The notes under the pieces are model-generated. The model was not told the DNA's origin, ran no database searches, and saw nothing but the letters and a program-made list of their open reading frames with translations. Below, one piece after another: positions 1-64,000 of a DNA stretch of 64,000 nt (within the stretch, counting starts at the first letter, position 1; every line of letters begins with the position of its first letter). The translations under genes were made by a program, and so were the position numbers. The stretch lies in the IMG/VR virus record IMGVR_UViG_3300048502_000015, positions 32,001-96,000 of that record; one strand, written 5' to 3'. Source of the DNA: a virus (taxonomy: Duplodnaviria > Caudoviricetes).

Positions 1-401
1 TAGGTTACTATTGATCCACCAGATTGAGGCCCATCCCATTCGTTTAGGGTTGCGCCTTGAAGAACCCATTCTTCGGGATCAAGTCCTCTTTCTCGAAGCA
101 TTGCTTCGGGATCATCCAAATGCGGATAAGGATTCTCGTAAGCAGTAAGAGTCTGATGGCCAATTACTTCGGCCTCGTCGCCCTTGATTAGAAGTCCACC
201 CTTTTCCTGAGTCGGGATACCCAATCCGTGACGCTTACGAAAACGCTTGATTGATGACTCGGTTGTATCCTTACCATATACCGTATGCAAACTACGAACT
301 ATAGTGGTAGTAAATTCACCTAAATTAACAAGACCTATAATGTAACTTTTATATGGTTCTTCGTCCAGCCAACTACTCTGCTTGTTCTTCTTTGGACTCA
401 T
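1..401 (-). CDS. partial CDS (runs off left edge); N-terminus resembles phage metallophosphoesterase-type proteins
   Basis: Open frame MSPKKNKQSSWLDEEPY...RGLDPEEWVLQGATLNEWDGPQ read by hand; overlaps portal stop; absent from ORF track because truncated. Confidence 0.55.
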   Translation of the reverse strand, partial: MSPKKNKQSSWLDEEPYKSYIIGLVNLGEFTTTIVRSLHTVYGKDTTESSIKRFRKRHGLGIPTQEKGGLLIKGDEAEVIGHQTLTAYENPYPHLDDPEAMLRERGLDPEEWVLQGATLNEWDGPQSGGSIVT

Positions 402-2838
402 CAGTGTCTTCTAACTCCTCGTCAATTATTTCGGCTAACGGATCAACAATCGAATACTTCTTCTCGGTTTCAAAGGATACTTTACGCTTCTTTGGAACTT
501 CCAGAATACTCTGTTCGGCAGTTACGGTCCTTCCATGAAACTTCCATTTATTACTGCCTTCTCGGAGTTCCTGGTTATCCTTTAATTCAAGCTCTTCATC
601 AACTATAGCAGACTCGTCATTAGTGTCAACTTCGGCTTCCTCATCTGCAAGCATCAATTTAGCTAGTCTAGCACGTTCCTTATAAACCGCAATGATCGTT
701 TCCAAGGTTGGAGCGCTAGAAGTAACGGATGAACCATAGTCCAATCCCGGACGACGTTCGTTAGAAACTTCAGGAACATTTCCTGCCGGTCCCCCTTCAA
801 TCGGACTCGTCGGAGGAGCACCGCCACCAGGAGGAGCCGTTCCCGGACCAGAGCCAAGATCCGGTGGAGGATCAGGCATCACTATTGGGGAACCAGGGGG
901 ACCACCAGGACCAGGATCTCCTGCGCCAGCACCACCAGGAGGAGCGGCTGCACCAGCCCCCTGAATAAGAACGGATTCTACCTCGGCCTTTAGGTCTGCC
1001 GGAACAGGAAGACCCTGAACCGTAAGAGCGATGTATGTGTCCATCTTTGCTCGCTGCTGAGAAATGGTCTTCTTCTCAAGTTCTCGGTTGTAGTCGTCTG
1101 TGACATCTGTAATATCCCATTCAATTCCGACCATAAGCTTGCTATCCGGAATCGGCACTCCAATTTGGCGAAGCTCCATTAGGAACTGACGTTCGGTGGC
1201 CTCATCTCTAAGATCAAAGGTGGAAAAGTTTAGCTGAGGACACGTATACTTAGGAACTTCTTTAAGGGTCTTGTTTCCCTCGTCATCGTAGGTCACGATA
1301 GTCTCATAAAGAGGAATTCTAGTCTGTCCTTTTCTCTCAAAATCTTGGTGTCCTTGGGCCTCTGCGACAACTAAGGCTCGCTCCATATAGTGCTTCTTGA
1401 GTTGCTTCTGGAAGGTTCGAAGAACCTGATTCATGAATTCTGCCTGAAGAGCCGAACTAGCATAAGGCTGAGAGTTTGATCCTCCGGAAAGCAACGAAGG
1501 GTTGATTCCGAAAACCTGGAATAGACGACGTTCAATACGATCAAAGTCATCACCCAATCGAGGCATTTGTTCTCGTCCGAAAACGGACGACATTTCAAGT
1601 CCGAAGTGGTGGACCATAACTCGGAAGTCAGATGCCATGGCGATATCAATATCGTCACGGACGGATTCAAGTTGTTCTGGACCGGGAACCCAAGGGGGAA
1701 GTCCGTCGCCCATGTCCATGATTCCTAGCTTGGCAAGAATGAACGGCGAGTAAAGTCGTTCTGCAATAGCATCCTGAGAAGCCAAAAGCTTCTCTTCGTG
1801 AAGGAGAGTACGAAGGCCACGGAGAAGAATCGGCGTTCCGTGGTCATCCCAGTCGTTAAGCTTGTTTGCTACCTGTCGAAGCATGACCGGCGAAATCGGA
1901 ATATGCTCTCCCTTTTGAAGATAAGGAATAAGCTCTGAATAGTTCTCGTTTAGCATGTACCACTCACGAGCAGGCGACTTAGTTTGAACAATTCTACGGA
2001 GATAATCTGGCGGAACGATCTTTAGCTGCTGAGTATCGAGAAGAGGGAAGTTGTCAATGACGATATCTTCCGGATTGATCAATTCCTCATGTGTCCAGAC
2101 ACCAAGGTCTTCATCAAACTGACCAAGAGGAAATGCCTCTCCAACCGTCCATACTTCTCGACCCATCGAAACAAAGAAGTCATCGTATTCAAGATTGCCC
2201 AAGAAGATGTCTTCGTAAATTGCCTTTAGCGCAGGGTCCTTATGTTCCAATTCCATACCAATTAGAGGGAATCTAGTAAAGATGTCGATAAGGCTCGGGA
2301 CCAAATAATGAGTCGCGTAATAGAGTCTTAACCACTTGTGAAGCTTATGTCGATGTCCTTCGTCGGCAATGTTCCACGGAAGTCCTGAAAGATCCCAGTA
2401 TTCAAGGGGATCATAGAAACGAGGGATAGCGTTATAAACATCGCCTCCCATTGCTCCTCCACCACCGGCTCCAATAGAGCCGTACTTTCCTGCCAACGAA
2501 GGATAGTTCTTGTCGTGAATGGCTGAACGGCGAGCCTGGAAACTAGAAGCCTGTCGATTAAACCCGCCTCCCCGTTTGCTAGCCATAGCGTTAGAAAGAG
2601 CCTTGTTCTCTCCCATGATGCGCTGAACCTCGGGGGTATCATAATTGGCCTGAGTAATCGGTCGGCCAATTCGGACTTCCAATCCACGCAAATCTCTTTC
2701 AGCGGTTTTGTTGATCTGGTAGTTGGTATTAATCGTATCCCCGTAGGCTTCTATAGCCCGTTGAGGATGCTTTGGAAGGATTAACCCATTATCACGGAGT
2801 CTCTGTAACTCCGCTCCCATTTTGTCTTGATCTGACAT
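373..2838 (-). CDS. portal protein with long Pro/Gly-rich and acidic C-terminal extension
   Basis: 821 aa; portal-like core (HGTPILLRGLRTLL, FGINPSLLSGG); in head-packaging cluster near terminase. Confidence 0.8.
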   Translation of the reverse strand: MSDQDKMGAELQRLRDNGLILPKHPQRAIEAYGDTINTNYQINKTAERDLRGLEVRIGRPITQANYDTPEVQRIMGENKALSNAMASKRGGGFNRQASSFQARRSAIHDKNYPSLAGKYGSIGAGGGGAMGGDVYNAIPRFYDPLEYWDLSGLPWNIADEGHRHKLHKWLRLYYATHYLVPSLIDIFTRFPLIGMELEHKDPALKAIYEDIFLGNLEYDDFFVSMGREVWTVGEAFPLGQFDEDLGVWTHEELINPEDIVIDNFPLLDTQQLKIVPPDYLRRIVQTKSPAREWYMLNENYSELIPYLQKGEHIPISPVMLRQVANKLNDWDDHGTPILLRGLRTLLHEEKLLASQDAIAERLYSPFILAKLGIMDMGDGLPPWVPGPEQLESVRDDIDIAMASDFRVMVHHFGLEMSSVFGREQMPRLGDDFDRIERRLFQVFGINPSLLSGGSNSQPYASSALQAEFMNQVLRTFQKQLKKHYMERALVVAEAQGHQDFERKGQTRIPLYETIVTYDDEGNKTLKEVPKYTCPQLNFSTFDLRDEATERQFLMELRQIGVPIPDSKLMVGIEWDITDVTDDYNRELEKKTISQQRAKMDTYIALTVQGLPVPADLKAEVESVLIQGAGAAAPPGGAGAGDPGPGGPPGSPIVMPDPPPDLGSGPGTAPPGGGAPPTSPIEGGPAGNVPEVSNERRPGLDYGSSVTSSAPTLETIIAVYKERARLAKLMLADEEAEVDTNDESAIVDEELELKDNQELREGSNKWKFHGRTVTAEQSILEVPKKRKVSFETEKKYSIVDPLAEIIDEELEDTDESKEEQAE

Positions 2839-2882
2839 CTACTCTTTTACCTTACAGTTTCGCCCCATTTCGGAGCACTTGA

Positions 2883-4400
2883 CTAATCTGAAGCTTTATT
2901 TGTTACTGGGTCTGCTTGGTCGCCTTTAGGCCAAGTCTTGGTCTTTGGTCCCTTTGATTCTCCACCTGGAGCAAAGCCGCCATCATCTAATCCGGTTCCA
3001 GAAGGCAACTCTTCCTTCTTGATATCGCCAATTTCCTTTAGCTCGTCATCATTCTTAGGAATGATCGGCTCAAGGATATCCTTGATGATTCCGTCTGACT
3101 TGATTGGATCAAGATTCTCTGGAGTCCACTTACGCTTGTCAATCTTTGGTTCTGGTCCGCCTAGACCAGTCGTTTCCGTTGCTACTCTGCTTTCTAGAGC
3201 ATCAAGGGCAGATGGTCCCCAATCAGAAACTTTTCCTTTGCCGTGGCAACGAGAACACTTAGGGTTGTCGCCTCCACACAATGGGCAAGTTACCTGCTTA
3301 GGAGAATCATCCTTATCGGATGCTGGGTTATACTCTTTTGGGGATGCCGTTCGGCTATCCGGGGTTTTAACCCCTGACTCCGCAATGGTCCGAACATCTT
3401 TAGGAGTCCAAGCTGCCGTTAATCCGCCACCGCCATAAAGCATTCCCTGAAGATCAGCTAGACTCTTCTGAATCTGTTGCGCATGAGGATGTCCGCCTCC
3501 GCTGGCCATAGCTGCCTGCTGAAGAGTCATAATCGCGTTTTGAACACCTTCTGGGTTCTGTACCGGGGTTGCAGGAGCGTTTGTAGGAACTCCACCCATA
3601 GCATTTGGATCGACCGCATTCGGATCTAGAGAAGCCGGATCTGTAGGACCATTTGCAAACTCAACTCCGTTATCTGCTGTACGCACACTAGCAGCCATCG
3701 CCATAGGCTCTCCTGCGCCCTCAGAGCCTCCAGAAAAGCCTTCTGAACCGGAATCAGAGGTTTCTGCGCCCGGACTTGGGAAATCAATTACGTTGTCTAC
3801 AGGAGCTTCGGTCTGATCGCTAATTTGTTCGGTGTTCTGATCTGGCACATCAAGAGTAATCGGCTCGTCAATAACCTGATTCTTCTTGTCTTCTCGTGCC
3901 TTAGCTCGGTCGTCCCAATAAGACTGGGTTACCATTTCCTTCTTGAAGTTACACTTGCCTTCAAAGCTTCCCTTACAATGCTGATCTGTCCAAGCATGAG
4001 AAGCCATAGCGTTAAAGCCTGCTGAAGGATCTCCTGAAGCCAACGAAATATCGGTAACCTCGGAATGATAAGGACACATCTTAACGCGAGCTTCATGAAT
4101 GCTTGCTGTACGAACATCTACATTTTGTCGCGCTTCATACGGACGATAATGATCTCGAAGAGTCTGAGCGATATTTGCTGGAGACTTGTGACCAACCTCG
4201 TCACAAGCAACAAGGACAACCCCATTGAAGTCATCTTCAACAAGGGCAAAACGAGCATCGAATTCCGCTGCCGTCTTTGCCTGCTTAAAGTAGTTTCCGT
4301 ACATAGCATCTGTACGAGCCTCAGCAACGACTAAAGCTTGGCGGGAAGCCAATCGGGGATTTTCATCTTCTGCGGCTAAAACTTCAAAAAGTCCGGTCAT
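2883..4400 (-). CDS. head-assembly/scaffold-like hypothetical protein with CxxC Zn motifs
   Basis: 505 aa; acidic, low complexity; CPLCGG..CSRCHGKG motif; position between terminase and portal. Confidence 0.45.
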   Translation of the reverse strand: MTGLFEVLAAEDENPRLASRQALVVAEARTDAMYGNYFKQAKTAAEFDARFALVEDDFNGVVLVACDEVGHKSPANIAQTLRDHYRPYEARQNVDVRTASIHEARVKMCPYHSEVTDISLASGDPSAGFNAMASHAWTDQHCKGSFEGKCNFKKEMVTQSYWDDRAKAREDKKNQVIDEPITLDVPDQNTEQISDQTEAPVDNVIDFPSPGAETSDSGSEGFSGGSEGAGEPMAMAASVRTADNGVEFANGPTDPASLDPNAVDPNAMGGVPTNAPATPVQNPEGVQNAIMTLQQAAMASGGGHPHAQQIQKSLADLQGMLYGGGGLTAAWTPKDVRTIAESGVKTPDSRTASPKEYNPASDKDDSPKQVTCPLCGGDNPKCSRCHGKGKVSDWGPSALDALESRVATETTGLGGPEPKIDKRKWTPENLDPIKSDGIIKDILEPIIPKNDDELKEIGDIKKEELPSGTGLDDGGFAPGGESKGPKTKTWPKGDQADPVTNKASD

Positions 4401-4408
4401 ATTGATCC

Positions 4409-5407
4409 TTACAAGAAGAGAGAAGCGTCCGGAGCATCCTTAAAGGATTGTTCCTGAACAGCCGCTTCCTTATGAATTGAAGACTGTCTATCCGCAAGCT
4501 CTGCGCGGCGAGCTAATTCGACTTTGGCTACGAAGGCATCTCGATAGTCATCTACCTTATCGCCGCTAAATCCTGCGGTCTTAGAATGAATGTGGGAATA
4601 AGCCATTTCTCGTGTAACTCCGGCATCAGCCAAAGCTCCAAGGTCAAGCGTTGAAGCAAAGATTCCTGGCTCCTCTGAAAGGATCTTGTCAAAGTCCTGT
4701 CCTTCAGATTCGGCAATCATTTCTGACGAAACAACATCAAGCCAGTCGTTGCCCTTTCCTCGTCCAAGATCAGCTTGTTCGGCTACACCATAATCGAACT
4801 TAGCTGGAGCAGCAAAGGCTTCTGCATCGGAGCTATCAAGGTGCTCGATAGCCTCCTTGATTTCAAGCTGCTCGTTCTGAGCTTCTAGGGCAAACTTGTG
4901 AAGAGTGGTTTCATCAGCATATGATGAACCCTGAACGATAAGATCTCCAATTTCTGTCTGAAGGTCATTAAGCTTAGCGATACGAGTTGCAAGAGATCGC
5001 TTGTCGTGAGGGTATGTCTCATCAAGGTCTTGACGAATTCGAACAATCGGGCTAGTTGGAACCGAAGCAAGCTTCTCATTGTGATAAACAAGGTCGTCAT
5101 CTGATCCGTGAGTCTCAAACTTAGAGATGCGCCCGTTTTCAAGTCTGATGGTGATTTCATTTCCCCAAACGCTAGGGATACGACTAAGAATCTCTCCCTT
5201 TAGTCCGTTAGGGGTGATAATGTGAGTAGCGGTCTTCTTGGCCTCATCGCGGGCCTTTTGCTTGCGTTCCTTCTCGACGGTATCGAGATAGTCAACCGCA
5301 TCCTTTTCCACTTCTTTGAAATCGTCACCGGAAGCGATTCTACGGCCTTCAAAAACGGCGATAGTGGTGCTTCCTTCAAAAACGTATGTTGGAATATATT
5401 CGGACAT
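4409..5407 (-). CDS. hypothetical virion/head-assembly protein
   Basis: 332 aa helical ORF with putative late leaderless promoter motif. Confidence 0.5.
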   Translation of the reverse strand: MSEYIPTYVFEGSTTIAVFEGRRIASGDDFKEVEKDAVDYLDTVEKERKQKARDEAKKTATHIITPNGLKGEILSRIPSVWGNEITIRLENGRISKFETHGSDDDLVYHNEKLASVPTSPIVRIRQDLDETYPHDKRSLATRIAKLNDLQTEIGDLIVQGSSYADETTLHKFALEAQNEQLEIKEAIEHLDSSDAEAFAAPAKFDYGVAEQADLGRGKGNDWLDVVSSEMIAESEGQDFDKILSEEPGIFASTLDLGALADAGVTREMAYSHIHSKTAGFSGDKVDDYRDAFVAKVELARRAELADRQSSIHKEAAVQEQSFKDAPDASLFL

Positions 5408-5450
5408 CGCTAATTATTATCTAGATACAATGAGAATACAGGTATGAAAC

Positions 5451-7592
5451 TTATCTCCATCCTGCTCTTCTTCCTCTTTGTCCTCGGGATCGACCTATAG
5501 CTGATCCCTGACGCAAAGCTCGATTGGCTTCCGTTTGTTCTCTGGAATGATAGAATTCGTGGATATTGACTGGGCCAACCCCTCCAACCGGAGGAGCATC
5601 AGAACCTCCAATTGGATATCCTCCTGCGGCCCCTCCTACAAGGGCACTATTAGCAAGACGATCTTGCATTCGGTTAACCATAAGGTTTCCGATGAGCGAG
5701 TAAACGCATTCAGCCACGCAATCGGCCCTATCCTTTAACTGCACAGGACCAATAGTTTGCTTGTCTACGCGAGGGAACTTTCCTCCCGTGTTCTGTTGCT
5801 GGAGGAACTTGAGTTCTTGATCGACACCAAACGGCTTCTGATCTTTGGAGTCATAAGGCGCATGAACCAACCCTTGATAAAGGGCCGTCTTAAAGACTTC
5901 CCAACGCTTCCAGTTTAACTCGTTCGTGGCGACCTTTTCGTACACCCTTGTAGGGATATTTCTATCTCGTAATCGTTCTGAAAGATCATAGATCGGATCG
6001 ACGCTTTGGTGTTGGTCCATTGTGATTTCGAATGGACGGAAAATGTCTGCAAATTCTTCAAGCTCTCGAAGAATGGTTGGCCAACGAATAACCTGTCCAG
6101 GGAAGTTTTTCGGGTCCCAAGACTTAATCAAGTCAAACACGCAATGCTCCTCTAGAACGCCATCAAACCTCGGAAGCATTTCGAGATGGGCCATAGCAAA
6201 ACCGAATCCAGCCGTTGTTGAAGAGGGGTCTACATGGATCTTGTATCGGAATGTGTTAAGGGCAGATTGACCACCGATATCCGAATGATAAAGCTTTCGC
6301 TTAAGCATCGGCATTCCCTGTACATTGACTTCCCAGTGAGTAGGAATGCCCTCGAACATCTGGTCCACCATTCGGGGAAGCAAGAATGCCTCTGTTACTT
6401 CGGCAAATTTTCCTCTACGTTCAACTTTGTAGGTTTCAGGATTGTCTGCTTCCTTAGCTCGCGCCTGAATGATTCTTCGCTTGTCTTCTTCGCTATAAAG
6501 TGGCTCTCCATTCGCATCGACCCCATCTGGGTCCCAATCAGGAGAAGCGGTAATGACAAAATTGAATTTGTGCTTTGGCTGCCACTTGCTTTTATACCTT
6601 CGGTAGTTTTCAAATAGTGCCCAAGACGGATACTGAAAGGCCATAAGTCGAGGGTCGCCGTTGGCTCCTTCGCTACTTTCTCCCTCACCAAAATCTTTTG
6701 CGAAGTCAACGGGGCGATCTCGATCAAAAGACCTCATCGACTTCTCATAACGTTCATAAAACATTCCCACTTTAGTATATGGAGAACTGTTACAGAAAAT
6801 CATTCCGTCGTTCCCGAATTGGTCGAGGGATGGGTCGAGGGCAGTATATACCTCGGAGGCACTAGCTTTGCTAAGACCAGGAATCATGTGGGCCATCTCG
6901 TCAATAACACCGATCATTGTCGCTGATCCTCGAAGAGTACCGGCGTTAGCTGCTAAAGCATTTCCTCTGATTCGGGCAATAGCCCTAGAGATCTTAGCCT
7001 GTCTCTCAGAAATTTGGCTAATTTGACGAAGATCGGCCTCGGTCGATAGGCGAATCTCGGTTTCCAAAGTAGGGAACTTTCGGAATCGTTCCATAGCCTT
7101 ACAAGATTCAACTATGGATACAAGGTCGGCATATTGGAACTGTTTTGCCTGAGATTCAGAACCCGCGACGCAAGAAAAGTAGATTTCCTTTTTCTTATCA
7201 ATTCCGTAATGTTCTCCGGGATCGCCTAACTGAAGGGTTTCCAGCATAATTTTCCCCATGGCGGCGGCGGTCATCCATCCCTTTGATGAACGTCTACCCC
7301 CAATAAGGGTTACTTCCCGAAAGTGTTTGTAACTGTTTTCTCGAAGAAATTCGATCCTCTCTCGAATATCCGGAGAGATTTGGATCTCTGTCCCGTTGCG
7401 TCCTCCTCGAATCCAGTAATCAACCGTATCCTCTTCTTCGCCGGTTAGTTCCTCTAAGAAGATTAGCTTCAAAAAAGTAGTCTGTGCGGGATAAGCGGCT
7501 TTCCCACAGTACTCATCTGACTCAATAAATTGCTGGATTCCTACGGGTCGAACAACTAAGCTACTCTCGATAGTGTCGAGAAGATTAACCAT
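5451..7592 (-). CDS. terL: terminase large subunit
   Basis: Walker A-like GGRRSSKG, Walker B IGVIDEMAH, motif III NSSP, nuclease IHVDPS. Confidence 0.9.
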   Translation of the reverse strand: MVNLLDTIESSLVVRPVGIQQFIESDEYCGKAAYPAQTTFLKLIFLEELTGEEEDTVDYWIRGGRNGTEIQISPDIRERIEFLRENSYKHFREVTLIGGRRSSKGWMTAAAMGKIMLETLQLGDPGEHYGIDKKKEIYFSCVAGSESQAKQFQYADLVSIVESCKAMERFRKFPTLETEIRLSTEADLRQISQISERQAKISRAIARIRGNALAANAGTLRGSATMIGVIDEMAHMIPGLSKASASEVYTALDPSLDQFGNDGMIFCNSSPYTKVGMFYERYEKSMRSFDRDRPVDFAKDFGEGESSEGANGDPRLMAFQYPSWALFENYRRYKSKWQPKHKFNFVITASPDWDPDGVDANGEPLYSEEDKRRIIQARAKEADNPETYKVERRGKFAEVTEAFLLPRMVDQMFEGIPTHWEVNVQGMPMLKRKLYHSDIGGQSALNTFRYKIHVDPSSTTAGFGFAMAHLEMLPRFDGVLEEHCVFDLIKSWDPKNFPGQVIRWPTILRELEEFADIFRPFEITMDQHQSVDPIYDLSERLRDRNIPTRVYEKVATNELNWKRWEVFKTALYQGLVHAPYDSKDQKPFGVDQELKFLQQQNTGGKFPRVDKQTIGPVQLKDRADCVAECVYSLIGNLMVNRMQDRLANSALVGGAAGGYPIGGSDAPPVGGVGPVNIHEFYHSREQTEANRALRQGSAIGRSRGQRGRRAGWR

Positions 7593-8079
7593 TAGCTCGT
7601 TTCTTAGCCTTTGTCGTTCGGTTAGGATCTTCCTTCTGTCCTAAGAAGGCTTCTCCTCGCTCCTGAGCCTTTCTAACTTCGTAACCCTTGCGGTCGTGAT
7701 CGTGGCCATATTTGGATACCGAATGGCTTCCAAGTGCGCCCTCAAAGGAAACTACAATCGGCTTACCCTCAAGAAGAGGGGTAACATCAACACTGACCAA
7801 GAGATCGCATTTTTCCATCATCGTGGTCTTGATCTCGTCTTCAAACTGATCAACCAGTTTCATGGCCGCATCAACATCAAATTTGGGATCTCCTTGAAAT
7901 CTTCCGAGAAATTTCTGTCGCCACTTGTTGGTAATCGGGAGCATTGTTCGCCATGCCTTAGCGATTTCTTCATCGGTAAGGTCAAGGGTAAGGGCATTCG
8001 AGAAGTCTACTGCCGACTTAACAATTCCTTGATTGACATCAAGCTCTGGAGAGGTTACGGCAAAATCTGAATCAGTCAT
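7585..8079 (-). CDS. hypothetical protein
   Basis: 164 aa; SD AAAGGA; overlaps terL start. Confidence 0.6.
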   Translation of the reverse strand: MTDSDFAVTSPELDVNQGIVKSAVDFSNALTLDLTDEEIAKAWRTMLPITNKWRQKFLGRFQGDPKFDVDAAMKLVDQFEDEIKTTMMEKCDLLVSVDVTPLLEGKPIVVSFEGALGSHSVSKYGHDHDRKGYEVRKAQERGEAFLGQKEDPNRTTKAKKRANG

Positions 8080-8163
8080 ACTATCCTTTGGTTATACTTG
8101 TCTACCCCTTACAACGCAGAATGGCCCTAACAAGTAGGGCCATTCGTTGTTATAGACTGAGGT

Positions 8164-9369
8164 TTATGGACGTGCTGCAAACAATGCTGGAGCAACAAAC
8201 GATGCTGCTACCGAGTTGTTTACGAGGTATACTGCCAACGGAGTAATGTTGGTAAAGGTTCCCGTTACCGTTGCCGAAGCAGTCGCGTTACCAGAAAGGG
8301 TTACCGTCCCGGCTCCTGCCGCAGTAGATGGAGTAATCGCCGTTACATATAGATATGAGCCTGATGTTGGGGCAAGTCCTGTTCCGTTAACTACCGCGCC
8401 AATCTGAATTCCGGCTGTATTAGCTACAGAAAGAACGTTAGATGAGCTTGTCGTAGTTACTGGAGTCTGAGTAATTCGACCAGAGTTAGCTGGGTTAATT
8501 GTCGGAAGAACAGCCGTTCCTACAGTTGTGGTTACCGGACCCGTTAGGTTGATAATCAAACCAGTTGGAAGAGCAGCAATAACGTCAAATCGCTCTGATC
8601 CTGATGCTGGCTTAGTAGCCAAAACATTAGTTGTGGTCAAACAAGTCTGATAAAGACCTGTGCTTCTCTGCTTTAGTTCTCCACCAGACGGGGTTAGCGT
8701 CAAGGTAGAAAGAGATAGGGTCGGTAGTGAGTTGAAAACCAAATCGTAATTGCTATTTGAAATTCCACCTACAACATAGTATGCACCAATGGCTGATGAA
8801 GAAGATAGTTCCTTACGAAAGTTTCTGTTTGTCTCGTTCAAAAGTACAGTATTGTTAACCGTGTTAGGAACCGTGTTTGCCACTCCTAGTTGATTGACAG
8901 CCGGGTTAACTGTGCTAACTGTAGTACCCCAACCAGCCGTCTGAACTGCCAAGCCGTCTGCATAAATCGTTCCACCAGAAACGTTAACCAAGAAGGTTTC
9001 TGCTCCAGTAGCCGTTCCTCGGTAAATGTTATAACCATTGACTGGCTCAACATAGTTGCCGTCCTGATCAATGATTGGAAGCCAACGAAGAGTAAGGTAA
9101 GAGGTTGTATCGGCTGACGTTGTAGCCGTTACTTCTACTGATGCTGGGGTTTCTCCACCAAAACCGTCTACAGCGGTAATCTGGTAGTAGTAAGCCTGTC
9201 CTGAAGAAAGTCCTGTACCACCAGTTGTGGTTTCAACAGGGGTCTGTACTCCGACCGGAATAGGCAACTTTCCTAAGTCGATATAGGAAGTACTGTCTGA
9301 AGAAATCTTATAACCACCGATACGGAGATTCTGACTTCGGTTAAATGAGCGAATTGGCAAATACGGCAT
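8164..9369 (-). CDS. virion structural protein with FN3-like segment (Thr/Ser-rich)
   Basis: YYYQITAVDGFGGET...GYNIYRGT motif; start moved to MPYLP, which has SD AAAGGA. Confidence 0.65.
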   Translation of the reverse strand: MPYLPIRSFNRSQNLRIGGYKISSDSTSYIDLGKLPIPVGVQTPVETTTGGTGLSSGQAYYYQITAVDGFGGETPASVEVTATTSADTTSYLTLRWLPIIDQDGNYVEPVNGYNIYRGTATGAETFLVNVSGGTIYADGLAVQTAGWGTTVSTVNPAVNQLGVANTVPNTVNNTVLLNETNRNFRKELSSSSAIGAYYVVGGISNSNYDLVFNSLPTLSLSTLTLTPSGGELKQRSTGLYQTCLTTTNVLATKPASGSERFDVIAALPTGLIINLTGPVTTTVGTAVLPTINPANSGRITQTPVTTTSSSNVLSVANTAGIQIGAVVNGTGLAPTSGSYLYVTAITPSTAAGAGTVTLSGNATASATVTGTFTNITPLAVYLVNNSVAASFVAPALFAARP

Positions 9370-9384
9370 ATTTTGTGTCCTTTT

Positions 9385-9443
9385 GTTACCTACTTTATTC
9401 GGCAACGATAGTTTAGGGATCATAGCCTACTTTATTCGGCTAT
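9385..9443 (-). promoter_or_regulatory. tandem hairpins with identical 10-nt loops in 5' UTR
   Basis: ATAGCC-GAATAAAGTA-GGCTAT and GTTGCC-GAATAAAGTA-GGTAAC immediately 5' of the SD. Confidence 0.7.
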
Positions 9444-9482
9444 CAACCTTTATGGGACCGAATTGTGACCTAAATATAGTGA

Positions 9483-10604
9483 TTAGTCAGAGATTATGAT
9501 AAGAGAACCATTAGAAGCTCCCGATCCTGCCGTCAAAGTAACGGTTCCGGTATTTGTAACCGTATTACCTATAAGAGCCACAGTTCCCCCTGCGCCTCCA
9601 TATGCTGTCGTATAATGAATTCCCGTTCCCGTTCCCGGATTACCGCCTGTAGAAGTAATTGTTCCAGCAAGGGTGATAGTTGGAGAAGCAACGGCTAATC
9701 CATATCCACCACCGCCTCCACCACCGCCTGCACCAGCACCAAGTTCGGCACCGCCTCCACCGCCTCCACAGCCAGTACAACCCCATGGACCCAATAATCC
9801 CTGTACAAAATGGGTAGCCCCACCACTAGAAGATATGGCATAGGAGTTTCCGCTGCCGCCATATATCAAACTTGAGTTACCGCCATAAATTCCAAAACCA
9901 ACGCCACCCCCGGCGCTCCCTCCGGTAACGCCTGCGCCGGAACCCCCGGCGGTTCCGGAACCCCCCATAGTACCCCCAGACCCTCCATAAGCTAGACCAG
10001 AACCCGAAGTTTGACCGGAGCCTCCTCCACCACCGCTACCCCCGCTACCCCCATTACCTGCCACAGTAGAAGACGAGGCATTTGTTCCATTACCTCCGTT
10101 GGCATTAATTGTAAATGCTGACGCCTCACTCCAACTGGTTTTACAAAAATGTCGAAATCCTTGGGGATACAGGGTTATGGTTCCAGACATCAAAAACGTT
10201 GTGGCATAAACATCTCGAAGTTGAATATAAGTATAGGAACCAACGCTACCAGTAGTAGAGAAAATTCCAGGATAGGTGTTCGTCCCGTTTAGAACAATGG
10301 CCCCATCAGAGCCGTCCCCATAAAAACCAGACGCCGACAGAAGTTGACTTTGAATGGAGGCTGATAGTTGTGTATATCCTACCGCGCCTGCCTGTATCTG
10401 GGTTGTTCCAACTGCCCCAGTTGCAATCAGGGTATTTGTAATTGCGCCCGGTAAAATCCCTGCCGTTCCGATTTGAACCCCTCGACCAGTCGAATGATCG
10501 TGATAAGCGATCTTGGTAAAGTTTCCGGCCAACTGAGTATTGCTATAGAGATCGTCATTCTGATCCCAAAGGACCAAAGACATTTTTGGATCGATTCTAG
10601 CCAT
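9483..10604 (-). CDS. glycine-rich tail fibre/minor tail protein
   Basis: GAITxxxIAxGAV repeats, YGDGSDG motif, Gly-rich C-terminus. Confidence 0.7.
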   Translation of the reverse strand: MARIDPKMSLVLWDQNDDLYSNTQLAGNFTKIAYHDHSTGRGVQIGTAGILPGAITNTLIATGAVGTTQIQAGAVGYTQLSASIQSQLLSASGFYGDGSDGAIVLNGTNTYPGIFSTTGSVGSYTYIQLRDVYATTFLMSGTITLYPQGFRHFCKTSWSEASAFTINANGGNGTNASSSTVAGNGGSGGSGGGGGSGQTSGSGLAYGGSGGTMGGSGTAGGSGAGVTGGSAGGGVGFGIYGGNSSLIYGGSGNSYAISSSGGATHFVQGLLGPWGCTGCGGGGGGAELGAGAGGGGGGGGYGLAVASPTITLAGTITSTGGNPGTGTGIHYTTAYGGAGGTVALIGNTVTNTGTVTLTAGSGASNGSLIIISD

Positions 10605-10693
10605 CGCTAATTACTCGTCTGTTTGTGTCTAGAAACCAAAAAGACTCCAGAAGGAGTCTCGTTGTTACTTCTTTCTGATGAGGATCGGTTCCA

Positions 10694-11026
10694 TTATAGC
10701 TTATTAACGTTGATCTTGACCAACGCACGGATAGCTGCATAGAATACCGCTACTGCTCCGACGACGATCTTTGGAACATGTCCTTCATGAGCAAAAGCGC
10801 TGTTAAGGGCAGCCGCTACAACTCCCCAAAATTCGGTTGTCTTATATCCAGCCTTAACTTCTGAAACTGCGGCAGGAATCTGAGCGATAATTGAAGAACC
10901 CTGAGTGGTTCCAAGGGTTACTAGACCAGCGACATTTCCTGTTTCAATGTCCTTAACAACAACCGGGACATCCTTTGTTACGTCGGCAATCACTGTGTTT
11001 ACTGCTGGATCTGGGTTTACTGCCAT
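10694..11026 (-). CDS. holin-like membrane protein
   Basis: KAGYKTTEFW motif plus two hydrophobic segments; directly after endolysin. Confidence 0.65.
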   Translation of the reverse strand: MAVNPDPAVNTVIADVTKDVPVVVKDIETGNVAGLVTLGTTQGSSIIAQIPAAVSEVKAGYKTTEFWGVVAAALNSAFAHEGHVPKIVVGAVAVFYAAIRALVKINVNKL

Positions 11027-11036
11027 TTGCTTCTCC

Positions 11037-11702
11037 TTATTTCTTAATTTTGTGTCGTAAACGACTGAAAGCTGGAGCTAGGATAGAGATATCTGAATTC
11101 TCTCCGATTCCAGGAATTCTATGAGGAGCCGGTCCATGAACCCCATCACTAAGCTGAAGCGCCCACAAGAATGCGTTCTTTGGAAGAGCGGCCTTTACCT
11201 TATCCCAAAGGGATTCTACTGTATCTCCTGGAGCGCCATAATCGGCAGCCCAAACATTTCCTGATGGCGGAACAAGTTCCTTGTCTCCGTTCTCCAAGAA
11301 GAAGGCCAAATCGGTATAAAGCGGAGCGCCCTTGTGACCGTGAAGATAAAGATATGCGAAAGCAACCTTTGTCCAGTTAATGGTTTCGACAACTGTGGCT
11401 GCTGGCCACTCGACATCTAGAACGAGATGATCTCCGCGCTTGAAATGCGGAGCAACTGTTTCAAGGAAGAACTTAATCTGGCCCGCAGGATCTCCCAAAG
11501 CAGGCTCAGCGAAATGATAATGGATAACCTTGAGTCCCGCTTTATGAGCGGCGGTTACACGTTCTACATACGGCGGCTGAGTCCCAGTTAGTCCCTGAGT
11601 AGCCTTTGTAGCATACGTTCTAGAACCAGACTTCTTGTACTCTGCTGCGTTAAATGTCGGAGAGTTGTTATCACTCTCATCTGCGAAATATCTATTAGCC
11701 AT
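11037..11702 (-). CDS. endolysin, GH25 muramidase (catalytic domain only)
   Basis: FADES, KATQG, HYHFA, LVLDVE (DxE) motifs. Confidence 0.85.
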   Translation of the reverse strand: MANRYFADESDNNSPTFNAAEYKKSGSRTYATKATQGLTGTQPPYVERVTAAHKAGLKVIHYHFAEPALGDPAGQIKFFLETVAPHFKRGDHLVLDVEWPAATVVETINWTKVAFAYLYLHGHKGAPLYTDLAFFLENGDKELVPPSGNVWAADYGAPGDTVESLWDKVKAALPKNAFLWALQLSDGVHGPAPHRIPGIGENSDISILAPAFSRLRHKIKK

Positions 11703-11750
11703 CGTCTATTACCTTACTGTATTGAGAAACTTTATGCGCCCGGTTTTGAA

Positions 11751-11821
11751 TTGCGACAGAGGGAATTGAACCCTCCTCTAGACACCGTATGAAAGTGTAC
11801 GCCCACCACGGGCTTGTCGCA
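11751..11821 (-). tRNA. tRNA-Met(CAT), short D arm
   Basis: TGCGACA/TGTCGCA acceptor; ACACT-TT-CAT-AC-GGTGT; T loop TTCAATT. Confidence 0.75.
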
Positions 11822-11920
11822 TTGGATTTCCCCTACCGCCTATCCCGGTCATAGGGTACTCAAGGTTGTGCTTACAGACTCCCTAAATCCGGGGTGCGGT
11901 CTGTAGATAGGCGTCACAAG

Positions 11921-12334
11921 TTAAACTACGTTTACCCGTCGAGAAGACTTGTACCAATGATAATGCTTAAAATGGCGTCGATTAGCTCGGCCATTTTTGC
12001 CGCAATAAACGCACATTTTGTACTCTCGTGTAACGAGATATGGTTTACGAGGAGGCCAAGGATAGGCCATAACCTCTTCTTCACCAGTCAAATAAGCGTG
12101 TCGCTTATGTCCTTCTCGGGCAGGGCAATACGAGATCTTCTTCTTTTCCTTCTTTCGAGACTTTCCGTTAGAAGGATGATCTAGAATCGGGGGCTGACGA
12201 TCATCTCGTGCTGCCCAGCTATCGGTTCGAACCGTTTTGATAGGGCCTCCTCGAAGGGCGGCTGCTTCTGCGGAACGAACTCTCTTGTTGTCGATTCGTT
12301 TACGAATGTGACGACTTGTAGATTTACGAGCCAT
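11921..12334 (-). CDS. basic hypothetical protein with CxxC
   Basis: 137 aa, Arg/Lys-rich; SD AAGGAG. Confidence 0.6.
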   Translation of the reverse strand: MARKSTSRHIRKRIDNKRVRSAEAAALRGGPIKTVRTDSWAARDDRQPPILDHPSNGKSRKKEKKKISYCPAREGHKRHAYLTGEEEVMAYPWPPRKPYLVTREYKMCVYCGKNGRANRRHFKHYHWYKSSRRVNVV

Positions 12335-12404
12335 GTTTGTTTTCTCCTTGTTAATAGGTTACTTTACAAACATATTCGTTCTCCTTGGTTAGTTGATTAT
12401 AAAG

Positions 12405-12476
12405 AGCGGGTAGAGGGAATTGAACCCTCATCTCAGGTGTGGAAGACCGGCATAATAGCCTTTATACTATACCCGC
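12405..12476 (-). tRNA. tRNA-Gly(TCC)
   Basis: GCGGGTA...CCGGT-CT-TCC-AC-ACCTG...TACCCGC-T. Confidence 0.9.
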
Positions 12477-12508
12477 AAGATACCTTTTATAGTCATGCTC
12501 AGGACTGA

Positions 12509-12582
12509 AGCCCATTTAGGGAATCGAACCCTATCTATTTCGCTTTACAAGAGCGATGCAGCACCATTTCTGCATAATGGGC
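12509..12582 (-). tRNA. tRNA-Thr(TGT)
   Basis: GCCCATT...TCGCT-CT-TGT-AA-AGCGA. Confidence 0.9.
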
Positions 12583-12589
12583 GATACTA

Positions 12590-12910
12590 TTACAGCTTCA
12601 TTATCCGGGGTTCTGTCCCTATTTCTAGGTGACGATCATCTGTCTCAGTTAGCCTATTTCTAGGCTTCCCTGGCGGATTCTTGACGAGTTGCCCGCTGCC
12701 CTCTACCTGCTATGTCCGTAGGTCTTTGCCCTTAGGATTCGCGTCTTGAGGTTGCATCCTCAGTTCCCATTCGAGGTTCAAGCGCCTTAGCTCCCTCCAA
12801 ATGTTACTTATTTACTGAGTTAGTTAAGCTCATAACCGAGTTTCCTCGGCCAGGATGCCCCGAAATTCCTCTACATATACCTTCTATGCAGCGACCGTCT
12901 TTAACTGTAA
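12590..12910 (-). ncRNA. rnpB: RNase P RNA (divergent, reduced S-domain)
   Basis: P1 TTACAGTT/AGCTGTAA; P2 GACGGTC/GATCGTC; CR-I GAGGAATTTCGGGGC pairs with CR-V ACAGAACCCCGGAT (P4); GATGCAA; AGACAGATGATC. Confidence 0.85.
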
Positions 12911-12912
12911 GT

Positions 12913-13122
12913 TTAGGAAATTCTTTGAACAACTACTACTTGAGTATCCCCTTTCATGAAGGTCCGGACTACCTTACTCTTGATATTGACCTGTCCAGGA
13001 TGGGCATGAACGATTGCACCAGGACCATACTTGGGGGCCGGTATAACCACACCCAAGTCTTCGTTGTTCCAATCTCTCGTGTATAGCTCTTCTACAAAAA
13101 GAGCCTTAGTATGTTTGCTCAT
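12913..13122 (-). CDS. small hypothetical protein, leaderless
   Basis: TGATATACT-6nt-ATG upstream. Confidence 0.6.
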   Translation of the reverse strand: MSKHTKALFVEELYTRDWNNEDLGVVIPAPKYGPGAIVHAHPGQVNIKSKVVRTFMKGDTQVVVVQRIS

Positions 13123-13140
13123 ATACATAGTATATCACAA

Positions 13141-13229
13141 ATCCTACAGCAAGATTCAAACTTGCGACACCATTTCGATTCCGGGTCCTACCCGGATGAT
13201 CTGTGCTCTGATCACTGAGCTATGTAGGA
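13141..13229 (-). ncRNA. tRNA-like RNA with extended, anticodon-less arm
   Basis: Normal acceptor, D and T arms; anticodon arm replaced by bulged helix ending TCCGGGT-AGG-ACCCGGA. Confidence 0.7.
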
Positions 13230-13367
13230 TGGCCTAGATAGAAACCCGCCGCTTATCTTCGGTCGGTTACGTAGCGACAAATCGCGGGAGATAAGCCCAA
13301 CGAAAACCTTGCCTCCTGGTACTCCCCGGTCATCATGAATCCGAGGGCCAGTTCCACCGTCTATCTA

Positions 13368-13428
13368 ATAGTGATAGGAGAATCGAACTCCAAATTAAGG
13401 GGTCTTCCTTAATCAACCTATATCACTA
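13368..13428 (-). ncRNA. D-armless mini tRNA-like RNA
   Basis: TAGTGATA/TATCACTA stem; ATTAAGG-6nt-CCTTAAT; GGAG-TTCGATT-CTCC. Confidence 0.6.
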
Positions 13429-13479
13429 GCTTTCTACTGAGTTAATTATCATGTGCTGATTCCTGGCGATGAGCCAGAG

Positions 13480-13551
13480 AGGAGTAGAGCGGTTTCGAGC
13501 CGCCTTCTGGGACATGGCAAGCCCCTGTAATAGCCAGTATACGACTACTCC
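13480..13551 (-). tRNA. tRNA-Gly(GCC), atypical T loop
   Basis: GGGGC-TT-GCC-AT-GTCCC; T loop CTCGAAA. Confidence 0.8.
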
Positions 13552-13632
13552 AAACACGCGGCAAACATATGATCATGGGAACTTCGGGTTTACCGCGTTA
13601 TACCCTAGCCGCACCATATGTTTTATTTTTAG

Positions 13633-13705
13633 TACCCCTGGACGGATTCAAACCGCCGACCTGATCGTTCGAAGCGACCCACTCTATTCACTGAGCTACA
13701 GAGGC
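13633..13705 (-). tRNA. tRNA-Arg(TCG)
   Basis: GGTCG-CT-TCG-AA-CGATC. Confidence 0.9.
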
Positions 13706-13844
13706 AAGAACTACAAATTATCAATCTTCTCTTCAATCCGTCTTTCTACATCGTGATCTCTGTCTTCTTCAACCGAATCTGCCTTTACCTCGACCGTCCA
13801 TCTATTCCATAATGTCTTCATCTACCTTTACCGTCTTGGTAAAG

Positions 13845-14165
13845 CTACTGAAGCACTAAATCTGTTTCATACCAACGATAATCGCTTAGTTGGTTATTGA
13901 AAAATTCTAGCCAATCAGAAGTACCTTTTGCTTCGTCCCATGTTACCAGAAAGTACGGAGGATCAGGTGACACTCTAGGAGTAATATCCTCTTTCTCTTC
14001 AATCAAGGAAGAAATCGTCCCAACAGGATCGTCGCCCTTGAGATAGGCGAGCGCTCCAATTAGATACCAATTGATTTCGTCGCTGGAATCCAATTCAAGG
14101 GCAATATCGTTTGCCACGCCGTTTGAAAGCTTTACTTTATCTCCAATTTTCATTTCATACCTCAT
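13845..14165 (-). CDS. hypothetical protein
   Basis: 106 aa ORF, MKIGDKVKL-type phage N-terminus. Confidence 0.55.
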   Translation of the reverse strand: MRYEMKIGDKVKLSNGVANDIALELDSSDEINWYLIGALAYLKGDDPVGTISSLIEEKEDITPRVSPDPPYFLVTWDEAKGTSDWLEFFNNQLSDYRWYETDLVLQ

Positions 14166-14337
14166 AGACTTGAGTTGTTTTACTTACGTAGTACTTTCCA
14201 TCGGCGGCAAGAATACCGACGAGGGTTCCTAAATGAATGGCAGCTATTTCTAGCTCCATCAGAGGCTTCCTCCGCTTCCATGTTCCTTGAACTGGATTCC
14301 ACTTCCTCATTGGACTTATTTCTATCTTGTAGTACAT
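14155..14337 (-). CDS. hypothetical protein
   Basis: Start moved to MYYK to avoid overlap with tRNA-Lys. Confidence 0.45.
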   Translation of the reverse strand: MYYKIEISPMRKWNPVQGTWKRRKPLMELEIAAIHLGTLVGILAADGKYYVSKTTQVYEV

Positions 14338-14339
14338 AG

Positions 14340-14415
14340 TACCCCGTATGCGGATCGAACGCATCTGATATCTCGATTAAGAGTCGAGTGCCACCACCAT
14401 TGGAGCCAACGAGGT
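14340..14415 (-). tRNA. tRNA-Lys(CTT)
   Basis: CTCGA-CT-CTT-AA-TCGAG. Confidence 0.9.
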
Positions 14416-14480
14416 AAGCGGGCTAATTATCGTCAAGCCCAATGACTATTCGGTTGTCTAATGGCCAACCGACAAACCCA

Positions 14481-14553
14481 TGCGACTGGAGGGATTCAAA
14501 CCCACGACCTTCGGTTTCGTAGACCGACGCTCTTTTCGCTGAGCTACAATCGC
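14481..14553 (-). tRNA. tRNA-Arg(ACG)
   Basis: TCGGT-CT-ACG-AA-ACCGA. Confidence 0.9.
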
Positions 14554-14567
14554 GTTTTGAGTGAGTA

Positions 14568-15236
14568 CTAGCCCTCACTCACGGCTTTGAGCATCTGGAT
14601 GCTATCTTCGATCTCAAAGGAATTGTCTTCCTTTGCAAACTCCCCTAGAGTGAAGTCCCTCAAGAGAGTATATTCGTAGCTGGATTCATCTCCCGCCAAG
14701 ATCAAGTCGTATACTACTGGACGCTGTTCCTTGAACTCGGTTAGCATTTTTTGAGCGAACTTTCGTTCGTCGTTTGTCATAGACGGCGCAATGCTTTTTG
14801 AAGCCAATTCTCCGACCCTTAGATGTAAGTCTCTGTGAGCTTTCAAACAAATTGGGATGGTACACTTGGACCGAGAAGCATATGCCTGATAGTTCTCAAG
14901 CATGAGCATCATCCAACGAGGTACATAGTGATGCCTCGTTATCCTACCTTCGCAAGTTAGTCCATGAATAGAGCAAATTCGGCAAACTGGTTCAATCCCT
15001 GCAAGCCGAATTCTTTCTAGGCGGCGCTCGATGACATGAGCCGGAACCACATTATCATCAGAAGCCAAACGAAGTCGATAAAGAACCTGACGCTGAGAGA
15101 GATCTTCGTCTAGAAGATCGTCCACATCAATGTCTTCGAGATCGGCAAGAAGCTCAAGCTGAGCAACAGTAGCCTTAGCTCGTTGATCGAACCAAATTTG
15201 GCCTGCTGGAGTGTTGAAAGGTCTAGCGCGGCTCAT
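14568..15236 (-). CDS. HNH-like Zn-binding protein
   Basis: CRIC...TRHHYVP...CLKAHRDLH. Confidence 0.6.
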   Translation of the reverse strand: MSRARPFNTPAGQIWFDQRAKATVAQLELLADLEDIDVDDLLDEDLSQRQVLYRLRLASDDNVVPAHVIERRLERIRLAGIEPVCRICSIHGLTCEGRITRHHYVPRWMMLMLENYQAYASRSKCTIPICLKAHRDLHLRVGELASKSIAPSMTNDERKFAQKMLTEFKEQRPVVYDLILAGDESSYEYTLLRDFTLGEFAKEDNSFEIEDSIQMLKAVSEG

Positions 15237-15314
15237 TTATTTTCTCCATCTATTATATCATAGAATTGAAGTCTACCCGATATTTTACCTTAAACTACAT
15301 ATCCCGTGATCAAG

Positions 15315-15349
15315 CGGTCAACGACGGGACTCGAACCCGCATCTTCGGA
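15315..15349 (-). pseudogene. isolated tRNA 3' fragment (T arm + acceptor 3' strand)
   Basis: GCGGG-TTCGAGT-CCCGT-CGTTGACC-G directly after tRNA-Glu; no 5' half. Confidence 0.65.
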
Positions 15350-15350
15350 G

Positions 15351-15424
15351 TACCACCACCGGGATTTGAACCCGAGTTTCCGCCGTGAGAGGGCGGCGTC
15401 CTAAACCAACTAGACGATGGTGGC
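15351..15424 (-). tRNA. tRNA-Glu(CTC)
   Basis: CCGCC-CT-CTC-AC-GGCGG. Confidence 0.92.
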
Positions 15425-15531
15425 TTGGCGGGGGTCCACCCTTTAACAGGTCTACCCCCATAATACAGCAAATATGATGCCTTATGGCCGCTTTAGGCAT
15501 TTAAAGCATCATATTTGCATCACTACAGGAA

Positions 15532-16947
15532 CTACAATGCCGCCCTCTCACGAATGTTGGCAAACGTCTGATGCCGAGTAATCTTTCCATTCTCGAAAAC
15601 AGTTTGTAGTACATCCGGGATTTGTACGTCATACATAGGAATAACGCCGTAACGTTCCGTAGCGTAGTTACCCGCCTGACTAAAGACAAGCTTCAAACGG
15701 CCTGCCTTACTTCTCTTCGAAGTATCGAGAGGAATCTTTGAGACATCATGCCAAATTCCATCTCGCTTCTGTGCGCTGCATTTGAACGCAAATCTTTGCG
15801 TATCACGGTTGACCTTCTGGAGCAAGCCCCCACCCATTCCGAAGACCATGTTTTCGGCTGAGTAGCCAGCAAGCTGGAGTCGTCCAAGGATCTTGTCGAT
15901 GCCGTTAGGATCGATCCCATCGCCCCACAAGACACGAATCTTGGGGTTAAGGACCTTGAATCCCTTAGAATTCGTAGTGGTTCCAAAACCCTTAGCCAGA
16001 GTATCTACAATCCATTCGGTTAGTAGATCTGGCGTAGGATGCTGAACGGTAATCGAATCAGGACGGACTACGAAAACCCCTTCGCGTTCAAGAATCTTAT
16101 CCTTGTACCAGGAGTTGAGATCAAGGCCAGCGACCGTATTGACAAAACGATAGATGTCATAGCTGTCGGCTACCACTGAAAGAATTCCAGTTGGGTATTT
16201 CTCAAGTAGGTCAGCCACGATCATCATTTCCTGCGCTTGTCCTCCTGCCGTCATAACCGAATGCTCAGTAGCAGGAACCGAAAATGCGAGACTTTGAGGG
16301 TCCGCATCGTAGGCTTGCATCGCCAACACCATTGCAGGGAGCGTATCTGTGCCCATGAAGTTGACTAGATGGGCTGCTCCACCGATGGCTGCTGTTTCGT
16401 CGCTTGAAGCTCCGCGATAACCAAAATCATGAAGCATGAACGGAAGACCGTCCCGGTTATCTGCTGTAGCGTCAAGATGGCCAGCAATCATTTCCTTTGT
16501 ATGGCGGCTGAGCGTAGCAACCGTTGATGGATACCAAACATGAGTCAAAAGGGACTCAACAAAGTTGGTAAGCCAAGCGCACTCTGGATCGGTATTTTCA
16601 ACCGTCATAAGCACGTTACCTGTCGGGATTACAGAACCCTCCGGAACCGCCTTGATGCGGATCGGAAGCTTGCCGTCAAGCTTGTTAACAATGTAATTCC
16701 ATCCATCAAAATTGAAGAGATTAGGATTACCAAAGTGAGTCTCGGCAATACCATAAGCCTCCCGGACATCATCCATCGTAACCGGCGTTTCAAGCTTCTC
16801 TAGGATCTTCTGCAATCCGAAAAACACCGTGTAAGGGAACTCTGCTCCCTGACGGCTTTCAAAATATGAGTAAACGCCCTCTGTCCCCTCGGGGTACATT
16901 TGATGGTGCGTCAACTTGTAGCTGTCTGTACTGAGAATTGTATTCAT
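15532..16947 (-). CDS. nadV: nicotinamide phosphoribosyltransferase (Nampt)
   Basis: TDSYK, LHDFGYRG, PATEHS, VVRPDS, NRDTQRFAFK motifs. Confidence 0.95.
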   Translation of the reverse strand: MNTILSTDSYKLTHHQMYPEGTEGVYSYFESRQGAEFPYTVFFGLQKILEKLETPVTMDDVREAYGIAETHFGNPNLFNFDGWNYIVNKLDGKLPIRIKAVPEGSVIPTGNVLMTVENTDPECAWLTNFVESLLTHVWYPSTVATLSRHTKEMIAGHLDATADNRDGLPFMLHDFGYRGASSDETAAIGGAAHLVNFMGTDTLPAMVLAMQAYDADPQSLAFSVPATEHSVMTAGGQAQEMMIVADLLEKYPTGILSVVADSYDIYRFVNTVAGLDLNSWYKDKILEREGVFVVRPDSITVQHPTPDLLTEWIVDTLAKGFGTTTNSKGFKVLNPKIRVLWGDGIDPNGIDKILGRLQLAGYSAENMVFGMGGGLLQKVNRDTQRFAFKCSAQKRDGIWHDVSKIPLDTSKRSKAGRLKLVFSQAGNYATERYGVIPMYDVQIPDVLQTVFENGKITRHQTFANIRERAAL

Positions 16948-16985
16948 AATCTTATCCTTGTATAGATTGTTGAATGTATATTGTA

Positions 16986-17966
16986 CTACACTTGCTGCTT
17001 ATGTGCTCTGCGGGTCACAATGACGTTGATCAAATCCTGGTGATTCGGAACAACGTCCAAATCCCAGTCAAGATCAAACCACTTAACCTCGGCAATGTCA
17101 TCTCCTGGCTTAGGAGTCCCGAACATATGCTTGGCCTCGAAGAGCAGAGTCTTGATAACTCTATCTGGCTCTTTGCGATAGCGCCAATCATCGATTAGGT
17201 AGCTCCCGACATAGACCGGATCAGTAATCTCGATCCCGGCTTCCTCTGAAACCTCTCTGCGGGCATCTGCCTCGTAGCTAGGACTCTTAGGATCGGAGAA
17301 CCCTCCGATCAGTCGGAACTTCTTCTCATTGGCTTTGCGGCCTAGAAGGATCTTGCTTCCGTCCTCGTTGAGGATGGCAACATCGACTGTTGCAAAGCAT
17401 TGAGGAAACTGGCTGAATGCAGCCCAGACAACGCCTGCGCGGAAATCCGGAGTCCCTCGAACGCTTGTGCGAGAAACCTCTTTGCGGATTTCGCTTCCCG
17501 AAACAAAGACCTGAGATTCAAGCTCTTCGCTGGGATGCTTTCCCGAATAATGAGAGATGAATGAGTCGCGTCCTCCATAGAGAAGAACGGTCTGATTCGG
17601 GGTAATCACATCATCGATTTGAGTATCGAGATTGCGGCTCCAAACTTCATCGTCGGGCTGGTCCTTGATGTAAAGGACGTTCACATGAGGGAACTTGGCA
17701 AGGATCATCTGCTTGCGTCCCTCGAAGTCCAAAGGATTCTCTCGGGTGACCATCAAAGGCGACAAGCCAAGAAAGATGATTACTTTTCCATGGCGGTCAC
17801 AAACGGTCTGAATAAGTTCCATATGAGCATCATGTAGCTCGGGAACCTGAAAACGGCCTACGATTACACCGACATCCTGGCTGTTAGCTCTGGCGCGATC
17901 TCTAGATGCACCTTTGCTAAGCTTCAAGTTTCTTTCAAACTCTGTGTATTCTGCTGGATATGTCAT
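16986..17966 (-). CDS. natV: bifunctional NMN adenylyltransferase / Nudix hydrolase
   Basis: VGRFQVPELHDAH (HxxH), SGSEIR, Nudix box GG...ARREVSEEAG. Confidence 0.9.
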   Translation of the reverse strand: MTYPAEYTEFERNLKLSKGASRDRARANSQDVGVIVGRFQVPELHDAHMELIQTVCDRHGKVIIFLGLSPLMVTRENPLDFEGRKQMILAKFPHVNVLYIKDQPDDEVWSRNLDTQIDDVITPNQTVLLYGGRDSFISHYSGKHPSEELESQVFVSGSEIRKEVSRTSVRGTPDFRAGVVWAAFSQFPQCFATVDVAILNEDGSKILLGRKANEKKFRLIGGFSDPKSPSYEADARREVSEEAGIEITDPVYVGSYLIDDWRYRKEPDRVIKTLLFEAKHMFGTPKPGDDIAEVKWFDLDWDLDVVPNHQDLINVIVTRRAHKQQV

Positions 17967-18013
17967 TTTCTTCCTTTCAATTCCATCAATAACGAATTGT
18001 TTGGTTTATAAAG

Positions 18014-18089
18014 TACCAGTAGGGGGAGTCGAACCCAACCTCACTCTTGTTTAAAAGACAAGTGCCCAGTCCACACGGGCGCTACTGGC
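18014..18089 (-). tRNA. tRNA-Lys(TTT)
   Basis: CTTGT-CT-TTT-AA-ACAAG. Confidence 0.88.
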
Positions 18090-18092
18090 AAG

Positions 18093-18176
18093 CTAATGAA
18101 CTCCTGCTGCTACAAGAACGGCTACAACGTAGCCTATCAAGATAAACAACAAAAGCGCAATCAATTTATAGTTCAT
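18093..18176 (-). CDS. 27-aa single-TM peptide, leaderless
   Basis: MNYKLIALLLFILIGYVVAVLVAAGVH*; TGATATAAT-6nt-ATG. Confidence 0.6.
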   Translation of the reverse strand: MNYKLIALLLFILIGYVVAVLVAAGVH

Positions 18177-18200
18177 AACTACATTATATCACAGTTTAAG

Positions 18201-18272
18201 TACGCCCACGAGGATTTGAACCCCGATGTGCTGGGAATAAGCCAGATGTTCTAACCGTTGAACTATGGGCGC
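18201..18272 (-). tRNA. tRNA-Ile(TAT)
   Basis: CTGG-CT-TAT-TC-CCAG; T at position 37. Confidence 0.75.
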
Positions 18273-18277
18273 AAGAG

Positions 18278-18349
18278 GGTGACTGATGGGAAATGACCCC
18301 ATACCAACCGGCTTCACAGGCCAGGACTCTACATTAAGCTACAGCCACC
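18278..18349 (-). tRNA. tRNA-His(GTG)
   Basis: G-1:C73; CTGGC-CT-GTG-AA-GCCGG; atypical T loop GTCATTT. Confidence 0.85.
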
Positions 18350-18496
18350 ATGATTACTACAAACCGCTGCCGAGTCGCCACTGTCCGTTCCTAACTCCTG
18401 CTCTCGGCCAGTATCCCGTTCATCGGATACTCTCATCCACGAGACTTAAATCGTCTACCTATTAAAATGCCTTTACCGTTTATAATTAGTAGAAAG

Positions 18497-18583
18497 TAGC
18501 GGTAGAGAGGATCGAACTCTCAATTCCCTTACGGGACAACGATTTTTAAGACCGTCCTGTATACCTAATTCCAGCATACCGCC
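18497..18583 (-). tRNA. tRNA-Leu(TAA), long variable arm
   Basis: ACGGT-CT-TAA-AA-ATCGT. Confidence 0.9.
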
Positions 18584-18587
18584 AAAT

Positions 18588-19112
18588 ATGACTAAACCAA
18601 GAAAATACAATGATCCTGATCTAATTGCTGCTGTTAAATCATCAACTTCAATTGCACAAGTCTTGAATCAACTGGGACTTAAACCTGCGGGAGGTAACTA
18701 TACCACAATCAAGAATCGAACACAAGAACTTGGCTTAGATACCTCTCATTGGAGGGGTCAAGCTTGGAACAAGGGGTTAAAGGTTCCTGGTTATACCAAA
18801 CGTAATCTACAGGATATCCTAGTCGAAAATAGTCCACATAAGCAAAGTCACGGTTTGAAAATTCGCCTCATTAACGAGGGTTTACTCGAAGAAATTTGTG
18901 ATGAATGTTCAATTACTAACTGGATGAATCGGCCACTATCCTTTCATTTGGAACATATTAACGGTGTTCATAGCGATAACCGTCTTCCCAATCTACGGCT
19001 TCTATGTCCTAACTGTCATTCACAGACGCCTACCTATTGTGGCCGAAATATTGGCAAAGCCGAATCCCTCTGCCATTGGGTAGATGCCCTTGGTGCTAAA
19101 TTTCTCTCTTGA
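18588..19112 (+). CDS. HNH homing endonuclease
   Basis: CDEC...LEHINGVHSDNRLPNLRLLCPNCHSQT; antisense to tRNA operon. Confidence 0.9.
   Translation: MTKPRKYNDPDLIAAVKSSTSIAQVLNQLGLKPAGGNYTTIKNRTQELGLDTSHWRGQAWNKGLKVPGYTKRNLQDILVENSPHKQSHGLKIRLINEGLLEEICDECSITNWMNRPLSFHLEHINGVHSDNRLPNLRLLCPNCHSQTPTYCGRNIGKAESLCHWVDALGAKFLS
19057..19089 (-). pseudogene. 5' half of a short-arm-type tRNA-Leu truncated in the anticodon
   Basis: GGGCATCTACCCAATGGCAGAGGGATTCGGCTT; D loop resembles that of tRNA-Leu(TAG) at 26446. Confidence 0.65.
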
Positions 19113-19302
19113 TCGTCAAGCAGGGACCAGAACTATATTGATCGTAGCTAACCGATCTAGCCTTTACAACATAACGTTTACCGTCGATGTCAAAGGAAAT
19201 CCAAGTTGGCTCGTAGCCACAATTATCAGAAACGCCGACAATCGTTGCGGTCTTTCCTTCGAGTCCTACAAACTCGTTCTTCTTGACTGTTTCAAATTCC
19301 AT
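19096..19302 (-). CDS. small hypothetical protein, leaderless
   Basis: TGATATACT-6nt-ATG. Confidence 0.6.
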   Translation of the reverse strand: MEFETVKKNEFVGLEGKTATIVGVSDNCGYEPTWISFDIDGKRYVVKARSVSYDQYSSGPCLTIKREI

Positions 19303-19326
19303 AACTACAGTATATCATACTTCAGG

Positions 19327-19686
19327 CTAACCAAGGGCCTCTTCGATAACTTTCCAATCTTCGTCTGTTCCGTATGCTATCGGATTATCTTCGGTAAAGA
19401 CTTCGGGAATTGCATTTGGACTCACTATGATATAGAAATCATTGGGATAATCAAGTTGATTGGTCGCCTCTTTTGGCGTTGTAATTCCCTGTTCTACATG
19501 GGCGTTTACTGCATGACGCAATCCGCGTTCCGAAGCCGGAACGACTATGACGGGAGAAAATTGGTGAAGTAGTACTACTCGCTCATCCCGAAAATCTGCG
19601 GCAGTAATTTCTGATGCCTTCAGTAGACCGATTACCTGTTCTCTTTCTTTTTCGGAAAGAGCATATCTCTTTACTATTTCTCCCAT
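19327..19686 (-). CDS. hypothetical protein
   Basis: 119 aa; SD AAAGGA. Confidence 0.6.
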   Translation of the reverse strand: MGEIVKRYALSEKEREQVIGLLKASEITAADFRDERVVLLHQFSPVIVVPASERGLRHAVNAHVEQGITTPKEATNQLDYPNDFYIIVSPNAIPEVFTEDNPIAYGTDEDWKVIEEALG

Positions 19687-19710
19687 ATCTTTCCTTTAGG
19701 TTGTACTTAG

Positions 19711-19784
19711 CTGCGGGGAAGAGAATCGAACTCCTGATGGCTACGGTTCAAAGCCGCAGTTGCGATGCCAGCACACACCCCGCA
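19711..19784 (-). tRNA. tRNA-Gln(TTG)
   Basis: TGCGG-CT-TTG-AA-CCGTA; T1-A72, G73. Confidence 0.85.
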
Positions 19785-19885
19785 ATAAGGCGGGTTCTCA
19801 CCGCACATGCGCCATATCGTAGATGGCCCGTCTATAGACCCTTTAATTCTATAGTCGCCAAGTATCCCCTTGGTGGTCACTTAAG

Positions 19886-19957
19886 CTGCGGAAGTTGGAT
19901 TCGAACCAACATCAGACGGCTTCAGAGGCCGCTATCTTGCCATTAGACCACTCCGCA
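19886..19957 (-). tRNA. tRNA-Gln(CTG)
   Basis: GCGGC-CT-CTG-AA-GCCGT. Confidence 0.92.
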
Positions 19958-20083
19958 AAGAGTTTGGTTGTTGTCGTACAACCATAAACGAGTCATTTCT
20001 CTGGCCTTGCTGCCGCTGCATGGCTGACTACCGGAGCGTTACCTGGGACTTAATACCCTGTTCTGAGGCGGCTAGACGATTTA

Positions 20084-20158
20084 TGGCGGCAACAGGTAAC
20101 GCTCCTGTATCGATTGGCTTATGAAACCAAGCTGGGTCTATCTCCAGTCCATACCGCA
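20084..20158 (-). tRNA. tRNA-Met(CAT), initiator-like 1:72 mismatch
   Basis: T1xC72; TTGGT-TT-CAT-AA-GCCAA; T loop AGCGTTA. Confidence 0.75.
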
Positions 20159-20165
20159 TTAAAGG

Positions 20166-20252
20166 GAACAGGGGAAGGAATCGAACCTTCGTAGATCTGG
20201 ATATGAGCCAAATTGGAGAAAGCCCTTTAGGGCAACCAACACTCTCCCTGCA
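20166..20252 (-). tRNA. tRNA-Met(CAT) with hairpin insertion in D loop
   Basis: TTTGG-CT-CAT-AT-CCAGA; extra GCCCT-AA-AGGGC in D loop; T1xT72, C73. Confidence 0.65.
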
Positions 20253-20264
20253 CGTAAACAAATC

Positions 20265-20340
20265 GAGGAACAACCTTACCCGTTAGGTGAAATCTAATGC
20301 CAGAGACATTAGACTATCGGACTCGAACCGATGTATCCTC
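20265..20340 (-). ncRNA. circularly permuted tRNA-like RNA (YrlA-type T-AS-D order)
   Basis: ATCGG-TTCGAGT-CCGAT, then AGTCTAA-linker-TTAGATT, then ACCT-AACGGGTA-AGGT, closed by GAGGA/TCCTC. Confidence 0.7.
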
Positions 20341-20344
20341 TCAG

Positions 20345-20430
20345 TACTCAAGAAGGGACTCGAACCCTTACGCCGTTTCACGGGCACACGCTTTTGAGGC
20401 GTGCGTGGCTACCAATTACACCACTTGAGC
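20345..20430 (-). tRNA. tRNA-Leu(CAA)
   Basis: CACGC-CT-CAA-AA-GCGTG; long variable arm. Confidence 0.92.
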
Positions 20431-20533
20431 AAAATATATACTGGACCTAGCCCTCGCGCGCTTTGCAGGGTGTTTCCGGATTTGCCATTCCTTCGTTGGA
20501 ATGGACAGGTAAGTAGTATATGTACCACCTTAG

Positions 20534-20607
20534 TACCACCAGAGGGATTTGAACCCTCGATATCTTGCTTGAAAGGCAAGCGAATTAGACCGCTATTCTA
20601 TGATGGC
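20534..20607 (-). tRNA. tRNA-Glu(TTC)
   Basis: CTTGC-CT-TTC-AA-GCAAG. Confidence 0.9.
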
Positions 20608-20790
20608 GTGTGTACGCTCTCTGTGACAATTTGCGCATACAAGATCACATTTGGCTATTTCGGCCAAAACAGACCTTAGAGAACGTCCGTTTGTAATCAA
20701 TTGAGAAATATTATTATCCTTTTGTGAGGGATCTAAATGATGAAAATCGGTGACATAGTAGCGAAATTGCCTGATTCCTCCGCTGGCCAA
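20593..20790 (-). pseudogene. N-terminally truncated HNH endonuclease
   Basis: DFHHLDP...EIAKCDLVCANCHRERT present; upstream CxxC absent; stop codon lies inside tRNA-Glu. Confidence 0.65.
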
Positions 20791-20942
20791 TTCGGAAGTG
20801 GTCCTCGATTTGAATCGTCATAAAAGCTATCCTGAAGGTCCTCTTCAAGTTCAAGAACTCGATCAAGGGCTTCAAGCAGAAGACCAACTATTTCACCGAA
20901 CGAGAACCGTTCTTCGTAATATTCTCTAGTGTGTCGTTCCAT
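20733..20942 (-). CDS. small acidic hypothetical protein, leaderless
   Basis: TGCTATACT-6nt-ATG (MERHTREYY...). Confidence 0.55.
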   Translation of the reverse strand: MERHTREYYEERFSFGEIVGLLLEALDRVLELEEDLQDSFYDDSNRGPLPNWPAEESGNFATMSPIFII

Positions 20943-21049
20943 AACTACAGTATAGCAGAACTTCAAAATTCGTGCAACACCTTAACCACCTGAACGTTGG
21001 CCCAATTCGGCAAAGAACTTAGGGCCAGTAGTCTAGGGCGTTACACAAG

Positions 21050-21123
21050 TGCGAATGGGAGGACTCGAACCTCCGACCACTTCCATATCAGGGAAGCACT
21101 CTAGTCCACTGAGTTACACTCGC
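21050..21123 (-). tRNA. tRNA-Ile(GAT)
   Basis: CTTCC-CT-GAT-AT-GGAAG. Confidence 0.92.
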
Positions 21124-21125
21124 AA

Positions 21126-21191
21126 TCTCCGTAAGAGGACCTGAGCCTCTACCTCTGGCTGCCGCCAGGATGCTTCTTACACCATACGGAA
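21126..21191 (-). ncRNA. compact tRNA-like RNA with tetraloop in place of anticodon loop
   Basis: TTCCGTA/TACGGAG; GTGT-AAGAA-GCAT; CTGGC-GGCA-GCCAG; AGAGG-CTCAGGT-CCTCT. Confidence 0.72.
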
Positions 21192-21192
21192 G

Positions 21193-21264
21193 TGGTCCCA
21201 GAGGGAATCGAACCCTCTACGCCCTCCTCTTCAGGGAGGCGCTCTACCATTGAGCTACAGGACC
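21193..21264 (-). tRNA. tRNA-Phe(GAA)
   Basis: CCTCC-CT-GAA-GA-GGAGG. Confidence 0.93.
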
Positions 21265-21630
21265 ATATACCTGCCGATCTCTCAGAAGGTATCTACAACA
21301 GGCGGACATGTTGAGCCGCCGAAAAGCTTGCAATCCACTTTTGTAGAATGGATTCGTTACTTTTCGGTGCCGGTTTCATCGTCCAACCGCTTGGTTAAAA
21401 CTACTATTTTCTTTGGCTTTTGCATACTATTTATACTACCTATTATCGGGTTATTACACTTGTACAAAAGTACAAGATTTAGTGGCTTATTCTATCCTTA
21501 CACCACTATCCAGTGATAACGTCGGTGTCACGACCTGATAGATGGCAATTAGATAGATCGGAGTGTGCGGTATGACCAGAGGAGTCCACACACCCCTGAT
21601 ACCGAGTGGATTTTACACAAGAACGATCTA

Positions 21631-21714
21631 CGGAATACCAGAGAATCGAACTCTGCCGGGACATAGCCCCTTATCTCGTTTCCAGCGAGACTCCTAACCA
21701 ATCGGTTATATTCC
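21631..21714 (-). tRNA. tRNA-Ser(GGA)
   Basis: TCTCG-CT-GGA-AA-CGAGA; long variable arm; overlaps pth2 stop. Confidence 0.8.
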
Positions 21715-22122
21715 AGAGTCCTCCGACAAGTGCCACCAGCGGCGTTCCTTGGTTTTTGGCGGCAAATCCTTGTACGTCCTGAAGTCTCCAAAAGTAGCCT
21801 GGACATGAAGATCGTCCTTATCCACAATCTCGACTCCGAGAGCAGTATAAGAAAACGGCTGAATCTCAGTTCGGCCTTCATCGATGATGATTGCCGTTTT
21901 GAATCCGCGTTCCTTAATGTACCGCTCAATGACCAGGAGTTGATCCGCATCCTCAGCCAGCATAACCAGCTTTGTGTAGTGCTTTCCGTAATTCCAGTTC
22001 TCGATCATCTTCCGATCAGAAATTTGGAATGCTTCGACGGCAGCATGAGCGACCTGCGCAGCAGATTTGCCAACCGACATACCTAAACCTCGGTTCAGGA
22101 ACAAATACATTGCAGGTCGCAC
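21706..22122 (-). CDS. pth2: peptidyl-tRNA hydrolase, Pth2 type
   Basis: MSVGKSAAQVAHAA, TKLV, IDEGRTEIQPFSYTALG. Confidence 0.9.
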   Translation of the reverse strand: MRPAMYLFLNRGLGMSVGKSAAQVAHAAVEAFQISDRKMIENWNYGKHYTKLVMLAEDADQLLVIERYIKERGFKTAIIIDEGRTEIQPFSYTALGVEIVDKDDLHVQATFGDFRTYKDLPPKTKERRWWHLSEDSGI

Positions 22123-22130
22123 ATTCTCTC

Positions 22131-22316
22131 CTAGCTGTCAATTTTTGTATAAACACCAAACACATCGAATAGCTTATCTACCGCCCATGCAGCAAGTGCC
22201 CATACTGTCCAAACTTTCCAAGCCGCGCCTAAGACAAGGGCCGGAGCAAGTAGAGAGTACAAAGCAAATGCTAGAAATAGTACTGCGAGAAACAAAATCA
22301 GTTTCTTGAGAATCAT
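22131..22316 (-). CDS. small two-TM membrane protein
   Basis: Two hydrophobic segments. Confidence 0.6.
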   Translation of the reverse strand: MILKKLILFLAVLFLAFALYSLLAPALVLGAAWKVWTVWALAAWAVDKLFDVFGVYTKIDS

Positions 22317-22384
22317 ATGAATCTTTCTGATGGTGCTACATTTATTCGTCAAATTAGGGAACGTACAGGTTTCTGTACGTCCAG

Positions 22385-22470
22385 CGGAAGGGAGGAGGGT
22401 CGAACTCCTAAGGCTTGCGCTCGTCTGTTTTCAAGACAGATGCCGTCGCCAACTGTCGGCTAGCCCTTCC
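22385..22470 (-). tRNA. tRNA-Ser(TGA)
   Basis: TCTGT-CT-TGA-AA-ACAGA. Confidence 0.88.
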
Positions 22471-22512
22471 AAACGGATCGTAACCCCATTTCAGGTTCGC
22501 TACGATCCTAAG

Positions 22513-22588
22513 AGATCAGAGTGAGATTCGAACTCACGATATTAAATGCTTTGCAGGCATTCCCGTTCAACCACTCCGGCATCTGATC
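22513..22588 (-). tRNA. tRNA-Cys(GCA)
   Basis: AATGC-CT-GCA-AA-GCATT; T73. Confidence 0.9.
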
Positions 22589-22862
22589 TTGGTCCCAGCC
22601 GACGCCTTCCGACGCCGACCGAGATGTGAAATCCGGATTGCCTACCGAAAACTTTGGACCAATATTGGTTTATAGTCAATATTACCGCAGTACCCATTGT
22701 TAGCCGCTAAGCACAACTGCCATCCGCTGCTAACGGACGCCACTAACTGTCTCAGGAACTTTCCCGTTGATGCGTTAGCTTGACGTTGCCAATGTTGCCT
22801 TATCCCCTATTGGTGCAGGGATTATTCAGCCATTTCTAGGTGCAACCGTCGCTACACCATAG

Positions 22863-22933
22863 CTCCTGAACAGGGACTCGAACCCCGATTAAATGGTTAA
22901 CAGCCATTCGTCCTGCCATTGAACGATTCAGGA
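22863..22933 (-). tRNA. tRNA-Asn(GTT)
   Basis: AATGG-CT-GTT-AA-CCATT. Confidence 0.93.
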
Positions 22934-22970
22934 ATGTTACTACAAGATCCTATGCGAGAACCATAGGATA

Positions 22971-23056
22971 CGGAATGCCTGGGATTTGAACCCAGAACGG
23001 GTATTAGACCGCACTTCCTTAGCAGGGAAGCTCCTCGTGCCATTCGGACACATTCC
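22971..23056 (-). tRNA. tRNA-Ser(GCT)
   Basis: CTTCC-CT-GCT-AA-GGAAG. Confidence 0.88.
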
Positions 23057-23117
23057 AAAGTAAATACTACTTCGGTTACGGGAATCCTCGCGGCCCACAC
23101 GATTTTGAAGGTAGTAA

Positions 23118-23189
23118 TGTCCCTGATGGGAGTCGAACCCATTCTCGCGGTTTAGGAAACCGCTGCCTTGTCCGTTTGGCTTCAAGGAC
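23118..23189 (-). tRNA. tRNA-Arg(CCT)
   Basis: GCGGT-TT-CCT-AA-ACCGC. Confidence 0.9.
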
Positions 23190-23283
23190 CGAGAGAAAGA
23201 GTCCCGTAGGACCCTTTCTGATTTGCTAGCACAATTAAAGTTCCCGCACCCGCCCGAGAGCTACAAACTCACTTGGGAACTAT

Positions 23284-23353
23284 TGATAAGTCCAGAATCG
23301 AACTGGAATCTCTGCCGTTTAGCAGCGAGGTTTCCAAAACCTCTTCATTATCT
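23284..23353 (-). ncRNA. tRNA-like RNA with long D stem and 4-nt 'anticodon' loop
   Basis: GAGGTTT-TGG-AAACCTC; CTGCT-AAAC-GGCAG; TCCAG-TTCGATT-CTGGA; GATAA/TTATC. Confidence 0.65.
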
Positions 23354-23384
23354 CCCCAGTACCCATGCATTGGCGTTGGAGTTA

Positions 23385-23783
23385 TGGATCATGTCGGAAT
23401 CGAACCGACGTGTTCGGTACGCCTATTAGGTTACTTCTATCAGCTTTGGGGCAGGCTTTAACCCGCCTCCACCAAAGAGTTTATACGATACTCATAAACG
23501 AAAAGCCCCGCTACCAATCTAGCTTTTATTCAGGTCTTTCTAGACGTGCTAGACAACGCTAGAAGACCGACTCTTGTTCTGGTTCCAAGTCAGAGTTGAC
23601 TCATGCAATGGCTAAACCAATGCTAGGAGTGAATCTCCCGCTGTTACCTGATCGCACTTGGCGAATAGGCTTGCCGGAATGTTCACGAGTGAATCGTTGT
23701 CATGTATTGACTGTTTGGTTTATGGTGACCAACCGCTGAATAACACTAACCGCTTCTTACCGAGTCGAATGCCTGTATGACCC
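23385..23783 (-). ncRNA. ssrA: tmRNA; predicted tag (A)DNDSLVNIPASLFAKCDQVTAGDSLLALV*
   Basis: GGGTCAT/ATGATCC-A with G3.U70; ATTCGAC; T arm GTCGG-TTCGATT-CCGAC; tag ORF 23701-23612. Confidence 0.9.
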
Positions 23784-23877
23784 GAGATTAGATGGACTAG
23801 GATTTCTGGGTTCAGTTCCCCACGTTACCTAGACTGGTGCGGTTGTTCCCGCTGTCTCTATTTGGACTACCCATCTA

Positions 23878-23949
23878 TATCCAGTACTGGATTCGAACCA
23901 GTGATCTCTTGCGTGTCGAGCAAGCGTAATCCCACTTTACCAACCGGAT
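23878..23949 (-). tRNA. tRNA-Val(GAC)
   Basis: CTTGC-TC-GAC-AC-GCAAG. Confidence 0.88.
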
Positions 23950-24004
23950 GAATTTCTCTGTCGCGGCGTTACCCACAGAGCCTCATCGCATCTGGATGAG
24001 AAAG

Positions 24005-24077
24005 TACTCGATATCCGTTCTGCCCGGATTACCTTTTGCGTGTAAAACAAACGCTCTCCTAATTGAGCTAATCGAGC
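24005..24077 (-). tRNA. tRNA-Val(TAC), atypical T loop
   Basis: TTTGT-TT-TAC-AC-GCAAA; T loop GGCAGAA. Confidence 0.8.
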
Positions 24078-24457
24078 AAGAATCCAAAGAGAGTCTGCGT
24101 TCACATCAAATAACTTTCAGAGCTACTGTCTTCCTGCCGGTCAAGTAGGTGGTTATTTGGCTGACTGTCACTCGGGACCTAGATCTTTGAGTCCTGTTTC
24201 TTTGGGTAAGAGTCCCCTTAAGGTATTACGTTGCCCCGCCTCTACCGGGGTCGCAAGGGGATAAGATTACGAGCGGTCACCAGCCATTGGAGGAATCGAA
24301 CCTCTCTACTCTAGGTGTACCATTATAAACAAGAATCGAACTTGACACCGTTAGGTTAAACTGTAGTCTAGATGCCTACACGGGTTCCCCGTTTACCGTA
24401 GTTGCTTGCGGTCTTAGCGCTAAGGAACCAAATTTGGTACATGGACCTACAGTTAAG

Positions 24458-24529
24458 CGACCCCATGGGGACTCGAACCCCAACTTCAACTTCGACAGAG
24501 TAGTGTGATGACCTTTTCACTATAGGGCC
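24458..24529 (-). tRNA. tRNA-Asp(GTC), intact
   Basis: CTACT-CT-GTC-GA-AGTTG; G73. Confidence 0.85.
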
Positions 24530-24581
24530 ATTAAATGAACCCCTACCGTCGCATAATGTATGAAACGATAAGGATGCAATA

Positions 24582-25253
24582 ATGAAATTACAACAACGAA
24601 CAGAAGCCCGTCATTTACGACAAGATTATGGTTGGTCTATTAAACAAATAGCCCAAAACCTCAATGTATCTCCCAGTTCAGTTAGTACCTGGACTAGAGA
24701 CATTGTTCTTACACCCGAACAACAGAAAAATTTGGATCTAAAAAATCCAGCATTGAATCCCACCGGAACAAACACAAATACCAAATTCTTTCGAGATAAA
24801 CGAAAGATATCACAAAACATCGGAGCCTCCCAAATCGGGAACCCCGAGTTTGCTGCTGGTTGTTGTCTGTATTGGGGAGAAGGATCTAAAAATCGTAATT
24901 CTGTTAGTATTACTAATACAGATACGAATCTTTTAGTCTTCTTTTTGCAATTTATACGAAATCACTTCGTCATTGACGATAATGAGATTCACGTAACCGT
25001 TTCCTATCATGTCGATAATGGATTCGATAAAGATACCGTCGAAGGATTTTGGTTACAAGCATTAAATCTACCCAAATCCTGTTTAAGAAAACCCATTCTA
25101 GATAGTCGATCTCGTTCGGCCACTAAAGCCCCAAATAAAAAGTATCCCTTTGGGTGTTGTCGAATTGAAATAGGTCGCACAGATATTATCCAAGCCATTT
25201 ATGGTGGTATTCAAGCACTTGGGGGATTTACAAAAACCGAATGGTTAGATTGA
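24582..25253 (+). CDS. HTH + LAGLIDADG-like homing endonuclease
   Basis: N-terminal HTH (SIKQIAQNLNVSPSSVSTW); LYWGEGSK...ITNTD; AT-rich; antisense to tRNA operon. Confidence 0.8.
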   Translation: MKLQQRTEARHLRQDYGWSIKQIAQNLNVSPSSVSTWTRDIVLTPEQQKNLDLKNPALNPTGTNTNTKFFRDKRKISQNIGASQIGNPEFAAGCCLYWGEGSKNRNSVSITNTDTNLLVFFLQFIRNHFVIDDNEIHVTVSYHVDNGFDKDTVEGFWLQALNLPKSCLRKPILDSRSRSATKAPNKKYPFGCCRIEIGRTDIIQAIYGGIQALGGFTKTEWLD

Positions 25254-25288
25254 CAGGGTAGCGCTTTAAGCCACTAAGCTACAACTCC
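25251..25288 (-). pseudogene. 5' half of tRNA-Asp(GTC) truncated after position 37
   Basis: GGAGTTGTAGCTTAGTGGCTTAAAGCGCTACCCTGTCA. Confidence 0.85.
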
Positions 25289-25359
25289 AGAAGCCACGAT
25301 GCCGACTGCATACGGCGGTTTGCGCAAACTCCCTCATGGCTTGAGGAGCGACCGTTAAG

Positions 25360-25430
25360 CAGGCCATATCCGAATCGAACAGATGTTAAGGGGTTTGGAA
25401 TCCCTTGTGCTACCACTACACCAATGGCCC
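25360..25430 (-). tRNA. tRNA-Trp(CCA)
   Basis: AGGGA-TT-CCA-AA-CCCCT. Confidence 0.88.
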
Positions 25431-25438
25431 TTATTTTA

Positions 25439-25624
25439 CTACCGAATTACAAAACGTCCCTGTCCAATGTGGCGGCGAGAACACTCCCTCTTCAAACCTC
25501 TAAGAAGTTTGTTCTTTTCGTCACTCATAGAGCCAAATCCGGATGAATAAAGCGCTGAAGTTAGAGAAAGAATTTCCTCGTCCGAGAAGACCGACCAACG
25601 AATCTTATTTGGAGTTTTGTTCAT
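25439..25624 (-). CDS. small hypothetical protein, leaderless
   Basis: TGATATACT-6nt-ATG. Confidence 0.6.
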   Translation of the reverse strand: MNKTPNKIRWSVFSDEEILSLTSALYSSGFGSMSDEKNKLLRGLKRECSRRHIGQGRFVIR

Positions 25625-25729
25625 AACTATAGTATATCACATAAATAGGCTCGCAAGGGGAATCAAAACCTATCGGAGCGCTCCCCAGCGCGGTTTAGAT
25701 AAGGATTTATATGATCGTTTGTCCGCCTA

Positions 25730-25800
25730 AGCCACAAGATGGTGCTGATCCATCGTCCCTGGGGTACGAATCCAGAATTCTTCCGTTGAACTATTGTGGC
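25730..25800 (-). tRNA. tRNA-Thr(CGT), atypical T loop
   Basis: CTGGA-TT-CGT-AC-CCCAG; T loop ATCAGCA. Confidence 0.78.
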
Positions 25801-25949
25801 GCTACTAATGAGATAGGAGTAAGCTACTCCATAGGTTCGGTTAATCCGTTGATCATGCCAATCTAATCAGCATAAGAGGCATCGATACTCTTCGTTAGCC
25901 AATGCTGTTAGCAACCCTTAGGATGGTCCCTTTCGGGAAAACTATCTCA

Positions 25950-26021
25950 AGCCGCCACCGAGAATCGAACTCGGGATGCATCCGTACCAAGGATGTGTGA
26001 TACCACTTACACCATGGCGGC
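25950..26021 (-). tRNA. tRNA-Thr(GGT)
   Basis: CATCC-TT-GGT-AC-GGATG. Confidence 0.92.
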
Positions 26022-26126
26022 GAATTGGGAATCCAATAAATTGGCAGTTAGCATCAAATGCTACTGGTTTATATTCCCAAGATCTCTACAAGAAACTGTT
26101 GCCCAGCTTCTTGCAAGTTTGAATTA

Positions 26127-26201
26127 TCGGGACGGCTGGATTCGAACCAGCGCTCACTCACTTCCAAGGCGAGGATGTTGACCAGGCTACACTACGCCCC
26201 G
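26127..26201 (-). tRNA. tRNA-Pro(TGG)
   Basis: CTCGC-CT-TGG-AA-GTGAG; C1-G72. Confidence 0.9.
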
Positions 26202-26247
26202 TTGGAGCAGAGAAGACCTTTGACAGCCTACTCTGCAAGTTACTTCA

Positions 26248-26322
26248 TGGACCTATTCGGGTTCGAACCGAAAACCTTCTCCGTGCAAGGGAGTTGCTCT
26301 ACCAAATTGGAGCTACAGGCCC
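26248..26322 (-). tRNA. tRNA-Ala(TGC)
   Basis: G3.U70; CTCC-CT-TGC-AC-GGAG. Confidence 0.92.
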
Positions 26323-26445
26323 AGACACCTGGGAAGATTGGTATCCCAGGCTTACTATCCAATGTATATTTAACGATTGGCCAATCACCGACCGACAGAG
26401 CAGGGCTAGACCCCTCTGTGATGCATGGCCTCTTCTAGCGAGGAG

Positions 26446-26519
26446 TGCCTCTCCTGGGACTCGAACCCAGACTGATACGCTTCTAAGGCGTAGTCCTCTA
26501 CCAATTGGGATAGAGAGGC
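26446..26519 (-). tRNA. tRNA-Leu(TAG), short variable loop
   Basis: TACGC-CT-TAG-AA-GCGTA; no long variable arm (a form known from actinobacterial tRNA-Leu). Confidence 0.88.
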
Positions 26520-26523
26520 TAGT

Positions 26524-26562
26524 GCCCTCTCCTACCAGAAAGGAGGAGGGTTAGGAGAGGGC
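26524..26562 (-). ncRNA. 11-bp hairpin displaying anti-Shine-Dalgarno CCTCCTTTCT in its loop
   Basis: GCCCTCTCCTA-ACCCTCCTCCTTTCTGG-TAGGAGAGGGC. Confidence 0.6.
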
Positions 26563-26711
26563 TGGGGGGACCAAGGGAATAAGCCCTTTACGCGGTCCCC
26601 GGTGCTACATTCTAGATACTGCAAATCACTCTAATAATCACATATTACAACTTGGAATCCGATCTAGGCCGGAACTTTTATGTTTCATGGATCCATAACC
26701 GCCGAAGCGGA

Positions 26712-26792
26712 TACCCACAAGAGGATTCGAACCTCTACGCCTTTCGGCACAACGTTCTTAGCGTTGCATGTCTACCATTCCATCATGTGGGC
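26712..26792 (-). tRNA. tRNA-Leu(AAG)
   Basis: CAACG-CT-AAG-AA-CGTTG; long variable arm. Confidence 0.88.
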
Positions 26793-26861
26793 GTACCCAT
26801 CGTGGCTCATGGGGCATCCGGACTACGATGGCTATCCGGTTTAGGCCAACCCTTACTAACT

Positions 26862-26932
26862 CTCGGGACGCCGGATTCGAACCGACTTCTCAGGGAACAA
26901 GATCCCTGCGCATTTCCTGTTGCTAATCCCTA
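26862..26932 (-). tRNA. atypical tRNA with 8-nt anticodon loop (undetermined/pseudo)
   Basis: CAGGG-ATCTTGTT-CCCTG; canonical T arm; A2xG71 mismatch. Confidence 0.55.
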
Positions 26933-27112
26933 CCTCAATCCAACCGTCGCCAGAAAGAGGATACTTGGTCCGTTGGGGTACATGGCCACGATCCCGTCAT
27001 CGTGGACGGGGCACCCATGAGATATGCCAACGGAAAGTGATCCAAACCATTTTCAGAAGAATTCAGGCTATACCTGTTCAATCTACGCGGATTGTCTTCT
27101 AGGTTCAGCTTG

Positions 27113-27252
27113 CAGTCGTGGGAATCGCACCCAATGGCGGTATTACCCGTCCACTCTTCGTGGGTCCATAAGATAGCGGCCCTCTTGTACTCCCGGAGGC
27201 TTCACTTCTACGTATTCCGGTTTCCTCATGCATATCTTACTTATCTTCGACT
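27113..27252 (-). ncRNA. ~140-nt RNA with tRNA-like acceptor/T-arm ends and large multibranch interior
   Basis: TAGTCG...TGGG-TGCGATT-CCCA-CGACTG; internal AAGATA/TATCTT, CCGGA/TCCGG, CCAC/GTGG helices. Confidence 0.5.
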
Positions 27253-27255
27253 AAG

Positions 27256-27342
27256 TGCTGGCCGAGGGATTCGAACCCCCATGGATTGTTTTGCCCGCTC
27301 GGGTTACAGCCGAGTGCAGCTAACCGTATCTGCGTGACCAGC
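27256..27342 (-). tRNA. tRNA-Tyr(GTA)
   Basis: CTCGG-CT-GTA-AC-CCGAG. Confidence 0.85.
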
Positions 27343-27583
27343 ATAAATATAGATAACCGGGCGCTAAACCCAGTGGTTCTAATCACCCGCTTTATAGACC
27401 CTATATGTATTGTCTACGAATAGGCGGGGAGTCATCGCCATCCAGGGGGTTATTGGCCCACCTAAGTCTAAATCAAACTTCTGAAGTATCTTAGATCCTG
27501 GTCAGGCTGCGGATTGATTTGTGCCCCGGAGGGTTATTCCTTTTCGGAACCGCGTGGTTTATCTATGTTTTACTGCTTTCAAC

Positions 27584-27613
27584 AGTATATCAGACTTTCT
27601 GATGTCCTGTCAA
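27584..27613 (-). promoter_or_regulatory. near-consensus sigma70/SigA promoter for tRNA operon
   Basis: TTGACA-18-TATACT with extended TG. Confidence 0.85.
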
Positions 27614-27614
27614 G

Positions 27615-27688
27615 TACCCCTGGAGAGATTCGAACTCCCGACCTAGCCGGTAGAAACGGCTTGCTCTAATCCACTGAGCTACAAAGGC
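27615..27688 (-). tRNA. tRNA-Arg(TCT)
   Basis: AGCCG-TT-TCT-AC-CGGCT. Confidence 0.92.
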
Positions 27689-27754
27689 AAGATGGTTGTT
27701 TGTATTTTAGCGGCCATTCCATACCGCTTCTATAAGATATCATACTTCCAATTC

Positions 27755-27790
27755 AAAAAACAAGGCCCCAGAAATAAATTTCGGAGGCCC
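27755..27790 (-). terminator. intrinsic terminator (attenuator 3:4 stem)
   Basis: GGGCCTCCGAAAT-TT-ATTTCTGGGGCCT followed by TGTTTTTT. Confidence 0.75.
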
Positions 27791-27819
27791 TTGGGTCCAA
27801 GCATATTGGTTCCCAAGGA

Positions 27820-27879
27820 TTACAAGGCAAAGCCTCTTTGCGAATAATTCGGTAGTAATACTGGATCAGACATGTTCAT
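27820..27879 (-). CDS. putative 19-aa leader peptide MNMSDPVLLPNYSQRGFAL
   Basis: Follows TTGACA-18-TACACT promoter (27888-27917); ends just before terminator. Confidence 0.5.
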   Translation of the reverse strand: MNMSDPVLLPNYSQRGFAL

Positions 27880-27950
27880 ATATTATCAGTGTAGCATATT
27901 CTATTTTGTAGTGTCAATGAGGAATTAATTTGTGGGGCCGTCCGCGATAA

Positions 27951-28058
27951 TCATCTATACCAACGATCAGTCCATGGTCCAACAGTAGCGCTCCATATGA
28001 AAATTCCAATCCAACATATGATAACACCGCTAAATGTGATAACAAGCACTTCAATCAT
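27951..28058 (-). CDS. 35-aa TM peptide
   Basis: MIEVLVITFSGVIICWIGIFIWSATVGPWTDRWYR*; ATGA-coupled to MTase; SD AAGGAGG. Confidence 0.5.
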   Translation of the reverse strand: MIEVLVITFSGVIICWIGIFIWSATVGPWTDRWYR

Positions 28059-28630
28059 TCAGTCCTCCTTGTAGACCTTGAGTACCCGTCCGGCAATAAA
28101 ACACCTTCAAGCGGAACGACTGCACCATGCGCGCGAAACGCCTCAGAGAACGCGTCCAGATCGCACCCGTAGTAGATGACAGCACAAGACATTGGGGCGC
28201 CTTTGTGGTCCGGTCTTCCTGCGATATAGAATTTGACCCGAGGTTCGTAGAGGAAGCAAACTGCGGCGGCTCGCGGATACACGAAGCGTTTCCAATGGCT
28301 GGTGTTGGTAGCGACTGGGACGAGCGCGATGACCTCTGATCCTGCGGCCGCTGCCTCTGCGATCCGCGCGAACCAGTCCAGGATCCGAGTGCCCCTCTGT
28401 TGGTCGGAACCGTACGGCGGGTTGACATAGATCCGTTGGTAGTCCCACGACTCAGCCAGGCCATCGTGCTCGGGGAGTTCGTAGCTGACGCGCGCGCCCA
28501 CCACCGAGTGAGCATTGGAGCACGGGTCGAGATCAATGTCGCCTCCGAACGTCCGTCGGACGGACGCGAGAAGCGCAGGTGGTGTGCACCAATCCTTCGT
28601 CTCAGTGACTGATTGTCGGCCTGCGGTCAT
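28055..28630 (-). CDS. phage Dam-like N6-adenine DNA methyltransferase
   Basis: DWCTPP, DLDPC, YVNPPY motifs. Confidence 0.85.
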   Translation of the reverse strand: MTAGRQSVTETKDWCTPPALLASVRRTFGGDIDLDPCSNAHSVVGARVSYELPEHDGLAESWDYQRIYVNPPYGSDQQRGTRILDWFARIAEAAAAGSEVIALVPVATNTSHWKRFVYPRAAAVCFLYEPRVKFYIAGRPDHKGAPMSCAVIYYGCDLDAFSEAFRAHGAVVPLEGVLLPDGYSRSTRRTE

Positions 28631-28661
28631 GCGCGTTCAGCCTTAGTCCGGTTCTCGTCGC

Positions 28662-28841
28662 TCATTCGCTAGACCCGACCATCCACGGATCATCGTCTGT
28701 GCCGATCACGTCGTTGCCATCGGTCGGCAATGAAGTCTCGAACGGTGGGACTAGCTCGTGCTCGTACGCTGCCTGGTCGCCGCTCCGCGTCGGCGGCGTA
28801 ATCGGCCCGTCCATTATCCAGTCAGCGAGCTTGTCAGGCAT
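28662..28841 (-). CDS. 59-aa acidic hypothetical protein
   Basis: MPDKLADWIMDG...SSE*; below ORF-track cutoff; coupled to upstream ORF. Confidence 0.4.
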   Translation of the reverse strand: MPDKLADWIMDGPITPPTRSGDQAAYEHELVPPFETSLPTDGNDVIGTDDDPWMVGSSE

Positions 28842-29247
28842 CTGGCTTTCCTTCCTGCCTCTCAGACCCCAAAGCGCTCAACGGCTGATAATCGGGGATT
28901 GAGCGCCAGACGCCGTGATCGAGCCAGCCATGCCAGCCAGCGGGCGAATCGAAGACCGAAGGCGTCACGGTGATCGAGCAGCCCCGAGTGTGACCTATCG
29001 CAGCCGCCCGTTCCCTCTCGTCAGCCGGGCTACTCCCGAGCGGGTCGCCAGCCGACACGGCGCCGTCATCGTGTTCGGTGACCGACCAACGATCATCTAG
29101 ACGTCCGAGCACGCCAGTCGGCAGACATACCCACCAGTAGAGATCGGTGGGGTCCGCGACGCCCTTACCGGCGCGACCATAGTCCCCTGGTTCGTAGTCG
29201 TTGGGCACCGTACCGATGGGGACGCGCCTGCCCTGTAGCTCAGTCAT
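28834..29247 (-). CDS. hypothetical protein (DUF6527-like C-terminus)
   Basis: WSVTEHDDG...ITVTPSV...WHGWLDHGVW; SD GAAAGGAG. Confidence 0.5.
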   Translation of the reverse strand: MTELQGRRVPIGTVPNDYEPGDYGRAGKGVADPTDLYWWVCLPTGVLGRLDDRWSVTEHDDGAVSAGDPLGSSPADERERAAAIGHTRGCSITVTPSVFDSPAGWHGWLDHGVWRSIPDYQPLSALGSERQEGKPDA

Positions 29248-29512
29248 CGTCGCTCCTTTCCAGAATCCGTAGCGCCTCGGCGCAGACGATCCACTCTGAC
29301 CGGCCCAGACGCTCACGTAACACGGCCTCCCGGCTCTCCTTTTCGAGTTCTTCTCTGATCTGCTGATAGAGGCCGGGAAGGGCAGCCGCGAGGATTAGTT
29401 TCGTGATGCGCTGATCGAGCAGAATTACCGGATTCGTCATTCCGATGTTCCGTCGCTCTCTCCCGAGTATCCTCGCTCCAATTTCTATCGCTTCTTTGCT
29501 TGGCTCGATCAT
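29240..29512 (-). CDS. hypothetical protein
   Basis: Translationally coupled small ORF. Confidence 0.5.
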   Translation of the reverse strand: MIEPSKEAIEIGARILGRERRNIGMTNPVILLDQRITKLILAAALPGLYQQIREELEKESREAVLRERLGRSEWIVCAEALRILERSDDD

Positions 29513-29712
29513 CCTACCATTTCTCCGTGTAGCGGGCAAATATAGGAGTACCCGGTCTTTAGGACCATCTGCTTACCGCAAGACGAATACTCGCCTTCCT
29601 TCTTTGCAGTATTAGCATGACATACTGCTGTTTCGTTTACTACATGGCTTCCAGAAAGAGGAGAAGTCTTTCTCCCCGATCCGGGATTATATCCTCTAGA
29701 TGTTTGCATCAT
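29509..29712 (-). CDS. small Zn-ribbon protein
   Basis: CH..CGKQM...ICPLHG. Confidence 0.5.
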   Translation of the reverse strand: MMQTSRGYNPGSGRKTSPLSGSHVVNETAVCHANTAKKEGEYSSCGKQMVLKTGYSYICPLHGEMVG

Positions 29713-30017
29713 AGCTTCACCAGATCCTCAAACGTAAAGCCCCGTCCGTAGACATGATGCCCGTCAAAGTAGTCCTCGATTCCGTCATCGAAGAGAATTG
29801 TAACTCGCGGAGGCCAGTATACAGAACGGCCTTCGTCGTCAACATCTCCATCCGGATCGCTAAGCTGGATGATAACTCCCGACGATTCCTCTACAGGAAT
29901 CTTGTTAGGACCAGCAAGCCTTACTCGATCACCCTTGTCGAATGATTCCCATTCGGCGTCGTGATATCCATAGGCATCTGGCGGACCTTCATATTCACCT
30001 TGTTCAAAATAATTCAT
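29709..30017 (-). CDS. acidic hypothetical protein, leaderless
   Basis: TGCTATACT-6nt-ATG. Confidence 0.6.
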   Translation of the reverse strand: MNYFEQGEYEGPPDAYGYHDAEWESFDKGDRVRLAGPNKIPVEESSGVIIQLSDPDGDVDDEGRSVYWPPRVTILFDDGIEDYFDGHHVYGRGFTFEDLVKL

Positions 30018-30238
30018 AGATGAAGTATAGCACAACTTGATCACTAAAGCGAAAGAGCCTCCATAACGGCCCGCTCAGCGGACTAGGAGACTCTTTCTGG
30101 GAATGTCAGATGGTTCCTGACGCCGCTGGGAATTGCCTATCTATCCCGAGATACACACCCTTGGTTCCTGGCAACCTTTCTGACTACCTAAGTATAGCAC
30201 ATAGTCGTTAGTACACGTAAAATGTGTATTCGCGTACT

Positions 30239-31927
30239 TTATGCGCCGCAAACACCTGAACGGCAAAAGGCATCTTCCGACTCCTCAAAAGTTACTCCAG
30301 TTTGTCCTAGAGCCTCTTCGTAAGGAACTGCCGTCAAAGGTTGTCCTGCACGAGCGCCATCCGGATAACAGGTCACACCACGAAGTCTTGGAAGATAAGT
30401 CATCAGCGTATCCCCAAATAGTTGAACATCCTGATCGTCAACAACAGATGAAGGTAGGTTGATAGTTGATGAAATTCCGTGATCTACATAGTCCTGAAGA
30501 TCGGCCTGGAACTTGATCCTACGCTCATAATCATAGGAGAGCATGTAAGCATCCTCGATCTTATCGGGATCGATTCCATGTTCCTGAACCAATCTGTGGG
30601 CAGTTGGATCAATAACGTATTGGTACTTCCACTTTTGATCTGTATCAAGGAAGCGACGCTTCATCGCTGTACAGAACACTGGTTCAGCAGAAGTAGTGGT
30701 TTCTGCCACAATCCCAATTGTTCCGTTTGGAGCAATTGCCCGAGTCTTAACTGGACGACTCAGCTTATGCTTGTCTGCCCATTCTCCGGCTCGCTCAGTA
30801 GACGTTGTATAGACTTCCATCCATTCACGAAGCTCTGGAACCATCTCGTAACGATATCCACGCTTTAGAAGCCATTCATGGACACCCATTAGACCTAGAC
30901 CTAGACGACGGTTCTTTTCTCGTGTCTTACGAATCTCCTCATGGGGAAGATCTGAGTATACGGTTCCGGCTAGCAAGAATAGGGTTCCAAGCTTTACTAC
31001 CTCGGCAAACTCTTCTTTAGACTCGATACGAGAAAGATTGATTGACCCAAGACAACAAACGTCAGAATCATCTTCGCTAGTTATCTCACAACAAGGGTTA
31101 CGTAGGTTCTCTTTAGCATTCTGGCCAACATCAATTGAGAATCCTGGCTCTCCGTGTCGAAGCATATGTTCTGTGGCCGTCCAATAGACCCGGTTCGCCC
31201 AATCATGCTTTGGATGTTTTTCATTGTTGTACGCAAAAAAGAACTCGGTATCCAAAATGACAGAGATGTTCGTCATGTCTAAAGTAGCCGGAGCACTAAA
31301 GTCCTTTTCCTTCGCGGCCTTAACCTCATCTGACCAATCCTTAGAAGTGATCCACGAAAAGATATCGGGATGATTCCAATGGAGTCCTCCCCAAATAGCA
31401 CTTCTACGAGATCCTCCCTGCATAACATGACGAGCAACTTCGTTAACCATACATGCGGGAGAAAGAGGACCAGTTGCTACTCCACCAGTCTTCTTAATGA
31501 GCTTTCCGCTCTCCCGAATGTCGGAGTATACGACACCTACACCACCGCCGCTAGACAACGACAAAATAGACTTTCTAACTAGATCGGCCCATCCCTCTCT
31601 AGAATCTTCACATCTATAGAGGAAACAGTTGTTAATGTAATGAAGCTCATGTCCTGCCGAACGCAAATAACGTCCACCGGGCATAAATTTACGCTGTGCT
31701 ACGAGAGCTACTAACCTTTGAAATTCTGGGTCCCGATCCGTATACCCAAGTGCTCCTAAAACGAATCTAACTACTCGATAAGCTGTATCTGGCCAAGCTT
31801 CAACCGGGTTCTGATTGTCGTCTTTCCATGCGTACTTATCCGTGTACTGCTTGATTGCCCAGTCTCCCATTTTGTCATTCGGATCGATCAACTCGTGTGG
31901 GTCAAAGGTTAGTGTTGCTGCTTCCAT
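30239..31927 (-). CDS. nrdJ: ribonucleotide reductase, probably class II (B12-dependent)
   Basis: FMPGGR, NNCF, NPCCEI, IAPNGT, C-terminal CRSGVC; no small subunit nearby. Confidence 0.85.
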   Translation of the reverse strand: MEAATLTFDPHELIDPNDKMGDWAIKQYTDKYAWKDDNQNPVEAWPDTAYRVVRFVLGALGYTDRDPEFQRLVALVAQRKFMPGGRYLRSAGHELHYINNCFLYRCEDSREGWADLVRKSILSLSSGGGVGVVYSDIRESGKLIKKTGGVATGPLSPACMVNEVARHVMQGGSRRSAIWGGLHWNHPDIFSWITSKDWSDEVKAAKEKDFSAPATLDMTNISVILDTEFFFAYNNEKHPKHDWANRVYWTATEHMLRHGEPGFSIDVGQNAKENLRNPCCEITSEDDSDVCCLGSINLSRIESKEEFAEVVKLGTLFLLAGTVYSDLPHEEIRKTREKNRRLGLGLMGVHEWLLKRGYRYEMVPELREWMEVYTTSTERAGEWADKHKLSRPVKTRAIAPNGTIGIVAETTTSAEPVFCTAMKRRFLDTDQKWKYQYVIDPTAHRLVQEHGIDPDKIEDAYMLSYDYERRIKFQADLQDYVDHGISSTINLPSSVVDDQDVQLFGDTLMTYLPRLRGVTCYPDGARAGQPLTAVPYEEALGQTGVTFEESEDAFCRSGVCGA

Positions 31928-32263
31928 TTATCTTCCTTGTTAAAAATTTTCTGATGCTCGTGGGTATTACCCTCCAGAGTTAATCATCCATATAGGAGGC
32001 AACCTAGCTTGTTGGGTTGTCCTAAATTCATCATAGCAAACCATACCCAAAATACCGCCCTTGACAAAATATTCTCGTGTGATATATCGCGCGTGCGCGC
32101 GTATGATTATTCTTAAATAAGAAGAAACTACCTACAAATACACGAATAACTATACTAATGAATTAACTAAAATGTGTTACAAAATAGTGCCTAAATATTG
32201 GGCTAATATTTACGCTACGTGCGGGTATTATGGCAATCCAAAATGGTATGCTAAGATGTCAAT

Positions 32264-32569
32264 ATGGGATTAGTTTCCAGACAAAAATGTTCCTCGTGGG
32301 ATTTGTGGTTTGAAACCAAGGTTGATTCTCAGTCCAATCCGGACGAGAAATATGTAGTACTAATTCCTCTTCCAGATGATCCGGTTGAGGAATACATTTG
32401 TGAGTGTCAAGGATATATCCATCGAGGTAAATGCCGCCATCAACAGATAGCCGCTGATTCGCTTTGTCGATGGGATGGAGAAACTCTTCAGACAGAAAAG
32501 CAAATGCGTGATATGATATGTCCAAAGTGCGGCGATAAAACGATTTGGAGTACAGAGTGGATAAACTAG
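32264..32569 (+). CDS. SWIM-type Zn-finger protein, leaderless
   Basis: CECQG...KCRH and CPKCG; TGCTAAGAT-6nt-ATG. Confidence 0.7.
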   Translation: MGLVSRQKCSSWDLWFETKVDSQSNPDEKYVVLIPLPDDPVEEYICECQGYIHRGKCRHQQIAADSLCRWDGETLQTEKQMRDMICPKCGDKTIWSTEWIN

Positions 32570-33174
32570 AAGAAGTTTGTACCAAGTTAGGAAAGGCTCA
32601 CAAAGCCCAAAAAGAAGAAAAAGACAATCTAGAGAATGGACGAAATGAATTTTTCACGTTGGCGACAGAAACTTTGGAGAAGACAACTCTGGCAAAAATG
32701 GTTGTTGAATGGCCCGAAGGGGTGGACCCCTTGGAATATACCTCCCGGTACTATCCCGGATGGAGGGCAGTTAAGTTAGTCGATCACAAGGTTCAATTAG
32801 AAGAAGATCCGGCCCTTAAGAAGTTTGTTTTTGTTAATCCGGTTGACGGTAAGGTATACCAGCGCAACGCTATTCAAGGTCAACCTCAACTTGATGACGA
32901 ACTCCTTCGAGAGAAAGATCCGGACCTTTGGATCCGGATTACTGATGTTGAAAATCGTGCTTGGCTAGGTAATCTTCTTTACGAAATGAACGTAGAACCG
33001 GATGAGATTGATGAAATCCTAATTACTTACGATGCTCCACGGGTACTTAAACCAGCGGACGAACTTGATCCAGAAGACTTAGCTGCTATAACCGACTATT
33101 TGGTTCCATCCCCGATTACTCTTCGTCTTGAATCTCCTCGAAAGGCCACAGATGAAGAACTCCAAGAAAACTAA
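32557..33174 (+). CDS. hypothetical protein
   Basis: ~205 aa ORF in replication operon. Confidence 0.65.
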   Translation: MDKLEEVCTKLGKAHKAQKEEKDNLENGRNEFFTLATETLEKTTLAKMVVEWPEGVDPLEYTSRYYPGWRAVKLVDHKVQLEEDPALKKFVFVNPVDGKVYQRNAIQGQPQLDDELLREKDPDLWIRITDVENRAWLGNLLYEMNVEPDEIDEILITYDAPRVLKPADELDPEDLAAITDYLVPSPITLRLESPRKATDEELQEN

Positions 33175-33450
33175 ATGCGAACCACTACAGCCGAAAAATG
33201 GGGATTCAATTTTACCATCACCGACCTTGGTAAGTTTCTTGGAAAATCTCCTGTCACCTTACGAGGATGGGACAAAAGTGGATTTATCAATATCCCGCGA
33301 GAAGGAACAGACCGTAAGCTGGCATTACACGATATACGCGAAATTGCCATCGTTGCCAGAAAATCTCGACGTATATCTAACACTCGCTTTAACATAGTTA
33401 ATGCCGCCATCACTCTCTTAGAACTCATCGAACAGGAAAATTCAAAATGA
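33175..33450 (+). CDS. MerR-like HTH DNA-binding protein
   Basis: FTITDLGKFLGKSPVTLRGWDKSG. Confidence 0.7.
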   Translation: MRTTTAEKWGFNFTITDLGKFLGKSPVTLRGWDKSGFINIPREGTDRKLALHDIREIAIVARKSRRISNTRFNIVNAAITLLELIEQENSK

Positions 33451-34055
33451 AGCTAGCAATCACCGGAGCACCAGGATCGGGAAAAACTCAGACGGCCAAG
33501 AGCATCGCTCGTCGCCTAACAAAGGTCGGAGAAAATGTCAAAGTAATCGACGGGTACGTTGAGCGACTCCAGTTAGAAACTGGTTTAGCATACGGTCATT
33601 TTGCTAGCTATCCACTGAACTTTCAAATCCTCTTTAATCGGCTAATGCTTGAACAGAAGTACCAGAACGAGGGTTTTAGTACGATCACTTGTGGGTCAAT
33701 CTATGAGACAACCCTCTATTGTGCTCTCCACGGAAATCGTTCTTGGGTAGGTTCCCCTGAGGATACCCGCGCCCATATTGAGGGTAAGATCACGATGGAA
33801 GCTATCAGTATGTTTGAAACCATGACAAGTGATTACTTGCATATTTTCAGACTACCCTACGATAGTAAAAGGCTTGCAGAAAAGGAAGACGGATGGGATA
33901 CCGTTATCGACCAAAAGCTTCCAGAAGTTCTTGAAGGATACTTTCGATATGCTACAGTTCTAGAAGGAACTCTAAAGGAAAGAACCGATTTTGCCATCAA
34001 CATCATTAACGCCATCCAGACTCAGACTCCCGAGGATGAACAACAGTCAGTTTGA
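33447..34055 (+). CDS. P-loop nucleotide kinase-like protein
   Basis: ITGAPGSGKT. Confidence 0.65.
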   Translation: MKLAITGAPGSGKTQTAKSIARRLTKVGENVKVIDGYVERLQLETGLAYGHFASYPLNFQILFNRLMLEQKYQNEGFSTITCGSIYETTLYCALHGNRSWVGSPEDTRAHIEGKITMEAISMFETMTSDYLHIFRLPYDSKRLAEKEDGWDTVIDQKLPEVLEGYFRYATVLEGTLKERTDFAINIINAIQTQTPEDEQQSV

Positions 34056-34830
34056 CGAAGTTGAAACACTGATTGAACATTCTAAGTACTCCTCTCGGCA
34101 ATGCCCGACATGTGGCGTCTATTCTGAAGAGGCTGGACCCGGAGTTTACGAGTGGCCAGAAAGTACCTTTCGCCTTTGGGGAAAGGAATATCCCTGCGAC
34201 TGCGATTCTCAGATTACCTTAATGCGCCATTATCTTCTGGCCCATATGCCGGATGAGTATTGGCGGCTAAATGAGAAAGACTACTTCGGAGATCCAGAGG
34301 CTTGGAAAGAGACTCAGAAGTATCTCGATAACTGGGCCGGGATGAAGAATCATGGAATCGGCCTAGAGTTCTATTCTCCCCGTCAGGGAACTGGCAAGAC
34401 CTTCCTTGCAACCTATGTAGCACGCGAGCTAATTAAACGTGGCGAGCGAGTATACTTCATCACCTTCAGGAGCATCATCAGCCTTTATTCGAAGCCTTAC
34501 GAGGACCGCCAGATTGAGGAGAACCGTCTTCATAACGATACCGTTCTGGTACTTGATGAAGTGATTTCCCCGAACAGTCTAGCCCAGCAAAACCTCTTTG
34601 GAGACAAATTTGAAGAGCTTATTCGTGACCGCACTAACTATGGAAAGATTACAATTTTGACAACCAATTTGGTCCCAAATGAACTGGATGAGTACTATCC
34701 TCGTACATATTCGCTACTTAGTGCGAAACAAAAGCGGGTTAAGATCAACGGCGACGATGTTCGTAGAGAAGGAATGGGGCTAATCAATCTTGAATTAGCG
34801 GAGAATAACGAGTCGAGGCCGCTAAGCTAA
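34036..34830 (+). CDS. DnaC/IstB-like helicase loader
   Basis: CxxC..CxC; QGTGKT; LVLDEV; ILTTN. Confidence 0.85.
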   Translation: MNNSQFDEVETLIEHSKYSSRQCPTCGVYSEEAGPGVYEWPESTFRLWGKEYPCDCDSQITLMRHYLLAHMPDEYWRLNEKDYFGDPEAWKETQKYLDNWAGMKNHGIGLEFYSPRQGTGKTFLATYVARELIKRGERVYFITFRSIISLYSKPYEDRQIEENRLHNDTVLVLDEVISPNSLAQQNLFGDKFEELIRDRTNYGKITILTTNLVPNELDEYYPRTYSLLSAKQKRVKINGDDVRREGMGLINLELAENNESRPLS

Positions 34831-36062
34831 TGGCCGATATATTCATTCTCGATTTAGACGAAGAGTTCATGTCACACCTTGTCATTCAAGATTCTTGGTT
34901 GGTAATCCAATCCGAGTCAATCAGCTACGACCTTATTGAAGACCCCTTTGTTCAAAAGGTCTACGAGTACCAGCGAAACCATTTCCACAAAGAGGGAAAG
35001 ATTGCTACGGCGACCGTCCTAGCAGAAGAGTTTGATGTCGATTTTGTTGAGCCAGAAACGGCGATTCATGATCTTGTTGAGCGACTACAGGTTAGATACC
35101 TCAAGAATAAGGGACGAGATACCCTTAAAGAGGCCATCGAGATTCAGAAGGAAGATCCTCTTGCCGTTCCGGGATTCCTGGTTAGAAAAGGTCGAGAGCT
35201 AGTTGCCATCAGTTCTACAAAGGGCGAAACCTTTGGATCTGGAGACTTTGATCGATCAATGCTTCTCTATGACAAGAAGGTTAACGTTGGACCCGGAGCT
35301 AGCTTAGGATTTGATGAACTCAATGACCACTTTTATGGACAGAGAGGATTGACATTTCTAATAGCGCCCCCAAAGAACTACAAGAGTTGGATGATAATCA
35401 ATACCCAGATTGCCAACGTCATCGACGGGAAATTCCCGTACACCTATAGTCTAGAACTTCCTGCGGAAGAAACAGATATGCGGCTACGTTGTCTTATGGC
35501 CGACGTTCCCTGGTGGAGATACCTCAAGAACTCCTTGAAGCCTGAACAAAAGGAGAAAATGAGAGAGGCGTCTGAGTACCTTGATGACATCGGAGTTTAT
35601 CGAATTACCAAGCCGCCACAAGGCGAGCGGTCGATTGATCAACTTGTAGACCGTGCTGGCAATGCAGGAGCCGATTTGGTCCTTATCGACCAGCTTCAGT
35701 ATGTTGAGGTTGATGGAAAATCTCTTGGCGAGCTTAACAATACCGGAGCCTATTTCGGGGTTATCAATCGCGCCCGTAACCTGTCGGATGACATTCCAAT
35801 AATGATTGCCCATCAATTCAACCGGCAGGCGATGTTTGCCGATGAGATGCCAGATATTCGGTATGCAAAGGGATCTTCTGCAATTGAGGAGGCTGCTACT
35901 CTAGCTTTGGGTCTATGGGCAAACAAGGATATGCGCCGTTCAGGAATTCTTGAAATGGGAACCCTGATCTCCCGCAACTACATGTATGCCTCCTGGGAAC
36001 TTGAAGTTGAGTTAAGTCGAGGATGCAGTTTCAAAGTGATCGGTCGCAAAGAAGATGAGTGA
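34830..36062 (+). CDS. dnaB: DnaB-like replicative helicase
   Basis: YSLE, LIDQLQ, AHQFNR, GSSAIEE; variant Walker A APPKNYKS. Confidence 0.8.
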   Translation: MADIFILDLDEEFMSHLVIQDSWLVIQSESISYDLIEDPFVQKVYEYQRNHFHKEGKIATATVLAEEFDVDFVEPETAIHDLVERLQVRYLKNKGRDTLKEAIEIQKEDPLAVPGFLVRKGRELVAISSTKGETFGSGDFDRSMLLYDKKVNVGPGASLGFDELNDHFYGQRGLTFLIAPPKNYKSWMIINTQIANVIDGKFPYTYSLELPAEETDMRLRCLMADVPWWRYLKNSLKPEQKEKMREASEYLDDIGVYRITKPPQGERSIDQLVDRAGNAGADLVLIDQLQYVEVDGKSLGELNNTGAYFGVINRARNLSDDIPIMIAHQFNRQAMFADEMPDIRYAKGSSAIEEAATLALGLWANKDMRRSGILEMGTLISRNYMYASWELEVELSRGCSFKVIGRKEDE

Positions 36063-36261
36063 TGAACCGACGATAATTCCGTCTTGGTTATCTGATGAAG
36101 ACGAGATAGCTCCGTGTCCCTGCGGAGGACCAAGAATAGGTCCAATCGCCGTTATCAAAAGCGAGCGCGGACTAAAGACCGGCTACCACTATCCCGGTTG
36201 TCTCCAACTTCGTAGGGCACATGAAGAACTTGATGAAGAAGATACTATCGACTGGGAGTGA
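36055..36261 (+). CDS. small hypothetical protein
   Basis: Coupled between helicase and primase. Confidence 0.5.
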   Translation: MSDEPTIIPSWLSDEDEIAPCPCGGPRIGPIAVIKSERGLKTGYHYPGCLQLRRAHEELDEEDTIDWE

Positions 36262-36273
36262 TATACTTAGCTA

Positions 36274-37353
36274 ATGGCTAAGTTACGCTATTCCGAGTTT
36301 GTAGATGATATCGATGTAGACGCTTTTGAAGCGGCTATTGGTTTCGACGCGCAAAGTAACGATAAAGGTAACGATATCGGATTTTGTCCTGACTTTTGGG
36401 GCCTCCATAAGAACGGAGACACCACCGGAAAGTTTGCTATCCATCGGGACAAAAGGGTCTATAATTGCTGGGTATGCGGGGGAGGATCTCTCCTTGACCT
36501 AGCTATGCACGCCAATGATATGGACGTTGATGACGCCACCTACTGGCTTTATCAATTTGCCCACGGAGAACAGAAGACCGACTCCGAATTTACTGAATAT
36601 CTTCTTGAGATGCTCAAAGATGTTGAAAAGCGTGTTGCCACAATGCCTTATTTCAATGAGCGAGTTCTAGACCGCTTTAACGGTCCCCGAGACTGGTTCT
36701 ATGATCGGGGAATCTCGGATGAGGTTATCGAAGCTCATAAACTTGGAACCAGCCTACTATACCAGAAGACCGCTCCTCGAAAGAACGTCGGATCTGAAAA
36801 GGTCAAGATTGACGAAGACTACATTGGTCCAGTAGCCATCTTCCCTCATTACTGGCAGGGTAAACTTGTTGGTTGGCAGCATCGCTGGATCGATTTTCCC
36901 GATACTCCAAAGTGGCTTGGTAAATGGGTCAATACGACCGATTTTCCAAAATCTGAAACTCTCTACAACTTTGATAACGCTCAGAAGGCTAAGGAGCCGA
37001 TTGTGGTAACCGAATCAGTTGCCTCTGTGCTCTTCCTAGAGACATGCCAAATTCCTGCGGTGTCCACATTCGGCTCAGACGTTTCAGAAGCCCAATTGAG
37101 ATTATTGAGGCGTTTTCAGGCTGGCGTTTTGCTATGCCCGGATAACGACAAACCTGAGAGTGACAAAATGGGAGCCGGAGAGAAATGGGCAGGCACCATT
37201 ACCCGATACCTGGAGCGTCATATCCCAGTCAAGCAGCTTCCTCCAGTACCCCTTGGACAGGGAGCCGATTTAGGTGACTTTGCCTATACAGATCATCCCT
37301 ATGATGATCTTATGGCACATCTAGATTTGGCGTATGATAGCCTCTCTTTATAG
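36274..37353 (+). CDS. dnaG: DNA primase
   Basis: CP..H...CWVC Zn finger; TOPRIM VTES, PDND. Confidence 0.85.
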   Translation: MAKLRYSEFVDDIDVDAFEAAIGFDAQSNDKGNDIGFCPDFWGLHKNGDTTGKFAIHRDKRVYNCWVCGGGSLLDLAMHANDMDVDDATYWLYQFAHGEQKTDSEFTEYLLEMLKDVEKRVATMPYFNERVLDRFNGPRDWFYDRGISDEVIEAHKLGTSLLYQKTAPRKNVGSEKVKIDEDYIGPVAIFPHYWQGKLVGWQHRWIDFPDTPKWLGKWVNTTDFPKSETLYNFDNAQKAKEPIVVTESVASVLFLETCQIPAVSTFGSDVSEAQLRLLRRFQAGVLLCPDNDKPESDKMGAGEKWAGTITRYLERHIPVKQLPPVPLGQGADLGDFAYTDHPYDDLMAHLDLAYDSLSL

Positions 37354-37376
37354 CCCAATCGGGACCATAATAGGTG

Positions 37377-37529
37377 ATGGCCTTCACAAAGTTAATGTCA
37401 ACTGAGTCTGTTGCGGTTCTAACCGACGAGGATGCTGCTCGTATCAATAATGCGATCAGTAAGCTTGGAAAGAGTTCTGCCGCAGAGCTTTCAGATGACG
37501 AACGTGAAGTAACATTGCAGTCGAAGTAA
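37377..37529 (+). CDS. 50-aa hypothetical protein with late-type leaderless motif
   Basis: MAFTKLMSTESV...LQSK*; ATAAT-AGGTG-ATG. Confidence 0.5.
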   Translation: MAFTKLMSTESVAVLTDEDAARINNAISKLGKSSAAELSDDEREVTLQSK

Positions 37530-37615
37530 ATTTCCTTGCGTAGGAAAACTCATCTGCTATGATCAGATGAGAGGCTCAAAGTAGCCTGATAATAAATCGA
37601 ATTAGAGGTAATAAT

Positions 37616-38632
37616 ATGTCACCGTTAGAATTTAGACGTGGTAGAGAAGAGATTCAAAAGGTAGTTGAAGAGCGTAACTCTTCTGACGGAGGTAGCTTCA
37701 CTCCATTCCTTCCGAACATTTACTGGAAGGACGACAAGGAAGAGAAGTACCTGTTGTTTTTGAATGACATCGATTCTATTCCTAGACTCGATCTCATTAC
37801 TTTCATCCCTGACGGAAATCATGTCGCAAATGTAATTGCGCACACGGATCAGGTTTTTGGTGAAAGTTCAGATCCGTTCATCGACAAGTGGGATGCAACC
37901 GCTCGTGAAATGAACATTGCAATAGCCGTTGAGCTAGAGCCGAAGTTCGAATTGGTTGAGGGTCGTAAGCGTCCTCGTGGATTCGAAGTAGCCACTCGTG
38001 AATTTGATCGGAAGGTTCGAGATGAGGACGGAGAAGCTACAGATGAAACCGAAGAAGTTACGGTTCCAGTTGTCGGCGTAATTGTTCAGTCAACCACTAA
38101 CTTCTTTGCCCACATTGAGGCTTATGATGCTAGTGATGCTCCGATTCATTCTACTCCAATCCGAGTAAAGCGAATTGGTAAGGGCACGAACACCAGCTAT
38201 AACGTCGATGGGTTCCCGGATCAGAAGATTGATTTGACCAACCTTATCGAGTACATTCCTGGAATCTCGTACCTAGACAAGGACGAGATTGAGGCCATTG
38301 TAGAAGACTCGGAGAATCAGTCTCCAGAGGAAACCGCATTGGTAATCGGAAGCGTTCTGCTAGAGAAGCATCTACAGGAACTAGCTGATCAGGAGCGTTA
38401 TGAGCGACTGCTTGATAACGTTACCGAATCGTTGGACAAGTTCGGAAAGAACAAGAAGAAGGAAAAGAAGCCTGCTACTCGTTCAACCCGTCCTTCTCAG
38501 CGTCGTTCGGCAGAAGCAGAAGAGCCAAAGGAAGCTAAGGAAGAGGTAACCCAGGACTCCCCAGCGAAGTCTAAGCTTGAAGAAATTCGAGCAAAGGCCG
38601 AAGCAAAAAGGGCAGCTAAGGGTGACTCTTAA
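37616..38632 (+). CDS. probable ssDNA-binding protein
   Basis: Position; RIGKGTNTSY motif; own promoter TGCTATGAT and SD GAGG. Confidence 0.6.
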   Translation: MSPLEFRRGREEIQKVVEERNSSDGGSFTPFLPNIYWKDDKEEKYLLFLNDIDSIPRLDLITFIPDGNHVANVIAHTDQVFGESSDPFIDKWDATAREMNIAIAVELEPKFELVEGRKRPRGFEVATREFDRKVRDEDGEATDETEEVTVPVVGVIVQSTTNFFAHIEAYDASDAPIHSTPIRVKRIGKGTNTSYNVDGFPDQKIDLTNLIEYIPGISYLDKDEIEAIVEDSENQSPEETALVIGSVLLEKHLQELADQERYERLLDNVTESLDKFGKNKKKEKKPATRSTRPSQRRSAEAEEPKEAKEEVTQDSPAKSKLEEIRAKAEAKRAAKGDS

Positions 38633-39047
38633 AGGACCTGAAATTGGATTGTTTACTGATGGGTCCGCCTATCATGTAGACCAATCCGGTGGTTGGGCCT
38701 GGATTGCCTTCGACACTTTTGATGAAGAAGAATTCGACTTTGGTGGCGAATCAGAAACCACCAATAATCGAATGGAGTTAACTGCATGGATCGAGGGATT
38801 GAAGTCGTTATATCGATCTCTCGGTCCATGTGATGTGCTAGTATATTCTGATAGCCAGTATGTCGGCTTAGGAGCGATGGACCCCGGAAGAAAACGAAAG
38901 ATGAACGTTGATCTCTGGGAAGATCTTGATTCGGCAGTAGCTCGACACTCATACGTTGAATTCGTTTGGGTCAAGGGCCACGATGACAGTTATTACAACC
39001 ACTTTGTAGATGAATTAGCAGGAGAAGCACGAAAAGCATGTCAATAG
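38622..39047 (+). CDS. rnhA: ribonuclease HI
   Basis: FTDGS, TTNNRMEL, YSDSQY, WVKGH, VDELA. Confidence 0.92.
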   Translation: MTLKGPEIGLFTDGSAYHVDQSGGWAWIAFDTFDEEEFDFGGESETTNNRMELTAWIEGLKSLYRSLGPCDVLVYSDSQYVGLGAMDPGRKRKMNVDLWEDLDSAVARHSYVEFVWVKGHDDSYYNHFVDELAGEARKACQ

Positions 39048-42000
39048 TCCCGTTGCACAATCATAGCCATTATTCTCAACTTGACGGTTTTTCAACCCCT
39101 GAGGAGATTGCCGAACGTTGTGTTCAAATCGGTTGCTCATGTTGTGGTCTAACGGACCACGGAGTTGTCACCGGACACTTGGATTTTTCGAAGCAGCTAA
39201 CTAAACGTGGCATCAAGCCAATATACGGCTGCGAATTATACCATGGCGTAGTTCCTCACAACAACATCGGTAAAGGCCGCGACCAAGCTCACCTGATAGC
39301 TTTGGCCATGACAGACGAAGGATTGAAGAACCTCTGGCGGCTAGTTAATGCTACTGCCTCTAGAGAGCGTTTTCATCAGGTTGGTAGGATTAACTGGGAA
39401 GACCTAGAAAAGTATCGAGAAGGGCTTGTTGTAACCTCTGCGTGCGCCTTAGGGTTGGTTCCTAAGAACGTAGTTCACGGAGATTATGATTACCTCAACC
39501 GCTACCTTGATATCTTTGGTGACAATTTCTACATTGAGATTCATACCTATCCTACTAACAAGGATTTCATTGACAAGGATAGCGATGAAGTGTCTAATAT
39601 GGGTATCATTAATGAGGCTCTCATTTCGGTTGCCCAGGAACGTGGGCTTCCAATGGTCTATGCTAATGATGCTCATTATGCCTTCCCTGAACAGTATCCT
39701 CAACACGACCTTTATCTAGCTCTTCAAACCGGCCAAACGGTTTTTACCCCGGTTGAAGATCGCAAACAATGGCACCCTCCCGGAGCCGTATCCATTATGG
39801 ATGAAGTCGGAGTACGTAATGCCCTCGACTATCTTCCCGACTATGTAATAGACGAAGCTCTTGCTAATAGTGTGGCTATTGGAGAACGAGCAAATGCGGG
39901 ACTACCTAAAACGGGTCGTCATCTTCCGGTTTTTGTTCCCGCCGATTGCCCATTCTTGGACGAGGAGCAGGCGACTAAAACGGCAGAAGAACTTTTTGTC
40001 GAATTGGTAGAACAGGGGCTTTATCATCGATATGGTGAGGAACCATCTTCTGAGGTTTGGGAACGTGCCGTATACGAGATGGAAACTTTGATCAAGGACA
40101 ACATTCATCATTACTTTTTGATGGGCTGGGACGAGATCAAATTTGCCGAGGGAGAAGGAATTGAAATCGGTCCCGGACGAGGTTCTTCTGCTGGTTCTAT
40201 CGTCGCCTACGCTCTTGGAATTACCGATGTTGATCCGCTCCACTATGGACTCATCTTTGAGCGATTTTGGAATTCAGGACGTACTGATGGCTTCCCAGAT
40301 ATCGATACTGACTTTGCTCGCTCTGGCCGACCTAAGATCCGCGAATACCTTATCGAGCGATGGGGAATTAACCGAGTTTGTTCGATTGGAACAGTTGGAC
40401 GAATGAAGCCCAAGGCTGTTGTGGATAAACTTCACAAGGGATGCGGGATATCCTATTCGGAGGCCGATGCTTTGAAGAAGATCCTCGATGGAACCCGAGA
40501 TCTTGAAATTCACGGTGCCGATCAGATTGGGTGGAATCCTGATATCGAGCCGGGTAAGGTAATTTACGTCAAAGAGGATGTTGGAGAGGCAATCGATCAA
40601 TGGATCGTGGCAGAACCTTCTAGACAAAAATTGCGCCAACTCTTCATCGACATGTGCGAACAGTGTTGTTCCCGAGTAGAGGGTTACGGGATTCACGCTT
40701 CTGGAATCGTTATCTCTGACATTGATTTGGCCGACTATGCTCCTGCGTATCTTCGAGGGGGAAAGGAAGAGGGAATCCCCGCCACAATGTTTCCAATGGC
40801 CGAGATCGAAAAGCTAGGACTCAATAAACTTGACGTTCTTGGTTTGGCAACTCTTGACACTCTTGATATTTGGAAGAAGCAGATGGCCAAACAAGGAGTA
40901 GATATTACATGGTCCGGATTGGATAAAGAGGATCATCCTCATGGAATGTGGAAGCTTCTCGCTGACGGAATCTGTGCCGGAATCTTCCAGGTCGAGCAGG
41001 GATATCCGAAGCAGCTATGCGAAAAGATGAAGCCAGAAACGGTTGAAGATTTGGCCGTTCTTGTGGCTCTAAACCGTCCTGGACCGATTGGCGAGAAGAT
41101 CCCCGAAAGTTACATTGCGCGCCGCCTTGGAAAGGAAGAGGTTACCTATCCTCATCCAATTCTTGAGGAAATTTTGAAACCAACCTACGGACTCTTCGTA
41201 TATCAGGAACAGGTCATTGCCTTTTATAACGCCATCGGCTATACCCTTCACGAAGCCGACGCCGTTCGAAAGATTTTGGGTAAGAAAAAGCCAGAAGAAC
41301 TTGCCGCCCTTTATGACGGGTCCGGAGAATGGGAAGGACGTAGTTATCCTTCAATGGCTCAGGTTGCCGGAATTCCAAGAGATCGAGCAGACGCTATTTG
41401 GAAGACTCTTGAACGATTTGCTTCTTACTCGTTTAATAAGTCTCATGCGGTTGCTTATGGCATCATTGCTTTCCGCACGGCCTTTGCCAAGTACTATGGA
41501 ACGGCGGAATTCTATGCATCCAACATTCAGATCGTAGAAGACAAGAAACGAAAGAAGATGCTTCCAAAGTATGTCTCGGAAGGCCGTCGCTACTTCAATA
41601 TTCAGACATTGCCTCCGGATATCATCCTGTCGGACGAAAAGACCTCTGTAATCGACGGAAACGTTTATCTGGGATTTTCTGATGTCAAGGGTGTCAAGAG
41701 TAGCGGATCGGTTATCGTCGCAATGCGTAAGGAAGGTAAGTATGACCTCTCTAGTCCAGAAACGTTTCTAAATCAGCTTGAAATTGCAAACAAAGAATTT
41801 GCAAAGGCAAAGAAAGAGGCCGCAGCGAACGGAACCCCTTGGGGAAAGGAAATTAAGTCTCCGAAGCAGCAGATTGATAAAGCCAAGATTCAGGCACTCC
41901 TAGATGTGGGTGCCTGGGGTCAGGATGACGTATCCTTGAAGGATATCCAGTTCTTTGAGTCAGAATTACTACACGTTACTCTTACCGATAATGTCGATGC

Positions 42001-42364
42001 TATTCTAGAACGACACAAGGAGGATATCCAGGACCTTGATAGTTATTCAGAAGCCCTAATTCCGTTTGCCGAAAAGGTAATTGACGACGAATACAGTCCA
42101 AGTGAATATTACTACAAAATCTGTGGTATAGTTACTGATATACGACCAACTGTGGTCAAAAAGACTGGTGCCCCAATGGGCATCGTGACAATAGAGTATG
42201 GAAATGATGAGCTTACCTTTGCAGTATTTTCTCACAAATGGGCACAAGACAAATTTTTGTTCAAACATGGAAATGTTGGAATATTCAGGATCAAGCATAC
42301 TGGTCCTACGGAAAAACGAGATCAAGAGGGATACTCTTTTGAAGAAGGTTGGTTATTGAAATAA
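39038..42364 (+). CDS. dnaE: DNA polymerase III alpha subunit
   Basis: PHP LHNHSHYS, GPGRGSSAGS, PDIDTDF, FNKSHA. Confidence 0.97.
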   Translation: MSIVPLHNHSHYSQLDGFSTPEEIAERCVQIGCSCCGLTDHGVVTGHLDFSKQLTKRGIKPIYGCELYHGVVPHNNIGKGRDQAHLIALAMTDEGLKNLWRLVNATASRERFHQVGRINWEDLEKYREGLVVTSACALGLVPKNVVHGDYDYLNRYLDIFGDNFYIEIHTYPTNKDFIDKDSDEVSNMGIINEALISVAQERGLPMVYANDAHYAFPEQYPQHDLYLALQTGQTVFTPVEDRKQWHPPGAVSIMDEVGVRNALDYLPDYVIDEALANSVAIGERANAGLPKTGRHLPVFVPADCPFLDEEQATKTAEELFVELVEQGLYHRYGEEPSSEVWERAVYEMETLIKDNIHHYFLMGWDEIKFAEGEGIEIGPGRGSSAGSIVAYALGITDVDPLHYGLIFERFWNSGRTDGFPDIDTDFARSGRPKIREYLIERWGINRVCSIGTVGRMKPKAVVDKLHKGCGISYSEADALKKILDGTRDLEIHGADQIGWNPDIEPGKVIYVKEDVGEAIDQWIVAEPSRQKLRQLFIDMCEQCCSRVEGYGIHASGIVISDIDLADYAPAYLRGGKEEGIPATMFPMAEIEKLGLNKLDVLGLATLDTLDIWKKQMAKQGVDITWSGLDKEDHPHGMWKLLADGICAGIFQVEQGYPKQLCEKMKPETVEDLAVLVALNRPGPIGEKIPESYIARRLGKEEVTYPHPILEEILKPTYGLFVYQEQVIAFYNAIGYTLHEADAVRKILGKKKPEELAALYDGSGEWEGRSYPSMAQVAGIPRDRADAIWKTLERFASYSFNKSHAVAYGIIAFRTAFAKYYGTAEFYASNIQIVEDKKRKKMLPKYVSEGRRYFNIQTLPPDIILSDEKTSVIDGNVYLGFSDVKGVKSSGSVIVAMRKEGKYDLSSPETFLNQLEIANKEFAKAKKEAAANGTPWGKEIKSPKQQIDKAKIQALLDVGAWGQDDVSLKDIQFFESELLHVTLTDNVDAILERHKEDIQDLDSYSEALIPFAEKVIDDEYSPSEYYYKICGIVTDIRPTVVKKTGAPMGIVTIEYGNDELTFAVFSHKWAQDKFLFKHGNVGIFRIKHTGPTEKRDQEGYSFEEGWLLK

Positions 42365-43437
42365 TGGCAGAAGCAGTTAACGCAAAACTTGAAAAGGCCG
42401 TGGCAGCAACGGTTACTAAATTTGGTCATAAGTCGGCAAGCCTTGGAAGCGAGAAGTATGAACTGAATGTTGTTCCTTCTCCTTCTATCATGCTCGACTA
42501 CATGCTTGGGATTGGAGGATTTCCATACGGTCACATGGTAGAGATTTTCGGCTCGAATGGGCTTGGAAAAACGAGTGCCCTTCTTTATGGAACCCTTGCT
42601 AATGTACAACGTCAGGGAAAGCTTCCGGCTCTTATCGCTATGGAGCCTACATTTGATGCTAAGTGGGCACAGAAGCTTCACGGATTAGATCCCGATCTTC
42701 TTTTGATCAATCGTCCAGACAATGCTGAAGAAGCAATGGAGATGCTTTACGATCTTGTCTTCGGCGGTCTTGTAGATTACATTGGGATTGATTCTGTAGG
42801 GGCCATGGGAACCAAATCAGAGGCCGAAGGTGGAGGAAAGAGGGCTTATGGTCCATCGGGCGTAATTACTAGCGGATTGAATGCCACGATTCCCCGACTA
42901 TATCGAAACAACATGGGATTGATGATTATCAACCAGCAACGTCAATCTGGAAGTTTCCAAGGAAATACGACCTTTGAATCTCCCGGTGGAGAAGGTCTGA
43001 AGCATCACGCTATGATTCGTATTCAGCTAAAGCCAGGGAAGGGTCGATATATGGCTAAAGTTGATGGAGAGAACATCATGGTCGGTCGTACCCTAAGCTG
43101 CACCTTCAAGAAGAACAAGCTGGCTATGGCTTCTAATAAGAAGGCCGATTTTGATTTCTTCCACATTGAATCTGCTGAATATGGTTTGGGCGTAGATCAC
43201 ACTAACGATATCCTCAACGTCGGTAAACTAACCGGAGTGATTACTGGAAACGGTTGGTATTATCACTCTACTTTCCCTACAGGAAAGATTAATGGAAAGC
43301 CAGCCATTGCCAAATTCCTCTCCGAAAATCCTCAAGCGCTAGAAGTCATTCGTCAAGAGGTTATGGAGAAGATGATCAATAAGGAACTTCAAGCTGCGGC
43401 AGAACAGGATGAAAGTGGCCAAGCGGGGGACGAATAA
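42364..43437 (+). CDS. recA: RecA/UvsX-like recombinase
   Basis: EIFGSNGLGKT, IDSVG, INQQR, PGGEGLKH. Confidence 0.92.
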   Translation: MAEAVNAKLEKAVAATVTKFGHKSASLGSEKYELNVVPSPSIMLDYMLGIGGFPYGHMVEIFGSNGLGKTSALLYGTLANVQRQGKLPALIAMEPTFDAKWAQKLHGLDPDLLLINRPDNAEEAMEMLYDLVFGGLVDYIGIDSVGAMGTKSEAEGGGKRAYGPSGVITSGLNATIPRLYRNNMGLMIINQQRQSGSFQGNTTFESPGGEGLKHHAMIRIQLKPGKGRYMAKVDGENIMVGRTLSCTFKKNKLAMASNKKADFDFFHIESAEYGLGVDHTNDILNVGKLTGVITGNGWYYHSTFPTGKINGKPAIAKFLSENPQALEVIRQEVMEKMINKELQAAAEQDESGQAGDE

Positions 43438-43783
43438 GGCTCGAAGCCTTGATCAAGAAAATCACTTGGCTAAACTTTTTGACGGGAAGCGATCCCCATC
43501 ATCTGGAGCAGCCAGTAATGACGCAGGCGACATAAGGTGCGAGAAAATCATGATAGAGGCCAAAGTAACAGGAACCCCAGCTAAGGTCAAACGACCAGCT
43601 TGGCTAAAACAATTTGAAAAAGTAGCGGAGGAAGCATGGCAAGAAGGACGGGAGCCAGTGATGGCTTTCCGTTTCTTTGATCCCGAAAGCATTCTGTCCG
43701 ATTCAGATGGTATCATAGATTTAACGGTTCGGATTTGTGCCGACGACGCTTTAAGAGAGAAAAATTATGTTGAAGTTCGATAG
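43409..43783 (+). CDS. PD-(D/E)XK Holliday junction resolvase-like protein
   Basis: SGA...GDI...IEAK. Confidence 0.75.
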   Translation: MKVAKRGTNKARSLDQENHLAKLFDGKRSPSSGAASNDAGDIRCEKIMIEAKVTGTPAKVKRPAWLKQFEKVAEEAWQEGREPVMAFRFFDPESILSDSDGIIDLTVRICADDALREKNYVEVR

Positions 43784-44552
43784 CAGTAAGGTCATCAAAG
43801 ACTTAGGTAAGAAGTACAAGCTAGTTCCTTATCTCGATAAGGTGTGGACGACGTTTGATGAATCCTTTGAGTTCTCCTACGAACCAAAGATAACCGATTA
43901 CGGTTGGCATCCATCTGGTCACTGTACGCCCTCTATTTTGGAGCTATATGACTATGCTAAGCCGCTTTACTTGAAAGCAATTAGTGTAAAGTCCTTCTCG
44001 GGTCTTCCGCCCGCTTCTCCTTTACCGGCCAGCACTCGTAAGTCGTTTATCGTTGGCCATTATTGGCATCAGGTACTTCAGCATATAGTCTGTAACAAAC
44101 TTCATTGGTGCGGACCCGAAGATCTCGAACGTAAGGGAATTCGCGCTTGGGGAGATTTATCCGGGGACACTTTTCAACCATTTCATTTTGCTACTGGATC
44201 AGGAGATATCGTTCCTTGCGTCGCTCCTAATTGGACGGGCATCGTTGACATCAAGACAATGAGCGCCAACCAGTTCAAGCAAAATGGCATTCCGGCTTGG
44301 GCCGCAGACAAATACGAATGCCAAATGAACATCTACATGGACTTTTTTGATCAAGACAACGCTATAATCCTTGCCGTCAATAAGGATGGCCCCCATGACT
44401 TCAAGGAATTCATGTTTCAAAGGAATCAAGATTTGATAGATACCATTTACGGAAAATGGGAATTTGTCAGCCATTGCTTAGACATTGGCGAAGCCCCAAC
44501 CGAGGAAGATGATTTGTTATTTCCAATAATAACCAAGGGTCCGACAATCTAA
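43767..44552 (+). CDS. PD-(D/E)XK (Cas4-like) exonuclease
   Basis: HPSGHC, GHYWH, GD...VDIKT, QMNIYM. Confidence 0.75.
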   Translation: MLKFDSSKVIKDLGKKYKLVPYLDKVWTTFDESFEFSYEPKITDYGWHPSGHCTPSILELYDYAKPLYLKAISVKSFSGLPPASPLPASTRKSFIVGHYWHQVLQHIVCNKLHWCGPEDLERKGIRAWGDLSGDTFQPFHFATGSGDIVPCVAPNWTGIVDIKTMSANQFKQNGIPAWAADKYECQMNIYMDFFDQDNAIILAVNKDGPHDFKEFMFQRNQDLIDTIYGKWEFVSHCLDIGEAPTEEDDLLFPIITKGPTI

Positions 44553-45070
44553 GGGTCCTCTCCTTCGACCCAGGAGCCGAGAAAGCAGGCTGGGCTGTTA
44601 TTGATTCTGGCCCAACCTATGTTGCTTCCGGAATAGTCAAGTTCCCGCGCGGCAAAACTCCTTTTCAGAAGTATCGTCTACTCCTAGCTGAGTATTGGGT
44701 TGAATATGCCTACGATCTACTTCTAACCTATTTACCCGACCTTGTTGTTACCGAGACAGTTCCCTCGACCGGGGCTAACAACATGTCCCAGCTATATCTA
44801 GCTAACGTGATGGCTAGCACAGTTCATGCTGTTGGTTACTTTAACAGTAAATCGCTGACCGTAAAACAGGTTAGCGCTCGGTCTGTACAGTCTAAGATCG
44901 CCATTAGGGGACGATCCTCTAAGATCACTAAGGTAAATGTCCGAGATGGTGTTCTCAGCATTCTTCCTGAGTTAGCCCACAAGAAGCCCGAATGGATCAA
45001 GACCGGCATATCTGAGGAGAGCGATGCGCTCGCCATTGGGTTGTACGCCCACAAATTTCCTATCAAATAA
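44519..45070 (+). CDS. ruvC: RuvC-like resolvase without canonical start codon
   Basis: In-frame LRVLSFDPG...VVTE...EESDALAI; the ORF track captures only the C-terminal 95 aa. Confidence 0.75.
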   Translation: MSNNNQGSDNLRVLSFDPGAEKAGWAVIDSGPTYVASGIVKFPRGKTPFQKYRLLLAEYWVEYAYDLLLTYLPDLVVTETVPSTGANNMSQLYLANVMASTVHAVGYFNSKSLTVKQVSARSVQSKIAIRGRSSKITKVNVRDGVLSILPELAHKKPEWIKTGISEESDALAIGLYAHKFPIK

Positions 45071-45115
45071 TAGGCGAGATTGCAATGTTAATTAACGTAT
45101 GTTACACTAATCTTA

Positions 45116-45514
45116 ATGGAAGACAAAAATAAGCCAACGAAGGCTACCGAAATACCAGCGCATCTTATTTTAAGAGAAGTGCTTAGACACTATACTGAGT
45201 TCAAGGCATATGTGACATCTCATATGGATGACCACATTATTGAGCACAGTTACTACGTAGACGAGGAGGATGGAACAAAAAGGAAAGTTACAGTATCGAT
45301 ATCGTTTTGGGATCTTCAGGGAGCTTTAGCTGAACTTGCCCCAAGAAAAAGAGAAGCTGTTTTTTGGAATGTAATTATGGACTATAAGCAGAAGGATGCC
45401 GCAAGGATAATGGGCATTACGACCGTCAGTATAGGTCAGTATACCTCTGCCTCAATGGAACAGATTGCGGCCAAGCTTTTCAGTAGTGAACACCTAACCG
45501 AAGAAACTTTATGA
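45116..45514 (+). CDS. sigma70 region-4 HTH protein
   Basis: LAPRKREAVFW...KQKDAARIMGITTVSI; TTGCAA-17-TACACT-7nt-ATG. Confidence 0.7.
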   Translation: MEDKNKPTKATEIPAHLILREVLRHYTEFKAYVTSHMDDHIIEHSYYVDEEDGTKRKVTVSISFWDLQGALAELAPRKREAVFWNVIMDYKQKDAARIMGITTVSIGQYTSASMEQIAAKLFSSEHLTEETL

Positions 45515-46263
45515 CAGAAGATTTAGAAGAAGTAGAATTAGACGACGAGGATCTTGATGAAGACGAGGAAGCCGGATTTAACCCAGAAGGGGATTATTCT
45601 AAACTGGAACTTGAAGATTGGGCAAACCAACTATTGTTGGAGGATGTCAACCGAGAGTTATGTCCTCAATGTAAGGCTAACAATAGAGCCAACCCCAAAA
45701 AATTTCCGAACGAAATTCCTTATGGTTCGGAAACGGGGGTTATTGAAGCCATGCCCCAGTTCCATAAAAGCGGCGATCCAATTGTGGACGAGAATGAAAA
45801 CCAACTATATATCGACTATCCAGAATACGTCTGTGAACTAGGACACAAGTGGTATAAAGGAGAGGGTCCTCGAAGAGACTGGAAGGGGCCGAATCAGGTT
45901 CTTTCAAAGAGCCATTTGGAAAACCGGCAACGAAGAGAAATTCAAAGTTCCTTTGGAACGGCTGATCCCGCCTTTACCCTTAACAAGAATGGCCAACCGG
46001 GGATTTACAATCGTGTAGGCGAGGGTGGAAGAAAACAAAACACCGACGAACAGCGGAAGAAGAATGGAGCGTCCTTTTTTGGAAGCTCTAGTCCCGCCGA
46101 ATCCTGGGGATGGCGTCTTTCGGAACATCAAAAAGAGGAAAAGACCTCAGAAGTCAAATCAAGAATTCTTACTCCTGAAGAGCTAGCCGCCCTTCCGCGA
46201 GGACGAAACTCCTTATTCGGAGAAGAGAAGCGAGATCTACGACAGTTCGTGATGCCAAAATGA
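45511..46263 (+). CDS. hypothetical Zn-binding protein
   Basis: CPQC...CELGHKW. Confidence 0.6.
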   Translation: MTEDLEEVELDDEDLDEDEEAGFNPEGDYSKLELEDWANQLLLEDVNRELCPQCKANNRANPKKFPNEIPYGSETGVIEAMPQFHKSGDPIVDENENQLYIDYPEYVCELGHKWYKGEGPRRDWKGPNQVLSKSHLENRQRREIQSSFGTADPAFTLNKNGQPGIYNRVGEGGRKQNTDEQRKKNGASFFGSSSPAESWGWRLSEHQKEEKTSEVKSRILTPEELAALPRGRNSLFGEEKRDLRQFVMPK

Positions 46264-47045
46264 ACGATCTAACCGTATCAGACGAAGAGCGAAAGAAGCG
46301 TCAAGAGATTCTGGAAAGTAAGGGACTTGAAGGCGTCAAAAAGAAATGGGAAAATGAAGATCGTGCTGCCCTTGAGTTAGCTCAGTCTCGTTATGCTCCC
46401 CCTATTTTTGTGGAACCAAGATGTGCTATTTGTGCCGGGGATTATGCTCAATGGCGAGTATGGATTGAACAGCAACTCTATAAAGGACGCGCCTATAGTG
46501 CTATCGCTAGGGCTATTCCTCCAGTGAATAATCGTCCCCTGGATCGTCGTACTGTAAGTACCCATTTAGACAAACATGTAAAGCTGGACGAAGCAATTGT
46601 TCGCGCAACTCTAAATGAAGAGGCAACCGTTATCGGCCAGAACTTCCAAGAGGGTGTCAAAGGAGCAATCACTGACCGAGGAATCGTCAAGGTTCTTATC
46701 CAAAAGGCTTATGAAGATGCGATGGCCGGGATTACAACGGTTGAACCCAAGGACCTCATCCAGCTAATCAAGCTTAGCCAGGAGTTTGAGTCCGGGAATA
46801 CCGACCTTCAATATCGAGAAGCCGAAAATGCTGTACGAATTTTCATGAATGCAATCAAAAATGTTATGCTTAGTGAAACGTTTTTTGATAAGGAAGTCGG
46901 TAACACCATCCTTGTAGCCATTCAAGATGAGGTTCGTGATCTCCGAACTAAAGACGAAATTGAAGCTTCTCTAGAAAGCCGTCTAGGACTACCTATCCCG
47001 GACGCAGAAGTAATTGATGACCCAACGATACCAAATACTGAATGA
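46260..47045 (+). CDS. hypothetical Zn/HTH protein (possible terminase small subunit-like)
   Basis: CAIC, YSAIAR, HLDKH. Confidence 0.4.
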   Translation: MNDLTVSDEERKKRQEILESKGLEGVKKKWENEDRAALELAQSRYAPPIFVEPRCAICAGDYAQWRVWIEQQLYKGRAYSAIARAIPPVNNRPLDRRTVSTHLDKHVKLDEAIVRATLNEEATVIGQNFQEGVKGAITDRGIVKVLIQKAYEDAMAGITTVEPKDLIQLIKLSQEFESGNTDLQYREAENAVRIFMNAIKNVMLSETFFDKEVGNTILVAIQDEVRDLRTKDEIEASLESRLGLPIPDAEVIDDPTIPNTE

Positions 47046-48960
47046 AGAACTCTCGGATCAATTAGCTAGCGCTGATCGAGCCGAACAAGCAAATTGGTTA
47101 ATTCTTGGTCCCAGTCCGGACTTTATCGGGCAATGGGAAGTAGATTCTCTGTGGCCGGATTACTTCTTCGATTTTGAAGACGTTATCGGTTCCTATCGTT
47201 CTATCTCTCCTTCGCGTTTAGACCAACTGTTTGATCGTGCTGAGGGAGCGGGTTACCACGTTGCCTTTGTAGAAGATCCGATTACCATTCTCGATGATTA
47301 TGCTCATCTTCAAGATCCCCCTCCGTTTTCCATTCATTCAACACTTGACAACACCATAAATGGGTTTCTCCCTTGGCAGATCATAGGGTTTAACAAGTTA
47401 ATCAAAAACGAGTCAATTGGGGCTGGCCTTTTTTGCTACGACACGGGTTCAGGAAAAACGTTGATGATAATTTGTGCCCTTTTGTGGCACAACGGATACA
47501 GCAAACACAACTATGATTTGGGCTTGATTGTCGTCAAGTCTAATAACAAGGTTGACACACAGCGAAAGCTCAAAAATCTTGCCGGAATTGAATCGATTAT
47601 CGTAGACGGAACTCCTACAAAGAGAATGGCTATCTATGATTCTGTTCTCGAAAAGATGAACAACTTTGAACCCGTAGTCGTCATTCTCAACTACGAAAAA
47701 TTCCGCGAAGATTACGACATGATCAAAAGTCTGGTTTCAGGCAAAAAGGTTTTGGCATTTTGGGACGAAGCTCCGACAAAATTGAGTAATCGAAATTCGG
47801 TGCTATACAAAAAGGTGAAGAAGTCAATTTATGACAATTTCCCCTCGAAGCCTCGACCATCCTGGATACGTCATTGGGAATTGACGGCAACCCCGATTCA
47901 AAATACCCCAATGGATCAGTATTCAGTAACGAGGTTGATCAACCCTCCTCTTCTCGGAACCGTATCAGAGTTTGAGGCCGAATATGTGACCTACAAGAAC
48001 CCCCTTTCCGGGAAACCTCAGACTTTCAAAAATCTCGATAAGCTTGAAGCGAAATTAGGCTACATGACTCACCGAGTATCAAGATCTGATCCGGAAGTGG
48101 CCAAGATGTTCCCGGCCATTGTTTATGATCCTATCACAATCGACTGGAACGATAAACACCGAAAGGTTTATGATCGCTTGACGGGAAAGGCTAAGGATCT
48201 TCTTGAATCGGAAGACTTTTCTGAAGACAACGTTCTATCAATCATCCAGGTCATGCAGATGATTTGTGATGCCCCAACGATGGTGCAACAATCGGCTTCT
48301 AATCGACAGGCGTTTGAAACCTCTCTAATTACTCCGTTTAACGAAGATGGACCAATCCCTAACTTTAGTGGACCAAAAGGCTCAGAGGTCGCGCTGAAGC
48401 TACTAGAGGGCATATCTGTAAACGAATTAACCAACGATGGCCATACCAAGATTGAAACATGGCGGGAAATCTTGATGGAGAAACATCCTGACGAGAAAAT
48501 CATTACCCATATGACCTGGGCCGGATATGGATTTCCTCCTTTGACTAAGAAATTAGACGAGTGGGGAATCTCCTATATTTGCTATGTCGGAACGGACAAG
48601 CAGAAACAGGAAGCTCTTGATTCTTTCCGAGATGACCCATCGATTCGCATATTTCTAACAGGAGATTCGGGAGCAGATGGAATCGATATTGCCCAAGCAA
48701 CTGTAGGAATCAACTACAACTATCCGTGGACTTGGGTTAAGGTCGAACAACGAGAGGGTAGACGTAATCGAGTGAACTCGTTAAACAAGACCATCTATAC
48801 TTACGATCTGATAATGGCCAACTCTATTGATGAACGCAAGAGAGAAATCATCGACCAAAAGCACGAATATCATGTTGCCCTATTTGAAGGACGTGCTGCC
48901 GATTTTGCCCAAAGCGCAAGGGTAGGGCGTGAAGAATTGCTGTACGTACTTTTTGGTTAA
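47017..48960 (+). CDS. SNF2-family helicase
   Basis: DTGSGKT, WDEA, LTATPIQN, QREGRRNR. Confidence 0.88.
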   Translation: MTQRYQILNEELSDQLASADRAEQANWLILGPSPDFIGQWEVDSLWPDYFFDFEDVIGSYRSISPSRLDQLFDRAEGAGYHVAFVEDPITILDDYAHLQDPPPFSIHSTLDNTINGFLPWQIIGFNKLIKNESIGAGLFCYDTGSGKTLMIICALLWHNGYSKHNYDLGLIVVKSNNKVDTQRKLKNLAGIESIIVDGTPTKRMAIYDSVLEKMNNFEPVVVILNYEKFREDYDMIKSLVSGKKVLAFWDEAPTKLSNRNSVLYKKVKKSIYDNFPSKPRPSWIRHWELTATPIQNTPMDQYSVTRLINPPLLGTVSEFEAEYVTYKNPLSGKPQTFKNLDKLEAKLGYMTHRVSRSDPEVAKMFPAIVYDPITIDWNDKHRKVYDRLTGKAKDLLESEDFSEDNVLSIIQVMQMICDAPTMVQQSASNRQAFETSLITPFNEDGPIPNFSGPKGSEVALKLLEGISVNELTNDGHTKIETWREILMEKHPDEKIITHMTWAGYGFPPLTKKLDEWGISYICYVGTDKQKQEALDSFRDDPSIRIFLTGDSGADGIDIAQATVGINYNYPWTWVKVEQREGRRNRVNSLNKTIYTYDLIMANSIDERKREIIDQKHEYHVALFEGRAADFAQSARVGREELLYVLFG

Positions 48961-49394
48961 GAAGAGCGTCGAATAGCAAATGGGGAACCAATTGCCGTAA
49001 TTCCTGCATAAAGGTTGAGTTGTTGTGAACGAGCTATCAGTTGACCCGAATTTGTAGTCACAGAAAGATTAACTTGAAGTCCGGGAATTACAAACTGATA
49101 AATGTGAGAAACGGTTTGTCCATAACCAATTACCCCATCACCAAAATCCCAACGATATTGTATTATTGTTACGCCAGGAGGGACGGTAAGTTTAGGAAGT
49201 CCTAGGCTAGCCGAATCTGTTGCATAAAAGGTAATCGCATTTCCTGTAGGCGTTTCAACACTTTGATATTGAGCGCCAGAAGGAGGATAAGAAACACCGT
49301 CCTCTACAAATGAAGGGAGAGCCGTAGAGGGTGTCCAACCAAAATTACAAATTACCGGAGCGGTATAAATGGGGATATCGTTAATTGTACTCAT
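48957..49394 (-). CDS. PKD-domain virion protein
   Basis: YRWDFGDG...SHIY. Confidence 0.75.
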   Translation of the reverse strand: MSTINDIPIYTAPVICNFGWTPSTALPSFVEDGVSYPPSGAQYQSVETPTGNAITFYATDSASLGLPKLTVPPGVTIIQYRWDFGDGVIGYGQTVSHIYQFVIPGLQVNLSVTTNSGQLIARSQQLNLYAGITAIGSPFAIRRSS

Positions 49395-52300
49395 TAGACG
49401 GTGACCACCGTTAAGGTTGAATTTCGTTGATTATAGGCATCGGTGACAGTAAGAGTAACGTTATAACTACCGTGGGCTGCATATGTATGTGGAGGAATTA
49501 GCTTACCGACATAGACTGTCCCATCACCAAGATTCCATTCGTATAGAATGATGTTTGCTGATCCCGCCGTTGAGGTATTTGTGAAGGTCCCAATAAACGA
49601 TCCTCCAACTGCGCTAAACGATGCGGTCGGCCCGGTTATCCCGCTTAGAGCATCCTCTGGCCAAATCAATCTTCCTAATTGTGCATATTGAGGGATGAAG
49701 TTGGGGGCACCCATGATAGAAGCTGCCTGGGTTAATGCCTTGGCTCTTATTTGGAACTGGGTTCCCCAGATAGGGAATTGTGCTCCGTATTGGTCGGAGT
49801 TAATCAATTCACGAAAATCAGTCCACGGAGCATAGTTGGACGACCAGGAATCGCTTGATACTGAACGACCGCTCCATAGAACCGCTCGTTCAAAAGCCGA
49901 TACACCATCAACCCAGAATGTTCCGTTAATGGCTTCTGGTTGATAAACGAATAGTTGGTAATTTCCTGCTTGTGTTAATCCAAATGGTGGGTCAAGAACG
50001 ATATGCTGCCATTGATCTGGAACGATTTGGGGCATTGGCAACGTTAACGAGAATCCATCTTGAGAGACAAGTTGGACGGAAATCGTTCCACCTTGATTTA
50101 GTAAACTACTCGGATACCACAAGTCAAAGACAATTCCAGCCTGAGTTAAATCGGTATAAGGTAGAACATTAGAAATAAATCCTTGATTCACGAGTGTTCC
50201 ATAAACCTGTATCTTGTAGCTTTCGGATGTTGTTGTTCGAGTAGAGTCTCTACTAATGGATGAGCCGGTAACCCCTCCAACTACATTGTCCGGACCTGCT
50301 CCAAAGGCCGTCCACAACTCGGTATTAGGGGTTGAGTTAGCATAAACCTGTCCACCTGAAACTGGAGTAAAACTGTTCAACGGGGTTGAAATGTATTCTG
50401 CAAAACATGCACTTCTTTGACGGATATTGGCAATCGAGGCCGTTCCGTCCGTAACGTTAGATGCTGACCTAACGCTTCCTGCCATTCGAGGAAACGTAAA
50501 TTCATCGTTAATGGCCGTGGAATCCAAAACGGCGACGGGATTAATGGACATATCGCTATTAAGCGGATAGATATATGCATGGGCTGTTGTGCCCTTTACT
50601 GAACAAATAAGGATATAGTAGGTGTTATTTGTCAAAGAATATCCTGTAAAGTTGTACGGAGTTATTAGAGCATTACCAATGGTAAGTGATTGAGTTGCTC
50701 CCCAACTCAGGGTAAAGGCAACCCAGTTATTACTTGGAACATTTGAAGTAAGGGGTTGAGGTAGTCCGTTTAATTCGGCCTGAATGAAGTAATCTAGATC
50801 AAGTTGATTAGTGAAGGTTTCGGTGTCATTTTCTCGCATAAATACGTTAACCGTATTTGTACTTGCTTGGGACCCGGTGTAGAATACAACCTGCATCTCA
50901 ACATCAATAGGCGTTGGGGTTGCACTTAGAGGGAGTACTTCGGTATTCATGTTTCCGTAGGAATCCAAAACCCAATCGTTAAGAACGGCATTGACGGAAT
51001 CGCCACCTGTCTCGATGTATTGAGCGGTGTCTCCCGTTATTGCATAATTATTACGCATAAAGGCTATCGAATTAACCCCCGCGAAATATGCCTTGTTGTT
51101 ATCAAAATTAGCCGTCAATTCTCGATAAAAATGACGACAAGTAAGGTAGAAGAACATGACAGGCATCGACTGTTCGAAAACGATCTGTTCTCGACTAAGA
51201 GATGATACGTCTGAATAATCGACATTTGGTGAAACGACCCCTGATTCAACCGGATAATTGATCGCGGAACCCGAAGTGGCCCTCTGTACAACAGATCCTA
51301 ATAGAGTTGTTGGATCAGCCAGATTTCCAGGAGGCTGGGTATAGGTGTTCATTACCAAATTGATCTTTTGCAAGGTGGTTGGGTCCACCTGATCAGATGC
51401 GTCATTTAAGGTAGAAAAGAAGTTGTTGATCTGAGGAATATTCGAAGACGACGCTGGAGCAGCCGGTTGCTGACCGATATCATCAAGATAGTAGTTGTAG
51501 GCGAAGTCAAGGGCGTCGTAAGAAACGTTTACTTGACTTGCAATAAATGACGGCAACTCCATTTGTCCGATGAAGAAATCAGCTACCCATTTAGGGTACT
51601 TTTTGTAAGCTACAGGGATTGGGAAGTTACCTGGATTATACGATTGTGGCTGAAGATCCGAGAATTCGATCTTGACATATTTGGCCACCATCGGTGTCGG
51701 TAGATAGTATTCCTGGGCTACTGTTGTAACGTAGGTTTGAGGAACATGGGTCCACAACTTTTGTTCCCATTCCGTTTCGGTTAAAGGAGACAAACCCTCG
51801 GATGTATTGTTTGTGTCATCTGTTGAGTAGTAAATGTTGAACCCAACATTTGGGGTAATTGGGTCTACAAAAACCGAATCGATAACTGTCGTGTCATCCT
51901 GAATTGCCGATTCAACCAGTTCAACAGAACTTGACTGACCCTTTTGTGTAACCCATTCCCAACCAATTTGGTCGCCATCTCCGTAAGGAAGATATCCCGT
52001 TCCAAGAGTTACTTGAATAGTGTCTAAATAGAAGTCAACTGTCTTGGTTGATCCCGAAGTATTGGTGGCTACAATTGAGATTGTGGCTAGGGTTGCACCA
52101 ACCGGAGGAGTAGCCGTTTGTTGATAGGCTGTAAGTCCCGTCGCAGTTATCGTATTTGTAGAGGAGCCTAAGAAGGTTGCTCCGCTATACCAGTTAATCA
52201 GAAACTCTATTCCCGTACTCGTGGGAACTGTTAGGGCATTAAGCTCACAAGACAAGTATAGATTCAACATTGGATTGATCGGAATTCCACTAGATGGAGA

Positions 52301-53230
52301 AACGATTCCTGCTGTGGCCCCAGTTGGTAAACTAGCCGTTAGCCTTAACGAATTATTGCCCAAAAAGGACCAACTGTTTTCTACCGCTTTGGTAGAGAGG
52401 GTTCCTCCTCCAGAAGTTGTAGAAGCCCACCAAGCGGGAGCCGCTGTGATATTGTCATATTCGAAACTAGGGTTTCCGATGTAGTTTATCTGCCCATAAC
52501 TAGCAACCTCAGCCACGGGCCTAACATCAAAGTATATGCTCTTGACTCCAAACTGGGATGGACATGGATCGCTCATCCAGTGACCTGTATTGTCTCCCAC
52601 TATACCCGTTGTGTCGGTACTGGCGGCACCGTTACCAAGAACTACCGAACGATAGTTGTTGCCAAGAAAATCGACTCCGTTATCTGCTGTTAGGCCAAGA
52701 ATTCTGAAGCAGAACGAAAGGTTATTTCCGGCATTAGTAAGAGCCACCATAGAGGAGTTGTATGCCTCTAAAGGAGTGATAGGATTTGGTTGCGAATACC
52801 AAATGGCGGTTACATCTGCTTGACCGAGAACCCCAAATCGAAGGAGATTGTTACTCCCTATAACCATTGAGCTATCAACGGGGATCGTCGTCGGAAATAG
52901 AACGTCATACCAGATTTGACTTCCATCGGCGTGACTTCCTACGGTTGTTCCTGTTGCAAGATTACTCCATCCTGATCCCGTGATATACTGGTCAACCGTC
53001 CATTCTAGAGAAGCTGCGGCAGCCATTCCAGTAGTGACTGAAACAAGAAGCTGAAATCCTGATAGATCAGGATAATTCAATTCTCCCGAATTTGTTCCTC
53101 GCTCATAATTTGATGGCAATTGAAAGGTTTGATAAAACCAGCTACTCGAAATAGTCTCATATGCCCCTGAAGCAGGAGTTTGATTCTGATCAATGATAAC
53201 GCCAGAATAGTTTTGTGCCAAAGTAGCCAT
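49394..53230 (-). CDS. large tail/baseplate protein with carbohydrate-binding-like and PKD domains
   Basis: NYIGNPSFE; C-terminal YEWNLGDG...HTY. Confidence 0.7.
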   Translation of the reverse strand: MATLAQNYSGVIIDQNQTPASGAYETISSSWFYQTFQLPSNYERGTNSGELNYPDLSGFQLLVSVTTGMAAAASLEWTVDQYITGSGWSNLATGTTVGSHADGSQIWYDVLFPTTIPVDSSMVIGSNNLLRFGVLGQADVTAIWYSQPNPITPLEAYNSSMVALTNAGNNLSFCFRILGLTADNGVDFLGNNYRSVVLGNGAASTDTTGIVGDNTGHWMSDPCPSQFGVKSIYFDVRPVAEVASYGQINYIGNPSFEYDNITAAPAWWASTTSGGGTLSTKAVENSWSFLGNNSLRLTASLPTGATAGIVSPSSGIPINPMLNLYLSCELNALTVPTSTGIEFLINWYSGATFLGSSTNTITATGLTAYQQTATPPVGATLATISIVATNTSGSTKTVDFYLDTIQVTLGTGYLPYGDGDQIGWEWVTQKGQSSSVELVESAIQDDTTVIDSVFVDPITPNVGFNIYYSTDDTNNTSEGLSPLTETEWEQKLWTHVPQTYVTTVAQEYYLPTPMVAKYVKIEFSDLQPQSYNPGNFPIPVAYKKYPKWVADFFIGQMELPSFIASQVNVSYDALDFAYNYYLDDIGQQPAAPASSSNIPQINNFFSTLNDASDQVDPTTLQKINLVMNTYTQPPGNLADPTTLLGSVVQRATSGSAINYPVESGVVSPNVDYSDVSSLSREQIVFEQSMPVMFFYLTCRHFYRELTANFDNNKAYFAGVNSIAFMRNNYAITGDTAQYIETGGDSVNAVLNDWVLDSYGNMNTEVLPLSATPTPIDVEMQVVFYTGSQASTNTVNVFMRENDTETFTNQLDLDYFIQAELNGLPQPLTSNVPSNNWVAFTLSWGATQSLTIGNALITPYNFTGYSLTNNTYYILICSVKGTTAHAYIYPLNSDMSINPVAVLDSTAINDEFTFPRMAGSVRSASNVTDGTASIANIRQRSACFAEYISTPLNSFTPVSGGQVYANSTPNTELWTAFGAGPDNVVGGVTGSSISRDSTRTTTSESYKIQVYGTLVNQGFISNVLPYTDLTQAGIVFDLWYPSSLLNQGGTISVQLVSQDGFSLTLPMPQIVPDQWQHIVLDPPFGLTQAGNYQLFVYQPEAINGTFWVDGVSAFERAVLWSGRSVSSDSWSSNYAPWTDFRELINSDQYGAQFPIWGTQFQIRAKALTQAASIMGAPNFIPQYAQLGRLIWPEDALSGITGPTASFSAVGGSFIGTFTNTSTAGSANIILYEWNLGDGTVYVGKLIPPHTYAAHGSYNVTLTVTDAYNQRNSTLTVVTV

Positions 53231-53236
53231 CAAACT

Positions 53237-55237
53237 TTAAGCTACGTTTCTACCTACGCGAAGGTTTTGAACCTCGATGCTATATGGCAATAGATTACCG
53301 AATCCGTCTGTAAAGGGGGAGTTGTTTGCGGTTACTTTGGTAAAGCCAACCCTTAGGTATCTAGTAAAAATCTGGTTACCTAATGAATTTGAAAAGTAGA
53401 TCGCTACAGTTGTCCATGGATTAGTATTGGTTGCCGAGTAAGAGAGACTCGTGGTTGATATTGCTGTCGCGTTTGGAACCAAAGTAATCGGATAGAACAG
53501 ACGAGCAGGAGATTGGTCAAGTAGGTCATATTCTACCGAAATTGTGTACGGCTTATTGCTTGCTTCAAAATACAGGAGGTTTACGGCTTGAACAGTTCCT
53601 AAATCGATTTCTAGATAATCCGTACCCGATGCTCGTTCTAGAGAAGACCAAAATGAAGATTGAACTGGTTGGGGAACCCCTGGCAATCCTTGGTAATCAA
53701 CGGGGTAGATTCCGTTAATCATCATCTCGTTTGATCCCGTAACAGAGGTAATCGTTAGAGGTTCGGCTTGGGCCGCTATTGATTGGGTAGCAAAAAATTG
53801 TGCTGAAGGATTAGTATAGGGAGAGAGGAACGGATAGAGTGCGGTTTGAAGATTAGAGAATCCGCCTACATGAATATCGTTATCGAGAGCGGGCCACTGG
53901 GGAGAACCACCACCGGAAGTAGGGGATAGCGTGGTCCCATACAGGCTGTCAAGCAATGCATTTTCGGTATATGCGATAACGTTGGAGATGTTGTGAAAGC
54001 CCTGATAGCTTCCATTAATGTCTCCTTCGGCTCGCGGAGCTTCGTGTTCAACTCCCTTTTGAATCCAATGGGTCGAATCTAGAGTTGGCCACGGTACTGC
54101 TCGATTTCCGGTGACATATCTAACGACCCCTGTAAGAGTAGATTCTGAGAGGATTGCGTTCGCTGGTTGGCGTAAGGTTGATCCTTGCCCGCTTCCCAAG
54201 GTGACAATCGAGGTTACGGGCTGAATATCAGAAAGGGCGTCGTACATGTAGAAAGTATTTTGAGGACTCAAAATCACGTTTTCTCCATCGGCTGAAGTTC
54301 CTACTTGACTAACCTCTACGATTGCCACGGGGATAGCTCCTGTGATGGTTGTTGTCAAAGATGAAGTAATCTGAAGATCGGGAACATCCTGATTAGCCAA
54401 GGCTCCTGTGAATGCGACCTGGACGGGTTGATCCGGAAGGGGTCCGCCAGTGACGATGATGTTATTTCCAACCGAAGGAATTGCCTCCAAAGCCGTTTGA
54501 ATTACGTCGTAGGTTGTGTTATAGGCCAAGGAAGAGGTAGTGTTGTTATTTCCAACGGGGAAAGTGATGGTAAAGGTTCCTCCCTGAACGTTGGAGAAGC
54601 TAATCGTTTGAATTTCGCTTTGGGAAATGTTCTGGTTAGGAACAATGATAACCTCTTCGGTAGATTGGGTAATCCCCATTGGCTGTAGCCCTAAGCGATT
54701 GTCGGAAAAATGATCGTATAGGGCTTTGTAGTTCTCGATAACCTCAACCGGATATCCTAGTCCTGATTTTGCCGCCAATTCCATCCCCTGAACTGTCCCT
54801 CCTGCTCTAACGGCATGAAGGAAATCAATCACCCGGTTACGAAACGATGCATCTTGCTGATCAATAAGGGATTGTTCCGCTGATGTCAAGAGGCCGCTTT
54901 GATCAAGATCATTTTGTTCCTCAATCAATGGAACGAACTGCAAGGGGTTTGCATAAAGGCCACTTAGCTGACTCGTATTTAATCCTGCTGCCTCTACCGA
55001 TAGACGAGCAACAAGGTAGTTGTATTGAATTGATCCTACTCCGGATGGACCAAGAAGGGCATACAAAAGGGTGACTAGATTTGAATCGATTGCCTTGTTG
55101 TAAAGTGAGTCTGGGAATCGATCCAGATAACTGATCGGATTTTGAGGACCCCCTAACGGTTCGATGAAAAATGACTGGTTTACCGTAGCGGTAAAATCAG
55201 GGGTTATGGTCGTAGTAGTAACATCAGGAGTAGACAT
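53237..55237 (-). CDS. baseplate wedge/tail protein
   Basis: AGGTVQGMELAAKS; adjacent to baseplate J. Confidence 0.6.
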   Translation of the reverse strand: MSTPDVTTTTITPDFTATVNQSFFIEPLGGPQNPISYLDRFPDSLYNKAIDSNLVTLLYALLGPSGVGSIQYNYLVARLSVEAAGLNTSQLSGLYANPLQFVPLIEEQNDLDQSGLLTSAEQSLIDQQDASFRNRVIDFLHAVRAGGTVQGMELAAKSGLGYPVEVIENYKALYDHFSDNRLGLQPMGITQSTEEVIIVPNQNISQSEIQTISFSNVQGGTFTITFPVGNNNTTSSLAYNTTYDVIQTALEAIPSVGNNIIVTGGPLPDQPVQVAFTGALANQDVPDLQITSSLTTTITGAIPVAIVEVSQVGTSADGENVILSPQNTFYMYDALSDIQPVTSIVTLGSGQGSTLRQPANAILSESTLTGVVRYVTGNRAVPWPTLDSTHWIQKGVEHEAPRAEGDINGSYQGFHNISNVIAYTENALLDSLYGTTLSPTSGGGSPQWPALDNDIHVGGFSNLQTALYPFLSPYTNPSAQFFATQSIAAQAEPLTITSVTGSNEMMINGIYPVDYQGLPGVPQPVQSSFWSSLERASGTDYLEIDLGTVQAVNLLYFEASNKPYTISVEYDLLDQSPARLFYPITLVPNATAISTTSLSYSATNTNPWTTVAIYFSNSLGNQIFTRYLRVGFTKVTANNSPFTDGFGNLLPYSIEVQNLRVGRNVA

Positions 55238-57949
55238 CTAGACCAAAGGCCCAATCCAAGTTTGTTGTGCTCGTGGACGGATAATTAGTCCAGGAAGAGT
55301 ATCTGTGCTGAGGGCATTCGGAGTTAATTGGGGAAGCTCGTTGTCTCGAAGGAAGAAATCGTAATTGTTAAGGTATTGACAAGGGTTGGCTGGTGTGTTT
55401 GTAATTGGCGTTGGGTAGGTTATTGTTGGGGTGACATATTCTCGTCCAAAACAGGTTTGTGTACCTGATCCCGCCGAACTGGTATTAATCGGTGAACCCC
55501 CGCTAGTCAAAGAAACTTCAAAGGTATTTGTTGTGGCAGCTACAACAAAGTATTCCGTATTTGCCGTTAGACCTGTTGGAAGTGTGTTGGTCGTAGCAAA
55601 CGAAACCGTATTACCATTAACAAGGCCATGATTGTTAAGTGTGACTACCGCTGGGGAAGCGTTTGAAATTGTGCAAGTTGGTGGTGCCCAAGTGACTTGA
55701 TATGTTGTAACTGGGTTAGCTACATTTGTGGTGACGGTATTTGTCGCAATTACCGTTGCTGCTCCGACTCCCGGAATAAGTCCGTTAATAGCCGTTTGAA
55801 GATTAGATGCGCTAAGGGTTGAAATGGTTATAGTCGATGTTGAATATGCCCCGTAGGTCAATACAAACGTACCGCTAGTTGGTTGTCCCATAACGTAGAT
55901 ATTTTGAACTTCTGGTGATTGACCAATAGCTCCTCCTGCTGCCGTTGATCGACCCGTGGTAACTCGATCACTAAAGATTCCTACTAACGGCGTTCCATTG
56001 ATATTGGTTTCGAAAACACGGGTAACGGCGGGAGGAGTTGCCGTTGTTGGAATGTCTACGGTCCATCGAACGTTATCTACCCCTGGGACTCCATGGACTA
56101 CCTGAAGAAGGTCAGAAAGCTGGATAACCGAACCAAAGTATTGACCTGAGAAATATGACTGAAGTGCGGCCTGTATAGCCGAGTTAACTGTAGTTGGGGT
56201 TGATCCACTTGAATACATGATGGATATATCAAGCTTGAAATATCGAATTGTTGAATTATGTGCAAGAACGCTTGTTGTGACTTGACTTGCGGCTTCTAAA
56301 GCAGCCTGAAGATCAACAACGTTTTGATCATATTCGTAGTTGTCAACCTCAACGGGAGTAATCGTTTCCGTTGCCCAATCAGTAATGTGATTTCCTGTTC
56401 CCAGATATGGTTGGGTCGGGTCCCCCGAAAATAACGTAGGGCCATTCCAAGTGGCCGAAGGATTAGGGTCCTCTGGGGCTTGTCCACGGACATCCATGCT
56501 CCATTCGATTCCATCTCGTGCCTGAACGGTTCCCCCAAGTGGCGAAATATCGTGAACCAACCAATAGTGAACCCCGATGTAGTAAAATTGTCCACCAATT
56601 GAGATTTGGTTTGGAAGTTCGGTAAGGGGACTATAGTACAGCGGAGTGATGACATTTCCTGCATGAGGACGTTTTGATGGAAGTCCATCTCGTCTGAAGT
56701 TTTCTAGGTAGAACATGTTTGCCGGGTTGTCAAAGACACCCGCCGTATTAGAGCCTGCGCTCGCCGGAGGAGTAAAGATAGTCGATGCTAGAGTAGGGTT
56801 AGAGCCATCAACGAAAACATCAACACAGTTGGTAACGTTGTGAACTAGACTGTTACGAGATTCAGAGGATAGGTAAAAGTATTCGACCAAGACAATATCG
56901 CTAGGATTGATCGCCTGAACCGTATCATTAGTCCCCGTATATACGTTGATGAAAGTAAAGTTTGGTTGATTTAGAACATAGGGTTCAATGTTTGCGTTTA
57001 GCTGATTGAAACGGTAAGTATCGCCTACGTTTAGGGCGGGCCAATTGAAGTTGAAGTCAATCCCTGGACGATAGAAGTAGTTTCCTATTCCAGAGTTGCT
57101 GTCGGTAATGAAAACGGGATTTGAAGCATAGACATATTGGGCATAAGGGATGGTTGAAAGAGCCGTCGTATATTGTCCTGCTGAACCGTTTCCTGACTGT
57201 CCACCAATTGTTGTAGAGTCATCTCCGCTTGGAACCTGAATATACTCTTGGTATTGGGAAATTGGCCCAATGACATTTGCCTTTGTACTAAAGGCGGTTG
57301 ATACCGCTAGAGCTAGGAATTGGTCTTGGGTTCCCGCGAGGTTTCTGAAGACCGTATTTTGGAATCGGACTTTAAGGCTGTTGTCATCCTCTTGGTCCGT
57401 TCCGCCAGTAATTGGATTAGGGTTAGTAACAGATGTAATTCCGCTGATGAGGTTTCCCGTGCTCGGCGTTAGATTTGTAAGAGTATTGATCGCCGCATTT
57501 CCAAGCGACCCTGGGTTAACGGCTGCCACGGGGACCGGGCTGGTAGATGTCGTTCCGTTTGTAAGAACTGCGGCTGCCGTAGTAGAATAGGTGGCAAAAA
57601 CTCCCTGGGAGTTTGCGTTGCTAGAAGTGATAATGGTCCCCTGAGGGATGTTGATATCTACACTAGGAGCCGCTCCACAAGAAAAGACAACATATCCCGT
57701 AGCAAATGTCCCTCCGACCCTAGAAAAACCAAAAAGCCCAACAAAGCTGTCAAGGTTACTTCCGAACTTCGAGTTAATGTCAAGCGCTCCTGATAGCCCC
57801 GTAAGGTCTATCTGGGTCAGTGAAAGGGCCGATGCAACCGTATCTATGATTTTTCGTTCTGGACTTCCAACCTCTGCACTAACCGAAGGATCAAGCAACC
57901 GAAGTTGCTGAACCATCTGGAGGCTAAAGTCGTCTGCTGTATTAACCAT
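55238..57949 (-). CDS. baseplate J-like protein
   Basis: GSNLDSF...PGSLGN...ITGGTDQEDDNSLKVRF. Confidence 0.88.
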   Translation of the reverse strand: MVNTADDFSLQMVQQLRLLDPSVSAEVGSPERKIIDTVASALSLTQIDLTGLSGALDINSKFGSNLDSFVGLFGFSRVGGTFATGYVVFSCGAAPSVDINIPQGTIITSSNANSQGVFATYSTTAAAVLTNGTTSTSPVPVAAVNPGSLGNAAINTLTNLTPSTGNLISGITSVTNPNPITGGTDQEDDNSLKVRFQNTVFRNLAGTQDQFLALAVSTAFSTKANVIGPISQYQEYIQVPSGDDSTTIGGQSGNGSAGQYTTALSTIPYAQYVYASNPVFITDSNSGIGNYFYRPGIDFNFNWPALNVGDTYRFNQLNANIEPYVLNQPNFTFINVYTGTNDTVQAINPSDIVLVEYFYLSSESRNSLVHNVTNCVDVFVDGSNPTLASTIFTPPASAGSNTAGVFDNPANMFYLENFRRDGLPSKRPHAGNVITPLYYSPLTELPNQISIGGQFYYIGVHYWLVHDISPLGGTVQARDGIEWSMDVRGQAPEDPNPSATWNGPTLFSGDPTQPYLGTGNHITDWATETITPVEVDNYEYDQNVVDLQAALEAASQVTTSVLAHNSTIRYFKLDISIMYSSGSTPTTVNSAIQAALQSYFSGQYFGSVIQLSDLLQVVHGVPGVDNVRWTVDIPTTATPPAVTRVFETNINGTPLVGIFSDRVTTGRSTAAGGAIGQSPEVQNIYVMGQPTSGTFVLTYGAYSTSTITISTLSASNLQTAINGLIPGVGAATVIATNTVTTNVANPVTTYQVTWAPPTCTISNASPAVVTLNNHGLVNGNTVSFATTNTLPTGLTANTEYFVVAATTNTFEVSLTSGGSPINTSSAGSGTQTCFGREYVTPTITYPTPITNTPANPCQYLNNYDFFLRDNELPQLTPNALSTDTLPGLIIRPRAQQTWIGPLV

Positions 57950-58408
57950 TTAGTTACCTACTGTTACGGCGGTAGCTATTGTTCCGGCACCAGTTCTAAG
58001 AGTAACTCCTACCAGCATTTGATCTTGAGATTCTTGAATGCTGATATTCTCGACCTGAATTAACGTTTCTCCAGGAGTGATAGTTGGTTTTCCGTAAGTT
58101 GAGGCGTCAGAATTGTTTCGGGCAATTTGACTCTTTTGATAATCTGAGCACACGCGAGAAACCTCTGATTGAACAAAGGTCGCCGCCTGATCGTTGTTTT
58201 GTTCACCAATAACCCCAGGTTGATAAACACCGTTTTGGATTCCCCCATCAATGAGCGAACCAAAAGTTGGATGGGCATCGTCTGTCCCCATGGGTTCCAA
58301 AAGATCACAAGTTAGATCTTGAACGAGTTTCGCGCCATCGGTAACGGTAGCCAGAGAGGTTCCGTTAAGAACTAGATCTCCATTGGCTATTTGTAAACTC
58401 CATGACAT
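57950..58408 (-). CDS. baseplate wedge protein (gp25-like)
   Basis: LVQDL...HPTFGS. Confidence 0.7.
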   Translation of the reverse strand: MSWSLQIANGDLVLNGTSLATVTDGAKLVQDLTCDLLEPMGTDDAHPTFGSLIDGGIQNGVYQPGVIGEQNNDQAATFVQSEVSRVCSDYQKSQIARNNSDASTYGKPTITPGETLIQVENISIQESQDQMLVGVTLRTGAGTIATAVTVGN

Positions 58409-58443
58409 ATCAATGATTACTCAACCGTTTTGGGATATTAGGT

Positions 58444-58833
58444 CTACGGAGCAACCGGGACAAAGGTTCGTGTCGTGGCATCCCAACCAATTAGATATCC
58501 ATCAGGGAATGTACTAACATCTACGGTGACAAATTGATTACCAGAAGAATCAATCGTTTCGGTGGCATTGATTTGGGCCTGCCCTGGTTCCATTTCAGAT
58601 AGGGGGGCATCAGAACTAGAATCTTGATAAAGACTGTCCAAGAGCCAAGTTCCATTCTCTTGTCGGACCATCCAGTGTTCTCCGACGACTGGCCAACGGA
58701 AAAGAACGGGAACAATATCGACCAAAACCTGGACGACTCCTCCAGCGGTTGTTACCTGGACCGTTCCTGTCGCTGGATCTGAAGCAGCGATAATTCCGCC
58801 ATACGTAACGGTTGATGTTGATGATCTTGCCAT
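58444..58833 (-). CDS. baseplate spike/assembly protein
   Basis: WPVVGEHW OB-like motif; position. Confidence 0.5.
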   Translation of the reverse strand: MARSSTSTVTYGGIIAASDPATGTVQVTTAGGVVQVLVDIVPVLFRWPVVGEHWMVRQENGTWLLDSLYQDSSSDAPLSEMEPGQAQINATETIDSSGNQFVTVDVSTFPDGYLIGWDATTRTFVPVAP

Positions 58834-61613
58834 TAGTTACTGAACGTCATTGCTTTATGTTGTTTGGTAGGTTTTGCTGTTGCTCGAATCGGCTCCACTA
58901 ATGCCGCTACCATATTAGGAGGAAGATCGGGATTAGAATATCCTTCCATTATTGCTGGAGCAGAGAGGGTAGCAACGGTTGTAAATCCTCCCTCATAATC
59001 CCAAGTATGAGTCACGTCTTCGATGTACATTTGAATCCCGTGATTAGGGAAACCGACCTTCCCTCCCGGATACAATTCGGGCATAAAGGTGAATTCAAAC
59101 GGGGAGATAAATTGTCTACTCCAGGCAAGACAAAATAGCTGATATGCCATTAACATTTCAAACAGCGGACTACGAACCATTGGATAATCCTGTACAAATG
59201 GCCTTGCCCCATATCGCTTGTAAAAGTCAACGGCTTCGGATTTTTCCATCAGGTTAATGAAGCTGTTATCTCCTCCGTTATTGGCCTTAACAATCTGATC
59301 TCCTGATGTCCCACTAACAAAAGCGTTGAAGATCGTTACCGTTCCGGCAGAGAATATCTCGTTGATCATTTGATTATTGGCAGGCCATGTCGTATTTCCA
59401 ATTGCAAAAACATCGGTGGCTAGATATGCATCGGTAAGTCTAATATCCCCATCCAGAAGCTCAATATCATCAATCAACCAATACGGATTGTGATGGCCAA
59501 ATTCTCCGAAATAGTCAGGGTAGAATGCATAGAAATCTCCATTAGGAAGAGACATGAAGTTTCGAAGCGAAGCTTGGGTCATCTGCTGAACAAACGGAAG
59601 AAGATTTTGATCCTGTAGAAGCCCTCGATGCTGTTGTCCAAGCATGATGGCCTCGGTTGTATCTTCAAGGGTCGGAACCTCAAGTTGTGATACAAACGCG
59701 GTTGCCAACGATGTGCTCATAATGCTGCTAGACCCATCTGCATTTAGTCCCGATGCATCCGGTACAGATGTGTTTCCCGCATACGTCGATGTATGTTTAG
59801 TATTCAGCGCCGCTGGAAGAATATGGTAGGTTTGGAAATTAGCCAAGTAACTACTTGGAGGAGCATCCGGCAACCATCCTACTCCGGCTCCATTTACTGG
59901 CGAACTTCCGTCGTCAGATGTTCCCCAATAACGTCCATTGATTTGCATAAATGTATGATCGTTAGGAACCGTGGGGTTTATGAATACGTTTACTCCTGTA
60001 GATCCCAAGAATGGTCCGGGGGCAGCAAACGAGGCAATAGCTGAAGCCAAAGTTTCTGTGCCCTGGGGACTTGTAAGGATACCTGCGGCCCCTAATACAG
60101 CGCTCACAGCACCAGAACAATCAAATCCAACAACCTTAGGACCAGTAGAAACTACTCCCCCACTTTCCCCCGGAGCACCCAAAGTAGGAACGCCCAGTTG
60201 TCCGTGTCCACCACCCCAAGAATATGGATAATTTTGCTTGTCGATGTCATTTGCAGCAGATTCGATATCATCAAGACGAGTTGCTTGAGATGCTGCCGAT
60301 TTGTTGGTTTTCTTATCCGTGAATCCTCGCTGAGAGGTTAGGTTATCTGTTGTCGGAAGACTTGCGTTACCAAAAATCCCCGTATTGGAGTTAACGTTAG
60401 ATTGAGAGTTTCCTTTCGACACTTTAACCGTTGAAGAGGCGCTACCATATTGGGTTAGATAGGATTTGGCATTGGCTAAAGCGGTTGACCAATAGGTGAC
60501 ATATCTTTGGTTGTGACCCTGTTGGATAGATTGAACGACCCCTTGGGTTGTTTCGGCCCATAGTTGTAGGTTATTGGCAAGCGAAGGATTTTTCTGTAGC
60601 TGATAAACCGCTGCATTGCAGAAAAGTCCTGTAGCGATTCCAAGATCGTATGTATCCGCTTGCGTGGGAACTTCTGAGGAATCTGGATAAGGAGGTTCAG
60701 TAATGCTCATCTGGAACAAACCATAGTAAGAGGTTCCTGGCGTGTGCATATTTGTTCCGTAGTTAGACTCAATATCCATTGTGGCTAGAGGCAATTCGGC
60801 AGGAATTCCGGCCTTATCAGCAATCGCCTTTACCTGAGGAACAATTTGGTCAATTCCGTTTACCTGTCCGGTTGATTGTGCCGTAACAGTGTTTCCTCCC
60901 CCAGATCCCTGTGCCCCTCCAATGACATCGTTCATGAAGGCAGTAAATTCTTCTTGGGTCGAAGCTTCTTCTTTTTGGAAACTTCTCATCAAGTGGGCCA
61001 TCAAAGCAGCCACTCCATTTGGTCCGCTTGGAATTGGCTCGATGTAAACTCGTGAGTCATTCCATTCACCGATGTCCGTCATCACGGCATAAAGAAGCTT
61101 GCTGATAGAAGCGTCGTTGAGGATTACCTTTGACAAATCGGCGCTGTCATTTGTAGCCCCGCTTCCTGCCGCATACGGGCTAATGATGCTTCCCGAACCA
61201 GAGTTGAACCAGCCATATTTCTCAAAGAACTTGATGACATATGGAAGGGATGGGTCGAAGAACGTATAGAGAAGTTTCTTCAACGTACAAGAGGCGTTTA
61301 ATTGGATTGTCCCCGGATACATCTGATAGTACGGAGTGTCATCAAGAAATCCCGTGAACACTCGAACCGGCTGATTAGCTAATCGTTGGAGAAAGATCGT
61401 AATAGGATCTTGGGGATGGAAAGCCTGACCGATTCCCGGCTTGGTGAAGATCTTATTTGGGTTACGTAAGGTAACTTCAGCCGTTGAAACCTGTCCCACT
61501 AATCGATTGACTTGGCCCGCCGTGACGTAGTTAGATACATCGATGATTTCACCACTTTGGTTCTTGATGAATGTCCAACACTTCGGACTATAGATCAGAC
61601 GTTGGATACCCAT
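58833..61613 (-). CDS. baseplate hub with lysozyme-like and NlpC/P60 peptidoglycan hydrolase domains
   Basis: IESNY...YGLFQ; YSWGGGH...FDCSG...HTFM; FMPELYPG. Confidence 0.8.
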   Translation of the reverse strand: MGIQRLIYSPKCWTFIKNQSGEIIDVSNYVTAGQVNRLVGQVSTAEVTLRNPNKIFTKPGIGQAFHPQDPITIFLQRLANQPVRVFTGFLDDTPYYQMYPGTIQLNASCTLKKLLYTFFDPSLPYVIKFFEKYGWFNSGSGSIISPYAAGSGATNDSADLSKVILNDASISKLLYAVMTDIGEWNDSRVYIEPIPSGPNGVAALMAHLMRSFQKEEASTQEEFTAFMNDVIGGAQGSGGGNTVTAQSTGQVNGIDQIVPQVKAIADKAGIPAELPLATMDIESNYGTNMHTPGTSYYGLFQMSITEPPYPDSSEVPTQADTYDLGIATGLFCNAAVYQLQKNPSLANNLQLWAETTQGVVQSIQQGHNQRYVTYWSTALANAKSYLTQYGSASSTVKVSKGNSQSNVNSNTGIFGNASLPTTDNLTSQRGFTDKKTNKSAASQATRLDDIESAANDIDKQNYPYSWGGGHGQLGVPTLGAPGESGGVVSTGPKVVGFDCSGAVSAVLGAAGILTSPQGTETLASAIASFAAPGPFLGSTGVNVFINPTVPNDHTFMQINGRYWGTSDDGSSPVNGAGVGWLPDAPPSSYLANFQTYHILPAALNTKHTSTYAGNTSVPDASGLNADGSSSIMSTSLATAFVSQLEVPTLEDTTEAIMLGQQHRGLLQDQNLLPFVQQMTQASLRNFMSLPNGDFYAFYPDYFGEFGHHNPYWLIDDIELLDGDIRLTDAYLATDVFAIGNTTWPANNQMINEIFSAGTVTIFNAFVSGTSGDQIVKANNGGDNSFINLMEKSEAVDFYKRYGARPFVQDYPMVRSPLFEMLMAYQLFCLAWSRQFISPFEFTFMPELYPGGKVGFPNHGIQMYIEDVTHTWDYEGGFTTVATLSAPAIMEGYSNPDLPPNMVAALVEPIRATAKPTKQHKAMTFSN

Positions 61614-62386
61614 TAGAAGGAAAACCCATTAGGACCGAAAGGATCAAGTGACGGAAGATTAGAGGTTCCCGTTGTTACTTGCTTTGTATCTGACGTAACA
61701 ACTGGGGCAACCCCGAGTTGGGCCTGCATGATATCCGACCAAGTTTGAAGTTCATTTGCGGTTACTGTGTCTTCGGAGTAGATTCCTGATATCATGTCAT
61801 CTACAACAAAGCTAAAGGTAAAGACCGGAGAGTAAACAAATTTCTCATGAGCACGAGCTATTGAGCCAATGTGACCTTTAGCCACAACGGGTCTACGCGG
61901 ACCCTTAACGGTTTGTTGTCCATTTTTGTTTACGTGAATTTTCTTCTTGAATTTCCAAGTATCCCCTTTAACCAAAAGTTGGGTTAGACGACCAGAATGA
62001 TGAAGGGACTTATGTTGAGACTGATGAATGAATTCGCACAGGACCCCATATTCCACTTGGTCAAGACAAACTCCCGTTATGGTAAATGACGGCTGGACGA
62101 AATTCTTTGGATAGAAATCCTGTTTGTATCGAGACTGAGCAGTTGATCCGCCAAGGGCGATGTCGATTTCTACATCGGTGACGAAAAAGTTGAAGAAGTA
62201 TTTTCCGTCGTGGAGTTGGCCATTGGTTCTTTTTAGAGCCTTTTGTTTACGGGCTTGGCCAAGTGTATTTACAACATCATAGCCTTGGTCAACCGTGACT
62301 TTCCCTCCCCAATTAGTAAGAGAAGAATTTGCTAATGTAGGAGAAAAGGCGGTGCCGCCCGTATACATTGAAGGTGTTGTGGCCAT
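61613..62386 (-). CDS. tail/baseplate hypothetical protein
   Basis: 257 aa in tail operon. Confidence 0.55.
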   Translation of the reverse strand: MATTPSMYTGGTAFSPTLANSSLTNWGGKVTVDQGYDVVNTLGQARKQKALKRTNGQLHDGKYFFNFFVTDVEIDIALGGSTAQSRYKQDFYPKNFVQPSFTITGVCLDQVEYGVLCEFIHQSQHKSLHHSGRLTQLLVKGDTWKFKKKIHVNKNGQQTVKGPRRPVVAKGHIGSIARAHEKFVYSPVFTFSFVVDDMISGIYSEDTVTANELQTWSDIMQAQLGVAPVVTSDTKQVTTGTSNLPSLDPFGPNGFSF

Positions 62387-62410
62387 CGCTTATTATGGCT
62401 TGGTTTACTA

Positions 62411-63190
62411 CTATGACTTCTTTTTCTTCTTGGGAGCCGCTACTTGCTTTTGACCCTGGGATTTTCCGCCGTAATCTCCAAATGACGGAGAAGAGCCAAT
62501 TCCGTCCCAGACAGATGAGAAGTCCCCCTTCATGTATGAAGGGATAATGCTGTTGAAATAGTTCTCAGATTTTGAAATCTGCTGAAGAGAAGTTTGGGTA
62601 TTGGAAGCAACGTATGTTTGAAACGGATTGGTATTTGGATTTCCTGAATTCGGGCTTATGAGACTAGAGATAGAGAAAATTCCACTTCCGATGTCAGCCG
62701 GATTATCATCATCCCCGGTAGACGAGGAAACTTGGGCGGCAATTAGATCCTTAATCGCCTCAACATCCCCAGAGTCATCAACGACGTGCGCCACAATTCC
62801 CCATTGGGGAGCTATGATTTCTAGACCATAAGCAAATCCGGGGGCTGATTTTGGTTGAATCTTGAAAGACCAATTTCGAGGAAGATAATGGAGGGTCATG
62901 GGGTTTTGATCATAGAATGTTCCTCCGGGGGTGTTTCCTCCGTGCCCCTGACTTGCGATTGTCATGTACTGAGCAAAGAAGGCATAGATATTTTCCATTT
63001 CCCTTTGACTACTTAGTTCTCCCTCGATTGTAAGATCGTCAATAAAGACACTAAGGATTTGGACAACCTCCCCTTTGTATGTCGGGAAAGTAACCGTATT
63101 AAGGTTGTATGCCCACTGAATTGAGTCGGGATTTACACTTACGATAAGTGTCCCGACTTGAGGATGAGTGAAGGAAAGATTAGAGGCCAT
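62411..63190 (-). CDS. tail tube initiator-like protein
   Basis: VNPDSIQW...TYKGEVVQ; follows tape measure. Confidence 0.55.
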   Translation of the reverse strand: MASNLSFTHPQVGTLIVSVNPDSIQWAYNLNTVTFPTYKGEVVQILSVFIDDLTIEGELSSQREMENIYAFFAQYMTIASQGHGGNTPGGTFYDQNPMTLHYLPRNWSFKIQPKSAPGFAYGLEIIAPQWGIVAHVVDDSGDVEAIKDLIAAQVSSSTGDDDNPADIGSGIFSISSLISPNSGNPNTNPFQTYVASNTQTSLQQISKSENYFNSIIPSYMKGDFSSVWDGIGSSPSFGDYGGKSQGQKQVAAPKKKKKS

Positions 63191-64000
63191 TTAGTGAACC
63201 GGGGTAGAGTAGTCTAACATCGGGTCAGCCGCATGATTAGAAGTTAGCTCTCCTCCAGCGTGCATAGTAAGCGTTGTGGCGTTTGTATTCTGTTTGAACC
63301 ACTTAGCAGCCGCTCCAGTAAATTGGATGCCAACCTTCTGCTGGTTGTTATAGATCTGCTGTTTTCCGACCTTTCGAAGGGCTGCATTAAGATCATTTGC
63401 TCTCTCGTGAAGGGGATCTTTGGAATAGGCAGCCAAATCTTTTGCGCTGACCCCTGCTTTTCTTGCTTCGTTAGAAATCTTAGCCCAACTTACCCAACTG
63501 TCTCCTCCCTCTGAATCTGGCTTTCCGCTATTAAGAAGCTCCATTTCGTGCCCGGTAAGGGTCGCTCCATGAGCTTCCATTTTCTTCATCTCGTTTTGCC
63601 ATCCTTCTTGGGAATTCAATAGTGATGAAGCCCTTGATGCCGCAGTAATCCTTCCTTGATTTCTCCAAAGTCGCTCAGCAATTGCAGGACTCTGGCCAAC
63701 CAATTGAGCCGCCTGAGCTATCTGACGTTCTCTCCCGGTTTGGACCATGACTCGAACCCCATCGATCATTCGATATGTCGGGGTATCAAGACCACTGGTA
63801 GAATTCATAGCCAACTTGAGAACCCCCAACATTCCCGCCGTCTGTGTTCCTGTATCGGCGGTAGCAAGTCCAGACGGCATGATTCCATACTGAGACATCA
63901 TGTATCCTTGATAAAGGGGGTTAGAATATTCTTCTCCGAGGATCTGAGGATCTAGTCCCGTGATTGTTGAGAATTGGGTCCCTGTAGCAGCCGCCTGTCC
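63191..64000 (-). CDS. partial CDS, probable tape measure C-terminus (open to right edge)
   Basis: Frame stays open from 63901 to 64000; Ala/Gln-rich helical; position. Confidence 0.55.
   Translation of the reverse strand, partial: GQAAATGTQFSTITGLDPQILGEEYSNPLYQGYMMSQYGIMPSGLATADTGTQTAGMLGVLKLAMNSTSGLDTPTYRMIDGVRVMVQTGRERQIAQAAQLVGQSPAIAERLWRNQGRITAASRASSLLNSQEGWQNEMKKMEAHGATLTGHEMELLNSGKPDSEGGDSWVSWAKISNEARKAGVSAKDLAAYSKDPLHERANDLNAALRKVGKQQIYNNQQKVGIQFTGAAAKWFKQNTNATTLTMHAGGELTSNHAADPMLDYSTPVH

What the first reader, a model, noticed from the sequence alone, without database searches (positions are those of the whole stretch)
27755..27917. Rare-codon leader-peptide attenuator at the head of the tRNA island
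Seen: a TTGACA-18-TACACT promoter, then a near-leaderless 19-codon ORF containing GTA-TTA-CTA and AGA (rare in high-GC hosts), then an intrinsic terminator. The ORF's late segment GAGGCTTT can pair 8/8 with AGGGCCTC, the terminator's 5' arm, forming an antiterminator. Inference: a ribosome stalled at the rare codons leaves the antiterminator free, so tRNA shortage or cleavage would switch on read-through into tRNA-Arg(TCT) and the operon. Caveat: further promoters lie downstream (about 27740 and 27584).
Basis: partly seen in the sequence, partly recalled or inferred. Interest (0 to 1): 0.72.

Follow-up and report, generated by a model that had tools for sequence, protein, structure and literature searches.

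The report
Translated leader before phage tRNA genes
A strong early promoter, a tiny translatable reading frame, a hairpin and a transcription stop signal sit in a fixed arrangement in front of this phage's tRNA genes and in seven related phages. This suggests, but does not prove, that transcription into the tRNA genes is tied to how well ribosomes are working.

Summary

Seven related uncultured phages share the layout but not the sequence. In each, an 18-28-codon ORF stops 0-2 nt before a hairpin (H2) that abuts the terminator. Chance gives this in 2-5% of shuffles per genome. A scan of 3.24 Mb found it six times, always just upstream of tRNA-Arg(TCT). The ORF looks translated, and the peptides use unusually many different amino acids.

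- The GTA-TTA-CTA/AGA codons occur only in the window and are ordinary codons in this phage.
- The proposed antiterminator is not conserved and is weaker than the terminator.
- Most genomes, this one included, have another promoter-like box between the terminator and the tRNA, and a strong promoter follows the tRNA.

My best reading (about 0.4) is a translation-coupled leader of the whiB7/trp kind that senses general decoding speed. A stand-alone micro-gene is almost as likely (about 0.3).

Other agents in this scan reported similar leader ORFs before tRNA arrays in unrelated phages. I found no published account.

The parts
27888..27917 (-). Promoter P1: -35 TTGACA, 18-nt spacer with an extended TG, -10 TACACT
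   Evidence: A promoter 150-290 nt upstream of tRNA-Arg(TCT) recurs in 6 of 9 syntenic genomes.
27820..27879 (-). Near-leaderless 19-codon ORF (ATG 8 nt after the -10; stop TAA at 27822-27820)
   Evidence: Equivalent ORFs of 18-28 codons end 0-2 nt before H2 in all 8 genomes. They show third-position bias and frame-preserving indels.
27832..27844 (-). Window-specific candidate antiterminator strand (UUCG at 27844-27841 and GAGGC at 27836-27832) inside codons 12-16
   Evidence: It pairs with 27788-27780 in the nascent RNA (P about 0.9). It is not conserved in relatives.
27789..27818 (-). Hairpin H2: 7-bp basal stem (CCUUGGG with CCCAAGG) plus a 4-bp apical stem. It starts 1 nt after the stop codon and abuts the terminator.
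   Evidence: The shape is conserved with different stem sequences (z -2.9 to -6.3 in 7 of 8 genomes). A ribosome on the last codons or the stop melts it.
27754..27788 (-). Intrinsic terminator: stem-loop 27788-27765, T-rich tail 27763-27754
   Evidence: It is homologous in position, and partly in sequence, to the terminator that directly follows the RNR gene in L019, L022 and L023.
27734..27742 (-). Extended -10 box (TGATATCTT) between the terminator and the tRNA; a weak candidate promoter, P1b
   Evidence: The same kind of box is present in L013-L017 and L023. In L015 and L016 it ends 7 nt before the tRNA's 5' end.
27614..27688 (-). tRNA-Arg(TCT), the first gene of the 34-tRNA plus tmRNA island
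   Evidence: Rfam tRNA, 61 bits. It is the first tRNA, followed by tRNA-Tyr, in 8 related genomes.
27584..27613 (-). Promoter P2 (TTGACA-18-TATACT, extended TG), starting right after the tRNA-Arg discriminator base
   Evidence: Conserved at the same junction in L003 and L020.

Best explanation
This is a translation-coupled leader cassette sitting on the old terminator/promoter boundary in front of the tRNA array.

Proposed mechanism:
1. Host RNA polymerase starts at P1, and the transcript begins at or within 2 nt of the AUG.
2. A ribosome translates the 19 codons and ends 1 nt before hairpin H2.
3. Most transcripts stop at the terminator, giving an RNA of about 125 nt.
4. The fraction that reads on into tRNA-Arg(TCT) and beyond depends on where the ribosome is when the polymerase reaches the terminator.

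In the window, an untranslated or early-stalled leader lets the end of the ORF pair with the terminator's 5' arm. In the relatives, H2 itself holds a strand that would otherwise lengthen the terminator stem, and only a ribosome at the stop codon frees it.

The quantity sensed is general decoding speed (the peptides sample many amino acids), not a set of rare codons.

Shown: the elements, their conserved geometry and the coding signature. Inferred: translation in vivo, and any switching at all.
For: - Geometry: the ORF stop lies 0-2 nt before H2, and H2 abuts the terminator, in 8 of 8 genomes. Per-genome chance is 0.02-0.05, and the product over five lineages is about 6e-8.
- Specificity: the composite signature occurs 6 times in 3.24 Mb, always just upstream of tRNA-Arg(TCT). 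Tandem hairpins are not this phage's usual terminator style.
- The ORF is kept while peptide sequence turns over. Third-position bias is 11 of 17 changes (p=0.008), and the indels are 3 and 6 nt.
- Amino-acid diversity is above that of the phage's own protein windows in all 8 peptides. L020 uses 19 of 20 amino acids (p=0.0016); Fisher combined p=2e-4.
- Leaderless starts are used for real genes.
- A ribosome at the stop melts H2.
- H2's 3' arm can extend the terminator by 2-8 pairs.
- L020 has no promoter between the terminator and the tRNA.
- Precedent: the actinobacterial whiB7 uORF/terminator leader.
Against: - No conserved antiterminator was found. At equilibrium the terminator forms at every ribosome position.
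- The window's antiterminator is 4-7 kcal/mol weaker than the terminated fold, and its p of 0.024 is one of eight tests.
- The competition between H2 and a longer terminator stem is no better than chance in the window and clearly non-random only in L003.
- There is a promoter-like box after the terminator in 6 of 8 genomes, and the strong P2 follows the tRNA.
- The window's own peptide is not unusually diverse (p=0.33).
- L003, L013-L017 and L014 share peptide similarity, so they are not fully independent.
Confidence: 0.4

Rival explanations
1. It is a stand-alone early micro-gene. P1, the short ORF, H2 and the terminator form a complete unit whose product is an 18-28-residue peptide, or a dual-function small RNA. 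The terminator simply insulates it from the tRNA array, which has its own promoters.
For: - It has its own strong promoter and its own terminator.
- The ORF has a coding signature, and the peptides of L003, L013-L017 and L014 resemble each other.
- An extended -10 box follows the terminator in 6 of 8 genomes, placed exactly 7 nt before the tRNA 5' end in L015 and L016. P2 follows the tRNA.
- The terminator-plus-promoter boundary exists without the ORF in L019, L022 and L023.
- Released attenuator RNAs and leader peptides can act in trans (PMC6614838, PMC7968998).
Against: - The peptides of the window and of L020 do not align with the others.
- The peptides are hydrophilic and more diverse in amino acids than real protein segments.
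- H2, and the strict stop|H2|terminator abutment, have no role in this reading.
- In L020 the tRNA has no promoter of its own.
Confidence: 0.3
2. One reading: ribosomes stall at GTA-TTA-CTA or AGA when those tRNAs are scarce or cleaved. The 8-bp pairing of the late ORF segment with the terminator's 5' arm then forms, and read-through switches on the array.
For: - The four codons are enriched against the phage's own gene usage (4 observed, 0.82 expected; p=0.01).
- The phage encodes tRNAs for TTA, CTA and AGA.
- A high-GC actinobacterial host is plausible: the portal protein is 38-44% identical to those of Mycobacterium, Rhodococcus and Gordonia myoviruses.
- The nascent-RNA fold gives the right logic.
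Against: - The codon set was chosen after seeing the sequence. Against local base composition, p=0.07.
- The codons are absent from the relatives' ORFs.
- A stall at AGA (codon 15) would cover the antiterminator strand and favour termination, which is the wrong direction for tRNA-Arg(TCT).
- The 8-bp form costs 8.7 kcal/mol relative to the MFE and requires melting H2.
- No tRNA-Val(TAC) for GTA was found in the window.
Confidence: 0.1
3. It is a non-coding small RNA of about 125 nt (a 5' single-stranded region, then hairpins and a terminator). The ORF is incidental.
For: - The multi-hairpin architecture is typical of small RNAs.
- There is a weak full-length Rfam match to Spot 42 (27 bits, E=0.006).
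- In several relatives the 5' region pairs with the 3' tail.
Against: - The Rfam score is far below the gathering threshold of 80.
- The ORF is retained in 8 of 8 genomes with frame-preserving indels and third-position bias.
Confidence: 0.1
4. It is only the terminator of the upstream operon, with a promoter and a chance ORF in front of it.
For: - In L019, L022 and L023 the same terminator directly follows the RNR gene.
- A 19-codon ORF by itself is unremarkable.
Against: The ORF, H2 and their spacing are conserved across lineages whose sequences no longer align.
Confidence: 0.05

Closest known systems
whiB7 5' leader of mycobacteria and other Actinobacteria (uORF-mediated transcription attenuation)
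   Same: - A short uORF is followed by a rho-independent terminator.
- Efficient uORF translation favours termination, and translation stress favours read-through.
- The uORF sequence varies between species.
- The host range is probably actinobacterial.
(10.1101/2023.06.02.543512.)
   Different: - whiB7 has a defined antiterminator and an alanine-enriched uORF, and it controls a protein-coding gene.
- Here the downstream genes are tRNAs and no conserved antiterminator was found.
- The ORF is often leaderless, and its peptides are diverse, not enriched for one residue.
Classical leader-peptide attenuators of amino-acid operons (trpL, hisL, pheL and others)
   Same: The order is promoter, short translated leader, hairpins, intrinsic terminator, then downstream genes on the same strand. 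Ribosome position decides the RNA fold. (As described in 10.1101/834739.)
   Different: - Those have runs of regulatory codons and a stable, conserved 2:3 antiterminator, and the leader ORF overlaps segment 1.
- Here the ORF ends just before the first conserved hairpin.
- No codon run is conserved.
- There are promoters downstream of the terminator.
Leaderless short-ORF attenuators of mycobacteria (Ms5788A type)
   Same: A leaderless short ORF is the first element of the transcript and acts through ribosome occupancy, in Actinobacteria (10.1101/834739).
   Different: That system is translational. The end of the sORF pairs with the Shine-Dalgarno sequence of the next gene, and it senses cysteine through a polycysteine tract. 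Here the next gene is a tRNA and a terminator is present.
Stress-induced tRNA array of Anabaena sp. PCC 7120
   Same: A supernumerary tRNA array whose expression rises when translation is impaired (PMC8421152).
   Different: Regulation there is by direct repeats in the promoter, probably a repressor site. The paper has no occurrence of 'leader peptide' or 'attenuat'.

Membership tests
Ribosome-mediated (leader-peptide) transcription attenuator | A short ORF close to the transcription start that ribosomes can translate | tested here: met
   The ATG lies 8 nt after the -10. Five long ORFs in the same genome start 6-7 nt after extended -10 promoters, and a Pfam-confirmed gene does so in L003. The ORF has a coding signature. 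Translation itself has not been shown.
Ribosome-mediated (leader-peptide) transcription attenuator | An intrinsic terminator between the leader ORF and the downstream genes, on the same strand | tested here: met
   A -11.8 kcal/mol stem followed by a T-rich tail. The same is seen in 7 relatives, though the T-tracts of L003 and L014 are poor.
Ribosome-mediated (leader-peptide) transcription attenuator | An antiterminator fold that excludes the terminator and depends on ribosome position | tested here: inconclusive
   - Window: a nascent-RNA helix with P about 0.9, blocked by a ribosome at codons 12-17, but 4-7 kcal/mol weaker than the terminated fold.
- It is not conserved (p 0.3-0.8 in 7 relatives).
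- Competition between H2 and a longer terminator stem is possible but mostly not above chance.
Ribosome-mediated (leader-peptide) transcription attenuator | Leader codons matched to the signal being sensed | tested here: not met
   The GTA/TTA/CTA/AGA run is in the window only. An alternative signal, high amino-acid diversity, is present across the family (Fisher p=2e-4) but not in the window's own peptide (p=0.33).
Ribosome-mediated (leader-peptide) transcription attenuator | Downstream genes depend on read-through (no promoter in between) | tested here: not met
   An extended -10 box lies between the terminator and the tRNA in 6 of 8 genomes, including the window, and P2 follows the tRNA. 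The feature is met only in L020.
Ribosome-mediated (leader-peptide) transcription attenuator | Read-through changes with leader translation in vivo or in vitro | not testable with these tools
   No expression data are available. The phage is uncultured.
Leaderless short-ORF translational attenuator (Ms5788A type) | The 3' end of the sORF pairs with the ribosome-binding site of the next ORF | tested here: not met
   The next gene is tRNA-Arg, which has no ribosome-binding site.
Spot 42 small RNA (RF00021) | Rfam score at or above the gathering threshold | tested here: not met
   27.1 bits against a threshold of 80.

The most novel reading that the evidence does not exclude
Large phages of this actinophage-like clade gauge the cell's overall decoding speed with a tiny, often leaderless ORF that samples many amino acids. 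The ORF's stop codon is parked against a hairpin, and that hairpin controls how fully the terminator can form. Slow ribosomes would therefore let the strong early promoter read into the tRNA array. This would be leader-peptide attenuation applied to tRNA genes. Together with the scan's notes on unrelated phages, it would be a widespread and unpublished way of controlling phage tRNA supply.
Probability: 0.35. Interest if true: 0.75.

Novelty: new variant of a known kind. Interest (0 to 1): 0.5.

Why it matters
Why phages carry large tRNA sets, and how they regulate them, is an open question. The known regulated tRNA array (Anabaena) uses a promoter-level repressor. A ribosome-read leader in front of a phage tRNA array would mean that the phage measures translation capacity directly and tops up tRNAs on demand, for example when hosts cleave or deplete tRNAs as a defence.

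If it instead turns out to be a micro-gene, it is still a conserved, very early, probably abundant transcript of unknown function in a clade of uncultured 160-kb phages.

This instance also shows that the layout can be conserved while the proposed switch helix is not. That is a caution for similar calls elsewhere in the scan.

Tried and rejected
- DNA search of deposited phages with the locus: only the tRNA matched.
- The upstream Dam-like gene as an anchor: no relatives in viral or genome contigs.
- Junction pattern in metagenomes: one false positive, a bacterial tRNA-Glu cluster.
- Pattern from the window's terminator in viral contigs: no hits.
The sister contig carrying the identical RNR protein, and the many Logan contigs with 70-75% RNR identity, could not be fetched.
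- MAFFT/RNAalifold alignments of the leaders or of H2 plus the terminator do not keep the stems in register. I used per-sequence folds and shuffles instead and built no covariance model.
- The weak Rfam Spot 42 match was rejected.
- An his-type shifted-register model was rejected, because H2 and the terminator abut with no loop between them.
- Direct occlusion of the terminator by a ribosome was rejected, because the stop codon lies about 30 nt upstream of the terminator stem.
- Cluster C mycobacteriophages (Yucca, Myrna) have tRNA-Arg(TCT) near the end of their arrays and nothing similar before the first tRNA.
- The plus-strand ORF at 27692-27847 has no support.

Full report
CONTEXT
The window is bases 32001-96000 of a single 160,424-bp virus record rated complete, with about 47% GC. 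It carries 34 tRNA genes and a tmRNA, all on the minus strand between 11751 and 27688. Its portal protein is 38-44% identical to those of the large tRNA-rich myoviruses of Mycobacterium (cluster C), Rhodococcus and Gordonia. An actinobacterial, probably high-GC host is therefore a fair inference, but it is not shown.

THE OBSERVATION
On the minus strand, one search shows the following, with coordinates confirmed:
- P1: -35 at 27917-27912, 18-nt spacer with TG, -10 at 27893-27888.
- An ATG at 27879, 8 nt after the -10, opening a 19-codon ORF that stops at 27822-27820.
- Hairpin H2 at 27818-27789.
- A terminator stem at 27788-27765, with a T-rich tail at 27763-27754.
- An extended -10 box at 27742-27734.
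- tRNA-Arg(TCT) at 27688-27614.
- P2 at 27613-27584.

Only 16 loose sigma-70-type matches exist in the whole genome. P1 and P2 are the two with TTGACA, an 18-nt spacer and an extended TG. The genome has about 11 canonical hairpin-plus-T-tract terminators, and this is one of them. Only one other has an abutting upstream hairpin.

RELATIVES
The locus has no DNA-level relatives among deposited phages apart from the tRNA. I aligned RNR proteins from the large protein collection and used the alignment to fetch 80 viral contigs. In eight of them the tRNA array begins Arg(TCT) then Tyr(GTA), as it does here: L003, L013-L017, L020 and L023.

The leaders do not align with the window outside the tRNA and P2, but they share an architecture:
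- A promoter with an extended -10 lies 150-290 nt before the tRNA in 6 of 9 genomes.
- An ORF of 18-28 codons has its stop 0-2 nt before a bipartite hairpin, and that hairpin directly abuts a terminator-like stem.

The chance of such an ORF ending at the foot of H2 is 0.02-0.05 per genome. It is present in 8 of 8, and the product over five lineages is about 6e-8. That figure overstates independence, because L003, L013-L017 and L014 have similar peptides.

H2 folds much better than shuffles in 7 of 8 genomes (z -2.9 to -6.3), using different stem sequences. A scan for the full composite signature over 3.24 Mb of both strands (all fetched loci plus the genome) returned six hits, all immediately upstream of tRNA-Arg(TCT). 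L003 and L017 fell just under the thresholds, and there were no hits elsewhere.

EVOLUTIONARY ORDER
In the more distant L019, L022 and L023, the RNR stop is followed by a homologous terminator and then an extended -10 promoter, with no P1, short ORF or H2. So terminator-plus-promoter is the older boundary in front of the array. The P1-ORF-H2 module is an addition that uses that terminator.

IS THE ORF TRANSLATED?
- Five long ORFs (69-474 codons) in this genome begin 6-7 nt after good extended -10 promoters.
- A cREC_REC-domain gene in L003 begins 9 nt after one.
- Leaderless expression is therefore normal in this clade, and it is common in mycobacteria (10.1101/834739, PMC4633059).
- Among the alignable relatives, the ORF's indels are 3 and 6 nt. 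Substitutions concentrate at third positions: 11 of 17, p=0.008.

This supports translation, but it is not proof.

1. Codons. GTA, CTA, TTA and AGA are ordinary in the phage's own genes. Four in 19 codons is more than gene usage predicts (p=0.01), but not clearly more than the local base composition predicts (p=0.07). The set was also chosen after the fact. The relatives' ORFs have zero or one such codon, and five have no Arg codon at all.
2. Antiterminator. With the 8-bp pairing forced, the RNA is 8.7 kcal/mol worse than the MFE. At equilibrium the terminator forms with P 0.87-1.0 for every ribosome position in the window, and stays predominant in the relatives, with dips to about 0.6 in L015 and L016. 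The ribosome's only consistent effect is to melt H2 when it reaches the last codons.
3. Kinetic view. In the nascent window RNA, before the terminator's 3' arm exists, a 5+4-bp helix (GAGGC with GCCUC, UUCG with CGAA) encloses H2 and ties up the terminator's 5' arm with P about 0.9. The arm is sequestered at 0.72-0.80 with no ribosome or an early one, and at 0.12-0.25 with the A site at codons 12-17. However, the helix is 4.2-7.3 kcal/mol weaker than the terminated state. Its statistical support is p=0.024 in one of eight tests, and the seven relatives show nothing comparable (p 0.3-0.8). A stall at AGA itself would cover the antiterminator strand.
4. Gating. An extended -10 box follows the terminator in 6 of 8 genomes, including the window. 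In L015 and L016 it ends exactly 7 nt before the mature tRNA 5' end, and P2 follows the tRNA. Only L020 lacks any promoter between the terminator and the tRNA.

SENSOR-LIKE TRAITS
Earlier notes from this scan on unrelated phages suggested a further test, so I checked amino-acid diversity. All eight peptides have more distinct residues than equal-length windows of this phage's proteins (mean z +1.64):
- L020 uses 19 of 20 amino acids in 28 residues (p=0.0016).
- L003 has p=0.02 and L014 p=0.03.
- The window's peptide is unremarkable (13 of 19; p=0.33).
- Fisher's combination over five lineages gives p=2e-4.

The double abutment (stop|H2|terminator) also asks for an explanation. H2's 3' arm can instead extend the terminator stem by 2-8 pairs (a gain of -3.3 to -10.9 kcal/mol), so H2 and a longer terminator exclude each other. 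A ribosome at the stop codon would tip the balance towards the longer terminator. Against composition-matched tails, however, this is clearly non-random only in L003, and in the window it is at chance level.

VERDICT ON MECHANISM
- Best reading, about 0.4: a translation-coupled leader of the whiB7/trp kind that reports general decoding speed. The implementation is lineage-specific: the ORF-to-arm helix in the window, H2 against the extended terminator elsewhere.
- Stand-alone early micro-gene or dual-function small RNA that merely uses the boundary terminator: about 0.3. The trpL RNA and peptide of Sinorhizobium show that such products can act in trans.
- A purely non-coding RNA: about 0.1.
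- A chance ORF at an operon terminator: about 0.05.

KNOWN SYSTEMS AND NOVELTY
The element meets two defining features of leader-peptide attenuators: a translatable promoter-proximal ORF and an intrinsic terminator. It is inconclusive on the antiterminator. It fails on conserved regulatory codons and on dependence of the downstream genes on read-through. I therefore do not file it as a proven attenuator.

A full-text search found no paper describing a leader peptide in front of a tRNA operon or phage tRNA array. The Anabaena stress-induced tRNA array is controlled at its promoter. Cultured cluster C phages lack the arrangement. Other agents of this scan have reported promoter/short-ORF/terminator cassettes before tRNA arrays in several unrelated phages. 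Those are unchecked notes, not evidence, but they make this a recurring theme. Within that theme, this is a weaker and instructive case: the geometry is conserved and the switch helix is not.

LIMITS
There are no expression data and the host is unknown. The folding tests are thermodynamic snapshots, not kinetic simulations.

Noticed in passing
window 28000-30000: This stretch is 57% GC against 44-49% elsewhere in the window. It holds a Dam-like N6-adenine methyltransferase (PF05869, E=6e-13) and small ORFs. The methyltransferase has no relatives in viral or genome contigs by the pattern scans, and L003 lacks the whole block (its RNR-to-tRNA gap is only 740 nt). It is probably a recent insertion.
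   Followed up: partly
L015:14938-14977 and L016:13555-13590: An extended -10 box (TGTTATCAT or TGCTATCAT) ends exactly 7 nt before the mature 5' end of tRNA-Arg(TCT). Transcription may therefore start at the tRNA's first base, with no 5' leader for RNase P to remove.
   Followed up: no
window 27584-27614; L003:12529-12560; L020:12908-12940: Promoter P2 begins immediately after the tRNA-Arg discriminator base in three diverged genomes (the -35 abuts the tRNA 3' end, and no CCA is encoded). In L020 the first 8 transcribed bases after the -10 are identical for P1 and P2.
   Followed up: partly
L003:12441-12446, L013, L014, L017 upstream of tRNA-Arg; window about 27566-27571 after P2; L020 after P2: A short ACATAG motif recurs a few to about 25 nt upstream of tRNA-Arg, or just downstream of P2. 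It may be a start-site or processing signal.
   Followed up: no
window 27844-27846 and the equivalent ORFs in L003, L013-L017, L020: Every one of the eight leader ORFs has exactly one tyrosine codon, always TAT. tRNA-Tyr is the second gene of the array. This may be inheritance or chance.
   Followed up: partly
window 27951-28058 (minus strand): A 35-codon hydrophobic ORF with a strong Shine-Dalgarno sequence. Its start overlaps the stop of the Dam-like gene, and it ends 34 nt before P1. It is probably a small membrane protein.
   Followed up: no
window 13122 (minus strand); G000:C1 18782(-), 103471(+), 109961(+), 120142(+): Long ORFs (69-474 codons) start 6-7 nt after extended -10 promoters, so this phage expresses several genuine genes as leaderless mRNAs.
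   Followed up: partly
window 27614-27688: The acceptor stem of tRNA-Arg(TCT) has G1-U72 and three further G-U pairs. G1-U72 is also present in L003.
   Followed up: no
L019:11700-11930: In L019 the boundary terminator and promoter after RNR are followed by a small hydrophobic ORF with a strong ribosome-binding site before the first tRNA (Tyr). This differs from the Arg-first clade.
   Followed up: no
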